Positions 1 to 64,000 of a stretch of 64,000 nucleotides of DNA are shown in pieces. Both the position numbers and the translations under genes were made by a program. Numbering within the stretch: the stretch's first letter is position 1; every line of letters begins with the position of its first letter. The notes under the pieces are model-generated. The model saw nothing but the letters and a program-made list of their open reading frames with translations, was not told the origin of the DNA and made no database searches. Source of the stretch: Salisapilia sapeloensis CBS 127946 (lineage: Eukaryota > Protista > Oomycota); NCBI GenBank assembly GCA_023334545.1, contig JAADVB010000072.1, forward strand, positions 8,513 through 72,512, written 5' to 3'.

Positions 1-411
1 CGCTAGCAAATACGCCGCCTACCATACTTAAAAAAGGGTTGCACTATCCCCCAATACGTCATTTCTCGAACGTTTCGATGAAAATCTCCATTACGATGCG
101 AAGAGGTATCTTGCATGTGGTATGGAGTGAGGAAGCGCATCAGCTTGAAAAGATATTTTTAGATCGACATTCGAACGAGCCGAGAAATCGAACCTACGTT
201 TCTTTTCTTCCAATCCTGAGCGGCGATCATTTTAACACAAGCTTCAGTCGAAACGTGCAGAGAAGAGCGTGAATCAAGTTGTACTTCATCTACCTGTAGC
301 TTCAACTTGTAGCTACTCGACTCTAGCTTCCTCAACCTATATTTCACAAAAGATTGGACATATGCATCCATTTGTACACTAGAGTTGTCAATCTTTATGA
401 TCTAAAGTCAG

Positions 412-445
412 ATTGGTAGATATTCTATTTGCCAACTTGGATTGG
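412..445. promoter_or_regulatory. Two CCAAT boxes (ATTGG at 412-416 and 441-445) upstream of the SRP40-like gene
   Basis: GATTGGTAGA and GATTGGCTGAAA lie 75-110 bp upstream of the ATG at 522 and resemble the oomycete CCAAT-box motif. Function is inferred. Confidence 0.4.
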
Positions 446-521
446 CTGAAATTTAGCCACCATTCAATAAATGCTGACAACAACTGGTCAAACAGGTTCA
501 CGAGTACTTGGTCACTAGAAA

Positions 522-2071
522 ATGGGTAAATCCAAGACCACGAAGCAGGCCTCCAAGGCGGAAAAAGCCTCTGCTACTGCCAACAACACCAATGCATCTT
601 CTGTGCAAGTTGTACCGAGCGATATTCTCCCGTTGATCCACACACTCTTGACAACGGCTGGACTCCAGAAAACCGCTGACACGCTTACGTCTGAAGCGAA
701 GCTGGTACGTTTTTACGATTCCAAAATGAAACCGTGCAATATGCACGAGTCAATGCACTATCTACGCTATGTAAATCGAGCGCATCGTGTAAACAACGTC
801 ACTAATTCGACTACAAATAGACGGTGAAGGCACTAAACTACGATCATGACCTCGTTGCTATCTACAAGGAATACTTGAACAATCATCCGGTCCAAAAATC
901 GGCACCTAAGAAGCAAGAAGAGGATAAAAGCAGTTCATCGTCGTCGGATTCGAGTGATGACGAGGAAGAGTCGAAGCCAAAGCTGGCAAAGGAGACGAAA
1001 TCCCAGTCCAAAGGGGAAAGCTCGTCCTCGGACGATAGTTCCGATTCGTCGGATGAAGAATCTATCCCCAAGAAGCAGGTGAATGGATCTAAAAAACAAA
1101 TACCAGAAAAGAAGGAAGCAGACTCTTCGGATTCGTCCGATTCGTCCGATTCGTCGGATGATGAAGCAGAGCCAAAAAAGCAGAGCAATGGCACGAAAAA
1201 ACAGGAGAAAGAGCTGAACACTTCTAAGAGCGTAAAGCCTGCCTCGAAGGAAGCTAAAAAAGAGGAGTCAGACTCGTCCAGTTCGTCGGACTCTTCCGAT
1301 GACGAGACACCAGCCAAGAAGACGACGACTAAGAATGAATCCAAAGAATCGTCTTCCAGTTCTTCTGAAAGTGAAGATGAAGAAGAAGAAGGACCAAAGA
1401 CCAAAGCAAAAGATGCTAAAAAGCAGGAAGAATCAGACTCTTCCAGCTCTTCTGAAAGTGAAGATGAAGAAGAAGCATCAAAGGCAAAGGTGAAGAATAG
1501 CAAGAAAGAGGAGTCGGACTCTTCGAGTTCATCCGATTCTTCGGATGATGAAGAAGATGAAAAGAAGACTACTGCGTCGAAGAGGAAACAAGAAAGCTCT
1601 TCTTCTTCCTCTTCTGAGTCTGAATCGGAAGATGAAGAACCAGCAAAGAAGAAGCAAAAGGTTGAATCCTCTTCCTCTGAGTCGGAATCATCGTCGGAAT
1701 CCGAGTCGGAAGATGAAGAAAAGTTGGCGAAGCGTTTGAAAAAGGAGGAAGCCAGGAGAAATGAAGCTGCAAAAGCGGCTCTCGAGTGGAAACCGAGCGA
1801 AGTGACGATCAAGCCATCTTCCCACAAGTCAGGTGGAACTCCGTTCAGGAGGGTCGATGGTGACTACTGGAGCACACAGATTGGTCATGACTCGCTTCGG
1901 GATAACAGTTACGCTGGTACGTTTGGCGATGAAGGTGTGGGTCACAAAGCCAACTCGGTGTTGGCAACCGTACGTGGAAAGAACTTTACCAAGGAGAAGA
2001 ACAAGCGAAAGAAATCGACATACATGCACGGTGGCATTTCGATGGAATCGCGGAGTTACAAGTTTGACTAG
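522..2071 (+). CDS. SRP40: SRP40/NOLC1 (Nopp140)-like nucleolar phosphoprotein, 2 exons (522-704, 821-2071)
   Basis: LisH-like N-terminus (ILPLIHTLLTTAGLQKTADTL). Intron 705-820 (GTACGT...ACTAAT...AAATAG) joins ORFs 522 and 824 in frame. Alternating Ser/acidic and Lys-rich blocks. SRP40_C-like tail (PFRRVD...GKNFTKEKNKRKKSTY.GG.I...S.KFD). Confidence 0.88.
910..1720 (+). repeat. Low-complexity coding repeats (S-rich/acidic blocks alternating with K-rich blocks)
   Basis: About ten degenerate SSSSS(D/E)S(S/E)D(D/E)E blocks, including a ttcgtccga-type tandem repeat near 1127-1157. Confidence 0.8.
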
Positions 2072-2654
2072 ATTTTGCATAGAAATTGAAATGTAGCTTT
2101 CAATTGTTTGCTTTCATAATTGGATGGCATTTTTCGAGTATTATCGAGTGGGAGTGCATGCACATGACTGTACGGCAATCAACATTCGATTGGGAGCTTA
2201 CACAAGATGTGTTGAAGCAAAGAGTGCAGACGTGAATTGAAATTTAAGTTGAAACTTGTGTTCTGATCGGGAGTCATGCGAAATGTAGTACATCTAGGAA
2301 GATGACTAGATAACCTGGGTGGTTTCTGCCTGTAGGATGCACCTCTGAGATCTTGATAAAACCTGGTGGGTATGGCGTCCGTTTTGTCGAAGCTGGTCAC
2401 ATACGCGGTAGAGTTTAGGTAGTCATTTGCGACAAAGAAGGCATAGTTTTTCCGTCTATCTTTTATCCAAGGCGGATCAGAAGGTTGAATGGTCTTTTAA
2501 ATTTCCCATTGTTGACTACGTGACATTGTCCCAGCCACCAAAGTAGATAAGTCCTAGTTTTAAGTTTCGGAAACCTTCAAGATTAATGAGTAAAAGAGGA
2601 AGTATCGTCGCAAGTGCGAGCTTAAAAACAAATGCGAAAGATCAAGTTTGCACA

Positions 2655-2662
2655 TACATGTA
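2655..2662. promoter_or_regulatory. TACATGTA palindrome (also at 52616-52623 and 53085-53092)
   Basis: Three intergenic copies of an 8-mer known to be abundant in oomycete non-coding DNA. Enrichment here is weak and was not tested. Confidence 0.3.
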
Positions 2663-3045
2663 TACGAGTACAAGTATCTTTCGCATGCGATAAGTATGTA
2701 TCGAACTGAAGAAGATCGACACACCATAAAAGAAAAGCTAGAGACATGAGTCAAGGTGAAACATGCACGATCTAATGGTAGCCTAGAGCACAGTTGGACA
2801 AACATGACTTAGACTCAAGAAGATGAAAATTTGTACATTTCCATGTCAGAACGAGCGCATGAATGAGATATTCAGGTACAAATGGTAGCGTGTTTAGCTC
2901 GCATATCCATTAAGTAGATCGGTTTCAAGACGACTCTTCAAGATAGAGTTCCATATAATTACAACTACGTTGATATATCGGAAAGTATATTATCGATGAG
3001 GTTTTTACGAGACAAATACATCAATTTGGCAACGCTGTCAAAGGG

Positions 3046-3986
3046 ATGGCGGCGAAGGTACCGGAGACGAATTTGAGCTACGATACGGACGTATATGAGC
3101 CTGCAGAGGACACATACCTATTGCTAGATGCAATCCAGGAAGAATTGCCGTCGCTCGTTTCACTGGACCCATCGATTTGCATTGAAATTGGGTCATGTAT
3201 GCATTTGCATCCATTCTGACTGGTAATTAACCGTGCTGGTCGACGTAGATGCGGTAGTGGGGTCGTGTTTACATATCTTGCGAACGAACTAGCAAAGCGC
3301 GGTGCTTGTCCGATGGTGTTTGCAACGGATGTGAATCCGCTGGCAGCGACGACAGCATGGGATACTGCCCATATAAATCATACGCAGCGATTTGACGTTG
3401 TTCAGTCCAACCTGCTGCAAGCAATGGAACCAAAGATACATGTATTTCCTGTCGTTGTATGCGAAATAGCCATATTGTAATTAACATTTGTAGGGCCAAG
3501 TTGATGTCTTGATTTTCAACCCACCCTACGTACCGACACCAAGCGAAGAAGTCGGCTCCAAGTACGTTTACTCGAACAAAATACCAAACGTTGCTGTAGC
3601 TATGTTGTAGCGGTATCGAAGCGGCGTGGGCTGGCGGCGTCGACGGTCGGGAAGTCATCGACCGACTGCTGCCAAAGCTAAAGGTTTTATAGTATAATAC
3701 ATGCGATGGCCAAAAGGATCTGACGCAATGCAGGACCTCCTCTCACCAACGGGCGTCTTCTACATGGTCGTCGTGGAGGACAACAAGCCGCGGGACATTG
3801 AAGCGAGGTTGAAGTTGGATGGTTTCGACATGACAGTACGAATTGACCAACTCTATCATTGCGTTTTAATACGGCATAAGTATTCAGCACGTGGTGGCAC
3901 CGTACTAGATTGTCAAAGCCACAAAAGCGCGCAACGAAAAGCTTTCAATCCTGCGTTTCCAGCGTCTGGCAAACACCTCTCGCTAG
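3046..3986 (+). CDS. N6AMT1: HemK2/N6AMT1 (Mtq2)-like methyltransferase, 6 exons
   Basis: Spliced protein reads YEPAEDTYLLLDA, EIGCGSG (SAM-binding), TDVNP, IFNPPYVPT (NPPY motif), AWAGGVDGREVIDRLLP, LLSPTGVFYMV, and ends KARNEKLSILRF...*. Short GT-AG introns explain the fragmented ORFs. Confidence 0.9.
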
Positions 3987-4479
3987 CTCTTCGTGGATTG
4001 GCGCATACCGCTCCTAACCGCCCATTCATTGGTCGAAATACACGCTCTCTGCCATTTGGTGATTTGTTACAGCAGACGGTGAGAAAATCAATGTGGTGTT
4101 TTCGAAACTTTTCCATACTTTAAGTAGTACAAAGCGGATTTTGGCCGAAATATCCATCACGTCGGTGTCTGAAAGAAGATAAGTTCGCACGGTACTGCCG
4201 TCGCCAAGCCGGAAAGAAAAAGCAAGTACACCCAGGAGGAAGCACCCTTTTCGCCCTCCGAACGCGTACTTTTAATTCGCTTTGTACAACGACTTGCTGG
4301 ACGAAAGCAAGCAACTCAACGGACCAGACAAAAGCGTCCTATACGTGGAGAATTAGCGTCCAATTTTTCGGGAAAACAAGTGTAAAACGCACCCCTACTG
4401 AACGTAAGGAGAAAGCAACTCACTCCCGCACACTTTCATTACGTTGACGTTCCCGCACACGTTGTAGATATTGCGCACT

Positions 4480-7146
4480 ATGTCTACGTCCAATCCGCGC
4501 GGGAGCATGCGCTTCAACCCTGCCAGTAAGAGTGGACGCCGTGGCCGCGTCAGCAGTCAGGAGATCTCGTCGTCGCACTCGCAAAATGCCGGCAACCTTT
4601 TTGGATCAAGCCCGACGACCGGCCGGAACACGATCTCAGGCGCGAAAGCGGGAGGAGCCTTGTCTAAGGATGAACTTACGGGCGGTCAGAGTGCCGGATT
4701 CGTTGCGAGCAAAACTGGATTTCTCACGAAACGCGCCATGTCGTCCATGGACGCCTTTGCTAATTGGAAGGAGCGCTTTTTCGTGCTGGCGGAAGGACAC
4801 TTGTCCTACTACAAGCAAGGGGGAGGCTTTTTTAATACCGGCAAGGACGACATTGTGCACCTAAAGGGTGAATTGCAGCTGACGCCCGACTCGATTGTCC
4901 GGAAGAGCGGGATTGACGACAAAGCCAACGTCTTTGAGGTGATCACACCGTCAAAGAAGATGTTTGCACAGGCGAGCACGGCAAAAGAAACGGAGGATTG
5001 GATCAAGAGCATCTGGAGTCACATCAATGCGATGAAGAAACCGTCTCCTGGTGCTGGTGGCAGAAGAAATAGTTTCCAGGAAGTCGCAGCTGCGATTGGA
5101 TCCAATGCAAATGCCAATTTGAGCTCTTCGAACGGCCCGACGGAAGATTACTCTCGTCCGAGCATGTTGGAAGACCACGAAATCGTTCGTGGAGCAGACA
5201 ATTCAACTGACCCGAAGGATGTGGTCATTAAACAGCTTTTGGAAGAGAACAGGCAATTGCGTGAGCAGTTGGCGATGAAAGATCAGGTCATTCATAGTCT
5301 CGAGACCGGTGAGCGCGGCGACACGAATGGAGGACTGACGGGGGCTCCTTCGAAGCTGCGATCATCTGCGCCACAGATGATTTTGGACTTGCGTGATGTT
5401 AAAAAGAAGCAGTTCCAACTCTTTGACGCGGCAGAAGTGGGTAACGCTCATTTAATAGCAACTCTGCTCCGCGACAATGTCGTCGATGTGAATGGTGTGG
5501 GCATGAACCAGACGACTGCTTTACACTTGGCGGCGAGCATGAACCATCCAAAGGTGGTTCGAGAGCTCCTTGCTCGAGGAGCAGACACGAGTGCAAAGAA
5601 CGGAGATAGCTACACAGCGTTGCATCTTGCGTCAAAGGCTGGTAATACGGAATGCGTTGATGAATTATTGAATGCGAATGCGGACCCGAATGCAACTGAT
5701 TACCAAGGCAATGGAGCGATCCACATGGCTGCAGAAATTGGCAACATCCCGATCTGCAAGCAGTTGATGGCACGTGGTGCTCGCACAGATGCTGCGAACG
5801 CCCAAGGTTCTCTACCTGTTCACTTGTCACCAATCGGTCACCCGATTCGTGTCTTGCTCGGTAGCAAGTCGGACTTGGCAGACGCGACGAATCCGTCTCA
5901 GCCACCAAAGCCGCGAGGTGACAGTCGCGAAGGAAATGACACGGAAGTCAGTCATATTGCTTTCAAGAACAAGTACCAGCAAGATCTAGCCTTGGGACCT
6001 CGCGACTTTGAGTTCATTAAAGTCCTCGGTCGTGGTGCGTTTGCCAAGGTCTACTTGGTTCGTGGCAAGGGTTCCAACCGTGATAACTGGTACGCTCTGA
6101 AAGCGTACAACAAGCAGGGTATCGTTCAGAAGAACCAGGCGCAGTACATTTTGACGGAGAAAGCAGCGCTACAAGCTTGCTCCGACCATCCGTACATTGT
6201 GACGTTGTACTATGCGTTCCAGTCGCAAGACCGACTGTTCCTTGTGATGGACTATTGCGGTGGTGGAGACTTGCTGTCGTCCTTGACTCGACGCAAGTCG
6301 TTCACGGAATCCGAAGCTGCGTTTTACATTGGTGAAATCGCTCTAGCCTTGTCCCACTTGCACTCGAAGAACATTGTCTTCCGCGATCTCAAGCCAGAGA
6401 ACGTGGTCATGGATCTAGATGGTCACTGTCTCCTGACGGACTTTGGTATCTCAAAGGAAGGCATTAAGGACCACACGTCCGCGAACACGTTCTGTGGATC
6501 GCCCATGTACCTCGCGCCGGAGATGCTATCGCGAAGTGGACATGGCTTTGCGTTGGACTGGTACTCTGTCGGTGCGCTTTTGTTTGAGCTGCTGACTGGT
6601 CTTCCTCCGTTCTACACGAACGACAAGAAGCAGTTGTTCCACAACATCCTTCGTGGCCAGTTGCAGATCCCAGAGTACTTGTCCCCGAACGCTCGAGACT
6701 TGATCCAGCGTCTGCTGCACCGAGACCCGAAGCAGCGACTCGGATCCGGTCCGAGTGGCGACCGAGAGATCTTTGAGCACCCGTTCTTCTCTGGTGTCGA
6801 CTGGGAGCGCATGAAGCGACGAGAACTGTCGCCTCCGTTCCGACCGAAGATCAAGTCGGACCCTTCTGGCATCCCGGACACATCCAACTTCCCGCAGACG
6901 TTCACGGAGCAAGAGATCTCCGACATGGAGCGTGGTGTCGCTGCGCCTCCTGGCCCGCAAGGTCAACAGATTGAGCGTTCGAATTCGAATGTGAAGAAGG
7001 AAGCGCGCTTGTTCCAAGGCTTTGACTTTGCTCCCGACTCGGAGCTGGATAAGGACGCGAAACAGTTTGAACGCCTAGCGCTGGAGACGAGCTACAAGGA
7101 CTTGCCGCCTCCAGAACTCAAGGAAACGGATGAGTTTGCCATTTGA
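4480..7146 (+). CDS. PH domain + coiled coil + ankyrin repeats + AGC (Akt/SGK/S6K-like) Ser/Thr kinase
   Basis: PH: KTGFLTKR...WKERFFVL...EDWIKSI. Four to five ANK repeats (TALHLAA). Kinase motifs GRGAFAKV, ALK, FRDLKPEN, DFG, TFCGSPMYLAPE. AGC C-tail PPFRP...DTSNF...FQGFDF. First ATG at 4480. Confidence 0.93.
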   Translation: MSTSNPRGSMRFNPASKSGRRGRVSSQEISSSHSQNAGNLFGSSPTTGRNTISGAKAGGALSKDELTGGQSAGFVASKTGFLTKRAMSSMDAFANWKERFFVLAEGHLSYYKQGGGFFNTGKDDIVHLKGELQLTPDSIVRKSGIDDKANVFEVITPSKKMFAQASTAKETEDWIKSIWSHINAMKKPSPGAGGRRNSFQEVAAAIGSNANANLSSSNGPTEDYSRPSMLEDHEIVRGADNSTDPKDVVIKQLLEENRQLREQLAMKDQVIHSLETGERGDTNGGLTGAPSKLRSSAPQMILDLRDVKKKQFQLFDAAEVGNAHLIATLLRDNVVDVNGVGMNQTTALHLAASMNHPKVVRELLARGADTSAKNGDSYTALHLASKAGNTECVDELLNANADPNATDYQGNGAIHMAAEIGNIPICKQLMARGARTDAANAQGSLPVHLSPIGHPIRVLLGSKSDLADATNPSQPPKPRGDSREGNDTEVSHIAFKNKYQQDLALGPRDFEFIKVLGRGAFAKVYLVRGKGSNRDNWYALKAYNKQGIVQKNQAQYILTEKAALQACSDHPYIVTLYYAFQSQDRLFLVMDYCGGGDLLSSLTRRKSFTESEAAFYIGEIALALSHLHSKNIVFRDLKPENVVMDLDGHCLLTDFGISKEGIKDHTSANTFCGSPMYLAPEMLSRSGHGFALDWYSVGALLFELLTGLPPFYTNDKKQLFHNILRGQLQIPEYLSPNARDLIQRLLHRDPKQRLGSGPSGDREIFEHPFFSGVDWERMKRRELSPPFRPKIKSDPSGIPDTSNFPQTFTEQEISDMERGVAAPPGPQGQQIERSNSNVKKEARLFQGFDFAPDSELDKDAKQFERLALETSYKDLPPPELKETDEFAI

Positions 7147-7299
7147 GCCTTCTTTTGTACGTCAAATGGAAAGACAGAAGGATGCATTTTTCTTTTTTTC
7201 TCAAGTTTCGACAAGATGAACATGGACATTTTACTTGCTTGTTTCTTTCTTTTGTTGGAATCGATTGACACCATGAGAACATTCAAGGGTGTATTAAAG

Positions 7300-9198
7300 T
7301 TAAAGCACGTGCAGACCACCGCTTTCCAAAATACTACGCTGCTTGGCCTGGTTCTTCTTGTACCCCGCGAAGACGAAACCACCCGCAGCGACCACCACGC
7401 CGACGACGATCACACCGGCGATGCCGGCTGGGGATAAACCGCTGCTCGCCGATGCGGCGCCAGACTGGTTGTTTACGTTGTTCGTCGGCGTGTCCTCCGA
7501 TGGAGACGGAGCTGATGTCTCCGGCTTCTTGGCGTTCGTGAAATGATCGTCGTCGCCTTGAGACGCCCCCGTCACCTTGCCTTGGTCCTGGTTGCCGTCC
7601 ATGGCAGCCGGAACGACTCCGCCTGGCGAAGCAGACTCGTCGTCCTTGGACGAAACTGGCTTGTCTCCAGTGGACGAAGCTGGCTTGCCAATGCTGGCGG
7701 AACCTTGGCTTGACGACTTGGACGTCGACGGGTCCTCCGCCTGCGAGAACGTTGGCGTATCGGCCGTGGACGGAGCTTTCGTCGTCGGCTTGGGCGTGCT
7801 AGCGGCACTAGCAGAGCTTTGCGACGGAGGACTGGCGTTCGTGCCTTCCAGAGAGCCTGGTTGGGACGCCAGTGCTGGAGATGGCGTTAAGACAGACTGC
7901 TTCGGAGGAGTCTGAGCTGGCGCGGAAGACTCTTCCGTCTCGGGACTAGCGTTTTCCTCTTCTTTAGCTGGAGCCGTCGTCGACGGTGCCGGTGTCTGCT
8001 CACCGTCGCCCTCCGTCGGATTCTGGTACATACTCGCACCGTCTTCATTCACAGGGTCTTCAGCCGGCTTTGCAGCCGATCCAGTCCCTGGGGCAGCAGC
8101 ACCCGCAGAGCCAGCATTCGTAGCGGCCGCATTGTCCACCGCTGCACCAGGCACTGGCGTGGCAGCAGGCACAGCTCCCGCCGGATCAGCCCCGTCAAGA
8201 GTATCGCCTTCGCTTCCTTGCTCCGAAACAGGAATTTCGGCAGTCGGATCGGTAACTTCGGCTGCAGCTGGCTCTGCGCCTTCAGGTGCCGCGCCCTGAT
8301 TTCCTTCATCCAGAGCGGAAACCTCAGTATTTTGACTGGAAACCTCGGCTGCGTTGGGCGTCGCATCACTGTCGTTGGCGGTCGATTCCGAAGAAACAGC
8401 TGCGCTCGCGGTAGTCTCGTCTTCCTCTGGCGGCTTTGCGTCCGTCGCCTCTTCCTCCGCCTTGACGAGCGTAATGAAGCCAGCGTAGACTTCGTTTGCC
8501 CGGCTCTCGAGTGGTACAGACGCTTCAACCTCTTGGAAGTAGTTTTCTTGGCCTTGTTCCACGCACATGGCGTTCGCACCGATGGTGCCGTCCGGGCACA
8601 TCTTGGTTGGCGATCCGAACTTGTACCATGCCGAGCCATCGCTGGCAGCATCGAAGGCGCAGACGATGCCGGTCGTCACACTGTCGTGACTGCAGACAGA
8701 GTAGCTGCAACCGACCTTCTTGGCAGCGGCCCAGACGACTTGCGAGTACGAGTTCTGAAAGCCTTCTCCGACTGGGTCGCCCGTGGCTTTCGGTGCTGGC
8801 AAGTCCGCCAACGTCGACTGGGCAGTGTTCTTGACCCATTCGTCGATGGCATTGTCCACGGCAGTAGCCGGGTCAAAGCCTTCTGTCGGCTGTTGATGGT
8901 ACAGGAAGCCAGGCTCGAACGTTGTGCCTTCCAAGAGTGGTTCGCAGGTGGTAGGCGCTTTTTCAGCAGCGGTGGCTGCAAGTGCGTCATCCCACACGAG
9001 TTGGTTCATGTTCGCCGCCGAGTAGGGGAGACCGGCGACTCGGAAGAAGGAGAAGCGGTCCAGCCATAACATTTGCTGGTCTTCCGAGAAACCTGGGCTA
9101 TCTTGTAGCTTCCGAAGGGCGTGGTTGTCATCTTTCGCAGAGACGCTGTTGACTGCGAGGGCAGTCGCTAGAACGGCTGCGAAGCCTCCGACGTGCAT
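7300..9198 (-). CDS. Type I membrane protein: signal peptide + CAP/SCP (PR-1-like) domain + long A/P/S/T/E-rich stalk + TM + short tail
   Basis: Signal peptide MHVGGFAAVLATALAVNSVSA. CAP features: MNQLVWDDALAATA, AIDEW, YSQVVWAAAKKVGCSYSVC...VCAF. TM GIAGVIVVGVVVAAGGFVFAGY followed by KK. Confidence 0.85.
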   Translation of the reverse strand: MHVGGFAAVLATALAVNSVSAKDDNHALRKLQDSPGFSEDQQMLWLDRFSFFRVAGLPYSAANMNQLVWDDALAATAAEKAPTTCEPLLEGTTFEPGFLYHQQPTEGFDPATAVDNAIDEWVKNTAQSTLADLPAPKATGDPVGEGFQNSYSQVVWAAAKKVGCSYSVCSHDSVTTGIVCAFDAASDGSAWYKFGSPTKMCPDGTIGANAMCVEQGQENYFQEVEASVPLESRANEVYAGFITLVKAEEEATDAKPPEEDETTASAAVSSESTANDSDATPNAAEVSSQNTEVSALDEGNQGAAPEGAEPAAAEVTDPTAEIPVSEQGSEGDTLDGADPAGAVPAATPVPGAAVDNAAATNAGSAGAAAPGTGSAAKPAEDPVNEDGASMYQNPTEGDGEQTPAPSTTAPAKEEENASPETEESSAPAQTPPKQSVLTPSPALASQPGSLEGTNASPPSQSSASAASTPKPTTKAPSTADTPTFSQAEDPSTSKSSSQGSASIGKPASSTGDKPVSSKDDESASPGGVVPAAMDGNQDQGKVTGASQGDDDHFTNAKKPETSAPSPSEDTPTNNVNNQSGAASASSGLSPAGIAGVIVVGVVVAAGGFVFAGYKKNQAKQRSILESGGLHVL

Positions 9199-9512
9199 TT
9201 TGCTTACGTTGGTGTAGCGGAAAATAAGAGACTGGCGTGATGCTCAGTGCTGCCACTTCGTCACCAGCCTGTGTGGCGGAAGAGGTATAGCATGTGGACA
9301 GTCGAGTTGACCAATTGTGACTGGATAAGCGGGCGAGCGGAAGTGTTCCAACCAGATAGGAAGGAAGCTGATTCATGATGAAAAGCAGCTGGTTCAGAAG
9401 AAATCGAGCTGGCAGCCACGTGGAAAGAATAGAGTACATCTCTGTCTTTTCTTATCACAGGAAGACGTTGAAACGTGGGCATGGGATTTATTCTCGGAGC
9501 ATTTAATTAAAA

Positions 9513-9893
9513 ATGGAATACTTGGAGCACGCGTCGGAAGTGCGGTTTTCTGGACTCCAGACGTGCGACGACAGCGACTCGGATGAGATTGTGGATGAAG
9601 ACGCCGAGCTGGAACTGTCTTGTGCGTTGCAAGACTTGACGACACAGATTAAAACATTTGAAGTGAATATGCAACACCGTTTCCTGCAAAGCGCAGATGA
9701 AATGGAGGACGAAATTGATGAGGACATCCCCGAAGAGAAAGATGCAGTTGGTACAAAGGAAAATAATGAAGAGAAAGAAAAGTGGGATGAAGAAAGTGAG
9801 ACGAAGGAACTGACTGCGCTTCAGAAGAGCATTCGGCAACTACTTTACGGCATTAAGAAAGAGGCCAAGGCATTGGATCAAGATAATCAATAA
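9513..9893 (+). CDS. Small acidic hypothetical protein (126 aa)
   Basis: ATG-initiated ORF with gene-like codon usage, D/E-rich with helical segments. No family recognised. Confidence 0.6.
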   Translation: MEYLEHASEVRFSGLQTCDDSDSDEIVDEDAELELSCALQDLTTQIKTFEVNMQHRFLQSADEMEDEIDEDIPEEKDAVGTKENNEEKEKWDEESETKELTALQKSIRQLLYGIKKEAKALDQDNQ

Positions 9894-9953
9894 AAATTGC
9901 ATCCATTGTTACAATTTCGTCGCAATTCCTACAAAAAGTGAACGAAAGATAGC

Positions 9954-10928
9954 TTAATCGTCTTGCGCCTGAAGATACGCTAGTAACCGCTCTTGCAACT
10001 CGAGCTCCTGTTGGCGCAACTCGTTGTCTCGTATGCGCTGGCGTTCATCCAGTCGCTGCTTTTGTTCCATTAGCTCTAGAACGCGTTTCCTGAACTCTTC
10101 ACTGCTCAAACCTTGACTCTCGTCCTCTCCATCCTTCTTACGACGCTTCACATTCTCTCGACGGTCACTCGGCGCATCTTCGTCATCCTGCCCATTCTCG
10201 TTTTCATTTTTGGCCGCTCGTATTGAGGCTGCCGTCCTGGCACCCACTTTGGCTTCTGAAGTCTGCGTAAGCATCTTGTGAAAGTCTGCAAGTAGTTTCC
10301 GTCGCTCGATGTTGAGTTCGTCTGCTTCGTTTTTGGTTATCTTGGACAATTCTCCGTGACTAAAGGACTTGAGCAACGTCTGAATGCGATCCCTAAGAAA
10401 GAAAATGAGGAAGAGTGAGCCAGGTCTGTCAAAAATTGAGAGCTAGACTGAATTTTTAGTCCTAGAGTAGATCGTCTTCGAATGGTGAGAAATTCTCTGG
10501 ACAGACCACCAATTTAATATATTGACCGACGTCCTGTCAATTTTGATGCGACTTATGTGAAGACGAGAGCATATGCAATGTGGAGAGGATAGAGATTTTC
10601 GAATTAGATAGGTGAATACGCACCGGCATGTATACCAGGAGAAGGACGACGGGTCGCCTGTGAGTCGAGTCGACAGCGCCTGAGCTACCATTTCCCACAC
10701 CTGAATGCGAGTGCCGTGTCGAGCCAGATAAGGGTTGTTCTCTCGCAGCACCTGTAGCAGAACAATGTCCATGGCGCTAGTGAACTTTGCGTATTTGCCA
10801 CGAGGGGTGCCCGAGGCGCTACTACCTCTTTTGCGTTTCCCACTGTTTGCTGGAGCACTTTCGCTCATGTTGGTAGATAAAATAGTGTTCATATTGGCGT
10901 TGGCCATCATGTTCTGCTCCTCCGACAT
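9954..10928 (-). CDS. Myb/SANT-like DNA-binding domain + coiled-coil protein, 2 exons (10928-10624, 10392-9954)
   Basis: NLS-like GKRKR and the pattern FTSAMDIVLLQVLRENNPY...WEMVAQAL...C-R|DRIQTLL. Intron 10393-10623 (GTGTAT...TTTCTTAG) joins the two ORFs in frame. C-terminal coiled coil. Confidence 0.7.
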
Positions 10929-11134
10929 TACAATTACGTTGTGATAGCGAACCGAGGCGCCCGTCCTCGTGCCCTCTCTGGCGTCAATGCCTTTCGCTGC
11001 TCGACCATTACGTCTTGCTTTATCTGTGTGTATACTATGCGAAATTGTATGGTAAAATTGCAACTATTGTGGATCATTCGCTGATGGATTTCATTTGAAT
11101 TTGTCATACGCGTATCAACATCGAACCTTTTTCA

Positions 11135-11229
11135 CCAATCAAATGTACATAAACTGATATCTATCCAATCAGAACAAGGTCCAAGACAACAAAACAAAAC
11201 AATAAAGTCCAACGCCCGTCGGAACCAAT
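11135..11229. promoter_or_regulatory. Three CCAAT boxes in a head-to-head promoter (Myb-like gene / MYG1)
   Basis: CCAATC at 11135, 11165 and 11225 within the 308-bp gap between divergent start codons. Confidence 0.45.
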
Positions 11230-11236
11230 CGAAGAG

Positions 11237-12397
11237 ATGGCTGTACCGACGAAAGCAGCCAAGGCCGTGGCATCGGCCGCCCCGTTCAAGGCTTTCCGGC
11301 ACGCGAATATCGTGTCCACATTGGCGTCTGACACCAAATACATTGGCACCCACAGTGGATCCTTCCACTGCGACGAAGCGTTGGCGGTCTCGCTTTTGAA
11401 GCTACTGCCGCAATTCGAAACGCACGACATTGTCCGATCGAGAGATCCAGCCATCCTCCAGCAATGTGACATTGTAGTCGACGTCGGTGGCGAGTACTCT
11501 CCTGAAAACTTGCGCTTCGACCACCACCAGAAGACCTTTGAGTCGACATTCGATGACGCGCACAAGACCAAACTCTCCAGTGCCGGTCTCGTCTACAAGT
11601 ATGTATCTCCTTCCTATCCTTTGCCTCTTGTATAGACAGTAGCATATCGATTTATTGGTGAAAATGTATTGACTGTATCGTACGATAGACACTTTGGTCG
11701 TGAAATCATCCAAGTGTTGGCTGAAAAGCAGTTGGACGAAGCTACGCTAGACACGCTGCACCGTAAAGCTTACGACACGTTCATCGAGCATGTCGATGGC
11801 ATCGACAATGGCATCGAAGCAGCCGACGGACAGAAAAATTACCAGGTTACCACGACGCTGAGTGCTCGTGTGGGTTTCTTGAACCCTGGATGGAACGAAG
11901 ACCAGTCGTCTGCGACATACAATGCTTGTTTCAACCAGGCCATGTACCTCACTCTGACCGAGTTCACCGACTGCATCCATGACCTCGTCCACTCGTGGCT
12001 GCCAGCACGCAGCATCGTCGAAAAGGCCGTGCAAGACCGTTTCCGTACGCACGAGAGTGGAGAGATCATGTACTTGCCGCAGTTCTGCCCGTGGAAGTCT
12101 CACCTGCATGACGTCGAGGAGTCTCTCTTGATCCCTGGACAGATCAAGTTCGTTCTGTACAATGATAACTCGGGTGACTCGGTGCGTGTCCAGGGCGTGA
12201 ACACTGAACCAGGCAGCTTTGCGCTCCGTCGAGCTCTCCACCCGGAATGGCGTGGACTGCGCGATGAAGAGGTGTCGCAGAAGGCTGGCATTGAAGGATG
12301 CATCTTTGTCCACAACGCTGGATTCATCGGTGGTAACAAGACGTACGAAGGTGCGTTGAAGATGGCGTCGAAGAGTTTGGAAGAAGCGGACAAGTAG
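11237..12397 (+). CDS. MYG1: MYG1 (UPF0160) 3'-5' RNA exonuclease, 2 exons (intron 11599-11688)
   Basis: IGTHSGSFHCDEALA, DIVVDVGG, FDHHQ, KLSSAGLVYK|HFG, DGIDNG, WRGLRDEE, CIFVHNAGFIGG. Confidence 0.93.
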
Positions 12398-13040
12398 TGC
12401 ATCGATAGGAAGCTGGTGTAGGACCATGTCATTCGATTTAATTTGAAGAGAAATTGAATGCCTTTACATGAGTTACTGGTACTATTGCAGGTGAACTCGT
12501 CCGTCTGCTCTTGATGTGAGGTGTATGGACGTAGATGTGCGTATTATAGAATAGAATGTCTGCCTCTTGCTATCGAGATGTAGATACTGCCTTGACGAAA
12601 AGATAAAGCATGGTGGTCTGGAAGTGAATCGTCACGTCGATTCACATTCAAATACATGTCTTGTATTCCATGTGTCTGCTAGGCGTCGACTACAGCTGGA
12701 GATAGCGATAGTGAATACCACTTATCCCAGTGTCTCGGTCCAGCTCAAGCCTCGAAGCGGGTGAACTCTCCTACCTACCAGTATTGTACACGCAAATGTA
12801 CTCATGTTGACCTAACAGTGTCGGATGCTAACCATTTGAGTACGACTGGTGCATCTAAAGAAGCTCCTCAAGACATCACAGTTTATCGCATGATCATGAG
12901 ATAGTGTCCAAACGACGATATTCCGTATATTTAATGTACAGAGGCTAGAGGACCTTGTGTGGTGCAAAGAAATTATTGAAAGATGAACGGATGTAGTATT
13001 CTAAGTGCTCGTATTCCCAGACACATCTAGTAAGTCGCTT

Positions 13041-15422
13041 CTACCACAGCGCTTTCAAGTCTGCAAACGCTTGGAAGAGATCCTTGCCAAATTGATGGCT
13101 GTCAGTCGCATCACAACTCTTGCTGCTCGAAATGTGGAAGAAGATCTGGTCTTCTCCAGCGATCATGTAGCTGACACCGTACCCATCCTTGGCAACAGGA
13201 CCGAATCCACCTCCTGGTGAGTGCCCATCGCTTAACGTATATTTGGTTCCCTCCATGAGCTTCGCTACGGCTTTCCAGTTGTCTGTCTGCTGCTGTGGCT
13301 GTTGACTAGTGGACAGACGCCACGGCCTGGACAGGGCGTTCCCGAGAAACTCCGATTCCGTCCCAAAGCCCACTGATGTGCAGTACAACGTAAAGAGGTG
13401 GCGGTCGACCCCGAGTCCGCTCATGGCATTCCGGTAAGAATCTTGGTGACGGTCGCAGGCACTTCGAAGAAGCGTCAGTCGCTCTTCCTTGGTCTTGGAA
13501 GAGTCGTCCATGCCTTCCACAAAGGCTTTGGAAGCGTCCGTGACTGGACGCACCGTTTCTGTCCGACCATCTCGATATAAGCGCGTCATGCTGGACTCGT
13601 ACGTCTGCGTGATGGTGCCTGCGTTTCGATAGTACGCTAGCTGGAGCGCCATTTGGATGAAGCCATCGGGAGACACGCCAAACTTTTTGATCAAGCCCTT
13701 GCCGTAGGCTGTATGGGCAACGACTGCCAGGTCGAACTCTTCAATGGCACCTTGAGCTTCAACCATAGCTTTGCTGATGGCTGTTTCCAGTCCAGGCGTC
13801 ATCTTCCACGGCAAAGCTTTGCAGTGCTTGAGCGTCGACTTGGCATCTTCGTCACTCGTGCACTTGACTCGTCCTTGGTCGTCAAACGGTTGATTCGAGT
13901 AGTTCTTCGTTCGGTTGTGCTCCCACATGTGCGCGATGACAGGAGCGTCAGCCCACGAGTGCTCTGCGTTCAATCCCACTAGTCCATTCTTAAACGCCAC
14001 GAGCGTGAAACTCTTGTCAAACCATCGATCCGCTCCACTTCCATGGATTAAACTCCGACCCATCTCTTCCCATGTCGTCGGTTCTTCGTCTTGTAGCACG
14101 ACGACGAAGATCGCCTTTTCAATCAGGTCGAGCGAGTTCTTGTTAATGCCTTCGCTAAAGTACTTTTCTCTTGTCTCGGCCCACTCGATCCGACCCGTGG
14201 CTGTCAACGCAGCGATTCGACCTTCTGCCTCATTTGCAGGCTCCTGGAGCTCGTCGGCAGTAGCTCTGATCCAGTCCAATTGACGCTGCATCTCGTATCT
14301 CGAGAGCAATCGCCCACGCTGACCCTTTTGGAACAGCGGCATCTTGAAGAAACGACCTCGGCAGAGCACTGCAATATGCTTGCAATTGGAGTCACCAACC
14401 TGAAGGACGTCTTCTTCTCTTCCCGGGATGCGAGTGCAAGCGAAGATGCGCTGGTACTGGTTCATACACAATGGCACAATTCCTCTGATGAGCAACGGAG
14501 TCAGCTCTTCTCGATCCAGAGCTTGCTTAAATAGCATTAGCTCGTAGATAGTGGACGCAGCGGATGCGACTTGGTCTCTCGTCCGCTCCAATTGCATCTC
14601 TAAGTTGGATTCCGGAAGCGCGTAGTAGTTGCTGTTGATCATTAGCGACCCACGACCACGCAAGTAGACGTATTTTTCCCACCAGTCCGTCACGTAGTTG
14701 GTGCTCCACCAGCTCTTTAGGTGCAAGTAGAACTGGAACTTGCGTCCATCGTTCTTAACAAAGTTTTGTGCCATCTTGGACACCTTTTTGTACTCTTCCT
14801 CTGACACGAGTGGGTGGATGCTCTCCAGATATCGGTCGATGGTGTCTTGGAGAGGAGGAACGTGTTGGCGTGGCAAGGCTTCCTGGAACGAGTACGTAAG
14901 AGGCTCTCTTCCGCCCAGGATCTTTAGCAGAGCTCCCCACGCAAGCACCGTCTTGCTCTTCTCCTTCGGATTGAGATAGAGCCAGCCTCGGTAGCTGAGC
15001 AAGCCACGGAGAATGAGGCGCTGGCACCACATGAGCACAACGAGTCCGATGAATCCAGCCCATGCAGCCAAGTAGCCGATATAGAGTGGGTGAGGTATAC
15101 GGTCATGGAAGGGAATGAGGACATTACCGACTTGCCACACCAGCTCCGAGATAGGTCCACTCCGCCACCACGAGTCCGACGGTGACATTAACACGATAGT
15201 GATAACGCCGGCAACAATTGCAATAGCAGCAAGAGGTGGTGCTGGATACACCCGGTGGCGAACGGCTCGACTAATGTGATAGTATCGACGAACGATCGCT
15301 TGGCGCAGTCGCCACGGCGGTGGGATCGTGAAGGCGATGTGGATGCCATCGTCGGAATACAGCAGCTCCACATTACGCTTGTGTTCTAGGAAGACGCCAG
15401 TGGCTTGATGGGCTTCTGCCAT
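13041..15422 (-). CDS. CPT1: Carnitine O-palmitoyltransferase 1 (CPT1-type, two N-terminal TM helices), intronless
   Basis: N-terminus MAEAHQA. Acyltransferase motifs LPRQHVPPL.DT..RYLES, NYVTDWWEKYVYLRGR, RWFDKS, NAEHSWADAP (catalytic His), SPDGFIQMALQLAYY, YESSMTRLYRDGRTETVR, LSTSQ, GGGFGPVAKDGYGVSY. Confidence 0.96.
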   Translation of the reverse strand: MAEAHQATGVFLEHKRNVELLYSDDGIHIAFTIPPPWRLRQAIVRRYYHISRAVRHRVYPAPPLAAIAIVAGVITIVLMSPSDSWWRSGPISELVWQVGNVLIPFHDRIPHPLYIGYLAAWAGFIGLVVLMWCQRLILRGLLSYRGWLYLNPKEKSKTVLAWGALLKILGGREPLTYSFQEALPRQHVPPLQDTIDRYLESIHPLVSEEEYKKVSKMAQNFVKNDGRKFQFYLHLKSWWSTNYVTDWWEKYVYLRGRGSLMINSNYYALPESNLEMQLERTRDQVASAASTIYELMLFKQALDREELTPLLIRGIVPLCMNQYQRIFACTRIPGREEDVLQVGDSNCKHIAVLCRGRFFKMPLFQKGQRGRLLSRYEMQRQLDWIRATADELQEPANEAEGRIAALTATGRIEWAETREKYFSEGINKNSLDLIEKAIFVVVLQDEEPTTWEEMGRSLIHGSGADRWFDKSFTLVAFKNGLVGLNAEHSWADAPVIAHMWEHNRTKNYSNQPFDDQGRVKCTSDEDAKSTLKHCKALPWKMTPGLETAISKAMVEAQGAIEEFDLAVVAHTAYGKGLIKKFGVSPDGFIQMALQLAYYRNAGTITQTYESSMTRLYRDGRTETVRPVTDASKAFVEGMDDSSKTKEERLTLLRSACDRHQDSYRNAMSGLGVDRHLFTLYCTSVGFGTESEFLGNALSRPWRLSTSQQPQQQTDNWKAVAKLMEGTKYTLSDGHSPGGGFGPVAKDGYGVSYMIAGEDQIFFHISSSKSCDATDSHQFGKDLFQAFADLKALW

Positions 15423-15482
15423 GTCTAGTTCGCTGTCTTTGCGGTCGAATCGAGGTGCGCTTGAGGTGTAGGCGGTGAAAGG

Positions 15483-15497
15483 CTAAATGCGGAATAA
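15483..15497 (-). promoter_or_regulatory. INR/FPR-like core promoter of CPT1
   Basis: Minus strand TTATTCCGCATTTAG about 60 bp upstream of the ATG resembles the oomycete TCATTYYNCAWTTT element (one mismatch in the INR). Confidence 0.35.
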
Positions 15498-15499
15498 CG

Positions 15500-16432
15500 A
15501 CGTGGAGAAACGTCGTGGAGCTTTTGAAGATCTTTGAAGAGGATTTTGCCAGAATAGGAAGTGAATTTAGAAGGATGAAGAAAAAATGGACATTCTAGGT
15601 AGAGAAAAGCATCTACTTTTGTCCAGAGTAGTGAAATAAGTACCACGTTTGACAAGATGTCCTCGTTTTGGCAAAATCCTTATGTCGGTTCACCTGGGAA
15701 AATGAAGACATAGACAGGAACATTGAAGTTATCGAGTCCCAACGATGACGTGACTAGCGTCCTCTTTAGTATATCTTCAAAAGACCGCAGGAAGGCATTT
15801 TGTGATGTCATATAGCCATTTCTATATTGGATGAATGGGCGATATATATTTGAGCTGAATGTTTCTATGCGGGTGTTCACGACAAATTTGATGGGAGACA
15901 AACCGTGCTCTGTCTGAAACGGGGTCTGGACGCATACAGCAAATGGTCTGCTTGTAGCTTTCCATCAACTGTAAAGTGAAAAATTGGGCTAGTCGAAAAG
16001 ACCATCTTTAGAGTAGAGTGGATTTCACTTTTGTATTTAAAGAAGATATTTGAAGATCGAGTGCATCGATAGCCGATGATAATAGGAGCATTGACGTTTG
16101 GTCGTAGCGAACTAAATTTGTTGATCTGTATGTGGAAGAAGGAAAAACGGCGCTTTAAAGCTTTTAAATAGCCATTTGAGTCTATCGATAAAAGGATGTT
16201 GCGTGGTATAAAATATGCATTTGGTGGCAAAGGGTCAATGCATCCCTTCGGCCTTTAAAATATTATTTAAACCGATGCCCCATCCACACTCGGGTGAATA
16301 CAAGTACCAAGTGTGGTACATCGGTGTTCGACAAGAATTTGAGGAAACTACGCGCCCATTAAAGTCGCTGTTCTGGGTATGCACACGCACGAATCCACTA
16401 GCGTAACTATGCATCCGGTTTAATTCGTACAT
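15500..16432 (-). other. Probable spliced or decaying AT-rich gene of unknown product
   Basis: ORFs 16432-16235 and 16230-15877 are joined in frame by a 55-bp GT-AG intron (16307-16253), the typical size in this window. Downstream ORF fragments continue toward 15500 but the 3' exon structure is unresolved. Confidence 0.35.
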
Positions 16433-16697
16433 TTAATTAACAGCACTCAAAGTAACTAATTGACGTCCGTTTCTAGTATCTAGCGGCTAAGCAATCGTGT
16501 GTAAGGTGAAAGGCCATCGATAGTGCAGTCGGATCGCGCATCCGGTTGGTCTCAATGTGGAGATCTTGAAGAGCTCTGATCGCTTTTCCATCTACTTCAA
16601 CTTAGGCTTATCATCAAAGCTATTGGCTGAAAATTGTATCATACTAAATTCAAGTACAAACTTTGCCAGACAAGGAATTGTGACAACCAAGCAAAAG

Positions 16698-18192
16698 ATG
16701 GCGTCGGAGACCATGAACGATGAAGTGTTCGCGAATTTCCGAGTGCAATTTCCTACCCAAGTGAATGACGAGCTGCATGAAGCATATGGCGAGGACCACT
16801 GGACTCGTATTCAACGTGCATTAGCCACACCGTACGCAGACGGTCATGAAAGCCTTCTATTGACCACTACTGACAATGATACATAGACCAACAGCCACTT
16901 CAGTTCGAGTCAACCAACTGTACTGCGATACGAAGACTGCATTAAGTCATTTAGAGCAAGCACTTAAGCCTTTTAACGATTATCTCCAATCCTCGCAACG
17001 AGATACGATCCACCCCTACGTCCACCCTGTCCTCTCGGATGTCATTATCATTCCTTCGGCACACCAAACGACGGCAGAGCCCATTGCGTACAACCCTCGA
17101 CAGCGTAGTATTGTTGTAGATAGACTATGTGGAGAAGCAGTGCTACGAGGTAGTGACATCTACTGCCGAGGCATCATGAGTGCGAGTACAGGTCTGCAGT
17201 ATCATGATCGCGTCAACATCTACGTCGACTTGGACCACTGTACGACTCGAGGGTCCAATATGGAAGGACATTCCGGTCGAAAGCTCTTAATTGCGCATGG
17301 AACGATGCAAATGGGACGCTCTGAAATGTTCCACTTGACGCAAGGACTAGCGGTTGACCAGATCGTTCGTGTTTGTGCAGATGCCCCGCCACTCAACGGT
17401 CTCGTTCCGACGAAACTCATGTACGTCCAGAACCTGCCTAGCACTGTTGCTGCCCACGTGCTGGATCCACAGCCTGGTGAGACGATCATCGACATGTGCT
17501 CTGCGCCTGGAGGCAAGACGACGCATTTGGCCAATCTCATGGGCAACAAGGGCACGGTCATTGCGTGTGACCAGTCCAAGAAGAAAGTCATAGCACTGAA
17601 GCAGTTGGTAGAAGAAATGCAGGTAGACCAGTGTATCATTCCTTTACGTCTCGACTCGATGCATTCTGTTCTGCCGAAGGGGGCACCTAGTCAGTCGGTG
17701 GCAGAAGTGATTGCATCAGCTCGAGAACAGTTTGCCTTGAACCCTCCGAAGCACGGGTTGCTACCTGTAAAAGGTTTCTCTCCAGAGACTTTTGATCGCA
17801 TTTTATTGGACCCACCATGCTCTGCCCTTGGTTTACGTCCTCGGTTGTTGCATAAAGAGAGCGTGCAGGAACTTGGCAAGTACCCAAGTATGCAGCGCAC
17901 ATTCCTCTGGTGTGCTGTGTATCTGCTAAAACCAGGTGGAACACTGGTCTATTCGACCTGTACGATCCACCCGAACGAGAATGAACGTATGGTCAAGTAC
18001 GCTCTGGACAATTATCCGTTGGAGCTAGAGCAGCAGAGTGTACGCATCGGAAGTACTGGCTTGACGAATCAAGGCTTGTCGGAAGAAGAGGCGAGCAAAG
18101 TCCAGCGATTCGACCCAAGTGATGAGTCGGTCGATAGCATCGGCTTCTTCTGTGCTCGGTTCCGTAAAACCAAGTCGGTGCGAGAGCTGTAG
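16698..18192 (+). CDS. NSUN6: NSUN6-like RNA m5C methyltransferase (PUA + RsmB/NOP2), 2 exons (intron 16832-16886)
   Basis: CGEAVLRGSDIYCRGI (PUA region), QNLPS...LDPQPGETIIDMCSAPGGKTTH, FDRILLDPPCSALG, LVYSTCTI (both catalytic Cys), GFFCARF. Confidence 0.88.
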
Positions 18193-18346
18193 ATGCTTGT
18201 AGGAAGGATGTAGGTTGTAGATCACTTTTGTCCCTTGAACGATAGACATGGAATGAAGGTATTTTTGTGAAATCTTGACATCTTAAAGGGGCAGAATCGT
18301 GGATAGATACATCAAGCGGTTCGTAGGATTCGCGTCTGTAGTCAGC

Positions 18347-19389
18347 ATGTCGTGTGGATTGACGCCAAAGCTAGCGGAGATATTGCAGGAAGCTAGTCAG
18401 TATAAAAATGTCGAATCGTCAAAGGCAGAGGAAGAGGCATTGGATGCTCGAGAACGAGTAGCTCGAGCGCTCAAGAAGAATGCTGCGTTGGAACAGGATG
18501 GTGACGAGAATTACGACTGGACTAAAGTGTATTCCAAGTGGGACGAATGGCAAGATCCAGAAGAGCTCATGGCAGAGGAAAAGAGGGCGAGGGAGAAAGC
18601 GGAACGATCGAAAGCGTCCAACGTCATGTGTGATCATGACCATTCCGCCGTACGAATATCTTGTTTAGATCTCTTGGAACAAACCTTTCATAGCTCTTTG
18701 TGTAGGAGCAAAAGCTGATGGATATGTCTGCAGCGGATAAACTAGCCAAGTGTGAAGAGTTTCGCCTACTCGGCTCTGCTTTCGTAAAGCAAGGACAGAT
18801 GCGTCTTGCCTATTCGTACTATCAAAAAGCTCTTGTCTACTTCGAGTATATCTTTCCCGATGCTGACGATGAAGAGCGGCAACTACTGACTTGTCAATGC
18901 CAAGTGCTGCTTAATATAGCATTGATCGTCATTAGACAGAAGCAAGGTAGCTACGATATGCTTATTCAGTACTGCACCCAAGTTCTGGATACTCTCGAGC
19001 AAGACGCAAATGGAAGCTGCTTGCTATCTAGTGACCAGTCGACAGAACTCAAGAAGAAAGCAGTGTTTCGTCGAGCACAAGGATATCGTTTGCAGCATCA
19101 ATTCACAGAGGCAAAGGAAGATCTAGACGCATTGTGTGGTCTCATTGGAAATCGAGATCGAGCTGTGAATACTGAGCGACGAGAGCTCATGGCAGACAAA
19201 GCGCGTTACCATGACAAGAGCAAACAGATCTCGAAAGCCATGTTTCAACAGCCTTTTATCGCATCTACTAACACTCGAGTGGAATACACAGTCCCAACCA
19301 CGACGAACGAAAAAGAGAAAAGTGATTATCTACTTGCAGATGGAATACAAGAACTACAAAAATATATTAACAGCATTTCCCCCGAATAA
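18347..19389 (+). CDS. TPR-repeat protein (FKBP-type TPR-like), 2 exons (intron 18650-18705)
   Basis: Splice gives CDHDHSA|EQKLMDMS. TPR-like helices (FRLLGSAFVKQG...AYSYYQKAL; KAVFRRAQGYRL...AKEDL). Confidence 0.78.
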
Positions 19390-19523
19390 ATGTGCGTACA
19401 TGACAACGTTTGTTCTCGTCGTAATGGTCATCAACTCGTGCTTATATGTCATCACAAAGTGAAAAGCAAGTTGTCTTATCGGTAGGAAAGTAAAAGACAA
19501 ACAAAGGCAATCTACCCTTCTCT

Positions 19524-22500
19524 TTATTCCTCGCAGAAACGCTTGGCGTTCTGGAAGAGACGCATCCAAGGCGACGTCGCATGCTTCTCCCATCCGACAG
19601 GCATGTACGGCCACTGGAACTTGCGGAAGCAACGTTCCGGATGCGGCATCATGCACAAATGCCGTCCGTCGGCAGACACAAGTCCAGCAATACCGTTTGG
19701 AGAGCCATTCGGGTTGAAAGGATACTTCTCCGTCACATTGTTCGCGTCATCCACGTACCGAATCGGTGCCAAGTTGCTGTTCTCCATCGACTCTCGGATC
19801 TTGTCATGCGTAAAGTGCGCACGACCTTCCGCGTGGGCGACCCAAGCACCAAAGGAGCTTCCAGCCATACCACGCAGCATCACAGCGTTGCTTTCCTGGA
19901 TCTTGAGAGACACAAAGCGGGACTCGTAGCGACCAGATTGGTTGTCAATGAAGCGAGGCAAAGCTGAGGTGCCCGTCTCCATCTCCAACTGAGCAGCGTT
20001 CGGCAGACTCACCCACCCAAGCAGAGCCATCAACTGGCAACCGTTGCAGGCACCAAAGGAGAACGTGTCTTCCCGAGCACGGAAGGCAGCAAACTGCTTG
20101 AGGACGTCTCCGTGGTACTTGACGACACCGGCCCATCCCTTGGCAGAGCCCAGGACGTCAGCAAAGGAGAAACCGCCGACGAAAGCAACACCACGGAAGC
20201 GTTCATCCAGAGCCACGCGTTTGTGGACAAGATCGGACATGACAATGTCCCAGACTTCAAAGCCAGCTGCATGGAAAGCAGCGATCATCTCGCGTTCACC
20301 ATTGCTTCCTTCTTCACGAAGGACAGCCACCTTTTGTGTCTTAGGCGAGCGCTGGGGAGACGCAACGGGCTCGAAAGTGAGTTTCCAGTCAGGAGATGTA
20401 CGAGAGCGCAGGCCCTCCTTCTCCTGCTGCACGCACGCCAAGTTGCGCTGTTTCTTCTCCAATTCGAAACTAGTGGCTTCCCACACGTCACGCAGGGCAG
20501 CAACATCATCTTCTAGCACCTTGTCACCGTTGACACGAACAACGATGTTCCGGTCCTTTGCCACGGCGCCAATACGCTGCAGAGGTACCTGCTTAGCGCT
20601 GAAGATGTCTTCGATCTGAGCAGCCGAAGAGGCGTCGACTTGGAAGACGAAACCAAGTTCTTCCGCAAAGAGCGTGCTGGTGACGTCCTTGGCAGACGAA
20701 ATGTCCACGTCGATACCGCAGTTACCAGCAAAGGCCATCTCGAGGACAGTCGAGATGAGACCACCGTCACTACGGTCGTGACCAGCGAGGACGAGTCCCT
20801 TTTTAATACTCTCCTGGACGGCGTTGAATGCGTTCTTGAAGAGAGTGGCGTCCTCCATGTCAGGAGACTCGTCTCCGATCTGGTTGTGCACTTGCGCCAG
20901 AGCAGAGCCGCCGAGACGGTACTTGCCAACACCGAGGTCAACGTAGTAGAGGGCACTGTCAACGTGGGTCTTCAAGTCTGGCGTGACAGTCGCCTCAACG
21001 TCATCGCACGCAGCATACATGGTCACCACAAGAGTTCCTGGCGTCTTGACGTCCTTTCCGTTGACGGAAGCAGCCATGGATAACGAGTCTTTACCTCCAT
21101 CCACGGCGACACCGACCTCCTTCATAAAGTTCGACATGGCTTCGCAGCACTCGTACATGCGAGCAGCTTCACCCGGGAGCTTGGCGGCCCACATCCAGTT
21201 GGCACTGCACTTGGTGTCTAGCAGTCCTCTGCCACCAAGAGACGCCCATACGAGGTTCGTGAGCGACTCACCGACCGTCAAGCGAGCCATTGCCTGGGCG
21301 TTTAATAGACCCTTGACAGGCTGCTCGCCACAGGCACTTGCCAGTCCCGGGACCTTGCCGTCTTCGTTGGCAAAGTAGGTCTGGGCGACGACAGCACAGT
21401 CTGCAAGCGGCAGTTGCAGCGGACCGACGGTCTGCTGCTGGGCGATGAGGCCACTGACGCTTCGGTCCACCTTGGATGTGAGGAAGCGTTTGGAGCCGAC
21501 GGACACGAGACGCAGCACACGGTCGAGAGCGTCCTTTACGGACGTCTGCGGTAGTGCAAGAGGTTGGAGGGGAGGCTGGATGGTCGAATCCACGTACGTC
21601 TTCTGCGGCATTTTACCTAGCACCAGGTCCAAGTCCAGGTCGAACGGAGTCGAGTCATCGACTGAGTCGTGCAGGACGACACGTCCGTCACCAGTGACTT
21701 GACCTAGAAGAGCGTAGGGGCAGTTCTCGCGCTTGCAGATGCGGTCGAAGAGCTCTACATCCTTCGGGTCAAGCAGCAGCGCGTCATTCTCTTGGTACTC
21801 TGCACCCCAGATCTCCAGTACCGACAGCGTCTCGTCACCAACGAGGATGTCACGCACTTCGTACTTGGCACCTCCGTTCTTTCCTTCGACAATCTCCTTG
21901 AGCACGTTGCCATTACCTCCAGCACCTTGGTCATGGATCGAGATGATCGGGTTCTTATCGCCTAGGTCGATGCAAGCACGAATTACCTTGTTCATCTTGC
22001 TCTCCATCTCGGCGTCACCTCGCTGGACAGCGTTAAAGTCCAATTCAGCCGTCTTGGCATCACTGATACGACTCGATGCAGCTCCACCGCCCATACCGAT
22101 ACGATAAGCAGGCCCACCAACCTTGACGACCCACATGCTAACGTCAGGTTCTCCCTTGTCGCAGTGGCGAGCGTCGAGCTGGCCGAGTCCAGCAGAGAAC
22201 ATGATGGGCTTGATGTACTCTCGGCGTTCTCCGTCGCTTAGTGTCATACCAAAGGAGCGAGTGAAGCCCGTGACGACAGGCTCACCGAACTTGTTGCCAT
22301 AGTCCGATGCACCGTTGGATGCTTGCAACAGAATCTCCTGCGGATGAGCCAGATTGGATGGGTACGACAAGTTCTTGTCTTCCCACGGCAGCTCGTAGTT
22401 GTCCAAGTGCAAGTTACCGACGCTGTAGGCACTTACACCAGCAACGACGTGGGCACCGCGACCAGTCGCCTGGACATCTCGGATACGACCACCGGTGCCT

Positions 22501-23651
22501 GTTTCAGCTCCTGGGAACGGAGCCACCGCAGACGGGAAGTTGTGGGTTTCAGCCGTGAGCAGCAGATGCGCCTCCTGCTTTTGCTCTTCCGCAGGACCTG
22601 GAGCTCCTGGCGTCGACGGCACGAGGCGAGTGAGGTGGCTGCCACGAATGACGGACGAGTTGTCGTGGAAAGCGATGACACTGTTCTGCTTTGTCTCTGG
22701 CGTGAGGGTGTTGCGAACCATTTGGAAGAGCGTGTCTGGCTTTTCAACGCCATCCAAAACCATTTTACCACCAAAGAACCAGTGACGAGAGTGCTCTGAG
22801 TTACTCTGACCGAGGTCGAAGAGCTCCACGTCCGTCGGATCGCGCTTCAGGTTCTCACGGAAGAGCTGCGTGTAGTACGCAATGTCATGCTCATCGAAAC
22901 CGAGACCGATATCGTCGTTCAGTTCCTTAAGAGCCGCTTCTCCACGCTCCATGACAGCAATACGACGCACTGGCTGGGCAGTCTTGCCATGCCAGAATGA
23001 CGTCAAGGGAGCTGGGTACTCTTGCTGCGTCATGCGATCACACTCGATCGACAGCAGCGCTTCCTTCAGGCCAGCATTGTCCGCTGCCGAAGTGATGAGG
23101 TAGCGAGTAGCACGCTCAATACGCTTGACGTTCGTGAGACCACAGGCCTTGCAGATCGTCGCAGCGTTCGTGGACCAGGCAGTGGAAAAGTTCATACGAG
23201 GTCCGACCTCGACAAGCAGTCCATTTGATTTTTCCTATCGATGTTGCAATTCGTGAGCATCGAATGAGTGGGCAATCGTAGGAAAAGATGCGTTTGATAG
23301 ATGCAATGCATTTTACAAGCATGCAAGAGGTAATCGAGGTGAGTTGATTGCATAGTAGATGGGCATCCAAAGTATCAATTGATATGATTGCGTCATATAT
23401 CATACCTGCAAGAACGGATCGTTGGCACGCGTAAGTGGCTGCTCGAACGTCTCGCTAAGGAGCCAATGCAGCGTCGCTTGGTGGTCCGCGCTGAGCGGTT
23501 GACCGTCCACTGTTTCGACGTAGAAACAGCTCTCGGTCTCCAGCTGCTGCACCTTGACATTAGCTTTCCGCTCCAACTCGGCTTGGAGTTTCTCACTCGC
23601 ATGCGGTGCCAAAGCTGGTTGCCGATAGAAGCGTTGCAGCTGAGCCATCAT
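19524..23651 (-). CDS. PFAS: Phosphoribosylformylglycinamidine synthase (large PurL/Ade6), 2 exons (intron 23235-23405)
   Basis: VEVGPR, QSNSEHSRHWFF, TAETHNFP, GAETGTGGRIRD, HDQGAGG, GHDRSDGG, GGFSFADVLGS, GACNGCQ (glutaminase Cys), MMPHPER. Confidence 0.97.
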
Positions 23652-23852
23652 CAGATGAAGGTTGGAAGCTTGAGGGGAGTGGGAGGTAGAAGTCGGAAGT
23701 CCGAATGCGGTACTTTGGATGGCCACTGGAAATCTACGCTTTCACTGGTAGAAATACATTGATAGAAGGTATGTGATTGGATGATAAATTAGTGTACATT
23801 TGAAGTGGGTGAAGTGGCGGTAAGAAGCAACTAATATAGACACGTATCACGG

Positions 23853-25986
23853 ATGGAGGGATTAGAAGTGTTATTCCAGTTCGAGGGGCATCACGAGCGT
23901 CCTCCACAGCTATTCGTCTACTCCTCTCCAGTGGAAAAGTCTAGTTACAGGTAACACATCACTATGTGTACTATACAATGTCTATTTTACTAATGAAAGA
24001 ATAGATCGGGTGTAATTCCGAGTGGAGGCTACTTCATCTGCTCGTCTATTGTCTACTATGGAGACAATTGCTGGATGAAAATTCGTCGAGGACCATTCTC
24101 TAAGGCCATCCTCACCGGATACGTTCGTGTTACTCTTGATGATAGTGCCGATGCTAGTCCGGACTCGTCCATCGAACGTGAAGTACCGACCAAATATCGA
24201 TCTGCAGCTGCTTTATGTCACACGCCAAGTGCATTTAAATACCTCCGACGAATCCCAAGTACGTATACGATCTGTGTATACTACTAGAAGCAACAAACTA
24301 AACGTAATTGTAGAATTTCCATCTTATTGTATGGCACATGAGCGCATTGAAGTTCACAAGAAACCAACTTTTACAGCTCCTGCTACAAGCTCCTATGATA
24401 CGTCGTTGCCATCCCGCCATGTACCCGCTCATAGTGTCTTCCATACATCAGAATGCCTCCTAGACCGAGAATACGCGACGATCGCACTCCACATTTCTTC
24501 TCCTACAGGCGTCAAAGGATGGATCCATTTACCACAAAAGTCCTTTTACTCTGTTATTTCTCAAATTGAGGATCCAAAGTACACTATCCGAAGCAATTTC
24601 CTTGTCCAGAACATCGCATCTCCCATTGGAAACTGGGCTGGGGATCTTCCCATCCGTTCCAGTCCAGACCTCCAAGCTACGAAACGGTCGTGGACGTTAC
24701 CACGACATGCTCTTGTCTATTGCCATGAGCGTAAGTTGGTACATGACCAAGTATGGCTGCGTGTATCAAAGCCAACCATGTTCGAGCCAGAGTACGTCGT
24801 GATGGAAGAGCAAAGAGAAGAGCATTGGGTTGTGGAACGGAATGCACAGACTGGTCGACGTGTCGTCATCCCATTCGGTGGATTATCCATCAAGGACAGT
24901 GCCCAGCACCTCACTATGACAAGTGAACTAGATGACCAGCACCGCTTGTATCGTAATGTGTATGGTCGGAAGCCTTTGCCTCTTCGTGCTTCCTGTAGTA
25001 TAAATGCTAATGTGACGGGGTACCTGAATCCTGGTGGGGTCTATCTATCCCATGCAAGATACTTGGACAAGGACAAGATGTGGATTGCATTTGAAGTAGA
25101 TGGTAGAACAGGGTACAGCCTGCAGATGAATGCAAAGACAAATGCTTGTCTGTTGCAGGAAGTACCACCGGCGAGCAAAATGCATCCGTCAGGATATTTT
25201 CAGATACAAAAGTCTGACCAACCGGACTCGACGAACGGAATGGCGTTGGAACAGGAAGAGCAGACACGACTGGAGCAGTCTGTCGCAGTGTTCACAGATG
25301 CTTCTTTTGCGTCTGAAGAGATCTTTAGAATAACAAGAGGAAGTGTAGTCAAGGCAGTGGGATTATGCCATTCAGAGGAGAGCATGTGGCTGCAAGTATT
25401 GGCTAGCGATGTGGACTCGAGTGTGAAGGTAGCCTCCTCCACTTCTGCACTGGACACAGTCTCTCCATCCTTGCCAGCATCTGCATCCAATGTCGTTCAC
25501 ATTCCTTTGTATCATGCAAGTGATACTCTGAAGAAGGAAGTCGGGGGTTGGAATGTAAGGAGATTCAATCGCCGATTGGAGAAAGTGGAGGACCCAACAT
25601 CGAAAGATAGCAAGTCTCGAAGCTCCACAGCACGAGTCGTGTTCTCTGGTCGAGCGTCGAAATTGTTTGGCGACCACTTTCTTCGAGACTCTACAGCTTC
25701 GACACGGTCATCTGGGTACGAGATGAGAGAATTGGATACTTCTAGAGTTGGTGTAACAAGGTCAGATGCACAAAACTTGCGAGAAGGGTTGGTGACACCA
25801 CAATTGGAAGGAGGAATCGTACAAAGGATGCGAGGTGCTGGGCAATACTTGTTGTCATGTGTTGAGAGATCCGCCACCGCCTGCATGGAGCGGCCTGGCG
25901 CACGTGATCAGTATGCACAAGTATTTCAGGAAGATGATGTAGATGCTGAGTATGGAGAGCCGACACAGCCATTCACTCGAACTTAG
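23853..25986 (+). CDS. Uncharacterised protein with 5-6 degenerate SH3b-like repeats, 3 exons (introns 23951-24004, 24259-24313)
   Basis: Two 54-55 bp GT-AG introns join ATG 23853, ORF 24075 and ORF 24127 in frame. Recurrent motif [LV]x[VIL][RYF]xxP...G.[IL]..G...W[LMI]x[VIF]...G[YW]. The gene call is well supported; the domain call is moderate. Confidence 0.78.
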
Positions 25987-26511
25987 GAAAAGTGAAATCC
26001 GTCACGATTTTAAACCGGAAAAAGTTGTTTAAATTTACTCGCAAGTTCGTTTAGACCAAACGATTTCGTTTAAAAAGATTTTTCGTTGCTTTTGCGTCGA
26101 CTGAGGCTTTGTTGGAGTGCTTTTGTCGTCGCTCTCTGTATATAGCGAGAAAGACATCGAGTCTTATTATTAACCAAGCTTGGCAAATGGTAGAAGTTGA
26201 TAAATACTGAAAGAATAAGGTTATAAAAATATCTTTTGTGGTAAATGCTCACATATATTCATATTTTCTCTTGTTTGATATCTTAATCTGCAGGCTGCAT
26301 ACGAATGGTGATAGGCACAGTGATAGTGTCTACGTAGATCACCGATAAATTGACTAGGGAAATTATCACTCGAGCTAAGCTTGAAATAAAGAAAATCTGA
26401 ATAGTTTTAAAGCGCTAGTACAGTGCTAGAGAAACTGAATTGCGTATGAATGCACTGTGGGTTGTACGATCTGCTATCTCGATTATATAGGACAATATAG
26501 ACGAAAGGTAA

Positions 26512-27988
26512 TCATTGGAGATCTTCTGCAACTAATATGCTGGCTTGATAGCTATAAAAGAAATTATTACCAGCAAGGACAGCTCGATATGATTTGTTTG
26601 TCCCTTTGAGTAAATCTGCAGACCATCTTGTACGTAAGATAGGACGCTTCTTGACGTGGAGATACTGAAAACTTTGCCTTTCTTGCAACTGCATTCTTGA
26701 TAAAGCCATATCGCGATTAAGTATGTACTCCCGGGATGTCTGGTGGATTATATGGGTCATCAAGTAGCCTAATTTTCCAGTAAAACGACGATGATGCAGC
26801 TATAACATCACCATCGGCGGTGCCAACATTTTCTAGTGTACAACTTCTCAAGATCTGAAACTTTAACCGCCAATTTGAAGTTGCGTCTACCTCGGAGCAT
26901 GCAAATGTAAATGCACCTTATATTGGCTACTAGGTTATGTTGAGGTTGAGAGCAAGATTGCGCCTAGCCATAGCAAAATTTGACTTTAACGTCGAGTAGC
27001 AGTACTGATAAAGCAACTAGTGCTTCCTCATACAGTAAACATTAGCTCAAGTTTACAATTCACTAGCAATCGAATAAGACTATTTGCTTCATAACGCCCA
27101 CTTCTTGTGTGGATACTGCATGATATCCAATAATAAATGATAGAATTAAAGCAACAGTAGAACAAACTAGAACTGAGGCAGAAGATGCGCACTCGGCCCA
27201 GTTTTTATTTGTCGAAGCTTCTGGCGTCACACGCTGCTATCGCACCAGTTCACATGTTCCACGGTGAAATAGGTGGTACGAGTAATCTTGAGTCATCAAA
27301 GCCAGGACGTCAGGATGCGCGTGTGACATCGTGCTGAAACTAGTTTCCACGGACACTCTCCCTTCAATTCGACTTTCAAGATGAAGATGATGTAAGAGGT
27401 GGTAAGCTCTGACTTGTAGCAATTCGCTAGATCCTTTCATGAGCAAGTATTAAAAACATATTCATCCCTCAAGAATCAACTTTTCTTGCAGCTAAAGTAG
27501 CGACGACATTGGCGATTTTGCCAAACATTGTCTTTCTAAATAGAAGTCTTCGACTGTGATGTGGTCACGATAATGGAAGGTCGTGATTGAATAAAGCTTA
27601 AGCTTATTTTCATTCTCTATCGTATTCCACGAACTCACTCCGTCATTTCCTTCGGCAGCGTCGGATCGACCATAGTAAACTCTTTGATGACCGGGAGTCG
27701 AGAACCAAGTCGCAAATCTGTGGTATTGGTCCCTCTCCGAAGTCTTTTTGTCAATATATAGTCGAGATAATCCTGGATTAGCATATCGTTTTCATGGAAA
27801 GCAAAGTCTGTAGACTTCCAGTGACGGCATCGGAGTAAAACGCTGCGACGTTCATGATTGATGACTAACAATGAGCGAGATACAGTGAACTGAGACTTCA
27901 CATCATTTGCGTAAACCGCAATATACGATGTGAGCAAAAACCGCGACTCTTCACTCCAACCATGCCATTGCATCGTCTTCACAGTCAT
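26512..27988 (-). pseudogene. Decayed multi-exon membrane-protein-like coding relic
   Basis: ORF 27988-27635 ends at a perfect GTGAGT donor, and splicing to ATCACAG continues DRRLLFRKTMFGKIANVV. The frame of ORF 27446-27237 continues past a TAG into a TM-like segment SASVLVCSTVALILSFIIGYH. Further fragments with stops run to 26512. Confidence 0.3.
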
Positions 27989-28649
27989 TTCCAGAGGCTA
28001 ATCGGGCTTGTATGTCAAAGTTTTAGTTGGTAAATTTAAGCGAGCTTATGCTATATACCACTAGAGCGTTAAGGTGAAAACCGGAACGTTTTATGGTAAC
28101 TTGCACTCCATCGTTACTATCAAGGTACATTAAAATCCATTTTGACATGAATGATAGATAGTTTCGTTAACAATGCACTGCTATGACTTCGGATGTTCAT
28201 TCTCTTGTACTCAGCGGGAGAATTGAATCTGCTTGGATCAACCTATTTCAAGTTGAAGCAAAATTACTGGATCACTCATATAGTACCAGATATACGTGCG
28301 CGAGTACTACCCCCACTGGACCCAAAGCAATTACCATTCAAAATCAAGCACGATGAAGATCGTTCGGCGCATAAGGTGTCTGCGCCTTGTTTTATCTCTT
28401 CGTCACCATGTCGCAACATAGACACCAGAACGTGGAACTTATGTCTAATCAAGGAGGCATAGAATATTGAAGCCTATACTTGTCTGATTGATCGATTCTT
28501 TGGATTGCCCATCCGCAGATCTTGCGTATGCACTTTGCGTGGAAGAATCCATATTTCCTGCTAATCGATGTTGTGGTCACTTCCCAGTTTTTATTGGAGA
28601 CATCTTATCGCCGTCTCAACAAGCCACTGCGACTGCAAGTCCACCTGCT

Positions 28650-30513
28650 ATGAATTGCCCGAGTATCTTTCTGATAGTGCTCTTCGGCTTCTTTGTTCAA
28701 AGTGTGCTGAGCAAAAATTGCACAAAACCTGAGGCGGATAAAGCAAAAGGACTTATCAAGCAAAAGGACACAACACAGTCTGATGACAGTCTTTGCGTAA
28801 GCGTGGATGACTTTACCTTCACCTGCTCTGATTCATGCATTGGCTTATATGCTGACTTGAACGAAGCACTGCCAGACTGCGAGCTCGACTCGCAAGGATT
28901 CGAAATTGTGAACATAAAGGATTTATACGGCGTCTACTTTCGCATCTGTAGTGTGAGGTCGGAAGGTGGAATGATGCAAAGTAGAAAAGAATTGGATGGT
29001 ATTCATTCATTTAATTTCATTTTGCGCTTCAATTGACAACTTGATCTGTTTGCATTTAGAGGATGAACAGAGTGTAATTATATCAAGCTCGGAAGCATTG
29101 CAGAGCATCAGATCGTCACCTGAGGGCAGCGCAGACACATCAATTGTATCGTCAGCATGGGGTACGGAAATAAACTTGTGGATATCAAATGTTTATTGGT
29201 AATATCAAGCTGGTCAGGTGGATCAAAGAGTTCATCAGGCAGCACATTTCGAAGTGGTCGGCAGGAAAAAGGAGCACATGATTATTATTCGGGCAGCTCG
29301 ACAGCAGACTTTGCAAGTGCATCAAGTATTAATGTACACTACGGTGTATATATGAATGAGGCCATTTTTAGAGGCGGTGTGCTCATCCTAGTCTATGTCA
29401 TCATTCCGGTGCTTCTACTTGTATCTTGTGGATGGTTTGTCTGCTTTCATATGACCCAGCCCGCCAAGGCAACAGAAGGTAGAGTAAAGTTGTTGACCGA
29501 TATAGCAGCCTGGTCTCTGACATCACTCCATGTAGCTGACTCATCCAGTGACCCCAGCATTTATGACCTCTGGGGTGACAGGGAGCTCGTTGAGAAAAAG
29601 CTAAAGTTCACGGATATTAAAGACAAAAAGGTCCTAGGCTCCGGAGCTTTCGGCGTCGTCTGGCTGGTGACGTACAACAATACAAGCTATGCATCCAAAA
29701 GGTTGCTACAAAGAGTCGTGGATCCAGAAGTATTTGAAAAGTTTATCGATGAAGTCAAGTTGGTGGCCAAAATCGAGCATGTAAATATTATTAAGTGCAT
29801 TGGTGTCGCATGGACAATGAGATCCGATTTCCAGGCTCTCTTTGAGTATATGCCAAACGGCGACTTGAGGGACTACTTGATGCAATCAGCTACTCGTCAC
29901 TGGACCAACGAGAAGCTTCTTATCGCAATAGATATTGCAGAAGCACTCGTATATGTTCAGTCTTTCGAAACTCCCATCGTCCATCGTGACCTCAAGTCTC
30001 GCAATGTTTTACTATCAGAAGAGATGGTCGCGAAAGTAAGCGACTTTGGTTCTGCTCGTCTCATGTCGGAAAATAATACCATGACCACTCAGGCTGTTGG
30101 AACTGCTCGGGTATGTATAACACATTCATATATTCTTCGTTTATTTCTAAAATCTCTGATCGACCTATTTCTTTACGTCCTAGTGGCTAGCACCAGAAGT
30201 AGTGGCCGGTGAGTTCTACGACCATACTTGCGACTCGTACTCATTAGGCACCATCTTGACAGAGCTAGACACACACGAACTACCACTGCACAACGTCACG
30301 GACGGTAAAGGTGAAAAACTCCAGGATTTGGCGCTCATGCATCACATTGCTTGCCGCAAAGTCAAACCGATTGTCTCCAAAGACTGCCCGGAGCCAATGC
30401 GGGAACTCGTGGAAAAGTGTCTGAGTTATGAACCGAAGGACCGACCGACAGCAGTGCAAATTTCCTTTGCATTGCGCAAGATGCTGAATAATGGAAGTGT
30501 GCTGGAAACTTAA
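28650..30513 (+). CDS. Receptor-like TKL kinase with signal peptide, elicitin-like 6-Cys ectodomain, Ser-rich linker and TM; 4 exons (introns ~28953-29061, 29162-29217, 30111-30183)
   Basis: SP MNCPSIFLIVLFGFFVQSVLS. Cys spacing C-24-C-9-C-3-C-13-C-22-C with LPDC. TM VLILVYVIIPVLLLVSCGWFVCF. Kinase motifs LGSGAFGVV, ASKRL, HRDLKSRN, DFG, GTAR|WLAPE. All introns are GT-AG and preserve frame. Confidence 0.85.
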
Positions 30514-30577
30514 TAGCGTACATGCCGGAGAAGAAGACACGACATTTTAAATGAAAAAGATTCTTAATAATACAATA

Positions 30578-31303
30578 CTAAGCTTCGTCCGAGTACTCTG
30601 GATCACTGTCGTATGTGTATGCAGTCTCGGAGTTTCGGTGAAGAAGGGGAAGTACGGTCTTGTCGAATACAGGTTGTGTACGAGGATAGATGGCAATGAA
30701 AGCAAGTTGGATCATGCACAATAGGCCTGGAATTGCTGCTTGGAGAAACAGGAACAAGTCCGCTTTGAGGATGGAGATGAGCGTCCAGATAGAGCAGTCG
30801 AGGAAGCCACTAAAGACCATGCCAAACGGAATGATATCGGAGCAGCGTTGTTGGATGACTTGCTGGAGTTCGGATAATGGAGACATGAAGAGTGCAAGAG
30901 TAGTCATGTCTGCAAGTATACCTAGAATAATTTGCATATTCGCAAGATCGACAAACGGAAAGAGGTAGAAAGTTGATAATGCAAGCATGGACGCCAGCGA
31001 AGAGACAATAAGACGCTGGTGCTTGCGTCTTTGCAATCGGTCGTACTTGTAGTAGATACACAGGTAGACAGACCCCATGAATGCACCATACATGTTGATC
31101 GTACCGAGAGGATAGACCATGTTGTTGGCGAAGCTGTACAAGATCCAGACATAGCTCTGTATGAGCATTGCCAATAGCGGATAGAAGTTCATATGAGAGG
31201 TATCCCTCGTCTTGTGTACATAATACAGATCCGGAATGAGGCTAGTGTAGATCAAACCAGAGGATGCAGTGCCAGCAGCACTAAGTATATCGAGTACAGT
31301 CAT
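30578..31303 (-). CDS. SWEET: SWEET/MtN3 sugar transporter-like protein (7 TM)
   Basis: Two MtN3 repeats: SLIPDLYYV...YPLLAM..QSYVWILY...TINMYG and SPLSELQQVI...IPFGM...WTL. Confidence 0.87.
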   Translation of the reverse strand: MTVLDILSAAGTASSGLIYTSLIPDLYYVHKTRDTSHMNFYPLLAMLIQSYVWILYSFANNMVYPLGTINMYGAFMGSVYLCIYYKYDRLQRRKHQRLIVSSLASMLALSTFYLFPFVDLANMQIILGILADMTTLALFMSPLSELQQVIQQRCSDIIPFGMVFSGFLDCSIWTLISILKADLFLFLQAAIPGLLCMIQLAFIAIYPRTQPVFDKTVLPLLHRNSETAYTYDSDPEYSDEA

Positions 31304-31696
31304 GAGAAAATTTTCTTAAGTGATCAACGACCATTCCAGATCGCTATAAATACATCCGACATGACTGTTCAAGATCCACTATCTCTCCCACTTGCTTCGT
31401 GCTGCTTCGGGCCACCTGGGTCCATCCATCCGGTTCTGTTTCCATCACCATGTCAATGTATTTTAATGTGACGAGGAGTTCTGTATTGTAGTCGTACTTG
31501 AGCATCCTAGTAGGTCCTTTCGTTCATTTCATGCATGGACAGTATCTATAAGCTTCAAATAGCCATCGCTAAGTGATCTTTCCACTAAACAAGCGTCGAG
31601 AAACATGTTCGCACAACCTTCGTATCGAAAAATTGCGTCCAATTGGATCGATCTGAGAAGATCTCATTCTTCCATTCGACAAGTGCTTCAGAAACA

Positions 31697-33145
31697 ATGC
31701 GGCTCCTTTCTTCCATCGCCGTGATGGCTGCAACGATTGGTTTAGCCGATGCACTTACGATCGAAAGCAAACCTTCGGGTCAGGCACCCGAAAAACTTGT
31801 CGGTGACAGGACGCCACTCGCACGGTCATGGTCCATCTCCGGCTCCGAACCGCTCACCAAGCTGGAGTTTGCAGTCCCAGGCCGAATCATCGTGTCGTAT
31901 GAAGCGGCTGAGGAAATCCAACCAGACGCTGATGTCGTGGAGGAAGTGGACGATGCGTCTGCATCCGGCAGCTTGATGGCTGCTCAAGTCGGCGATGAGA
32001 CGCTGCTCGCTACCATCCAAGTCGTTGGCAATAGCGCGCCGATGATGGATCTGTTTGAAGTGTACGAAACAAATGCTAGCTGCGAAGGTGTAAAGATGCG
32101 TCTGCACAATGACGATGCGGCGGTCGAAGGCAGCGTCCTCACCTACGTCACTGTGCATCAAGCGAATCAGATCGAAGAGCTCGGTGCGCTCTTGGCGACG
32201 GATGTAGCTGTCCATGACCGCGTCATTGTGGCTGATAGCTATGATGGCCAACTTGTCCTCGCTAGTGAAGGGAACACGGACATTGTTGTCGAGTCGAGTA
32301 CGGCTTTGAATGTGAAGTCGCTGGAAGTCGCCTTGGTAGGAGACGGCATCGTGCAATTGTCCACTCCGTCCGTGTACGTTACCAACGGCATCGACTTGGC
32401 TGTCGCCGGCGATGGTGCCATAGCCTTGTCGACCGATAGCATTAAGACTGAGACGCTAGATGTAGCCGTGACAGAGCACGGAGCGATTTACTTTGACACG
32501 CAATCTCTCGTGACGCGAAACTTGTCGGTTGCGGTCGTTGATCATGCTGAAGTCACGATGACTGACTTGTACGCGAGTGGAAGCTGCGACCAAGAGGATA
32601 TCGAGGCTGTTGGAGACGGGAAGGTGTATCTAGGTCAGATCCAGGCGAAGGAGGTGGACGTGGCTGTCTGGGGATCGGCGAATGATGTCATTGTCCAGGC
32701 GACGGACAAGCTCTCAGCCAGCACGTCATTGACAGCGACCGTGTACTACTATGGCGACAAGCCGCGTGAAATTGAGACCTCGCAGTGGCAGTTTTGGCGC
32801 CCGACATCGTGGATCGTGAAACCCGTGACGGCGAACAAGGCCATGGTGTACAACCGCCACTTGCTTCCGGCGTCCGAGGCGGTTGGTGTGGCGGTTCGCA
32901 CGGTGCGTGCCGAGGCGAGTGACGAGCCGACGGTCAAGGTGATTTCGTACGGCGATGAACAAGTCGGTAGTGAGTGGGAGATGAAGACGGTGGATACTTT
33001 GGTGCAAGCGACGGACGAGTACTCCGCGCCAATGATAAGTGGTGTAGGTATTATCGCTGCAGTTGCGCTAGTGTCGCTTCTGGCTGTCGTTGCCGTGCGT
33101 CAGTTCCGTTATGACCGTCGTGGCGAGTACACGCCACTCCTATAA
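31697..33145 (+). CDS. Surface protein with GIN/DUF2807-like beta-solenoid repeats, signal peptide and C-terminal TM
   Basis: SP MRLLSSIAVMAATIGLADA. Repeats LEVALVGDGIVQL / IDLAVAGDGAIAL / LDVAVTEHGAIYF / IEAVGDGKVYL. TM GVGIIAAVALVSLLAVVAV. Tail ends EYTPLL. Confidence 0.8.
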   Translation: MRLLSSIAVMAATIGLADALTIESKPSGQAPEKLVGDRTPLARSWSISGSEPLTKLEFAVPGRIIVSYEAAEEIQPDADVVEEVDDASASGSLMAAQVGDETLLATIQVVGNSAPMMDLFEVYETNASCEGVKMRLHNDDAAVEGSVLTYVTVHQANQIEELGALLATDVAVHDRVIVADSYDGQLVLASEGNTDIVVESSTALNVKSLEVALVGDGIVQLSTPSVYVTNGIDLAVAGDGAIALSTDSIKTETLDVAVTEHGAIYFDTQSLVTRNLSVAVVDHAEVTMTDLYASGSCDQEDIEAVGDGKVYLGQIQAKEVDVAVWGSANDVIVQATDKLSASTSLTATVYYYGDKPREIETSQWQFWRPTSWIVKPVTANKAMVYNRHLLPASEAVGVAVRTVRAEASDEPTVKVISYGDEQVGSEWEMKTVDTLVQATDEYSAPMISGVGIIAAVALVSLLAVVAVRQFRYDRRGEYTPLL

Positions 33146-33572
33146 GTCGAGCAGTCAAGAGATGAAAGCGAGATGTTTTGCAAGTAACTTTTGGTTTGAC
33201 GTTCATTCTTATCCTGAAGGGATCTTCCCAATCAATATTTGTGTCGCACGTAGTCGACACGAGTGGTGCGCTGAACAGATTAAGTCATGATAGTGGGTAC
33301 AAACATCCCGAACGTGATGTTTAATGGAAAAGTTTGCGTCGATCGTATCGCCCAATACCTCTGCGAGATGACTATTACGTAGATAACCTTCTATATCGCA
33401 AGTGTCTCTTCGATCCCTACCTATTCCGAGAACGGTGGCTTCGGCTTCAGTGATGCTTGTGTGCATGTTGATGCCAGCAGATGGCATGTGGCATGAAAAC
33501 GAAGTCCTGCATAATCATTTTCTCTCAACTACTGGTTGTTGGTAACGGTGCTCCTAGCCATCAAGGTCGCTT

Positions 33573-33587
33573 TCATTCTCCAATTTG
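33573..33587 (+). promoter_or_regulatory. INR/FPR core promoter element
   Basis: TCATTCTCCAATTTG matches the oomycete consensus TCATTYYNCAWTTT, about 20 bp upstream of ATG 33606. Confidence 0.6.
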
Positions 33588-33605
33588 CATTTTCTCATCC
33601 TAATC

Positions 33606-34454
33606 ATGGGCTCACCATCGCATGGACTTCGTCGATCTAGTCACGGTAGTCGTCCGAGTCTCTATCGACCGCATGCCGGAAGTGCCAAGGTCGAGTTGCT
33701 TCGTCGACTCTCGCTCTCCGTGTCGGTTGACGACACGTCTACACGTGATGTTTCGCACTATACGCTGGAAGCAATGTACGTCGCATCTCCATCCAGCGGA
33801 AGCAAAGATTGGGATGCGGTACTAGAGTCCTCTTCATCAGCCGAAGTCTTCTCCTACTCCATGCCACTCAAAGACTATGCTCGCTTCCGAGAGAAAATGC
33901 TCGACAGCCTCCACTTCGGACACAAGTGTGCAAACGATCGATGCCTTGGACTCTACACGTTCCTCGAATCGAGCTTCCCATCCTCTATTATTTCCGTCTT
34001 GCCGTCTCGCCATACTCGTGAGAAGAAGCGAAATACCAAGTTACAAAAGTACTTTAGCACTCTCCATCACTTTTTGCTGGACGCCAACCATCATCGTGAT
34101 TGCCCACACATTGCGAAAGACGTCACGGACGCCTTCCTAAAATTTCTTCTGGGTGACCGATACTCAACGCTGCTAGCGGACGCTTCCGGCTCAAACAACA
34201 ACCTCAGTTTCCAAACAAACGAAAGCGAAGGTGTGACCAAAAGCTTTAGCTCTTCATCAAGTGAACTCTTGGACGATCCGCTGGATGATATAACTTCCAA
34301 GGCCGACACGAGCTGCGGTATTTGTGGTAATGACGATGTTTCTGGCGGTAAGACAGCATTGGACTGTGGCCATCACTTTCATGATGAGTGCCTCGTGGAA
34401 AAGCTGAACGAAGCACTTGAATGTCCTACCTGCCACGCTTCACTGCAAGACTAA
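33606..34454 (+). CDS. PX-like domain + C-terminal RING-H2 protein (oomycete-expanded family, putative E3 ligase)
   Basis: RING-H2 CGIC-x11-CGHHFHDEC-x10-CPTC. Upstream helical/PX-like region with HKC...C and F..FL. Confidence 0.83.
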   Translation: MGSPSHGLRRSSHGSRPSLYRPHAGSAKVELLRRLSLSVSVDDTSTRDVSHYTLEAMYVASPSSGSKDWDAVLESSSSAEVFSYSMPLKDYARFREKMLDSLHFGHKCANDRCLGLYTFLESSFPSSIISVLPSRHTREKKRNTKLQKYFSTLHHFLLDANHHRDCPHIAKDVTDAFLKFLLGDRYSTLLADASGSNNNLSFQTNESEGVTKSFSSSSSELLDDPLDDITSKADTSCGICGNDDVSGGKTALDCGHHFHDECLVEKLNEALECPTCHASLQD

Positions 34455-34553
34455 CGGTAGATGACAGTTGTCAATGTACAATAGAATTAAAGTAAAAGAA
34501 GAGTGCATTCGAGATCCAATTGCTATTTATTCTTGTTGACTTGTATAGGTAGT

Positions 34554-35708
34554 TTAGATGATCTGAGAAGTGCCTCTCGTTAGCTTTGGCTTTCGTACAA
34601 GATCGAGCAAGCCACTCTTTTGTCGAGTTAGTGCCGGTTCCGATTCTGATGTTCTAGGAGATTGAGGATATGGCTCTTCCGGCGTGCCTTCATCTGCAGC
34701 AACGAATGACGGGATTCTGTTCTTTACAAGAGAGATTTCGTCTCCGTAACCACCGATTGCTGTTTTTGAGAGCTCAGGCTTTCTACTCGGGTAGTAAGAT
34801 TGTTCTACTTGAGTCGATGATCTCAATCTAGACTTTGGCTGTCGTCGCCAAAGTCGGGAAGCTGCAGTTGTGAGCGCATGTAGCTTTAAATTCGTCTTTC
34901 GAGGGGTATTCCAGCGCTGAAAAATAAGTTCATCCGAGTAGTCTTTCCAAGAGTGAAGCGCACACATTGCACAGCAGTAGCTCCCTTTGCCTAGTTGAGA
35001 CGACTGCATCGAGTCGTCATTTAAGGAGTTTGTACTTGAATGGCGGCGAGAGATACATCGATCACTATCGTCCCCACCTTCAATTGCAGGCGAAAGTAGA
35101 ATGGTCTCCCTACTGTCCACACGACTACCACAGAGGAAGTCTAGAAAAGTTTCGACGACAGGTCCAGATAGGACACTGCACTTGTCGTGATTTCGAGGGT
35201 TCAAAAGTACTCGTTGCAATGTCTGAAGCACTCGATTAAGCTCATGCCCTTTTTGATGCATCGTCTGCGACTGGTTCTTATTCTTTAAGCCGTCGTACAT
35301 GTCTTCCTTCATGGTAGAAAAGATGGTTGGAGGTAGGAATCCGAATTTGATAAAAGCATCAATCCAAGGACACTCTGCAATGCACTCGTGTGAATGGTCT
35401 AGTTTGTTCCGCAGGTCATCTTGGAAAGCATAAAGCTCTTTGATATTGTACACACGTCTCCAGGATGCGTGTGAACTTGGCTGAGAAACAGTCAAAACAA
35501 AGTCGAATTGGACACATGGGTTCGTCGACAGTGTAGACAGAGCATTGTACAATGATAGTCGACTTGATCTACTGTATGGCAATGTCTCTTCTACCTCCAG
35601 TACAAAGCTCAGGTTGCTTAGAAACTTTAACTTCTTAAGATTGGGAGCTGCTGAGGAGGATTCTTGGGAGCACTTTGGGTGGCGGGCTTCTACCGGTGAA
35701 GTGATCAT
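34554..35708 (-). CDS. Paralog of the adjacent PX-like/RING gene with a truncated RING
   Basis: Aligns with the 33606 gene (LDHSHECIAECPWIDAFI vs LHFGHKCANDRCLGLYTFL; HDKCSVLSGPVVETFLDFL vs HRDCPHIAKDVTDAFLKFL). Only the first CxxC (CAMC) of the RING remains. Confidence 0.7.
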   Translation of the reverse strand: MITSPVEARHPKCSQESSSAAPNLKKLKFLSNLSFVLEVEETLPYSRSSRLSLYNALSTLSTNPCVQFDFVLTVSQPSSHASWRRVYNIKELYAFQDDLRNKLDHSHECIAECPWIDAFIKFGFLPPTIFSTMKEDMYDGLKNKNQSQTMHQKGHELNRVLQTLQRVLLNPRNHDKCSVLSGPVVETFLDFLCGSRVDSRETILLSPAIEGGDDSDRCISRRHSSTNSLNDDSMQSSQLGKGSYCCAMCALHSWKDYSDELIFQRWNTPRKTNLKLHALTTAASRLWRRQPKSRLRSSTQVEQSYYPSRKPELSKTAIGGYGDEISLVKNRIPSFVAADEGTPEEPYPQSPRTSESEPALTRQKSGLLDLVRKPKLTRGTSQII

Positions 35709-36412
35709 GATAGAGGGCTGTATTGTTAGCGTCGGCGTCTGAAGCAAAAAGAGATTTTAGCGATGTGAAGGAGATACCAAAGTGGCCGTGAAAGGACACA
35801 AAACTGGACGTGGAAGAAAAAAGAGGCTGAAGTGGCTAAGAGCTGGCTGGAAAGGCGTAACTGCAATGTACAGAGAGTATCACGGGAAGTGTTCAAGTTC
35901 ATTCTTGTCGATTGACAAGGTAAAGATTAAATGTTACAGACACTGAACGTTCAGGATATGCGTGGAACTGTCAATGAAGACAGATACGGTCAGACTCTAC
36001 TGGACACGAGGAAAAAAGACCCCGTAAATATTGCTGCAATTACTTGCACGTGAGGACGTTGGAGTAGTAGCCGACGTCGGTAACGTGGGTCTCAATTATT
36101 CCGACGACGCTACGGAGGGGCAGACGGACATGCATCGCACTATCCAGACCACTGGAACTGGTAACCACATGCGTACCACCTATCCAGATTCCCATATCGA
36201 GCCGTTTGATAAATCGAGAGCTACTTTGTCTTATACCTTGGATTTTTACTTTGACAATGTAGTAGTAGTATCGCATAACTAGCCAAAGCGTCATGTGTGA
36301 CGTACAGGTTTGAAGCGTCGAGGTTGTAGCGTATCCTACGCTTAAAGATCTTGCCATCATCTCCATCTAAATACGAATCAAAGCACTTGATCAAAGCGTC
36401 TCCCGGAGGCAA

Positions 36413-38065
36413 ATGAACTACTCGATTACGCAGCTACTAGCGCTGCTACTTTCATTAGTTGTCTGTGTCTGTGCTGTATTCTACGCAGACTACTTGTCGA
36501 GTCTCTTGCCTTCCCAGCCGGCAGCGCTGACAATACAAGAGCAGACGCAACTCCTTCAAACGCTTAGTCATAGATCGAAACAAGCGCTAGAGAGGCAGAA
36601 GAAAGCTCTCGATGGAGGGGAATATGCGGTTCCGAAACTAGCTTTCTGCTGCAGTGCCGATCTGGATGTTTCTGTCCGAGCAGTGGATCTTATGAACGCG
36701 ATCCATAAGCAAACGAACAAGGCTGATACGGCCTTGGACGCCAAGCACTTTGAACGCATTGGCGACCTCGAGCAGCTTCAGCAGAGCTTTTCTTATTACT
36801 TTTCCCAAGGTGCCGCAGCTGAGCAGAGTATGAATTCCTTGTATGAGTTCCAAGACGTCGTTCGAACGGCTCAGAGCTTGCCAAACGTAAAGAAGCAGGT
36901 TGGTGGGAACGCCGCGACCATGGCGTTACGAGCAGCTTTGGAAGGGAATCAAGTGCTCTTAGGTGCTGCCATGGGTCCTCAGATGAAAGAGTTGTTTCAA
37001 GATAATAATGTACAAGTGGTGGGGGAAATGGGGGAGAGTGAATTAGTGAAAAAGGAGGAGGAATTGGAGGATATCCATCTCGTGCTCGAGTACTCTCGAG
37101 GAGACGTCTTTCGTGGATATACGTCTCCACGTGCGAATCGATACTATCTCAATCATGACATTCACAATGCTCGACTGTCTGTCTTGGAGCAGTTTGTTTC
37201 TGCTTTAGAAACATTCCAGCCAGAGTTGGTGGTTATCGGAGGTCTGCAGCTGATGGAAGTAGAAACGGACATGGATCGGAGGCTCGGACGCCTGCAGAAA
37301 CTCAGTCAGGCTTTGCAAAAGCTACAGACGGAAAAAGTGCCGTCCCACTATGAGCTCGCTGCTGTCTCTGGTACGTTCTTTTCCTACTTGTGTGCTTCTG
37401 TCTACTAACATTGTCCAGATTTCTCGCTCTTTGACGACACGGTCAAGATGGTGCTTCCTTACATCTCATCTCTCGGTCTGAATGAACAAGAGCTGTTTAT
37501 TTTGCATCACTACCTCCTCACACAAGCGCAACCGACGGCAACAACATCTCGTCCGACTGTCGCTCAAGTGTCAGAGCAGCTGCATGACGTCTTGACCTTT
37601 GCTTCTGAGAGTCATCAGAAGGAAGTGGATGGAGAGAGCCATCAACCACTAGCCCACCTCTCTCGCCTCCACTTTCACACACTACAGTTCCACATCATGT
37701 GCCAGAAGCCATCGTCCATATGGGACGACCCGAGGGACGCGCTCATCCAAAGTGCGCTCATGAGCTCGAAACTGGCTTGTGGCAAAGTGGCGCAGGAGAA
37801 CGTCAGTGGCGTCGGGAAAGCGCATCGGAGTGACGAGATCGAAGTGGATGGCGATCGAGTGGAAGTCTTGCTGGATCGACACGTGGTCGTGCAGGGATCG
37901 TCGAGGTCGATCAATCCGCTGGATCCGGTGATGGAGTGGGATGAAGGCGACTTTAAGTGCTACATGATCCCGATGCTTGCCTGTCGGAAGCCGGACTTGA
38001 CGGCCGGATTAGGAGACAATATCTCTGGGACGGGACTGTCGTACCATCGGATGAAGAAGGAATAG
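36413..38065 (+). CDS. ADPGK: ADP-dependent glucokinase (PfkC family), N-terminal anchor, 2 exons (intron 37371-37418)
   Basis: VGGNAATMA, DIHLVLEY, PRANRYYLNHD, GGLQLM, HYELA, SLGLNEQEL, HFHTL, TAGLGDNISG (GxGD catalytic Asp). Confidence 0.9.
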
Positions 38066-38091
38066 AAGGAAGAGATTGCTTTTTCGTTTAC

Positions 38092-39107
38092 TTAGTGGAT
38101 ACGAGACGTCGTTCCAACTTGTTTCTCCATGCGGCTGAACCATGGCTGGATGTGCGAGTGTTGCATGACGTCGTCATAGGTCTTCAGACCAGTCAGCGCT
38201 CGCACGACGCCATACACGGATAAGTCTGCTAGATTCGGGTGGTCTCCTCCGAGGAACTGCTGGTCGCCTACTGCTTCCATCCATTCGTCGAGAGCGTCGT
38301 ACAGCGCTTGCCGTTCATCCTCTACATTATACTTTTTCTTGCTGCGTTTCGCCACGAGGTACATGATGACGGCACCGAGATACTTGGACAAGTACCGTTC
38401 GGTGGCAGTGAACTTGCCTTCTGTGAGGCAGTAGTCAAACGCTTCGATGGCTTCCGGGAAGGATCGGTAGATGTTCGGCGGCAATAAGATGATCTATCAC
38501 AATTGGTATATGGCGTTAGGATATATAGCGTCTATGGTAGGATATGTGGCTGTACGAGGTTTTTGTCGACCCAGTGTCGCCATGCATCTTCGTCTTCCTT
38601 GCTGCATGCGTCCGTCGTGTCGAAGACACTAGAGGACTTGGTCTCGGACGCTACTTGCTGCAGACGAGAGATGATATCGGAAGATTCTACGACGATTTCG
38701 TCTTCTCCGATGCGACAGACGGGAACCTTTTTGTGGTCTGTAAACGCCTTGGTCTCCTTCTTCGTCACTGGATTCACCTCCACGACGTTGTACGGAAGGT
38801 CGAGGTAGTCCAGCACTGCCTTCACTTTGCAACAATACGGGCATGGCTCGTACTGGTACAATGTGATGGGTGGCAAGGATGAGTAGCTTGGTGCTGCAGA
38901 GCAGTAGGTGCACGATTGCTGGTAAGAATGCAGCCCGAACGAAACGGAGAGACCAATGCCAGCTGCCGTGCCTAGAGCTGGAGCTTTACTGGACGCTACG
39001 AGAGGTGAGTGCGCTGGAACAGAGGCTAGTGGAGATGCAGATGTTCCTTTCGGTGCAGCGAAAGAAGCGCTGGCAACGCGTGCAGTTCTCCATGTCTGAC
39101 GCAGCAT
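38092..39107 (-). CDS. PTGES2: Prostaglandin E synthase 2-like (glutaredoxin + GST-C), 2 exons (intron 38494-38555)
   Basis: Mitochondrial-targeting-like N-terminus. LYQYEPCPYCCKVKAVLDY, VVEVNPV, KVP, ESSDII, PPNIYR, GGDHPNLADLSVYG. Confidence 0.9.
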
Positions 39108-39375
39108 GATAGTGACAATGCTTGTGGCTATGCTGATATTGATTATCTTCGTCACATACTCTTTTTACTTTTAATATGCTCATTGATCTAATATTCCATC
39201 ATATCGCATCGTATACAAGTTGATTATACATACAAGTCTTTTTATAAAACAAACCTACTAATTAACGCAAGTAAATAAAAATGCTGTGTTGTTAAAAGGC
39301 TGATCTTGTATTTTGTGTGACTACACCTGTCGACAGAAATCCTTGTACGAGTGCCCCCCAAGCAGCTCCGGCATC

Positions 39376-42300
39376 ATGCGAGCCATCTCGGGCGATGCGC
39401 ACTTCTTTGAGGAGACGATGAACATGGAGCGCATCCGGCGCTTGCTCGACAACAAGCTCGGGGTCGCTGGCCATGCAGAGAAGCTCGAAGCGATGAAAGC
39501 TTTGCTCGCGTCTGTGTCCAAAGGCGAAGACGTGTCAGGCTTCTTCCCGGATGTCGTCAAAAACGTCATTGTCGCGTCCGTTGAGGTCAAGAAGCTCGTG
39601 TACATCTACTTGGTTCATTACGCTGATATGAATGCGCAATGTCGAGAGCTGGCACTACTCTCCATCAACTCTTTTCAAAAGGATTTAGCTGACCCGAATC
39701 CGCTCATTCGAGCCCTCGCTCTCCGTGTGCTCACGAGCATTCGTGTGAAAGACATTGTACAGATTCAGATGCTCGCGATTCGAAAGTGTGCGCAGGATGA
39801 AAGTCCGTACGTCCGCAAGTGTGCTGCGACGGCAGTGGGCAAACTGTCTGCGGCTGCCGATGACGAAATCCGGCAGTCGCTTGTAGATTTAATCGGAGAA
39901 TTACTACTAGACTCTTCTACAATGGTACTAGGCAGTGCAGTCATGGCACTGAATGAAGTGTGTGCCGATAGATTAGATCTCCTACATGCACCATACCGAA
40001 AACTCTGCTACTTGCTCGCTGATCTGGACGAATGGGGACAGACAATCGCCATCCAGCTCCTTACTCGATATGCTCGAGAACAGTTCCACCCGCCAGACAA
40101 GACAGACGCATCCAGAGATGATGATCAGGACCATATCGATCCGTTCTCGCTCCAACCGAAGAGCGCGACGTTCGGCTCTGCCTTCCAGATGGAAAGCCAG
40201 ACAAGTAAGAGTCTCGATGAGCTCGATGAAGACCAGCGACTGCTACTTCGAAGCTCCATTCCGTTGCTAAAGTCTCGTAACAGTGCTGTCGTCTTGGCTG
40301 TCGCGACTCTGCACTACTATTGCGGCGTTCCAGGTCATGACGCGACGTCAACGCTCTTGGGTAAGTCGCTCGTTCGGTTGCTTCGAGGACACCGAGAGAT
40401 CCAATTCGTGGTCTTAAACGCCATCAAGAAGATGGCACAGACCCACGCGTCCATGTTTCGACCTTTTTTACCAGACTTCTTCGTACGAGCGACGGACGCT
40501 TCGTATGCGCGTGAAGCGAAGCTGAGTATCCTCACTGCTTTGGCGTGTGAGAAGAACGTGGAGGTTATTCTAAGAGAGTTCCAAGCGTACGTTCGACACG
40601 TGGACAAGAAGTTTGTTACGAGTACGATCCGAGCGCTTGCGAGTGTCGCGGATGCTCTCCCGGACGTTGCTGACACTTGCATCGGAGGACTACTTAAGCT
40701 GACGAGAGCGTCGGACGATGCAGTCGTGGCACAAAGCGTCGTGGTCATTCGTCAGCTGCTCCAGAAAGAAGCAGATGCAGGACGAAAGGAAAAGGTGGTG
40801 CGGTCGTTAGCAGCACGCGTCGTGTCGAACCAGGTAAAGGACGCAAGTGCACGTGCGTCGGTGGTGTGGATGCTAGGAGAGTTCCAAGACGATGGACTTC
40901 AGTCGTGTGCGTTAGAGTCGCTTCGTCTCTTGACGTGTCACTTTGCCGATGAAGAAGCTGAGGTCCGACTGCAGCTTCTGACACTTGCTGTCAAGGTTGC
41001 GTTAAAGAGCGAGGTGGAGGAGAGCGGACGGTTGCTCCAGTACGTTCTCGAGCTGTGTAAGTTTGATAGAGACTATGACATTCGAGATCGTGGTCGACTC
41101 GTCCGAGCTGCACTTAGTGCCGAGTCACCTGGCGTCGACCCTGTCAAGCTTTTTGTTACAGGCAAGCCAGCACCCAAGTTGCAGCTGACGTCGACGGTCG
41201 ATAAGTTTACTCTTGGCTCCTTGTCTGACTTAGTCGGCCAAGCAGCGCCAGGGTACCTTGCTCTTCCAGAGTGGAGAAGTGATCCTGTGGAGAGCAAGTT
41301 GCGTGATGAATCGACTCAGCGCAAGGTCTCGACTCCTTCCGTCATGCAGTCGAGCAGCAAGTCCAAGACGAATGGAGCGCAGGAGGACTTTTACAGCGAC
41401 AGTTCCGACTCGGAGAGTGGTTCCGAGTCAAATTCGAATTCCGAATCCGAGTCGAGTGCATCCGAGTCGGAGTCTGGATCGGAATCGGAATCGGAATCAG
41501 GATCCGACTCGGAATCGGAGTCAGAGGACGGATCCGAGTCGGAAGAGGAAGAGAAGAAAGAAACCAAGACGGAGGATCCTTTGGACTTTTTAGGCGGATC
41601 GACCAACACGACGTCTGGAACGCTCGTGGATGACCTCATGAACCTCGGATTCGACTCTCCTGCACCGCAGATGCAGTCGCCAATGGTCTTCCAAACTTCC
41701 GATCCGATAAAACGGACGCTGCTGTCGATAGAGTCCAGTGGCGGACTGCACATTGACTACGCCTTCTTACGCCAAGCGTCTTCTCATGCACCTACCATGA
41801 GCGTCGTTCAGCTGTGGGCGAGTAACCGAGGCCAGACGCCTTTGTCCAGGATATCGGTGCATCCACCAGCCGACTCTCAGCTGTCGGCCATCGCGTCTGC
41901 TGAAATCCCAGTCCTCTTCCCCGGTGGTGCGCCGAGTATGACGCAAGTGCATCTGGACTTTGGAGGTAAGTTGTCTCCGATACTGCTGCAAGTGAGTGCT
42001 GCCGAAGTGGAAACTGCGATGGAAGTGACGTTGACGCCCGTTGTGGGGGAACTCCTGTCGCCAGCATCTATCTCCGCGACGGAGTTTGGTACGCAACTGT
42101 CTTCTTGTGGAGCCGAGATGATGGACAAGATCGATGTCTCGGGTCTTGGCTTTGATAAGGTTGTTCAGAAACTGTTGCAAGTTTGTAACGTAGGTCAAGT
42201 GTATGAACCTGTGACGAATGGACATGTCCAGCAGGCGAAATTTGCAGGTAGCATGAGGGACAATATGGTGCTTTTAGCGGTCGAAGTGGAAGCTTCGAGT

Positions 42301-42387
42301 GGTAAAGGTCAGGTGCTGGTGGCGAGTGGTGTGGAAGGCGTGAGTGAGGCACTTGCTGAAGAGATAAGGCTAGTGGTGTCGGAGTAG
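39376..42387 (+). CDS. AP3B1: AP-3 complex subunit beta
   Basis: KLEAMK, FFPDVVKNV, EVKKLVYIYLVHYA, ALLSINSFQKDL.DPNPLIRALALRVLTSIRV, DLDEWGQ, DYDIRDR, acidic Ser-rich hinge and an appendage domain. The start codon is uncertain. Confidence 0.93.
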   Translation: MRAISGDAHFFEETMNMERIRRLLDNKLGVAGHAEKLEAMKALLASVSKGEDVSGFFPDVVKNVIVASVEVKKLVYIYLVHYADMNAQCRELALLSINSFQKDLADPNPLIRALALRVLTSIRVKDIVQIQMLAIRKCAQDESPYVRKCAATAVGKLSAAADDEIRQSLVDLIGELLLDSSTMVLGSAVMALNEVCADRLDLLHAPYRKLCYLLADLDEWGQTIAIQLLTRYAREQFHPPDKTDASRDDDQDHIDPFSLQPKSATFGSAFQMESQTSKSLDELDEDQRLLLRSSIPLLKSRNSAVVLAVATLHYYCGVPGHDATSTLLGKSLVRLLRGHREIQFVVLNAIKKMAQTHASMFRPFLPDFFVRATDASYAREAKLSILTALACEKNVEVILREFQAYVRHVDKKFVTSTIRALASVADALPDVADTCIGGLLKLTRASDDAVVAQSVVVIRQLLQKEADAGRKEKVVRSLAARVVSNQVKDASARASVVWMLGEFQDDGLQSCALESLRLLTCHFADEEAEVRLQLLTLAVKVALKSEVEESGRLLQYVLELCKFDRDYDIRDRGRLVRAALSAESPGVDPVKLFVTGKPAPKLQLTSTVDKFTLGSLSDLVGQAAPGYLALPEWRSDPVESKLRDESTQRKVSTPSVMQSSSKSKTNGAQEDFYSDSSDSESGSESNSNSESESSASESESGSESESESGSDSESESEDGSESEEEEKKETKTEDPLDFLGGSTNTTSGTLVDDLMNLGFDSPAPQMQSPMVFQTSDPIKRTLLSIESSGGLHIDYAFLRQASSHAPTMSVVQLWASNRGQTPLSRISVHPPADSQLSAIASAEIPVLFPGGAPSMTQVHLDFGGKLSPILLQVSAAEVETAMEVTLTPVVGELLSPASISATEFGTQLSSCGAEMMDKIDVSGLGFDKVVQKLLQVCNVGQVYEPVTNGHVQQAKFAGSMRDNMVLLAVEVEASSGKGQVLVASGVEGVSEALAEEIRLVVSE
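41395..41560 (+). repeat. Ser/Glu/Asp dipeptide repeat (hinge of AP-3 beta)
   Basis: Degenerate tcggaa/tccgag hexamer runs encoding SESESGSESESES. Confidence 0.8.
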
Positions 42388-43894
42388 GTAGAACAAAAAC
42401 GGAATATGAACGGTTTTGGTACGAGCATCAGTGTGTTAGTGGGGGTTCAGATCAGGTGCAGGTTATAGATGACCACAGATTCCTGCTGTTGGATGTGGTG
42501 TATCTAGTTGTACACGTGGGGACTGCATCGAATGATCTTTGAGGCCTCGTGTTGGCTGGCGTATCTAGAGGCAGTTCTGTGTCAAGTCTGCTAACAAATG
42601 CATGAAGATGCTCCATGACTGCCATCTATTCAATCAGACCTACCGTCCAATACTTGATGTAATGATAGAGCTGCATGTCTACGACGTCAGCGTTGGTGTC
42701 GTGAGTGATCGAAAGGGAACGCATGAAGTTCAATCATTGCATGCTTGAAGATCAATAACCCCGGCTCTTTACCCGTTACAAGACCTGGGAAGAACATGAC
42801 GAGACCAAGCAAGGTCATAGAAACGCGAGCTTCGTCGGAAGTGACTTTTAAATAGTACAGACGTATAGGCACTAGAGTGTCGACTGATCTAATCGATATC
42901 ACCGTTTCGATAGTGCTTAGCGTGGCGAACTTACCACCTGCATGCGACCATTAAGTACCAAGATAGTGATGCATCTATGTCGTTTTAGCTCTCATGACAT
43001 TCATGTCCGACACTGAAGACTGCATTGATGAGACTAGAGTGAAAACCGAAAGGTATACAGATAAAATACACAACACTCGTCAGCTAAACTAGCATAGATA
43101 CGTCGATTCAAGTACAGAAAACCAATCTGAGCAATGATACCTTGAAGGGTAGCGACAGCATTATGTTACATCGTCTTGAGCTGACCGTGGACCATCTGTG
43201 CACGCAGACGGGCAAATATAAACCGCAAAGCAGCATTGGATAGCAATATCGACGTGCACTGACAATTTCTGATTCAATCATAGTTGCAATCTAAGGCAAT
43301 CTAGAATGAGCAGAAATCGGCATGGGGGTGGGATGGGTGGGACTCTGGGCAACTATCTTTAAGGAGCTTCAGAGAGCACGATACTATCGATCTTATGAGA
43401 TTACTGTCCTCGCAAATGAAAATGTGTTAACCGACGAAGAGATGAAGGGTGGATGCCAAACGCTACTTTCATGCAATTGAGAGCTACGAATGATGGACCT
43501 TTGACTGGAATTCACATGACGTATGGATATAGCGAAGCGTACAAGCAATCGCAGCAGCCTGGTCGTAGAATCCATAGACTGATGTCGCCACGTCGTGGAT
43601 GGAAATGGAGACCTAGAGCATACCTGTATCATGTTTATGCACCCCTTGGAGGTATTTCTTAGTCCCTCTTGTCATGTCGTTGATTAAGGGGTACGCCAAG
43701 CTCAATCTGGCGATCCTGTCGAGTCCTAGTGTAACTAACTTGATTGGCAAGCATTTCTACTCCATTTCCCTCGCCTAGCTGACCACTTTCATATCGTCCT
43801 ACTACCAGTCTGGTCATCACGGCATTCGTCAGTCTTTCACTGCACACTTTTCACCAAGCGCGTACCAGCTTATAGTTCATAAAGCCTCGTACTC

Positions 43895-45238
43895 ATGCCC
43901 TTTCAACTTCCACCCACTGCCTTCAGCGGCTTCCAACTTAGCTACCAAGAGCAAGAGCAGCTCCAGCAAGAGATCGATTTTGCTGTTAACAATACGGTCT
44001 CCATGAACACCAAATTCAAGCTTCATTGCAAAGGTCGGGAAGGCGGTCCGTCTGCTGCTCGCTATAAGTTTCTCAAATCTACACAAAACCTCAAGGTTTA
44101 CAAAGATCGCTACTCAGTTTCCCGTGAAAAGCCACATGCACGAGGTGTGAATTCAAACCAGTACAGCTCGGACATGCTGCCAGAGTTGGACCCGAACCTA
44201 TCGCAAAGCAGTGTCTACAGCAGTGAACACGAATTGGAGCATAGTACGTCATCCTCGTCCTACCGGCCCCCATCCACCGCAAGTCGGATGTTATCGTCAA
44301 GACCACAACACTTACCCTGGGTGTTGGCGTCCGGCACCATCGAAGGCACATTGGACGACTTTATGTTTGGTAACTTTGCCGACAACGATGCAAAATGGCG
44401 CTTCCGAAATGCCGTGCTTAAGGAAAAGTTTGATGACTCAAAGGTTATTTCGACCGTGTATGGCCCAACCGCGCGAGACCCGCACCGATTCCTGGCAATC
44501 AAGTGGTTCACACCGGAGATGGCTGGAGCACTGAACTACATGGTCCAGCGACGGGACTTTATCATCATCGATGGCGGCGGGATGCTACGAGAAGACCAGA
44601 AGAGCGAAGAAGATAAAGGTCGTCGTGTAGGTTACTATGCCTTCGCATCGTTCCAATCACCACGATTGCCAGAGTTGGGCAAAAGTGATGCAATCCGAGG
44701 AACCGTCGGGTTTTGGTTTCTCATGAAGGAACGCAAAGACAATCGCGTTGAAATCTTTAGCCGTGGTTATATCGACATGAAGGGCCAGATACTATCTTCA
44801 TTGCCTCCTATGATGGCGGCCGATAGCATCACCGCGAACGACAAGATGGTGGACTGTGGAAACTTGAAAAAGTTGATCTGGCTGCTAGATCAGAAGCGAA
44901 CTCAAAACAACCAGCGTGAAAGTCTTGGGGATGACCGGCGATTCTGTCAGAGTTGTGGGAAAGAACCAAGTCGGATATTCGCAGCTCCGTACGAGTGCAA
45001 GCTCTGTGGCTGCATCGTCTGCAAAAAGTGTGTCCAAGTTAGAAAAATTCCTGTGGACGTGTCAACGAAGCAAGTCGTATGGGGTCAGATGGTCTTCTGC
45101 GTCGAGTGCATCGTCCGAGCGAACAAGACAAGTGCAAGGGAAGTCGCCAAGGCGATGTACACCAAGAACGATCAGAGAGAAGGTCTATCGATGGCCAACA
45201 TCGGCGACAGCCTTGTTTCAAACAGCTCGCGTGAATAA
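43895..45238 (+). CDS. START-like domain + FYVE-like zinc finger protein (oomycete-expanded family)
   Basis: MPFQLP N-terminus, LKVYKD, GTIEGTLDDFMFG, PHRFLAIKW, RDFIII, then C-terminal CQSC...CKLCGCIVCKKC...CVEC. Confidence 0.88.
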   Translation: MPFQLPPTAFSGFQLSYQEQEQLQQEIDFAVNNTVSMNTKFKLHCKGREGGPSAARYKFLKSTQNLKVYKDRYSVSREKPHARGVNSNQYSSDMLPELDPNLSQSSVYSSEHELEHSTSSSSYRPPSTASRMLSSRPQHLPWVLASGTIEGTLDDFMFGNFADNDAKWRFRNAVLKEKFDDSKVISTVYGPTARDPHRFLAIKWFTPEMAGALNYMVQRRDFIIIDGGGMLREDQKSEEDKGRRVGYYAFASFQSPRLPELGKSDAIRGTVGFWFLMKERKDNRVEIFSRGYIDMKGQILSSLPPMMAADSITANDKMVDCGNLKKLIWLLDQKRTQNNQRESLGDDRRFCQSCGKEPSRIFAAPYECKLCGCIVCKKCVQVRKIPVDVSTKQVVWGQMVFCVECIVRANKTSAREVAKAMYTKNDQREGLSMANIGDSLVSNSSRE

Positions 45239-45597
45239 AGAGTTTGAGTCAAGTCCGAGAGTAGCATGCAACCGCAGTCGAGTACATACCTTCAATTAAT
45301 TTTCATGTGCGAAAAACGATGCTTTTCATTTCTATTCCTGGTATGGACGACGATTACCAATGTTCGTAGGTGAAATGGCTGCCTCCTATATGAAGCCAGC
45401 AACAGTCATTAGATTAGTCGCTCCTGGCAGTCTTCGAACGTTATGTGTCTAGGCTTCTTCTCGTTAGAGAATGCTACTCTACAATCGTTGATGTCTGAAT
45501 AAGAATAAGCGGAAACCGACACCATTCATGTACCTATCTTCTGAAGTTTTCCAAAGATAGATATTTATTAATGATACAAAGATCTACTCGACGATGA

Positions 45598-45740
45598 ATT
45601 CCATGATGATTTCATGTAGAGACATGTTTCCAGTAGCGTCACTGACCGCCTGCTCTGCGTGCATGTAAATCTTCACCAGCACGAGTATGTCCCGTCTTAT
45701 GCATGATTAAAATCAGCTATTGATTAAGAACTGAAGGGAT
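45598..45740 (+). ncRNA. Weak box C/D snoRNA candidate
   Basis: ATGATGA (C, 45603), CTGA (D', 45642), ATGATTA (C', 45703), CTGA (D, 45731) and a 5-bp terminal stem ATTCC/GGGAT. No rRNA target was recognised. Confidence 0.15.
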
Positions 45741-45987
45741 GGAGGACGTCCATCCGTGTCAGTAGTACATACAAGTTTTACAGCACAGACTACCAGAGTT
45801 AAAGAACTGTCGGTAGCAGCCACATTCATATCCAACTTTCTGTCCATTATTCGATTAGATTTCAAGAAACATAAAAGATTCGGTCGAAAATTAAATTTGT
45901 CTTTTTCATTTGAATAACGACAAATGATGAATTCTCCAGGTGAGCGGGTACAAGTTCAAAAGACAAAATATCTGGTCCATGAAAAGC

Positions 45988-46371
45988 TTATTCCTGGCTG
46001 ACATCGTCGCTGTACTCGACGCTGTCGTCCTGGGAGTACTCAACGCTGTCGTCCTGGGCGTACTCGACACTGTCCTCACTGTACTCAACGCTGTCATCCT
46101 CGCTGTACTCGACGTTGTCTTCGCTTTCAAGCTCGTTGCCAGACTCTCCCTTCTCACACTTGGTGGAAACCTTGTTACAGTGGAGACCAGTCTGGCACGG
46201 GTACATTGTGACATACACATCGGTGCTGTAGTAGCACGTCTTGCCTTCCGCAACCGGCTTCGGGAGCTTCTTGTTGGCGCTCACACGAAGGTGGACGTTG
46301 GACTGCTTCTCGGCAGCACCGGTGGCGACCGCAAGAGCGAGGACGGCGAGCGTGAGGAAAGAGGTCTTCAT
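45988..46371 (-). CDS. Small secreted protein: signal peptide, NVHLRV motif, 4-Cys mini-domain, acidic Tyr-containing repeats
   Basis: SP MKTSFLTLAVLALAVATGA. C-x12-C-x5-C-x6-C (CQTGLHC resembles the CBM1 CxxGxxC). Tail (E/Q)DDSVEYS repeated. Confidence 0.85.
   Translation of the reverse strand: MKTSFLTLAVLALAVATGAAEKQSNVHLRVSANKKLPKPVAEGKTCYYSTDVYVTMYPCQTGLHCNKVSTKCEKGESGNELESEDNVEYSEDDSVEYSEDSVEYAQDDSVEYSQDDSVEYSDDVSQE
46005..46130 (-). repeat. About five tandem 24-bp (one 21-bp) coding repeats
   Basis: Plus-strand unit approximately gtactc(g/a)acgctgtc(g/a)tcct(g/c)g, encoding EDNVEYS/EDDSVEYS/EDSVEYA/QDDSVEYS/QDDSVEYS. Confidence 0.85.
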
Positions 46372-46391
46372 TGCGGTAGTCAATTCCGGTT

Positions 46392-46406
46392 CAAATCAAG
46401 AAATGA
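46392..46406 (-). promoter_or_regulatory. INR/FPR-like core promoter of the small secreted protein gene (CCAAT box about 15 bp further upstream)
   Basis: Minus strand TCATTTCTTGATTTG about 20 bp upstream of ATG 46371; CCAATCAG near 46417. Confidence 0.5.
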
Positions 46407-46724
46407 GATCTTCCCCCAATCAGCCATTATCTGTCCCGAATAAGAGATTTCTCAACTATACTCTTTGTTGTAGTAACAGATTCTGTTATATGGGACAAAT
46501 GCAGTTAATGTGATCATGACAAAGTTGGCCTACCGGATGTGGGTTTATCATTTATGTAACTGTTTACAGTCTATGGCTGACTCTAAAACATGTAAACGAT
46601 GCTATTGTGAGAATGGATCGATAGTTCCCAAGAGCTCCGTTGTACCTGAAGTGGATTTTATATCGTATGAAACTGTATGGATACTACCGATAGCGTCATA
46701 TTTTAATGCGACAGAGATGTGTAT

Positions 46725-48121
46725 TTATTGCAAAAAGCCTCCTTCTAGTTGCTCTAACTTTTCGTTTTGTTCCTGGATGATAAGTTTGTCTGCAAAGTCT
46801 TCAAACGACGACCCACCCATGACCTTATCAATACCTGTGATGCTAAAGTTGATGCGATGGTCGGACACGCGATCTTGTGGGAAGTTGTACGTCCGGATAC
46901 GCTCAGATCGACCTCCAGTCCCGATCTGAGAGCTCCTCATCTGCTTCTCTTTTTCCAATTCTTCCTGTCGCTGAGCATCCGCGACTCGAGCAGACAGGAT
47001 ACGCAATGCTTTTGCTTTATTCTGATGCTGAGATCGTTCGTCCTGGACAGAAGCCTGTAAACCTATCGATAGTTGACATCAATACGAGTCTTCTCATGCT
47101 ACATGACGATGGACGTACCGGTTGGCAAATGAGTGGCACGAACAGCACTCTCCGTCGTGTTGACATGCTGTCCACCAGCACCACTGGCTCGGAAGACATC
47201 AATATTGACGTCTTTCATGTCCAGCGTTTCATCCTTACCCTCAGGGGCTTGAGGGAGCACGGCCACAGAAACGGTGCTCGTGTGGATGCGAATGTCATTC
47301 ACCGGCACGCGCTGGACTCGATGGACACCACTTTCAAATTTCAGCTGTCCATAGACTGAATGTCCTGATAGCTCACAAATGGCTTCTTTCGCGCCACCGT
47401 TGATGGGATTCGTAGATAATGATAGGATGGAAAAAGACCAGGAGTGCGCCGCTGCCACTTTTTGATACATTTGCAGCAGTTCGGAGGCGAACAAAGAGGC
47501 TTCGTCCCCACCTGTTCCTGCTCGGATTTCTAGAATACAGCTCTTTTCATCATTTTCATCTTTTGGTAGCATTAGACGCTATTGTAAAAGAAGGTTAGTG
47601 TACATCTAGCATGGACGGAGTATGCATATAAACCTACGGTGACTGTGTCTTCCAGTTCTTCAATCTCCGATACGAGTTCTCGTCGCTCATCTTGGGCCAT
47701 TTTACGCAACTCGACACTGTCAGCGTCTTTGCTATCGTCATCTAGAATTTCGTCCAACTCCTCTATGGTAGACTGCTTTTGCTGCAAGTCGTTCGCAGCT
47801 GTCACCTTGGGCTCGAGCTCGGCCATCTCGATGGAAAACTTGGTCAAGTCGTCTGACGATAAGGACCCGTCATTTCTGTGTATATGTGATGAAGATGAGC
47901 TATTTAAAGACGAGCAAATGAAATATTGCGTCGTACGTTGAAAGCGTCGTACTGAGTTCCTGGTGGCGCTGCTGCATCCACTCTATTCGGGACTGGATAG
48001 ACGAATGGAGTGCCATCCACCTCTTCCAAATCACGTTCGTTGTGCTTGCAGTAGCAGCGACATTCGTATGAGCAGCTTGTACCGCCTTGTATGCATTTAG
48101 AGTGCGTCTTAATCGCAGCAT
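46725..48121 (-). CDS. MTRF1: Mitochondrial peptide chain release factor 1 (PrfA-type), 4 exons (introns 47876-47936, 47579-47637, 47063-47118)
   Basis: Targeting-like N-terminus. [83 protein letters not shown]. Confidence 0.92.
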
Positions 48122-48858
48122 TGTCGTTTGCAATTTCGTGTCCACAAGTTGTTGTCGGTTATGTGGAACACATCATCCAAGGTTTCCAATTGGACCTTCT
48201 GGTAACCTAGGATAGTCCGCTTGCTCACGGGCTCTTCCAACGCGTAAAAGGTTACATGGTATCAAGAGCTGTAGAATCATTAAGATATGCTAAAAAGTTG
48301 CTACCTTATTAGTGGCAAAGTTGACATCGTGTCCATTGAACCGAAGAAAAGTGGTGTGATAGCTTCATTGCTGCCCACTTCATAGATGGAGTCTCTGAAT
48401 GCTTTCTGATCAGTGAGTATTAATGTGAACGATTTGGTGGATGAAGTGCTTAGATAAAGCTCCTTTGGGAACTGCGAAACTAGATCATTTAAGAAAACTG
48501 GTTCTGATCTTGAAACGAAGGACCGACTCTAGTATCGTCGCACAGACTCATACCTTAATGAATCAGTTAGTAAGAACACATACTCAATAGCTTTGCATGA
48601 AGATGTGCATACTGTAAAGCGCTCTTTTGGTTTGTACGGGCGAAGTCAAACCATTCGAAAGCTGAAGAATTAATGGCACAGACTAAATATGGAGCGATAC
48701 GTCATAGCCAGAGTTGAAACACAGAAACTACTGCATAGTCATACTTGATCATGCTCATGATGCGACAGGAAAGCTGCGAGTACGTTAAAGGATTTTTATT
48801 TGTTATCCACTTCATGCGCAAGGGTGACATCGTTCGCAGCGTCCTTGTTTGCTTCCAT

Positions 48859-50657
48859 TTATGCTTGGGCTAGCGTTACCTTCATTGGCAAATCGCTGTC
48901 CACAGCCAATTCCACGCCGGGCATGGTGACGATTTGATTCGGATCCTCCTGCATCGTCAGGTCAAACTTGCTGAGAATAGAACACATCACTATCTGCAGT
49001 TCAACGATCGCCATTCGCTGTCCAATGCATCGTCTCGGTCCAGTAAGCTACACTCACAAGCGACACCGTTAAATATCTGAATTAGTATGAATGGTAGAAA
49101 GGAACGTACGAAGATCGGGAACTCAGTCGGTGTGAAAGCGATAATGCCTCCCGTCGACGAGTCAATCCAGCGCTCGGGCTTAAACTCATTTGCGTCTTCA
49201 CCCCAAACACTAGACAGGGCTCCAGTCGCTCGGATAGAAGTCATGACCTCCATGCCTTTTCCAATATACGTACCGTCACTCAGTGTAGTTGACTGAATGG
49301 CACCTCGCGTTGACATAGGAATAGACGAGTCTACACGAAGCGTTTCGCGGATGGTAGCCTCCAAGTAATGGAGCTGACTAACCTCTTCCACGGTTGGGAT
49401 TTCGGCGTTTTCGCCCAGAAGGTGGGGAAATTTGCCCTTGATCTCAGCGCGGATTTTACTCAAAATCTCCGGATGACGATTCAGTTCGATGAGGATCCAT
49501 CCCATCGTTGTGCTTGTTGTCGCCGATCCAGCGAAAAAGAAGTTGAGAACCATGTCGCGCATCAAGGTAGCGTCCGCATCTAAGTTTCCTGTTTTTTCAG
49601 CTTCCTTTGCTTGATTGTCTAAGAAAAGAGTGATCAAGTCCTTTGAACTGGACGAGGAGCTGTCGGCGCCGTGGCCGTTTTGCATCTCTTGCTTCTTTTT
49701 ATCGACAGACTTTTGGATGATATCGTAGATCAATCCATCCAAGTACTTTTTGCTCTTGGCAACTTCTGCCTCTTCACCAATACCAAACATACGTCGGAGT
49801 GCCCACAGCCATTTTGACTGTGAGAATCGAAGCAGCGTTCCATGGGAGAGGACGCGAATGCTTTCAATAAACTCACTCGTCTCCCCTCGCAATCCCTTTT
49901 GCATGCTTTCTAAATCAATGCCAAACCCAACCTAGTTTCACGAAAGTTAGTCAAATGATTTATACAAAGGTAGTAAATGTTTCTATACCTGGGTAAAGAC
50001 ATCCGTTGTAAATTCCGTGAATGAGATTCGAGCAGGGACGACCGTACCGCGCTTCGCGTATTCATTTAAGACTTGGACGAATTCACGGCTGCGCTCCCGA
50101 ATCGTCGTGTGCATGACATCTTTCATCATTTGCATGCTGAACAAGTGGGAAGCTGTCTTTCGTTGGAATTTCCATTGGTTGCCGACACTGTTGACAATGC
50201 CGTATCCGAGCAAGTCGTACATGCGTTCAATTGCCAATGGGATTTTGACAAAGACGTCGCTCTGTTTTTTGTAAACATCTTCGATATGGTCAGGGGAAGA
50301 AAGAACAACCATTGAAGGTCTATTTAAAACTTCCATCATCCAAGGCTTCCCCCCCATTTCCTCGCATACTTGGGTTACCCATTCGCTCAACCTAGCGTAC
50401 AAAATGCATTAGGCGTGCAATAAGGCTAATCAATCAGATGCCGAAACATACTGGTCACGATTGCTAGCAAGTTGTAGGGTACTACCCAAAAATGGCAGCG
50501 CTCCTTTTGGACGAGGCAGTGGTTTACCGTCAGGAGTGTAAGCACGAGGCTTTTGGTAGTACGATAAGAGCATGTATCCTGCCGCAAGTGGAAGCGCTAC
50601 GACAGCCACCGATTGCGACGTAGAAAGCTGCTCGAACTTTTCCATAGCTCGGTCCAT
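48859..50657 (-). CDS. Cytochrome P450 (CYP86/CYP704-clan-like), 4 exons (introns 50392-50451, 49932-49988, 49048-49109)
   Basis: N-terminal anchor and Pro-rich hinge, WKFQRKTASHLFS, I-helix AGSATTS, ExxR (ETLR), PERW, heme motif F|LTGPRRCIG assembled across intron 3. Confidence 0.9.
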
Positions 50658-51865
50658 TGTCCTTTGATAGTAGGTGTCTTAAGCTGTTGATCGAAAGTTA
50701 CGAAATGAAGATTTTAGCAGATCAGTTGCGGAGATCCAGCGTTGTGTCTACGTCAATATTTACAAACCGCTGGGAAAGTTTTGCACAGCGCTGCATACAC
50801 ATCGAAAGCATTGAGGCGTTTAAATTTCTTACGAATGGACACGATAATCAGTAGTCGCAATGCATCTTGGTGGATGTAGTACATCAGAAGCGACAGGAGA
50901 TAGCAGAAAAGAGATGGCGTATGATTTGATTGATCTATTGATCTAAATACATTGACGTAGGTCTATTTTAGCGGTTGAGAGTTTAGATACCTTCTTTTCA
51001 AAATTGTGCTGATTGTCTATGGAAACCTAATGGATGCTTTGATGGTCGACGACGCCGGTACGTACGCCTGTCTCACTGTCGCAGTTTGCATCGCCGAGTT
51101 CATCACGACTGGAAAATGAGGAGACTTCAATTGCTTGGGTTGCTGATCTGACGTCAGTATGTGCTGCATTGAACTCCGGGGAAATAGAAAGGAGTTGGTA
51201 GTTCTAGCCGATTGCATATGCCACAGATACGGATAGCTGGTCGCTACGATTGTTAAAAGGAAGTCGACCAGTTCTGGTCCGGCTTCTACCTAAATGCGGA
51301 GCAAGTTGGCCAAGCAACTAATCCGCCAAGGACGGATATGCATGCATATATAGTACAGTTCTGTAGTCACGGTTAGCTGTAGTCGAAGGATGAGTTGTAA
51401 CTCATTGATAATGCGATCTCTTCATTAGTTTTGGACAGACATTAGGCTTTCTTCTTCTGCATTGTTCTCTACAGCAGACGAAGCTTTATAACGTGCTAGG
51501 GCTGCAGCGAGGGAATTGAACATGGCAAGCAGGAAGAAATTTAGAAGCATGTCAGAGGCAAAGCATACCGGAAGGGATTGGTAGTGGAATAATCAGACAT
51601 GTTCAATTTGAACTACATCATGAATAGTTCAGCGTATAAAGTACACCTCCAAATTAAATAGTTGTTTACCGTTGATGACTGCATAGCTGCTTGTATGGCC
51701 TTACCAGAGCAAAGAAAGATGCGTGGACTCAGACTGTAGTATTGTTCTATTTATAAAGATCAAAGTCAACACCGTCTGGGTTGTAGCAGCGGACATGTAT
51801 CTTTTGGTTTTTAGCTGAAGAGATGCAGACTATCGGTGAAGTCAATTTCCAGCGAAGCCTGCAAA

Positions 51866-52950
51866 TTAAAATCGTACAGATCTACAAGTCGCCCCAAGGT
51901 TGATCGAGGCGACAAGATTTACTAGCGTCGATGGTGGCATCATTATCTCGAGAACTGCAAGACATATGCTGGCGCGTTGATATTTCAGCACTCTCGAAAA
52001 GAATTCGCACATTAGATCATGCCGAGTAATCACTTTTCTAGTTTGCTTTACGTGCAATGGATGGCCCTGTACGGCAAGACGGCGATGACTTCACCAACAT
52101 GTCTTATGTCTAATGCCCGGCTCAAACATGGTTGCATCATCTGACGATACGAACGCATTTTGCTGGTCTCTGCAAAGGACAAACATCTTTTATTGCTACA
52201 ACCAAATCCTAACATGCTCGGCTTTGTTCGTTTGATGGCGTTGGATATGTTGATGAAGTATGGTAACCAATCCCAAGCCTTTACTTGTAAAAGCTTGCTC
52301 TAGGCCAGTCCACTCTTGAAGCTCGAAGTCGTTGGAGGTGTACTTGTAGAAGCCACCAAGCGTCGGCAGAAGTAGCTGCTATGCCACTTGTCTTTGCCGC
52401 GAACAGTAATCGATTAGCTCCAGGGCGTTGTCCACTTAAAGTCAATAGGAATGATTTTTGTTTGCCAAATGCTCAAGTCATGCAGTACTAAGTGGTCGCA
52501 GTGACGATATGGAGTAAATGCTCATTTATAATATCAGCTTACTTTCACTCGAGTGAAGGAGCCAACTACTAGTGCGTTTGCAAGCCAAGGATTGAAAGTC
52601 AAATGGATCTCAATGTACATGTAAATGCACTGTTGCTCATGTAGAGCGGAGCATAGTGTTTGAAGCAAAGATAGAAGATTGGCTCGAGACTTTCACATAA
52701 AGAAATTTCGCTTATGATTCGCGCTCAAGGCGAATAAACCCAGAAACCATGACGCATGAACATCAGCACAGACTAGAGCTTCAAAATCATCGAGATCATG
52801 CAGATTATAGTAAACTAGGACTTCCATAGACAAGGTATTCTTAGATCGACGAATTTGCCAGGACTCAGAGCTATACTATTGTGCTGGAACTACGGTATTT
52901 TAAATAGTGTGACCATGAAACTATATAGATAAGGTTGCTACAGACTGTTG
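51866..52950 (-). pseudogene. Heavily decayed membrane-protein-like coding relic
   Basis: One minus-strand frame stays protein-like across scattered stops for about 150 codons (..HDLDDFEALVCADVHASWFLGLFALS..*..LTFNPWLANALVVGSF..IIPIDFKWTTPWS*), with further fragments (LLLPTLGGFYKY; ASICLAVLEIMMPPSTLVNLVASINLG). Confidence 0.28.
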
Positions 52951-53356
52951 TGATCGCAACTAGGTGCATTTGTTTGCACAACACCATCATCTTTTGCGTG
53001 AATGTACCTAGGATGTTTCCTCAACAATGTCCGACGTTTCCACAGATTGCCAAGATCAGGATAGTATTATGCTGGCAAGTGCTGTACATGTAGCATCGAG
53101 TAGCTTTTTACACCTCAGATGTACGCTCATACAGACTAGCATGTACATGTGATATCAACTTATCAAATATAAAGCTCCGTCGAGCCGAACGATACTCGTA
53201 TCGTACAATCTCCTCCTCTCTACCTGCTTGTCAAGTGATTGGCAACTAGATCTGATATCTGCCTTCGGATTGATAAAAATTCACCACGAAGCATTTTGAT
53301 TGGCTATATTAGCATACACTTCGCTCGGAAGCATTTGTATTCAAAGAGGGAAAGAA

Positions 53357-56300
53357 ATGGTGGATGACATGGCAATTGACAGTGAGCAGGAGAGGATTGA
53401 AGTCGCATTGGAGTCTAGTGGTGACCAAATAGATGGCTCTGATGACGACAGTTCTGAAGAAGTAGAGCAAACGAGTGATGCGGACGGTTTGGAGGCTGCC
53501 ATTCGCACGCGGAGCAACGGCAAGCGTCGCAGGCGCGATGTGCACCAAGATGAAGAGGAAGAAAGTAACACAGCGGAAGTAGAGGATGGGAATGAGTCTC
53601 CAGATCTCATGGACCCAACTGTTCGATCAAAAAAGAAGAAATCGAAAAGGAGCAAAAATGGCGGCAAGAAGCGGCGTCGTGATCTCGACAATATTCTCGA
53701 CGACGATGAACTAGCTCCTTCCACAGTGGATGCACGAGAACGAGAGTTAAAACGACAGAAAGAAGGGTACGCCGTTGTGGATGTTGAGGACGAGGAAATG
53801 AGTACGTCGCGAGATGAGAGCGACGGCGAGGCAAGAAAAAAGAAAGAGAAGCCGAAAGCAAACAAGATCTGCCTGAACCTTAGACGTGACGGAGAAGTGC
53901 CTGAGAACCCTGTCTACGTGTCATCGGAAGTAGCAGACAAGTTAAAGCCGCATCAGGTCAAAGGCGCGCGTTTCCTCTGGAGTCACATTGGTGTTGAAGG
54001 CGAAGGATTCGGGTGTGTGCTAGCAGATTTCATGGGTCTAGGAAAGACGCTGCAAGTTATTACCGTCGTCCAAGCGTTCATGGCGCAGAAAACAGAGCCC
54101 GAGGAGAAGCTGAGCGATGAGTCTCACTCTCCTTTCTACAGGATTGACATGCCGAAACGAAGAAAAGTGTTGATCCTCGCACCAACGATTTGTGTTCGGA
54201 ATTGGGAAGCAGAGGTGGTCAAGTGGCTCGGGAAGAAACGGACGAAGCAGATGCGAGTGGCGACGTTGGAGTCGAGTCGAGAGAAGAAGATGAAGGATCG
54301 GATTGACGCCGTCCGGAACTGGTACAGAGGTGGTGGGCTGCTCATCATGGGCTACGAGCTCTTTCGTCTCTTGGTGCTCCAAGGCTCCGGAGATGAAAAG
54401 ATCGCAGCAGGGAACGCCAAGCACAAGAAGGAGATTGAAGCGGTGAAGAAACATCTATCCTCTCCCGACTTGATCGTCCTGGATGAAGGTCATCGCGTGC
54501 GTGATCGAAAGTCAAAGCTAGTGAAAGCCTTGGCGTATGTGGAGACGACGCGTCGGATCATCTTGACAGGCTATCCTTTACAGAACCATCTGGAAGAGTA
54601 CTGGACGATGGTAAATTTTGCTCGACCGGATTACCTGGGTAATTTGGAAGAGTTCAAGAACCGATTCATCGATCCGATTAAGAACTCCCAGTGTACCGAC
54701 AGTAGCGCCACAGACATTAAGCTCGCGAGACAGCGAGCATACGTCTTGACGCAAGAGCTCAAGCCACTTGTGTTGCGTCGAGACCAGCAGTTTCTCTTCC
54801 GTCAGCTCCCACCGAAGAAGGAGTACGTTTTGCTCTGTAAGCTGACGAACGCGCAAGCGCAATTGTACCGGACGTTCTTGACGGACGGTGTGCCCAAGCG
54901 TCGTGGACTGATGCCAGGTATGGATGGCAAGATTGACGTCTTGGTCGGGTATCACATCTCGCTGTCCATTGCCAACCACCCGGACGTACTGGCTCAAACG
55001 TTCCGTCAGCTACAGCAAGTCGCGAAGAACAAGGATCCTGCCGGCTTCCTACAGCGACAGGCGTTCAATGATGCGTCGTATGGTTCCAACCAAGTGTCGA
55101 AAGAGTCGTCTGGCGTCGATGAGCTCGACATGTTTCTGCCTGAGCAACCTGCAGCTTCTGGTGGTCGACGTGTCGTGACGGACTCGTCGGACAATGACAG
55201 CGAGATTGAGATACTAGACGACATGTCTGGAGCAGAGGCAAACACCTTGTACCAGCCAGCCCACGCGTCCGCAGTCTTGAGCAAGTTACACCGTCTGAGT
55301 TTTGCGGAAAAGTTCCTCGAGACGTACAAGGCGAATCAAGTGGAAGCGAGTGGCAAGTTTATGATCCTGATGGACCTCTTGCGGGAATGTAAAAAGGCTA
55401 ACGACCGTGTGATTCTTTTCTCTCAGAGCATTCCGACGTTGAACACGGTCGAGTTGATGCTGGAGGAGAACAACAAGCACAATCTTCCGATCAAACACGT
55501 GCGTATCGACGGCAGCACGCCTCAGAGCGAACGTTTCCAGTTGATTGAACACTTCAACAATTTGTCGGCGAATGTGGACTTGATCCTGATCTCCACCAAG
55601 GCGGGTGGCGAAGGCGTGAACCTGTGTGCTGGCAATCGCATCATCATCTTTGATGTCTGCTGGAATCCGTGTAATGATTCCCAGAGTATGTGTCGATCCT
55701 ATCGCTTTGGACAGACGAAGCCTGTGTTCGTCTATCGGTTCGTGTCGGCTGGGACGATGGAGAAGAAGGTGTACGACCTGCAGATCCAGAAGGAAGGCGT
55801 GGCGAAGCGAGTGGTGGACGACAAGGCCATGGAACGCAAGTTCAAGCAAGCAGACTTGGCGAATTACTTTAACGTGAAAGACTTTGAAGCCTCGTTGTCG
55901 CACAAGTCCTGGAACGGTCATGATGAGGCAGCGAAGGGTCCACCCAAGGAAGACGACGTCTTGTCTAGCGTCATGAACAGGATGAAGGATGAAGGGAACG
56001 ACATGATTCTGGACTGGTTTGAACAGGAAACGATGTTTGAAGAGGACTTGGATGCGAAGTGCACGGAAGATGAGGGCAAGATGGTGTACGAAGGCTTCAA
56101 GTACCAACAGGCCATTCAACGGATGAAGAAGAAAGGGACGGTGCGCATTGATGGAGGCAGCGTGCGCTACGTCAACTGCACCACGTGTCATCAATACATT
56201 GAGCTGTACCCAGAGACAGCAACCAAGCTCAAGGTGCCGTCGGTCGTCGAGTGCGGCTCCTGTGGACACATGTCGCAGACGCAAGGAGCGAGGGCGGCGA

Positions 56301-56860
56301 GTGAGATGCCAAGGGCGCAGCCGTACCGCATGGGAGGCGCGGTCCCTCCTTACATGCCCTACTCGAGTGCGCATCCTGGGATGCATACGGAGGACCGAGA
56401 GGCAGAGCGTGCTGAGTACATGAGGAGACTGCTGGAGCAAGCGAGGGCGGAACAACATCGACAGGCGATGCTTCAGGCGATGCGGAGTCGGATCCAGACC
56501 AATGGTGGGCTGAAGCATCGATGTATTCTCGTGCTACGGAAAGGGCTGAAAGGATGTCAGCAGCTGAAGAAGGAGGCGGAAGAGATGGGTGCGACGCTCG
56601 CGATCGAGATCGGACCGCAGGTGACGGACATTGTGTCGGCCATGTCTGAGGAAGAGACGCTCGCGAGGATGAAGATTGACGCTATACCGAGCGGCGTCAC
56701 GCTCCGTTCGGCCGACTGGTTGAAGGAGCAGCTTGAGACGGAGAAGCGTGATGCCGTAACGAAAACACAGGAGCCGAGACAGGCAGCACCTCCTCCGAAT
56801 GAGATGATTGAGCTGCTGGACAGTGGCGAGGAAGACGCCGACGTGATCGAACTCGACTAG
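53357..56860 (+). CDS. ATRX/RAD54L2-like SNF2 helicase with C-terminal zinc ribbon, BRCT-like domain and SIM-like tail
   Basis: LKPHQVKGARFLW, GCVLADFMGLGKTLQ, LDEGH, LTGYPLQNHLEEYWTMVNF, SGKF..L, ILFSQS, RIDGST, STKAGGEGVNL, DVCWNP, RSYRFGQTKPVFVYR. Confidence 0.92.
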   Translation: MVDDMAIDSEQERIEVALESSGDQIDGSDDDSSEEVEQTSDADGLEAAIRTRSNGKRRRRDVHQDEEEESNTAEVEDGNESPDLMDPTVRSKKKKSKRSKNGGKKRRRDLDNILDDDELAPSTVDARERELKRQKEGYAVVDVEDEEMSTSRDESDGEARKKKEKPKANKICLNLRRDGEVPENPVYVSSEVADKLKPHQVKGARFLWSHIGVEGEGFGCVLADFMGLGKTLQVITVVQAFMAQKTEPEEKLSDESHSPFYRIDMPKRRKVLILAPTICVRNWEAEVVKWLGKKRTKQMRVATLESSREKKMKDRIDAVRNWYRGGGLLIMGYELFRLLVLQGSGDEKIAAGNAKHKKEIEAVKKHLSSPDLIVLDEGHRVRDRKSKLVKALAYVETTRRIILTGYPLQNHLEEYWTMVNFARPDYLGNLEEFKNRFIDPIKNSQCTDSSATDIKLARQRAYVLTQELKPLVLRRDQQFLFRQLPPKKEYVLLCKLTNAQAQLYRTFLTDGVPKRRGLMPGMDGKIDVLVGYHISLSIANHPDVLAQTFRQLQQVAKNKDPAGFLQRQAFNDASYGSNQVSKESSGVDELDMFLPEQPAASGGRRVVTDSSDNDSEIEILDDMSGAEANTLYQPAHASAVLSKLHRLSFAEKFLETYKANQVEASGKFMILMDLLRECKKANDRVILFSQSIPTLNTVELMLEENNKHNLPIKHVRIDGSTPQSERFQLIEHFNNLSANVDLILISTKAGGEGVNLCAGNRIIIFDVCWNPCNDSQSMCRSYRFGQTKPVFVYRFVSAGTMEKKVYDLQIQKEGVAKRVVDDKAMERKFKQADLANYFNVKDFEASLSHKSWNGHDEAAKGPPKEDDVLSSVMNRMKDEGNDMILDWFEQETMFEEDLDAKCTEDEGKMVYEGFKYQQAIQRMKKKGTVRIDGGSVRYVNCTTCHQYIELYPETATKLKVPSVVECGSCGHMSQTQGARAASEMPRAQPYRMGGAVPPYMPYSSAHPGMHTEDREAERAEYMRRLLEQARAEQHRQAMLQAMRSRIQTNGGLKHRCILVLRKGLKGCQQLKKEAEEMGATLAIEIGPQVTDIVSAMSEEETLARMKIDAIPSGVTLRSADWLKEQLETEKRDAVTKTQEPRQAAPPPNEMIELLDSGEEDADVIELD

Positions 56861-56961
56861 TCTTTCCGAACCAGTAGTTCGGAAGTTATTGCTTTATCAG
56901 TAGAACCTGTGGGACGGATAGACTGGATGGAAGAGGTGTGTGCTATTAACTTTGAATGACT

Positions 56962-58281
56962 TTACATACAAGCCCTGCCGACTTGGTTCGCGTCTAACGC
57001 CTTGGCGCGCATGATGCAGTTGTAGCAAGTGCTCCAGAGCTCTTTGCTTGACCCATGCGCGTCTTCGTCTGTGAGAATACCCGCTGCCATATTCAGCTCC
57101 ACGGTGCATTTCGAGCAAGCGTAGGCACCACATACTTGACACGGCATTATACTTTTCTTAAATGGAGACTTGCTTGCCTTTCGCTCACAAACCGAGCAAC
57201 AGTCGCTGCTTTTCTCTTTCTTGTCTGACGCGGACGCCGACAGTGATAATCGAGCGAGATACCGCACTCGCTTGCACACAGCAGACGTGATGATGTCCAA
57301 CGCGGCTTCAAAAATTTCGACACAAAACATCGTGATGGCCGCTTCTGCCAAGTTTCCACCAGGGTCGACGAACCCTCGGATGTGCGTCTCTAACACGGCG
57401 TCGGAATCGTCACTCTGCCAGCCGAGGAAACAGAAAGACATGTTGGCACGGACGAAGCCGTTGGCGTTTGGCAATGCACAGATGCGTGGATGTTTGTCGA
57501 GCGAATGGAGTATCGAGTAAGCGACTTTCCGACCGTCCGAGTCCGTCGTGGTTCCCGTGGCATGGAGACAGACGTGGTCTCGACTTGACGCCACACCGGT
57601 CATGTACACCGGACGTTTCTTCACGATCCACTTGATGCCAGCGTACCGGAACGGATCTTCTTCCGTCGGCTCCAGCAGAGTAGCCAATGTGCGGACGCTA
57701 TGAAATTTCGACCGTAGGAAGGAGTGGTCGATGCGCCATGACGTCAAATCCTGTGGCACACTTCCGAGCTGAAAGTCATCCACAGTCCCGTCTTGCGTCC
57801 CAGTGACCACGAACATGGGCGTCTTGGACGGCTTTAGATTGCGAATGTACCCGACATCGCTGCGGTCAGCGCTCGAAGCATTGTTGGATGAAGTTATTTC
57901 GTCCGAGGACGGAGGCGGCGAGTGCAGATCGGACTGATGATCATCCGAGTCGGTATACAGGTACGGTCTGGACGGCCCATCCCAATCCGATTCTTCCTGA
58001 TATCCCAACACATTCACTTTGCCACGACTGCTGCCCCTTACTTTTTCCTTGTACACACGAAGACCGTGCGTCTTCTTAACACATTGCCATTCGTTCGAGA
58101 AACTCTCCGAGTAACCACCACCCGAGTCGGACGGCGTAGGTGACAATGGCTGACGTGAACGACTTTCTGTAGCTGATCTTAGCGTATCCTCCAGTATGGC
58201 ATCGATCTCTTCATAGATGGCATCTTCCTCATCTTTCGTTAGCTCGAACTGAGGTATCCTTGATCCTGCTTTATGCGGCAT
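56962..58281 (-). CDS. START-like + FYVE-like protein
   Basis: LRVYKEK, GTQDGTVDDFQLG, EDPFRYAGIKW, RDHVCL..TG, VRANMS, C-terminal CSVC...CQVCGAYACSKC...CYNC. Confidence 0.87.
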   Translation of the reverse strand: MPHKAGSRIPQFELTKDEEDAIYEEIDAILEDTLRSATESRSRQPLSPTPSDSGGGYSESFSNEWQCVKKTHGLRVYKEKVRGSSRGKVNVLGYQEESDWDGPSRPYLYTDSDDHQSDLHSPPPSSDEITSSNNASSADRSDVGYIRNLKPSKTPMFVVTGTQDGTVDDFQLGSVPQDLTSWRIDHSFLRSKFHSVRTLATLLEPTEEDPFRYAGIKWIVKKRPVYMTGVASSRDHVCLHATGTTTDSDGRKVAYSILHSLDKHPRICALPNANGFVRANMSFCFLGWQSDDSDAVLETHIRGFVDPGGNLAEAAITMFCVEIFEAALDIITSAVCKRVRYLARLSLSASASDKKEKSSDCCSVCERKASKSPFKKSIMPCQVCGAYACSKCTVELNMAAGILTDEDAHGSSKELWSTCYNCIMRAKALDANQVGRACM

Positions 58282-60223
58282 CCTATTCCTTGTCAGGCGT
58301 TTTCAAGAGTGTGTAGGCTCGCTTTTGCAAACTTGTCAGCATCGCGTCAGCGCATTTTAACGCGTCGCGAAGAGAGCAAGAGTGGACCGGTTTTATGGAC
58401 TCGAGAAAAAGTTAGGTAACTTGCTCTGTGTACAATCGCTTTCGTGCCATGCCCGTAGATGTGCACTAAGAAACTATGTACGACTGAGGCATAGGATCTA
58501 GTGCAAAGCAGCAGCACCGTGTACTGGTTGAAAAGCTGAAAGCGCCCCACAAGCATTTGCATGCACGGTGTTGGATATGTAGAAACTAGCATTCGTACAT
58601 TGGATGCAAGTGGTATTGACGAGGGCAGCTACAATGAGGCGATTTTGAAGCGTCGTAAAAAAGTCAAGAGCGGCCACACTGGTACAGAAGCGCTGCGTCG
58701 GACAGAATCCAAGTGTCTGTATCCACTGATCTCGTCGGCTTTGCACTGTTTCGTCCTTCGTGGAGATAGTACAGTCCCTGACACAGATCAGCATTGAAGA
58801 CGGAGCAAGAGCGTCGTACTTGACGACGGACTGCAAGTGAGCCTTGAAGAGGTTACAACTAGCGAGCAAAGCACAACATAATGTACGACATATCTGCTGT
58901 GAATGTTGAGATGACCACGAAGCACGTCATGGTCTGCTTGGGTATAATTTCAGCTTCCGAGCTCCCTAGCTCGTTGGCGACGCGCCTGACCATTCCGTTA
59001 TTAAAGTGCAGCGTTTCTTTCTTCGCTCCGTATATTGTATTCGACGCAGGATGACAAACACACGCACGTGCGGCGACATCACTTTGCTTATTAGCATATC
59101 ACATCAGCTCATTGAAATCTATAGTCGAGCACATGGAACATATAGGCATTTCTGCTTTCGACGTGACCATCACGACTCGCATCATTATTCATGCAGCAAG
59201 ATATGTACTTTTTTGATTAAAAGCTACTATATGGAACACGGAGATGTGTCAACATCCTTTTGTCTTCATTGCTACTTATTGAAAAGACCTTTAATTTTCT
59301 CATCAAATTGGCATTCTTTCTAGAGTTTCCACGCACTGTACAACAAAGGTTGTCATGTCTATTGTTTATATTCTTCCTCTATCTGCTTACATAATCGGTT
59401 GAACTAACTCAAATCTGCTTATGCAGGTAAAATGGCGCATGGTACGATTGATCTATCTACTCGTACCCTTCGATAGCTCCAACTTGGCGTCATTGGCGTC
59501 CAAACAGTGTTTTCGTAAAATCCACATATATAAATGCCCGAAAATTTATTCATATAATTGATAGGAAACCATGAGTGGCCGAGTCGGGTCGAACAGAGTC
59601 ATATAGCAAAGTGATCTCGATCTCTGCTACGATATAAAAGTCTTTGCAAGATACTAAAAATTAACACAATGAGGGCCTGTTTACTACTTTTGCATATGGA
59701 CAGAGTTACCGCTTTGCAATCGCTCAATTAATCAGAAGATACAAGCTTGCTTGTCCCGACCTTCCCAAGGCTGCGATAAGCTTTTCAACGACAAGGCATG
59801 TATGCCTATACACGTTACTATTGATCAGTTATCATGTAAATCTCCTAAGATAACGTGGAAACCGACTTCATCTATGCTCTTTAACAAATCTGAATGTGAG
59901 TATAGACCAGAACAGCTATTTTCTTCGCATGTTGTCAGCAGGAAAAGCTCAGTACAAAGAATGGCTCCATATATGCAAATGAAGGCGCCTAATTGCCTCT
60001 TAGCTTTGCTTTTTCGCATGCATGCTGATGCAGACATAAGTCTCGTAGGGTATCAAGCCATAAAATAACTTCTCAAGATGTCCCTAGGATGGGTATAATA
60101 AAACGAAAGACTTGAATTGTACGCACACAACTTATTACCATTTCCGTTCTCCTCTTTGCCGATGACAAGCACTTGTTCCTTAGTCGTGCCTTCCATTAAG
60201 ACGACTTTTGCGCTTCTTTCGAT

Positions 60224-61495
60224 CTAAAAAGCAACTGGATTATCTGTCGAGTATCCCGACCCGGGATTTGACGACGATTGCTCCATGCGTTTCGGTGCCT
60301 TCATCAATGACCGAGCAATTCTTTCTGAAGGAATGGATCTCGCATGTACGATGCAGGTGAGGCAAAAGTACATGGGCTCCAACTGGGCTTCCTCATCCAT
60401 TTCCAAAGCCACTTTTTTCATGACACTGCACTTGGTGCAGACCATCTCTCGGCAGATTTGACACATGGAGCCAGAAAGCAAGCTGCCGAATTTGTTGACT
60501 CGACGCTCGCAACTCTTACAGTGGTCAGAAAAGTCACCATCAGCACGACCGTACGCACGACGCGACTCTCGAAGGAAGAAGACGAGCTTCTTGACGAAAC
60601 CAACTTCCACCACCTCAACCATGGTCAACAGAATTCCTGCCATGACATCGGCGACGAAGCCTTTCATGAGCTGTCCTTTCGCATCCGTCCACCCTCGGCA
60701 ATAGCATTGCACGGTCGAATCGCTTAGAGGGCGAACGGTGTAGCAGAAAGAGATAGTACCTCGAATGATGTTGAGTTCAGACAGGTCCGGTACACGTGAC
60801 AGTTGGATGGAATGCATAAAGTGGTAACCGATGCGTTTGCCTTGTGAGTCCTTCCTCGTGCCAGTCCCTTCGAGCACGAGGTAGTCGCGGCGAGCGGAGA
60901 CGGCACGGACGGTAATTGGTCTCTCTTTGACCATCCACTTGATCGCCAGGAAACGGAACGGGTCGTCTTCGCGTGGACTATTCAATCTTGCCAAGAACTG
61001 GATGTCGTCAAAGCGCTCTTTCACGTACGCTGCTCGCATTCGCCACGAAGACTCGTCCGTAAACAAGTTACCAAGCAAGAAATCGTCCATGGTACCGTCA
61101 ACGATGCCGCCACAAGCTACCATGGGGATGTGTGCTGGTTTTAGCGCTGCAATGATGGACGAGTTATCAGTTGAGGTGTAATTGAATGACCTATCGAGAC
61201 TCATATCGCTACTGGCTGGGTCGGAACGGGAAGCTGATAACGTCTTGGTAGCTTTTCGATAGCTTTTTTTCGCAGCGTACTCACTACTTCGCTGCTTGTA
61301 TGCATGCAATCTTTCCTTCGAAGCGACGTGCTTCCACTTGGTCTGGTCAAACACGTTGCCGTTCCTAGTAAACGCTTCATCATCTTCCACCTGCTCTTGG
61401 ATAATCTGCTCCGCTTCGCGCTCTAGCGCTGCGATATCCTCGTCAGAGAGATTTAGCGGTGGAATCGCCCCTTTTGGAAGCTTAAATTTTCCCAT
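60224..61495 (-). CDS. START-like + FYVE-like protein (tandem paralog)
   Basis: MGKFKLP start, LHAYKQR, GIVDGTMDDFLLG, DDPFRFLAIKW, RDYLVLEGTG, IRGTIS, CKSC...CQICREMVCTKC...CLTC. Confidence 0.88.
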   Translation of the reverse strand: MGKFKLPKGAIPPLNLSDEDIAALEREAEQIIQEQVEDDEAFTRNGNVFDQTKWKHVASKERLHAYKQRSSEYAAKKSYRKATKTLSASRSDPASSDMSLDRSFNYTSTDNSSIIAALKPAHIPMVACGGIVDGTMDDFLLGNLFTDESSWRMRAAYVKERFDDIQFLARLNSPREDDPFRFLAIKWMVKERPITVRAVSARRDYLVLEGTGTRKDSQGKRIGYHFMHSIQLSRVPDLSELNIIRGTISFCYTVRPLSDSTVQCYCRGWTDAKGQLMKGFVADVMAGILLTMVEVVEVGFVKKLVFFLRESRRAYGRADGDFSDHCKSCERRVNKFGSLLSGSMCQICREMVCTKCSVMKKVALEMDEEAQLEPMYFCLTCIVHARSIPSERIARSLMKAPKRMEQSSSNPGSGYSTDNPVAF

Positions 61496-61982
61496 CCTTG
61501 CTTGCTTTGCTCGCTGCCGAAACTTTTGACTTGTGAACACTTGAAGAAGACGTGTTAATAAGCCCCATCGCTCTCTGTCATCCACTACAGTCAAATCATC
61601 GTCGTTACGTAAGTTTCTGCTTCCACCTTATTCGCTTCCCACAGCTTAGATCAGGGTCATTTCTACTAGCTTCAGTCTCTTTCCAATTTTAAGTCGCACT
61701 ACCAGCAATTAAAGGACTTGCATCTCATTGAGTATTTGGAAACCATCTACTTTAAATAGAAAAATCTTTTTACCTTGATCGTATCCATACATTGACTGGA
61801 CCAAGCTTTAGCGCGTTAAGAAAGTACACACGTCACTTACGTGGACGCTATCAACAGATGCCAGCTAATCAGATAGAGCGGACCATCTCTACCCGGAAAA
61901 GGATTGCCGTCGGTACGGTACGTAGTTTAGTTTCAGATTTCGACCATATTAATTCACAGATGACGCATGCTACTGCCACCTT

Positions 61983-63653
61983 CTACTGCCATGTTCTAGA
62001 TTGCCAATGCCATCGCCAGCTTGGCTGCTTTCCGATAGAGTGGAAAGAAAGGTCTTGTGCACTACTTGAGGCACCGTTCCGTTTTGACTGTAGAGCCAAA
62101 TGATGGGTCGTGTAAAATGCTGACATCTCTTGTCGGAGCAAGCTTAATCGGTATATCCGTCGAGCACGCGTAACTTGGACAGCCTGGTGTTGACGAACGA
62201 TCGATTGGATGCGTATAGCCGCACGTCTTTGACGGTTCAAGCATTGTCGCCGTAAGTAATTTTTTATTGGAGCCATTACGATCTGTGCAGCAGCCTCTAG
62301 CCGAGTTTGTTCTTCTGTGTAACTTTCCACCGATGCTCTATGCATCTCTTCTTCGTCAGCATCTTCATGAATGTTCGCACCCGACGAAGCGGTGGATTCA
62401 TGAGAATTCATTAGATTGTTACCAGATTCATCTTTACAAGCAGCTTGGATCTTGATGTCTCTGGAAAGCAAAGAATCCGGCGTGGTGCTGTATGCATGCT
62501 CTTCAGAACAGACCAGCGTCAGCGAATATGCGAGGCGCGGAGCTGCTGAAACTATTGCGTTTGGTTGCACAGTAAGCTCGCGTTGCGCCTCCCGAACTGC
62601 ATGCCATTGCCACAAGGCACGATAAATAATCGCTTGTGCTTTTGACTTCGCCTCATTTCGCTCCACCAAGAGCTTTCGAAACCATTGCTGAAGTACTCGG
62701 CACCGCATGTGTCTCTTCATTGCACAGAGCAAGATCTCTCTTCGCTCTTCCTCTTCTTGCTGTAGCTTGCGCAAAAGCACTCTCGCTACTGCCTGTCTCC
62801 ACCACATTTGAAGCTTCAAAGTAACACGATTGTCTTCCTCTTCGCGTCGTAGCTTGCGTAAGAGTAATCTAGCTACCATTTGCTTCCACCACATTTGGAG
62901 CTTTGCAGAAGCATCATTTTCTTCCTTTCTTCGTTTCTTAAGTCTGACAAACCATGACTGAATGGCAGCTTGTAGACAGCGAGAAGCAGCATCCGATCGA
63001 CGTGAACGCAATGTTTGACAAGCACCTTCGTACTTGAACATATTCAATGCATCACGAGCGATACCACCTACTAGCCGGCGGTATCGAGCAGGAGTTGTTC
63101 CTTTTAAAGTCAAATTTGTCACCCAAGCCGGGACACATTCCTCTACTTCTGACGCAGCGTTCTCTAACACATAACATCTTTCTTTGGAGTATTGACGCAG
63201 TTGTTGCAACCGCTTTACATGAGCATTCGTACAATTACTAGAAACTTCATGATCGTCGATTAATTTAGCTTGTGTTTTATCATTCTCATGATATCTGCTG
63301 TTTGCGTTACTGCTAGTGCAATCAACACCTGCATGTAAATCATATCGAGATTCACCATCAAGTGCAAACTCTTGTGTAAATGTCCTTGGTTTCGTTCGAT
63401 GCGATTTATACAGCGCTCTCGATTCATAATTGTTCGGAAGTGGTTTAAGCTGCGTACATTTACGCGACGGTGACGTTTTCAAAGCAGATTTCGTCGCCTG
63501 CAGAGAGGCAGCATAGCCCGAGAGTATTCGTGAAAGATCATCAGGGTGAGGAGATTGAAGTAAATCCGACCTACCTAGAGACTTTATCGAAACCAGTTGT
63601 GGATGTGGACTCTTCAATTGCTGACGCTTGTGTGAGTTTAGTGTCCGAGACAT
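61983..63653 (-). CDS. IQ-motif (calmodulin-binding-like) repeat protein
   Basis: Multiple IQ-like motifs: AAIQSWFVRLKKR, KLQMWWKQMVARLLLR, KLQMWWRQAVARVLLR, VLQQWFRK, AAIRIQSIVRQHQA. Confidence 0.75.
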   Translation of the reverse strand: MSRTLNSHKRQQLKSPHPQLVSIKSLGRSDLLQSPHPDDLSRILSGYAASLQATKSALKTSPSRKCTQLKPLPNNYESRALYKSHRTKPRTFTQEFALDGESRYDLHAGVDCTSSNANSRYHENDKTQAKLIDDHEVSSNCTNAHVKRLQQLRQYSKERCYVLENAASEVEECVPAWVTNLTLKGTTPARYRRLVGGIARDALNMFKYEGACQTLRSRRSDAASRCLQAAIQSWFVRLKKRRKEENDASAKLQMWWKQMVARLLLRKLRREEEDNRVTLKLQMWWRQAVARVLLRKLQQEEEERREILLCAMKRHMRCRVLQQWFRKLLVERNEAKSKAQAIIYRALWQWHAVREAQRELTVQPNAIVSAAPRLAYSLTLVCSEEHAYSTTPDSLLSRDIKIQAACKDESGNNLMNSHESTASSGANIHEDADEEEMHRASVESYTEEQTRLEAAAQIVMAPIKNYLRRQCLNRQRRAAIRIQSIVRQHQAVQVTRARRIYRLSLLRQEMSAFYTTHHLALQSKRNGASSSAQDLSFHSIGKQPSWRWHWQSRTWQ

Positions 63654-63877
63654 CGATGCTGTTTAACAATACTCGAGTGCAACTAAAGCTGCAGAAGTCT
63701 ACAGAGCTAAATAGATCCTAAAATACGAATGCTGACGTTTCATCACCTACTTTATGGAGATCTCTGCACCACGAACTACTCATTCATTGGAGCTGCAACT
63801 TTCAATCGCACAAGGATTAATATTCAATTCCAATACGCTTATTGTATCGTGCGCAGCTTGAAAGTTCACGGCGGAGC

Positions 63878-64000
63878 CTACTGACAGCAAGAGACGGATC
63901 GGTGGTTGAGCGGCTGGAGCGCTCTGGCGTTCGGTGTTGTGATGGTTTGCCGGAAGGTTTCCAGTTGCTCCAGCGATACCTCTGCTTCCTCCGAAAAGAC
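63878..64000 (-). CDS. Possible 3' end of a gene running off the window
   Basis: Open minus frame VFSEEAEVSLEQLETFRQTITTPNARALQPLNHRSVSCCQ* with gene-like codon usage. Too short to identify. Confidence 0.35.
   Translation of the reverse strand, partial: VFSEEAEVSLEQLETFRQTITTPNARALQPLNHRSVSCCQ

What the first reader, a model, noticed from the sequence alone, without database searches (positions are those of the whole stretch)
28650..30513. Elicitin-like ectodomain fused to a transmembrane TKL kinase: candidate single-chain sterol/lipid-sensing receptor
Seen: three ORF-track fragments splice through in-frame GT-AG introns into signal peptide + 6-Cys domain (28719-28949; C-24-C-9-C-3-C-13-C-22-C, with LPDC and a downstream VN) + Ser-rich linker + TM + kinase with all catalytic motifs. 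Established: elicitins are secreted oomycete sterol carriers (canonical spacing about C-23-C-23-C-4-C-14-C-23-C), and many oomycetes are sterol auxotrophs. From memory, to be verified: a Phytophthora LRR receptor kinase was reported to sense sterol by partnering with free elicitins. Inference: this gene may be the fused 'Rosetta stone' version, with ligand-binding and signalling modules in one chain. The C2-C3 segment (omega-loop region) is only 9 aa, so the ligand may not be a sterol.
Basis: partly seen in the sequence, partly recalled or inferred. Interest (0 to 1): 0.82.

Follow-up and report, generated by a model that had tools for sequence, protein, structure and literature searches.

The report
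Oomycete receptor kinase, orphan cysteine ectodomain
This is a real receptor-like protein kinase gene from an oomycete, but no test could show that its small six-cysteine outer domain is an elicitin, and relatives in other oomycetes already carry genuine elicitin-kinase fusions, so the find is only modestly new.

Summary
The sequence features are all present at 28650-30513: a signal peptide, a six-Cys module (C-24-C-9-C-3-C-13-C-22-C), a Ser-rich stalk, one TM helix and a complete TKL kinase. They can be joined by three in-frame GT-AG introns. Only intron 3 is confirmed by homology. Joining exon 1 to the kinase is plausible, about 0.75, but unproven.

The kinase belongs to the oomycete receptor-like kinase family (top hit 59% identity, E 1e-58).

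The "elicitin-like" label did not pass any family test:
- Pfam gave no hit at E<=10.
- An exhaustive phmmer search found no true homologue.
- A profile of genuine elicitin-kinase ectodomains scores it no better than shuffles (p 0.40).
- hhalign gave E 0.41.
- The AlphaFold models are of low confidence, and Foldseek finds no elicitin.

Weak positive signs remain. All six Cys align in register. The C3-C6 half resembles one elicitin-kinase ectodomain (corrected p 0.007). The kinase tree puts the gene next to the Pythium elicitin-kinase clade, without strong support.

Genuine elicitin+TM+kinase proteins already exist in Pythium insidiosum, P. porphyrae and metagenomes, plus Pfam-negative look-alikes in Aphanomyces. 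I found no paper describing them. Sterol sensing is unsupported, because the region that would hold the omega loop is absent.

The parts
28650..28950 (+). Exon 1: signal peptide plus six-Cys ectodomain module. It ends one base into a split codon (phase 1).
   Evidence: In-frame codon-usage score is +0.20 per codon, with the off frames negative.
28650..28712 (+). Predicted signal peptide: 21 residues, a hydrophobic core, and a small-residue cleavage motif just before K22.
   Evidence: Read from the translation. No dedicated predictor was available.
28719..28949 (+). Six-Cys module of 77 residues with spacing C-24-C-9-C-3-C-13-C-22-C. It is an orphan by sequence and possibly a much-altered elicitin-like domain.
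   Evidence: No family hit. Cys register and weak C3-C6 similarity to ELL-kinase ectodomains.
28951..29059 (+). Putative intron 1: 109 nt, GTGTGA...TTTAG, phase 1.
   Evidence: GC 0.36. Not confirmed by transcript or homology.
29060..29161 (+). Putative exon 2: Ser-rich linker. This is the least certain part of the model and could be skipped in frame.
   Evidence: No coding signal in any frame.
29162..29217 (+). Putative intron 2: 56 nt, GTACGG...GTCAG, phase 1.
   Evidence: GC 0.34. The donor resembles the confirmed ADPGK intron donor GTACGT.
29218..30110 (+). Exon 3: Ser-rich stalk, TM helix, juxtamembrane segment, and the kinase N-lobe through the activation segment.
29373..29447 (+). Single transmembrane helix, 25 hydrophobic residues.
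   Evidence: It lies in the same position as the TM of the relatives.
29622..30110 (+). Kinase domain, first part. Motif positions: GSGAFG 29637-29654, ASK lysine 29688-29705, alpha-C Glu 29742-29759, HRDLKSRN 29982-30005, DFG 30042-30050.
   Evidence: Pfam PK_Tyr_Ser-Thr 6.6e-31 and Pkinase 5e-28. Motif coordinates.
30111..30183 (+). Intron 3: 73 nt, GTATGT...CCTAG, phase 0. Confirmed by homology.
   Evidence: Removing it restores the conserved GT.R-WLAPE block that is contiguous in all relatives. Read-through hits a stop at 30210-30212.
30184..30513 (+). Exon 4: kinase C-lobe (APE at 30184-30198, subdomain IX Asp, subdomain XI Arg) and the stop TAA.
   Evidence: Pfam Pkinase 5.4e-14, profile positions 163-257..

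Best explanation
One gene of three or four exons encodes a type I membrane receptor-like kinase of the oomycete TKL family.

Shown:
- A signal-peptide-like start, a 77-residue module with six cysteines, a Ser-rich stretch of about 85 residues, one TM helix and a kinase with every catalytic residue.
- The kinase groups with oomycete receptor kinases whose ectodomains are LRRs, elicitin-like (ELL) domains, or nothing.

Inferred:
- The six Cys form three disulfides in a small extracellular knot held away from the membrane on a probably glycosylated stalk.
- Binding of an unknown ligand or partner protein drives dimerisation and trans-phosphorylation. Downstream signalling would then follow the Ca2+ influx and MAPK route shown for SSRK1.
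- The module is most likely a strongly diverged descendant of the ELL ectodomain found in related kinases. It has about 8 extra residues between C1 and C2, and has lost 13-21 residues before C3. That lost region holds the omega loop and the start of helix 3 in elicitins.
- It can no longer be called an elicitin by any test, so a sterol ligand should not be assumed.
For: Kinase family:
- 464 homologues; the top hit is Globisporangium at 59% identity, E 1e-58. Several hits are named TKL kinase.
- Pfam hits and all catalytic motifs present.

Gene model:
- Intron 3 is confirmed by homology.
- Exon 1 has coding-like codon usage, and the introns have low GC.
- The donors fit this genome's confirmed donors.
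- The first in-frame ATG opens straight into the signal peptide.
- The layout of signal peptide, Cys module, Ser-rich linker, TM and kinase is the same as in P0070, P0081, P0096 and the second gene of L002.

ELL descent:
- MAFFT puts all six Cys in register with seven ELL-kinase ectodomains, and the motif C2-x5-[FY]-[STN]-F is shared.
- The C3-C6 spacing of 3/13/22 matches the P0096 subfamily at 3/13/21.
- Global alignment of C3-C6 to P0096 gives z 3.5, p 0.0008, or 0.0066 after correcting for seven comparisons, against shuffles that keep the Cys in place. True family members score z 2-5 against each other in the same test.
- BLASTP gives E 0.009.
- The tandem paralogue of P0096 gives p 0.027 for C3-C6 and 0.010 for C1-C6.
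- In the careful kinase tree the gene is sister (89/78) to a clade holding the four Pythium-type ELL kinases. An AU test does not reject a clade of this gene with them (p 0.37).
Against: - There is no transcript evidence for introns 1 and 2, and exon 2 has no coding signal.
- Every family-level test of the ectodomain failed. In a six-frame scan of the window with the ELL profile, the exon 1 ORF is not among the hits at E<=10.
- The pairwise signal rests on one subfamily, was chosen after inspection, and is confined to the C-terminal half. The N-terminal half shows nothing.
- The kinase is a very long branch (1.8 substitutions per site), so its place in the tree is unsure.
- The AlphaFold run that gave three helices was guided by ELL sequences and is of low confidence.
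Confidence: 0.5

Rival explanations
1. There are two separate genes. One is a small secreted cysteine-rich protein of 128 residues (ATG 28650 to the stop at 29034-29036, unspliced). The other, just downstream, is a receptor kinase without a folded ectodomain. It would start at ATG 29157, or at the Met seven residues before the TM helix. Its short Ser-rich outer tail would resemble the Pythium oligandrum pair P0028/P0029.
For: - The unspliced exon 1 ORF is complete, with its own stop.
- Family members with no Cys domain and no signal peptide are real. P0028 and P0029 lie in synteny with the elicitin-bearing P0021 (the UDG gene is the neighbour in both), yet no ELL ORF exists near them in any frame.
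- Introns 1 and 2 have no independent proof, and exon 2 has no coding signal.
- In-frame GT-AG pairs are easy to find by chance.
Against: - Only 120 nt separate the stop of the first ORF from ATG 29157. That is little room for a 3' end plus a promoter and 5' UTR.
- The stretch 29157-29219 has no coding signal and overlaps the AT-rich putative intron 2.
- Both putative donors fit the GTRYG pattern of this genome's confirmed introns.
- The Inr-like heptamer at 29017 means nothing here, because the motif is not enriched in the window (47 found, 50 expected).
Confidence: 0.25
2. It is one fused receptor kinase gene, but the six-Cys module has no common origin with elicitins. It would be a lineage-specific disulfide-knot domain whose Cys spacing happens to resemble the C-terminal half of ELL domains.
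For: - No homologue among 1.84 billion representative proteins.
- Pfam, PDB, the HMM and hhalign were all negative.
- The C1-C2 and C2-C3 gaps (24 and 9) lie outside the ranges of all ELL kinases examined (16 and 19-30).
- Foldseek did not return any elicitin.
Against: - All six Cys align in register, and the C2-x5-aromatic-[ST]-F motif is shared.
- The C3-C6 similarity exceeds Cys-fixed shuffles (corrected p 0.0066).
- In this kinase family, six-Cys ectodomains of about 80 residues seen so far are all ELL-type.
- The tree position next to the ELL-kinase clade is not rejected.
- Two Aphanomyces proteins with the ELL Cys pattern also escape the Pfam model, so Pfam silence is weak evidence.
Confidence: 0.3
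3. One reading: a functional single-chain sterol or lipid sensor. An elicitin-fold ectodomain would bind sterol and directly activate the fused kinase, as a Rosetta-stone form of the SSRK1-elicitin co-receptor.
For: - SSRK1 plus elicitins is a proven sterol-sensing pair in P. sojae (PMC11551405).
- Genuine elicitin-kinase fusions exist in relatives.
- The host is a peronosporomycete oomycete, a group that established knowledge describes as largely sterol-auxotrophic.
Against: - Elicitin membership was not met (see the membership tests).
- The alignment places a 13-21 residue deletion exactly where elicitins carry the omega loop and the start of helix 3. By established knowledge of cryptogein, that region carries the Tyr47 sterol contact.
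- ELL proteins in general have no demonstrated sterol binding.
- No elicitin-like gene lies elsewhere in the window.
Confidence: 0.07

Closest known systems
Oomycete LRR receptor-like kinases (the PsRLK family of Phytophthora sojae, including SSRK1/PsRLK12)
   Same: - The same TKL kinase family. The best hits are LRR-RLKs from Globisporangium, Phytophthora and Pythium at 50-59% identity over the kinase domain.
- The same type I layout, with a Ser/Thr-rich stalk, one TM helix and a C-terminal kinase.
   Different: - There are no LRRs, and no LRR C-terminal cap. The C-x13-C of the relatives has a conserved motif that the C63-x13-C77 stretch here lacks.
- SSRK1 needs free elicitins as partners (PMC11551405).
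Elicitin-TM-kinase proteins (ELL-RLKs): Pythium insidiosum P43SY_004336 (P0021) and PINS_up023530 (P0038), the Pythium porphyrae 'elicitin-like protein' (P0070), JGI metagenome proteins P0081, P0096 and the second gene of L002, and Aphanomyces P0111/P0115
   Same: - The same order of parts.
- Six Cys that align in register.
- C3-C6 spacing nearly identical to P0096.
- Weak residue similarity in that half.
- A kinase tree position next to the Pythium members.
   Different: - Five of these score PF00964 at down to 5e-11, and their joint profile finds sylvaticin and cryptogein. The window's module scores nothing.
- The C1-C2 gap is 8 residues longer, and the C2-C3 gap is 10-21 residues shorter.
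Canonical elicitins (beta-cryptogein 1BEO, cinnamomin 1LJP, sylvaticin 2POS)
   Same: - Six cysteines.
- A Pro-Asp before C5.
- A hydrophobic stretch with VN after C5.
- About the same C3-C6 geometry (4/14/23 against 3/13/22).
   Different: - They are secreted 98-residue carriers with no TM helix or kinase.
- The window's module is 16 residues shorter from C1 to C6 and lacks the omega-loop region.
- No sequence or fold match was obtained.
Ectodomain-less relatives: Pythium oligandrum Poli38472_012402/012403 (P0028, P0029)
   Same: - The same kinase clade.
- A Ser/Gly-rich outer segment before the TM helix.
   Different: They have no signal peptide and no Cys module. They show that the ectodomain is easily lost or replaced in this clade, which is the basis of the two-gene rival.

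Membership tests
Oomycete TKL receptor-like kinase | A protein kinase domain of TKL type with intact catalytic residues | tested here: met
   - PF07714 at 108 bits scores above PF00069 at 98.7 bits.
- All motifs are present.
- Homologues are named TKL kinase.
Oomycete TKL receptor-like kinase | A single TM helix N-terminal to the kinase, and a signal peptide | tested here: met
   - A 25-residue hydrophobic helix lies at 29373-29447, in the same place as in the relatives.
- The signal peptide was read from the sequence only. It holds only if exon 1 belongs to the gene.
Oomycete TKL receptor-like kinase | Placement inside the family in a kinase tree | tested here: met
   It nests among the oomycete RLKs, but as a long branch with no starred clade.
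LRR-RLK subfamily (SSRK1-like) | A leucine-rich-repeat ectodomain with a C-x13-C cap | tested here: not met
   No LRR Pfam hit in exons 1-3. The cap motif is absent.
Elicitin (PF00964) | A match to the family profile at the gathering score (25 bits) | tested here: not met
   - No hit even at E<=10.
- The home-made ELL profile gives 1.1 bits, p 0.40 against shuffles.
- hhalign gives E 0.41.
Elicitin (PF00964) | Six Cys with ELI spacing 23/23/4/14/23, or an ELL variant of it | tested here: inconclusive
   - Six Cys are present and align in register.
- Gaps 3/13/22 fit the family.
- Gaps 24/9 lie outside the range of the eight ELL kinases examined.
Elicitin (PF00964) | The elicitin fold: a helix bundle with a beta hairpin and omega loop, and disulfides 1-5, 2-4, 3-6 | tested here: inconclusive
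   - AlphaFold gave pLDDT 38.9 for the single sequence.
- It gave 49.9 with the ELL alignment, showing helices after C1, after C4 and before C6.
- Foldseek against the PDB had a best E of 2 and returned no elicitin.
Elicitin (PF00964) | Sterol or lipid binding in a hydrophobic cavity | not testable with these tools
   This needs the expressed ectodomain. The aligned deletion removes the omega-loop region.
ELL-RLK (elicitin + TM + kinase architecture) | A PF00964-positive ectodomain on the same chain as the TKL kinase | tested here: not met
   The ectodomain is Pfam-negative. The single-chain status itself rests on unverified introns 1 and 2.
ELL-RLK (elicitin + TM + kinase architecture) | A kinase domain that clusters with known ELL-RLKs | tested here: inconclusive
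   It is sister, at 89/78 support, to a clade that contains them plus three LRR-RLKs. The AU test gives p 0.37, so the grouping is not rejected.

The most novel reading that the evidence does not exclude
The module is a remodelled elicitin fold without the omega loop. The gene would then belong to a widespread but undescribed class of single-chain elicitin-type receptor kinases, found in Pythium, Aphanomyces and environmental oomycetes. These would perceive lipids or other hydrophobic ligands directly. They would also serve as Rosetta-stone evidence that the coupling of elicitins to receptor kinases, shown in trans for SSRK1, is ancient in oomycetes.
Probability: 0.15. Interest if true: 0.65.

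Novelty: new variant of a known kind. Interest (0 to 1): 0.36.

Why it matters
Oomycete receptor kinases are few, mostly of unknown ligand, and include the only known sterol sensor of sterol-auxotrophic plant pathogens.

The useful result here concerns the class more than this gene. Bona fide elicitin-TM-kinase proteins exist in several oomycetes. They occur in tandem copies, and in one syntenic case they have lost the ectodomain. I found no paper that discusses them.

They would be better first targets than the window's gene for testing whether an elicitin fold can act as the ligand-binding part of a receptor. The window's gene shows how far such an ectodomain can drift, or be replaced, in an unsampled oomycete lineage.

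Tried and rejected
1. LRR C-terminal cap as the origin of C63-x13-C77. Rejected: the cap motif of the relatives is absent.
2. Exhaustive phmmer of exon 1. The only hit, P0121, is a His/Thr-rich tandem-repeat protein and is spurious.
3. Searching the protein database with the ELL ectodomain alignment, to deepen the profile. Nothing reached E<=0.001.
4. Metagenome scan with exon 1. The one locus, L005, is a bacterial contig (malic enzyme, pyrophosphatase, HAD) and is a false positive.
5. Exact look-up of the exon 1 ORF and of the CPT1 neighbour in public assemblies. Neither is on record, so the source genome is not in the collection.
6. Shared intron positions with ELL-RLK genes. P0021 and P0096 are intronless, and the Aphanomyces intron sits elsewhere, so this was uninformative.
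7. An Inr-like promoter heptamer inside intron 1, as support for the two-gene model. The motif is not enriched in the window, so this was uninformative.
8. AlphaFold on the single sequence and with the ELL alignment. Both models are of low confidence, and the Foldseek matches are meaningless.
9. Literature searches for a described elicitin-kinase fusion. None was found.

The only joined read, exon 3 with exon 4 for the kinase tree, carried an X at the junction.
Full report
**1. What is in the sequence**

The window is eukaryotic. Its GC content is 44-55% and it carries ordinary housekeeping genes: CPT1, FGAR amidotransferase, AP-3 beta, ADP-glucokinase and a SWEET transporter.

The CPT1 neighbour is 63-68% identical to Pythium, Globisporangium, Lagenidium and Phytophthora. 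It is 59% identical to Albugo and 53-57% to Saprolegniales. The source is therefore an oomycete of the peronosporomycete side with no close sequenced relative. Exact look-ups of two of its proteins found nothing on record.

- Exons: 28650-28950, 29060-29161, 29218-30110 and 30184-30513.
- Introns: GT-AG, of 109, 56 and 73 nt, in phases 1, 1 and 0.
- Product: 541 residues, made of the following parts.
  - A signal-peptide-like start.
  - A 77-residue module with Cys at 24, 49, 59, 63, 77 and 100.
  - About 85 linker residues, of which 27% are Ser.
  - A 25-residue TM helix.
  - A kinase with every catalytic motif.

**2. How solid the gene model is**

Intron 3 is certain.
- Unspliced, the frame stops at 30210-30212.
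- Spliced, it restores the GT.R-WLAPE block that is continuous in all relatives.

For introns 1 and 2 the evidence is indirect.
- Exon 1 has in-frame codon usage like the kinase exons (+0.20 per codon against +0.13 and +0.24), with both off frames negative.
- The three introns have GC 0.30-0.36, against 0.44-0.50 for the exons.
- The donors GTGTGA and GTACGG fit the GTRYG form of the confirmed donors of this window. Those are kinase intron 3, the ADPGK intron GTACGT and the FGAR-AT intron GTATGA.
- Only 120 nt lie between the stop of the unspliced exon 1 ORF and the next ATG.

Against the fusion:
- Exon 2 has no coding signal. Because both flanking introns are phase 1, it could be skipped.
- Relatives without any folded ectodomain do exist (see part 5).

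I put the fusion at about 0.75.

**3. The kinase**

The exon 3 ORF finds 464 proteins at E<=0.001.
- The best is Globisporangium ultimum at 59% identity, E 1e-58.
- Almost all are oomycete proteins, and several are named TKL kinase.
- Most carry LRRs followed by a C-x13-C cap before the TM helix.

In trees the window's kinase is a very long branch: 1.2 substitutions per site in the quick tree and 1.8 with the mixture model.

**4. Is the ectodomain an elicitin?**

As a reference set I took seven relatives with six-Cys ectodomains: P0021, P0038, P0070, P0081, P0096, P0111 and P0115.
- Five of them match Pfam Elicitin, down to 5e-11.
- Their joint profile finds sylvaticin (4.8e-8) and cryptogein (8e-6) in the PDB.
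- The set is therefore valid.

Tests of the window's module against the family:

| Test | Result |
|---|---|
| Pfam | no family at E<=10 |
| phmmer against 1.84 billion representatives | one spurious repeat protein |
| phmmer against the PDB | nothing |
| phmmer against the 120 kinase relatives | noise |
| Reference profile | 1.1 bits; Cys-fixed shuffles average 0.9 +/- 2.3 (p 0.40) |
| hhalign | E 0.41 over 13 columns around C3-x3-C4 |
| Six-frame scan of the window with the ELL profile | exon 1 ORF not among the hits at E<=10 |
| AlphaFold, single sequence | pLDDT 38.9 |
| AlphaFold with the eight-row alignment | pLDDT 49.9; helices after C1, after C4 and before C6 |
| Foldseek against the PDB | best E of 2, no elicitin |

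Family membership is therefore not met by sequence and is inconclusive by fold.

Some signs still point towards the family.
- MAFFT places all six Cys in register with the reference set. Relative to it, the module has 8 extra residues between C1 and C2 and lacks 13-21 residues between a shared C2-x5-[FY]-[STN]-F motif and C3.
- The last three gaps (3, 13, 22) equal those of P0096 and of its tandem neighbour on contig L002 (3, 13, 21).
- With the cysteines held fixed in shuffles, the C3-C6 half aligns to P0096 with z 3.5. That is p 0.0008, or 0.0066 after correcting for seven comparisons. Genuine members score z 2-5 against one another in the same test.
- BLASTP gives E 0.009.
- The L002 neighbour gives p 0.027.
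- The N-terminal half gives nothing.
- In the careful tree the window's kinase sits beside a clade that contains the four Pythium-type ELL kinases (89/78). Forcing it into one clade with them costs 1.8 log-likelihood units (AU p 0.37).

Taken together I rate ELL descent at roughly even odds.

**5. The architecture elsewhere**

Elicitin + TM + kinase is already in public data.
- Pythium insidiosum has two such proteins.
- Pythium porphyrae has one, which nr names "elicitin-like protein".
- JGI metagenome contigs carry them too, including two genes in tandem on L002.
- Aphanomyces euteiches and A. cochlioides have Pfam-negative look-alikes, with inverted paralogues.

The ectodomain is labile. 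The P. insidiosum gene P0021 and the P. oligandrum pair P0028/P0029 share the UDG neighbour and cluster in the tree. Yet the P. oligandrum copies have only a Ser/Gly-rich tail, and no ELL ORF nearby in any frame.

Seven literature searches, and a reading of the likely papers, found no description of such fusions.
- The 2021 elicitin review mentions only secreted, wall-bound and GPI-anchored forms (PMC8231210).
- Other calls: 24, 37, 40, 41, 43, 45, 46, 70, 71, 85.

**6. Function**

SSRK1 (PsRLK12), an LRR-RLK, binds sterol-loaded elicitins and signals through Ca2+ and MAPK (PMC11551405).

That makes a lipid-sensing role for true ELL-RLKs an attractive hypothesis. For the window's gene, however, the aligned deletion removes the region that in elicitins forms the omega loop and the start of helix 3. 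By established knowledge of cryptogein, that region includes the sterol-contacting Tyr47. Nothing shows that the fold is kept.

The best-supported mechanism is the generic one for a type I receptor kinase. A disulfide-stabilised extracellular module on a Ser-rich stalk binds an unknown ligand or partner, and the active TKL kinase then signals by trans-phosphorylation. The domain content and catalytic competence are shown. The topology, disulfides, ligand and downstream steps are inferred.

**7. Verdict**

- It is a new variant of a known kind of oomycete receptor kinase.
- Interest is moderate to low for this gene. It is somewhat higher for the undescribed ELL-RLK class that the comparison brought out.

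Noticed in passing
L002:41-1762 and L002:2037-2654: An environmental oomycete contig (JGI 3300053686) carries two elicitin-TM-kinase genes in tandem. Both have Cys spacing 16/22/3/13/21. The second runs off the end of the contig.
   Followed up: partly
L001:3001-4467 versus L006:5001-6284 and L006:6783-8066: The UDG gene is the neighbour in both loci. The Pythium insidiosum kinase has a Pfam-positive elicitin ectodomain. The two syntenic Pythium oligandrum copies have none, and no ELL ORF in six frames. This looks like loss of the ectodomain within one orthologous locus.
   Followed up: partly
L003:496-2351 (-) and L003:3001-4646 (+): Aphanomyces euteiches has inverted paralogues of the six-Cys kinase P0111. 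Their kinase halves are 99.5% identical, but their ectodomain halves are only about 80% identical.
   Followed up: no
window 31643-33145 (+): A 500-residue ORF carries a DUF2807/GIN domain ('putative auto-transporter adhesin head', E 4e-10). This domain is mainly known from bacteria, so it is an odd neighbour in an oomycete.
   Followed up: no
window 30578-31303 (-): A SWEET/MtN3 sugar transporter gene converges on the kinase gene. The two stop codons are only 64 nt apart, so the 3' ends probably overlap.
   Followed up: no
window 7300-9198 (-): A 631-residue ORF with a CAP/PR-1 domain, a family reported elsewhere to bind sterols. It lies 20 kb away and nothing links it to the kinase.
   Followed up: no
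window 4471-7146 (+): An 891-residue ORF combining PH, ankyrin repeats and a kinase. It is the only other kinase in the window and is unrelated to the receptor family (27% identity, E 4e-5).
   Followed up: no
window 36413-38065 (+) and 23236-23406 (-): The ADP-glucokinase gene is split by an intron of about 49 nt (GTACGT...CAG). The FGAR-AT gene has an intron of about 170 nt (GTATGA...TAG). Both were used as this genome's splice-site references.
   Followed up: partly
whole window: The source genome seems to be an unsampled oomycete lineage. Its CPT1 is about equally distant (63-68%) from Pythium, Globisporangium, Lagenidium and Phytophthora. None of its proteins that I looked up are on record.
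   Followed up: partly
window 48990-49904 (-): A 304-residue ORF covers only profile positions 215-393 of the cytochrome P450 model. It is either one exon of a split gene or a fragment.
   Followed up: no
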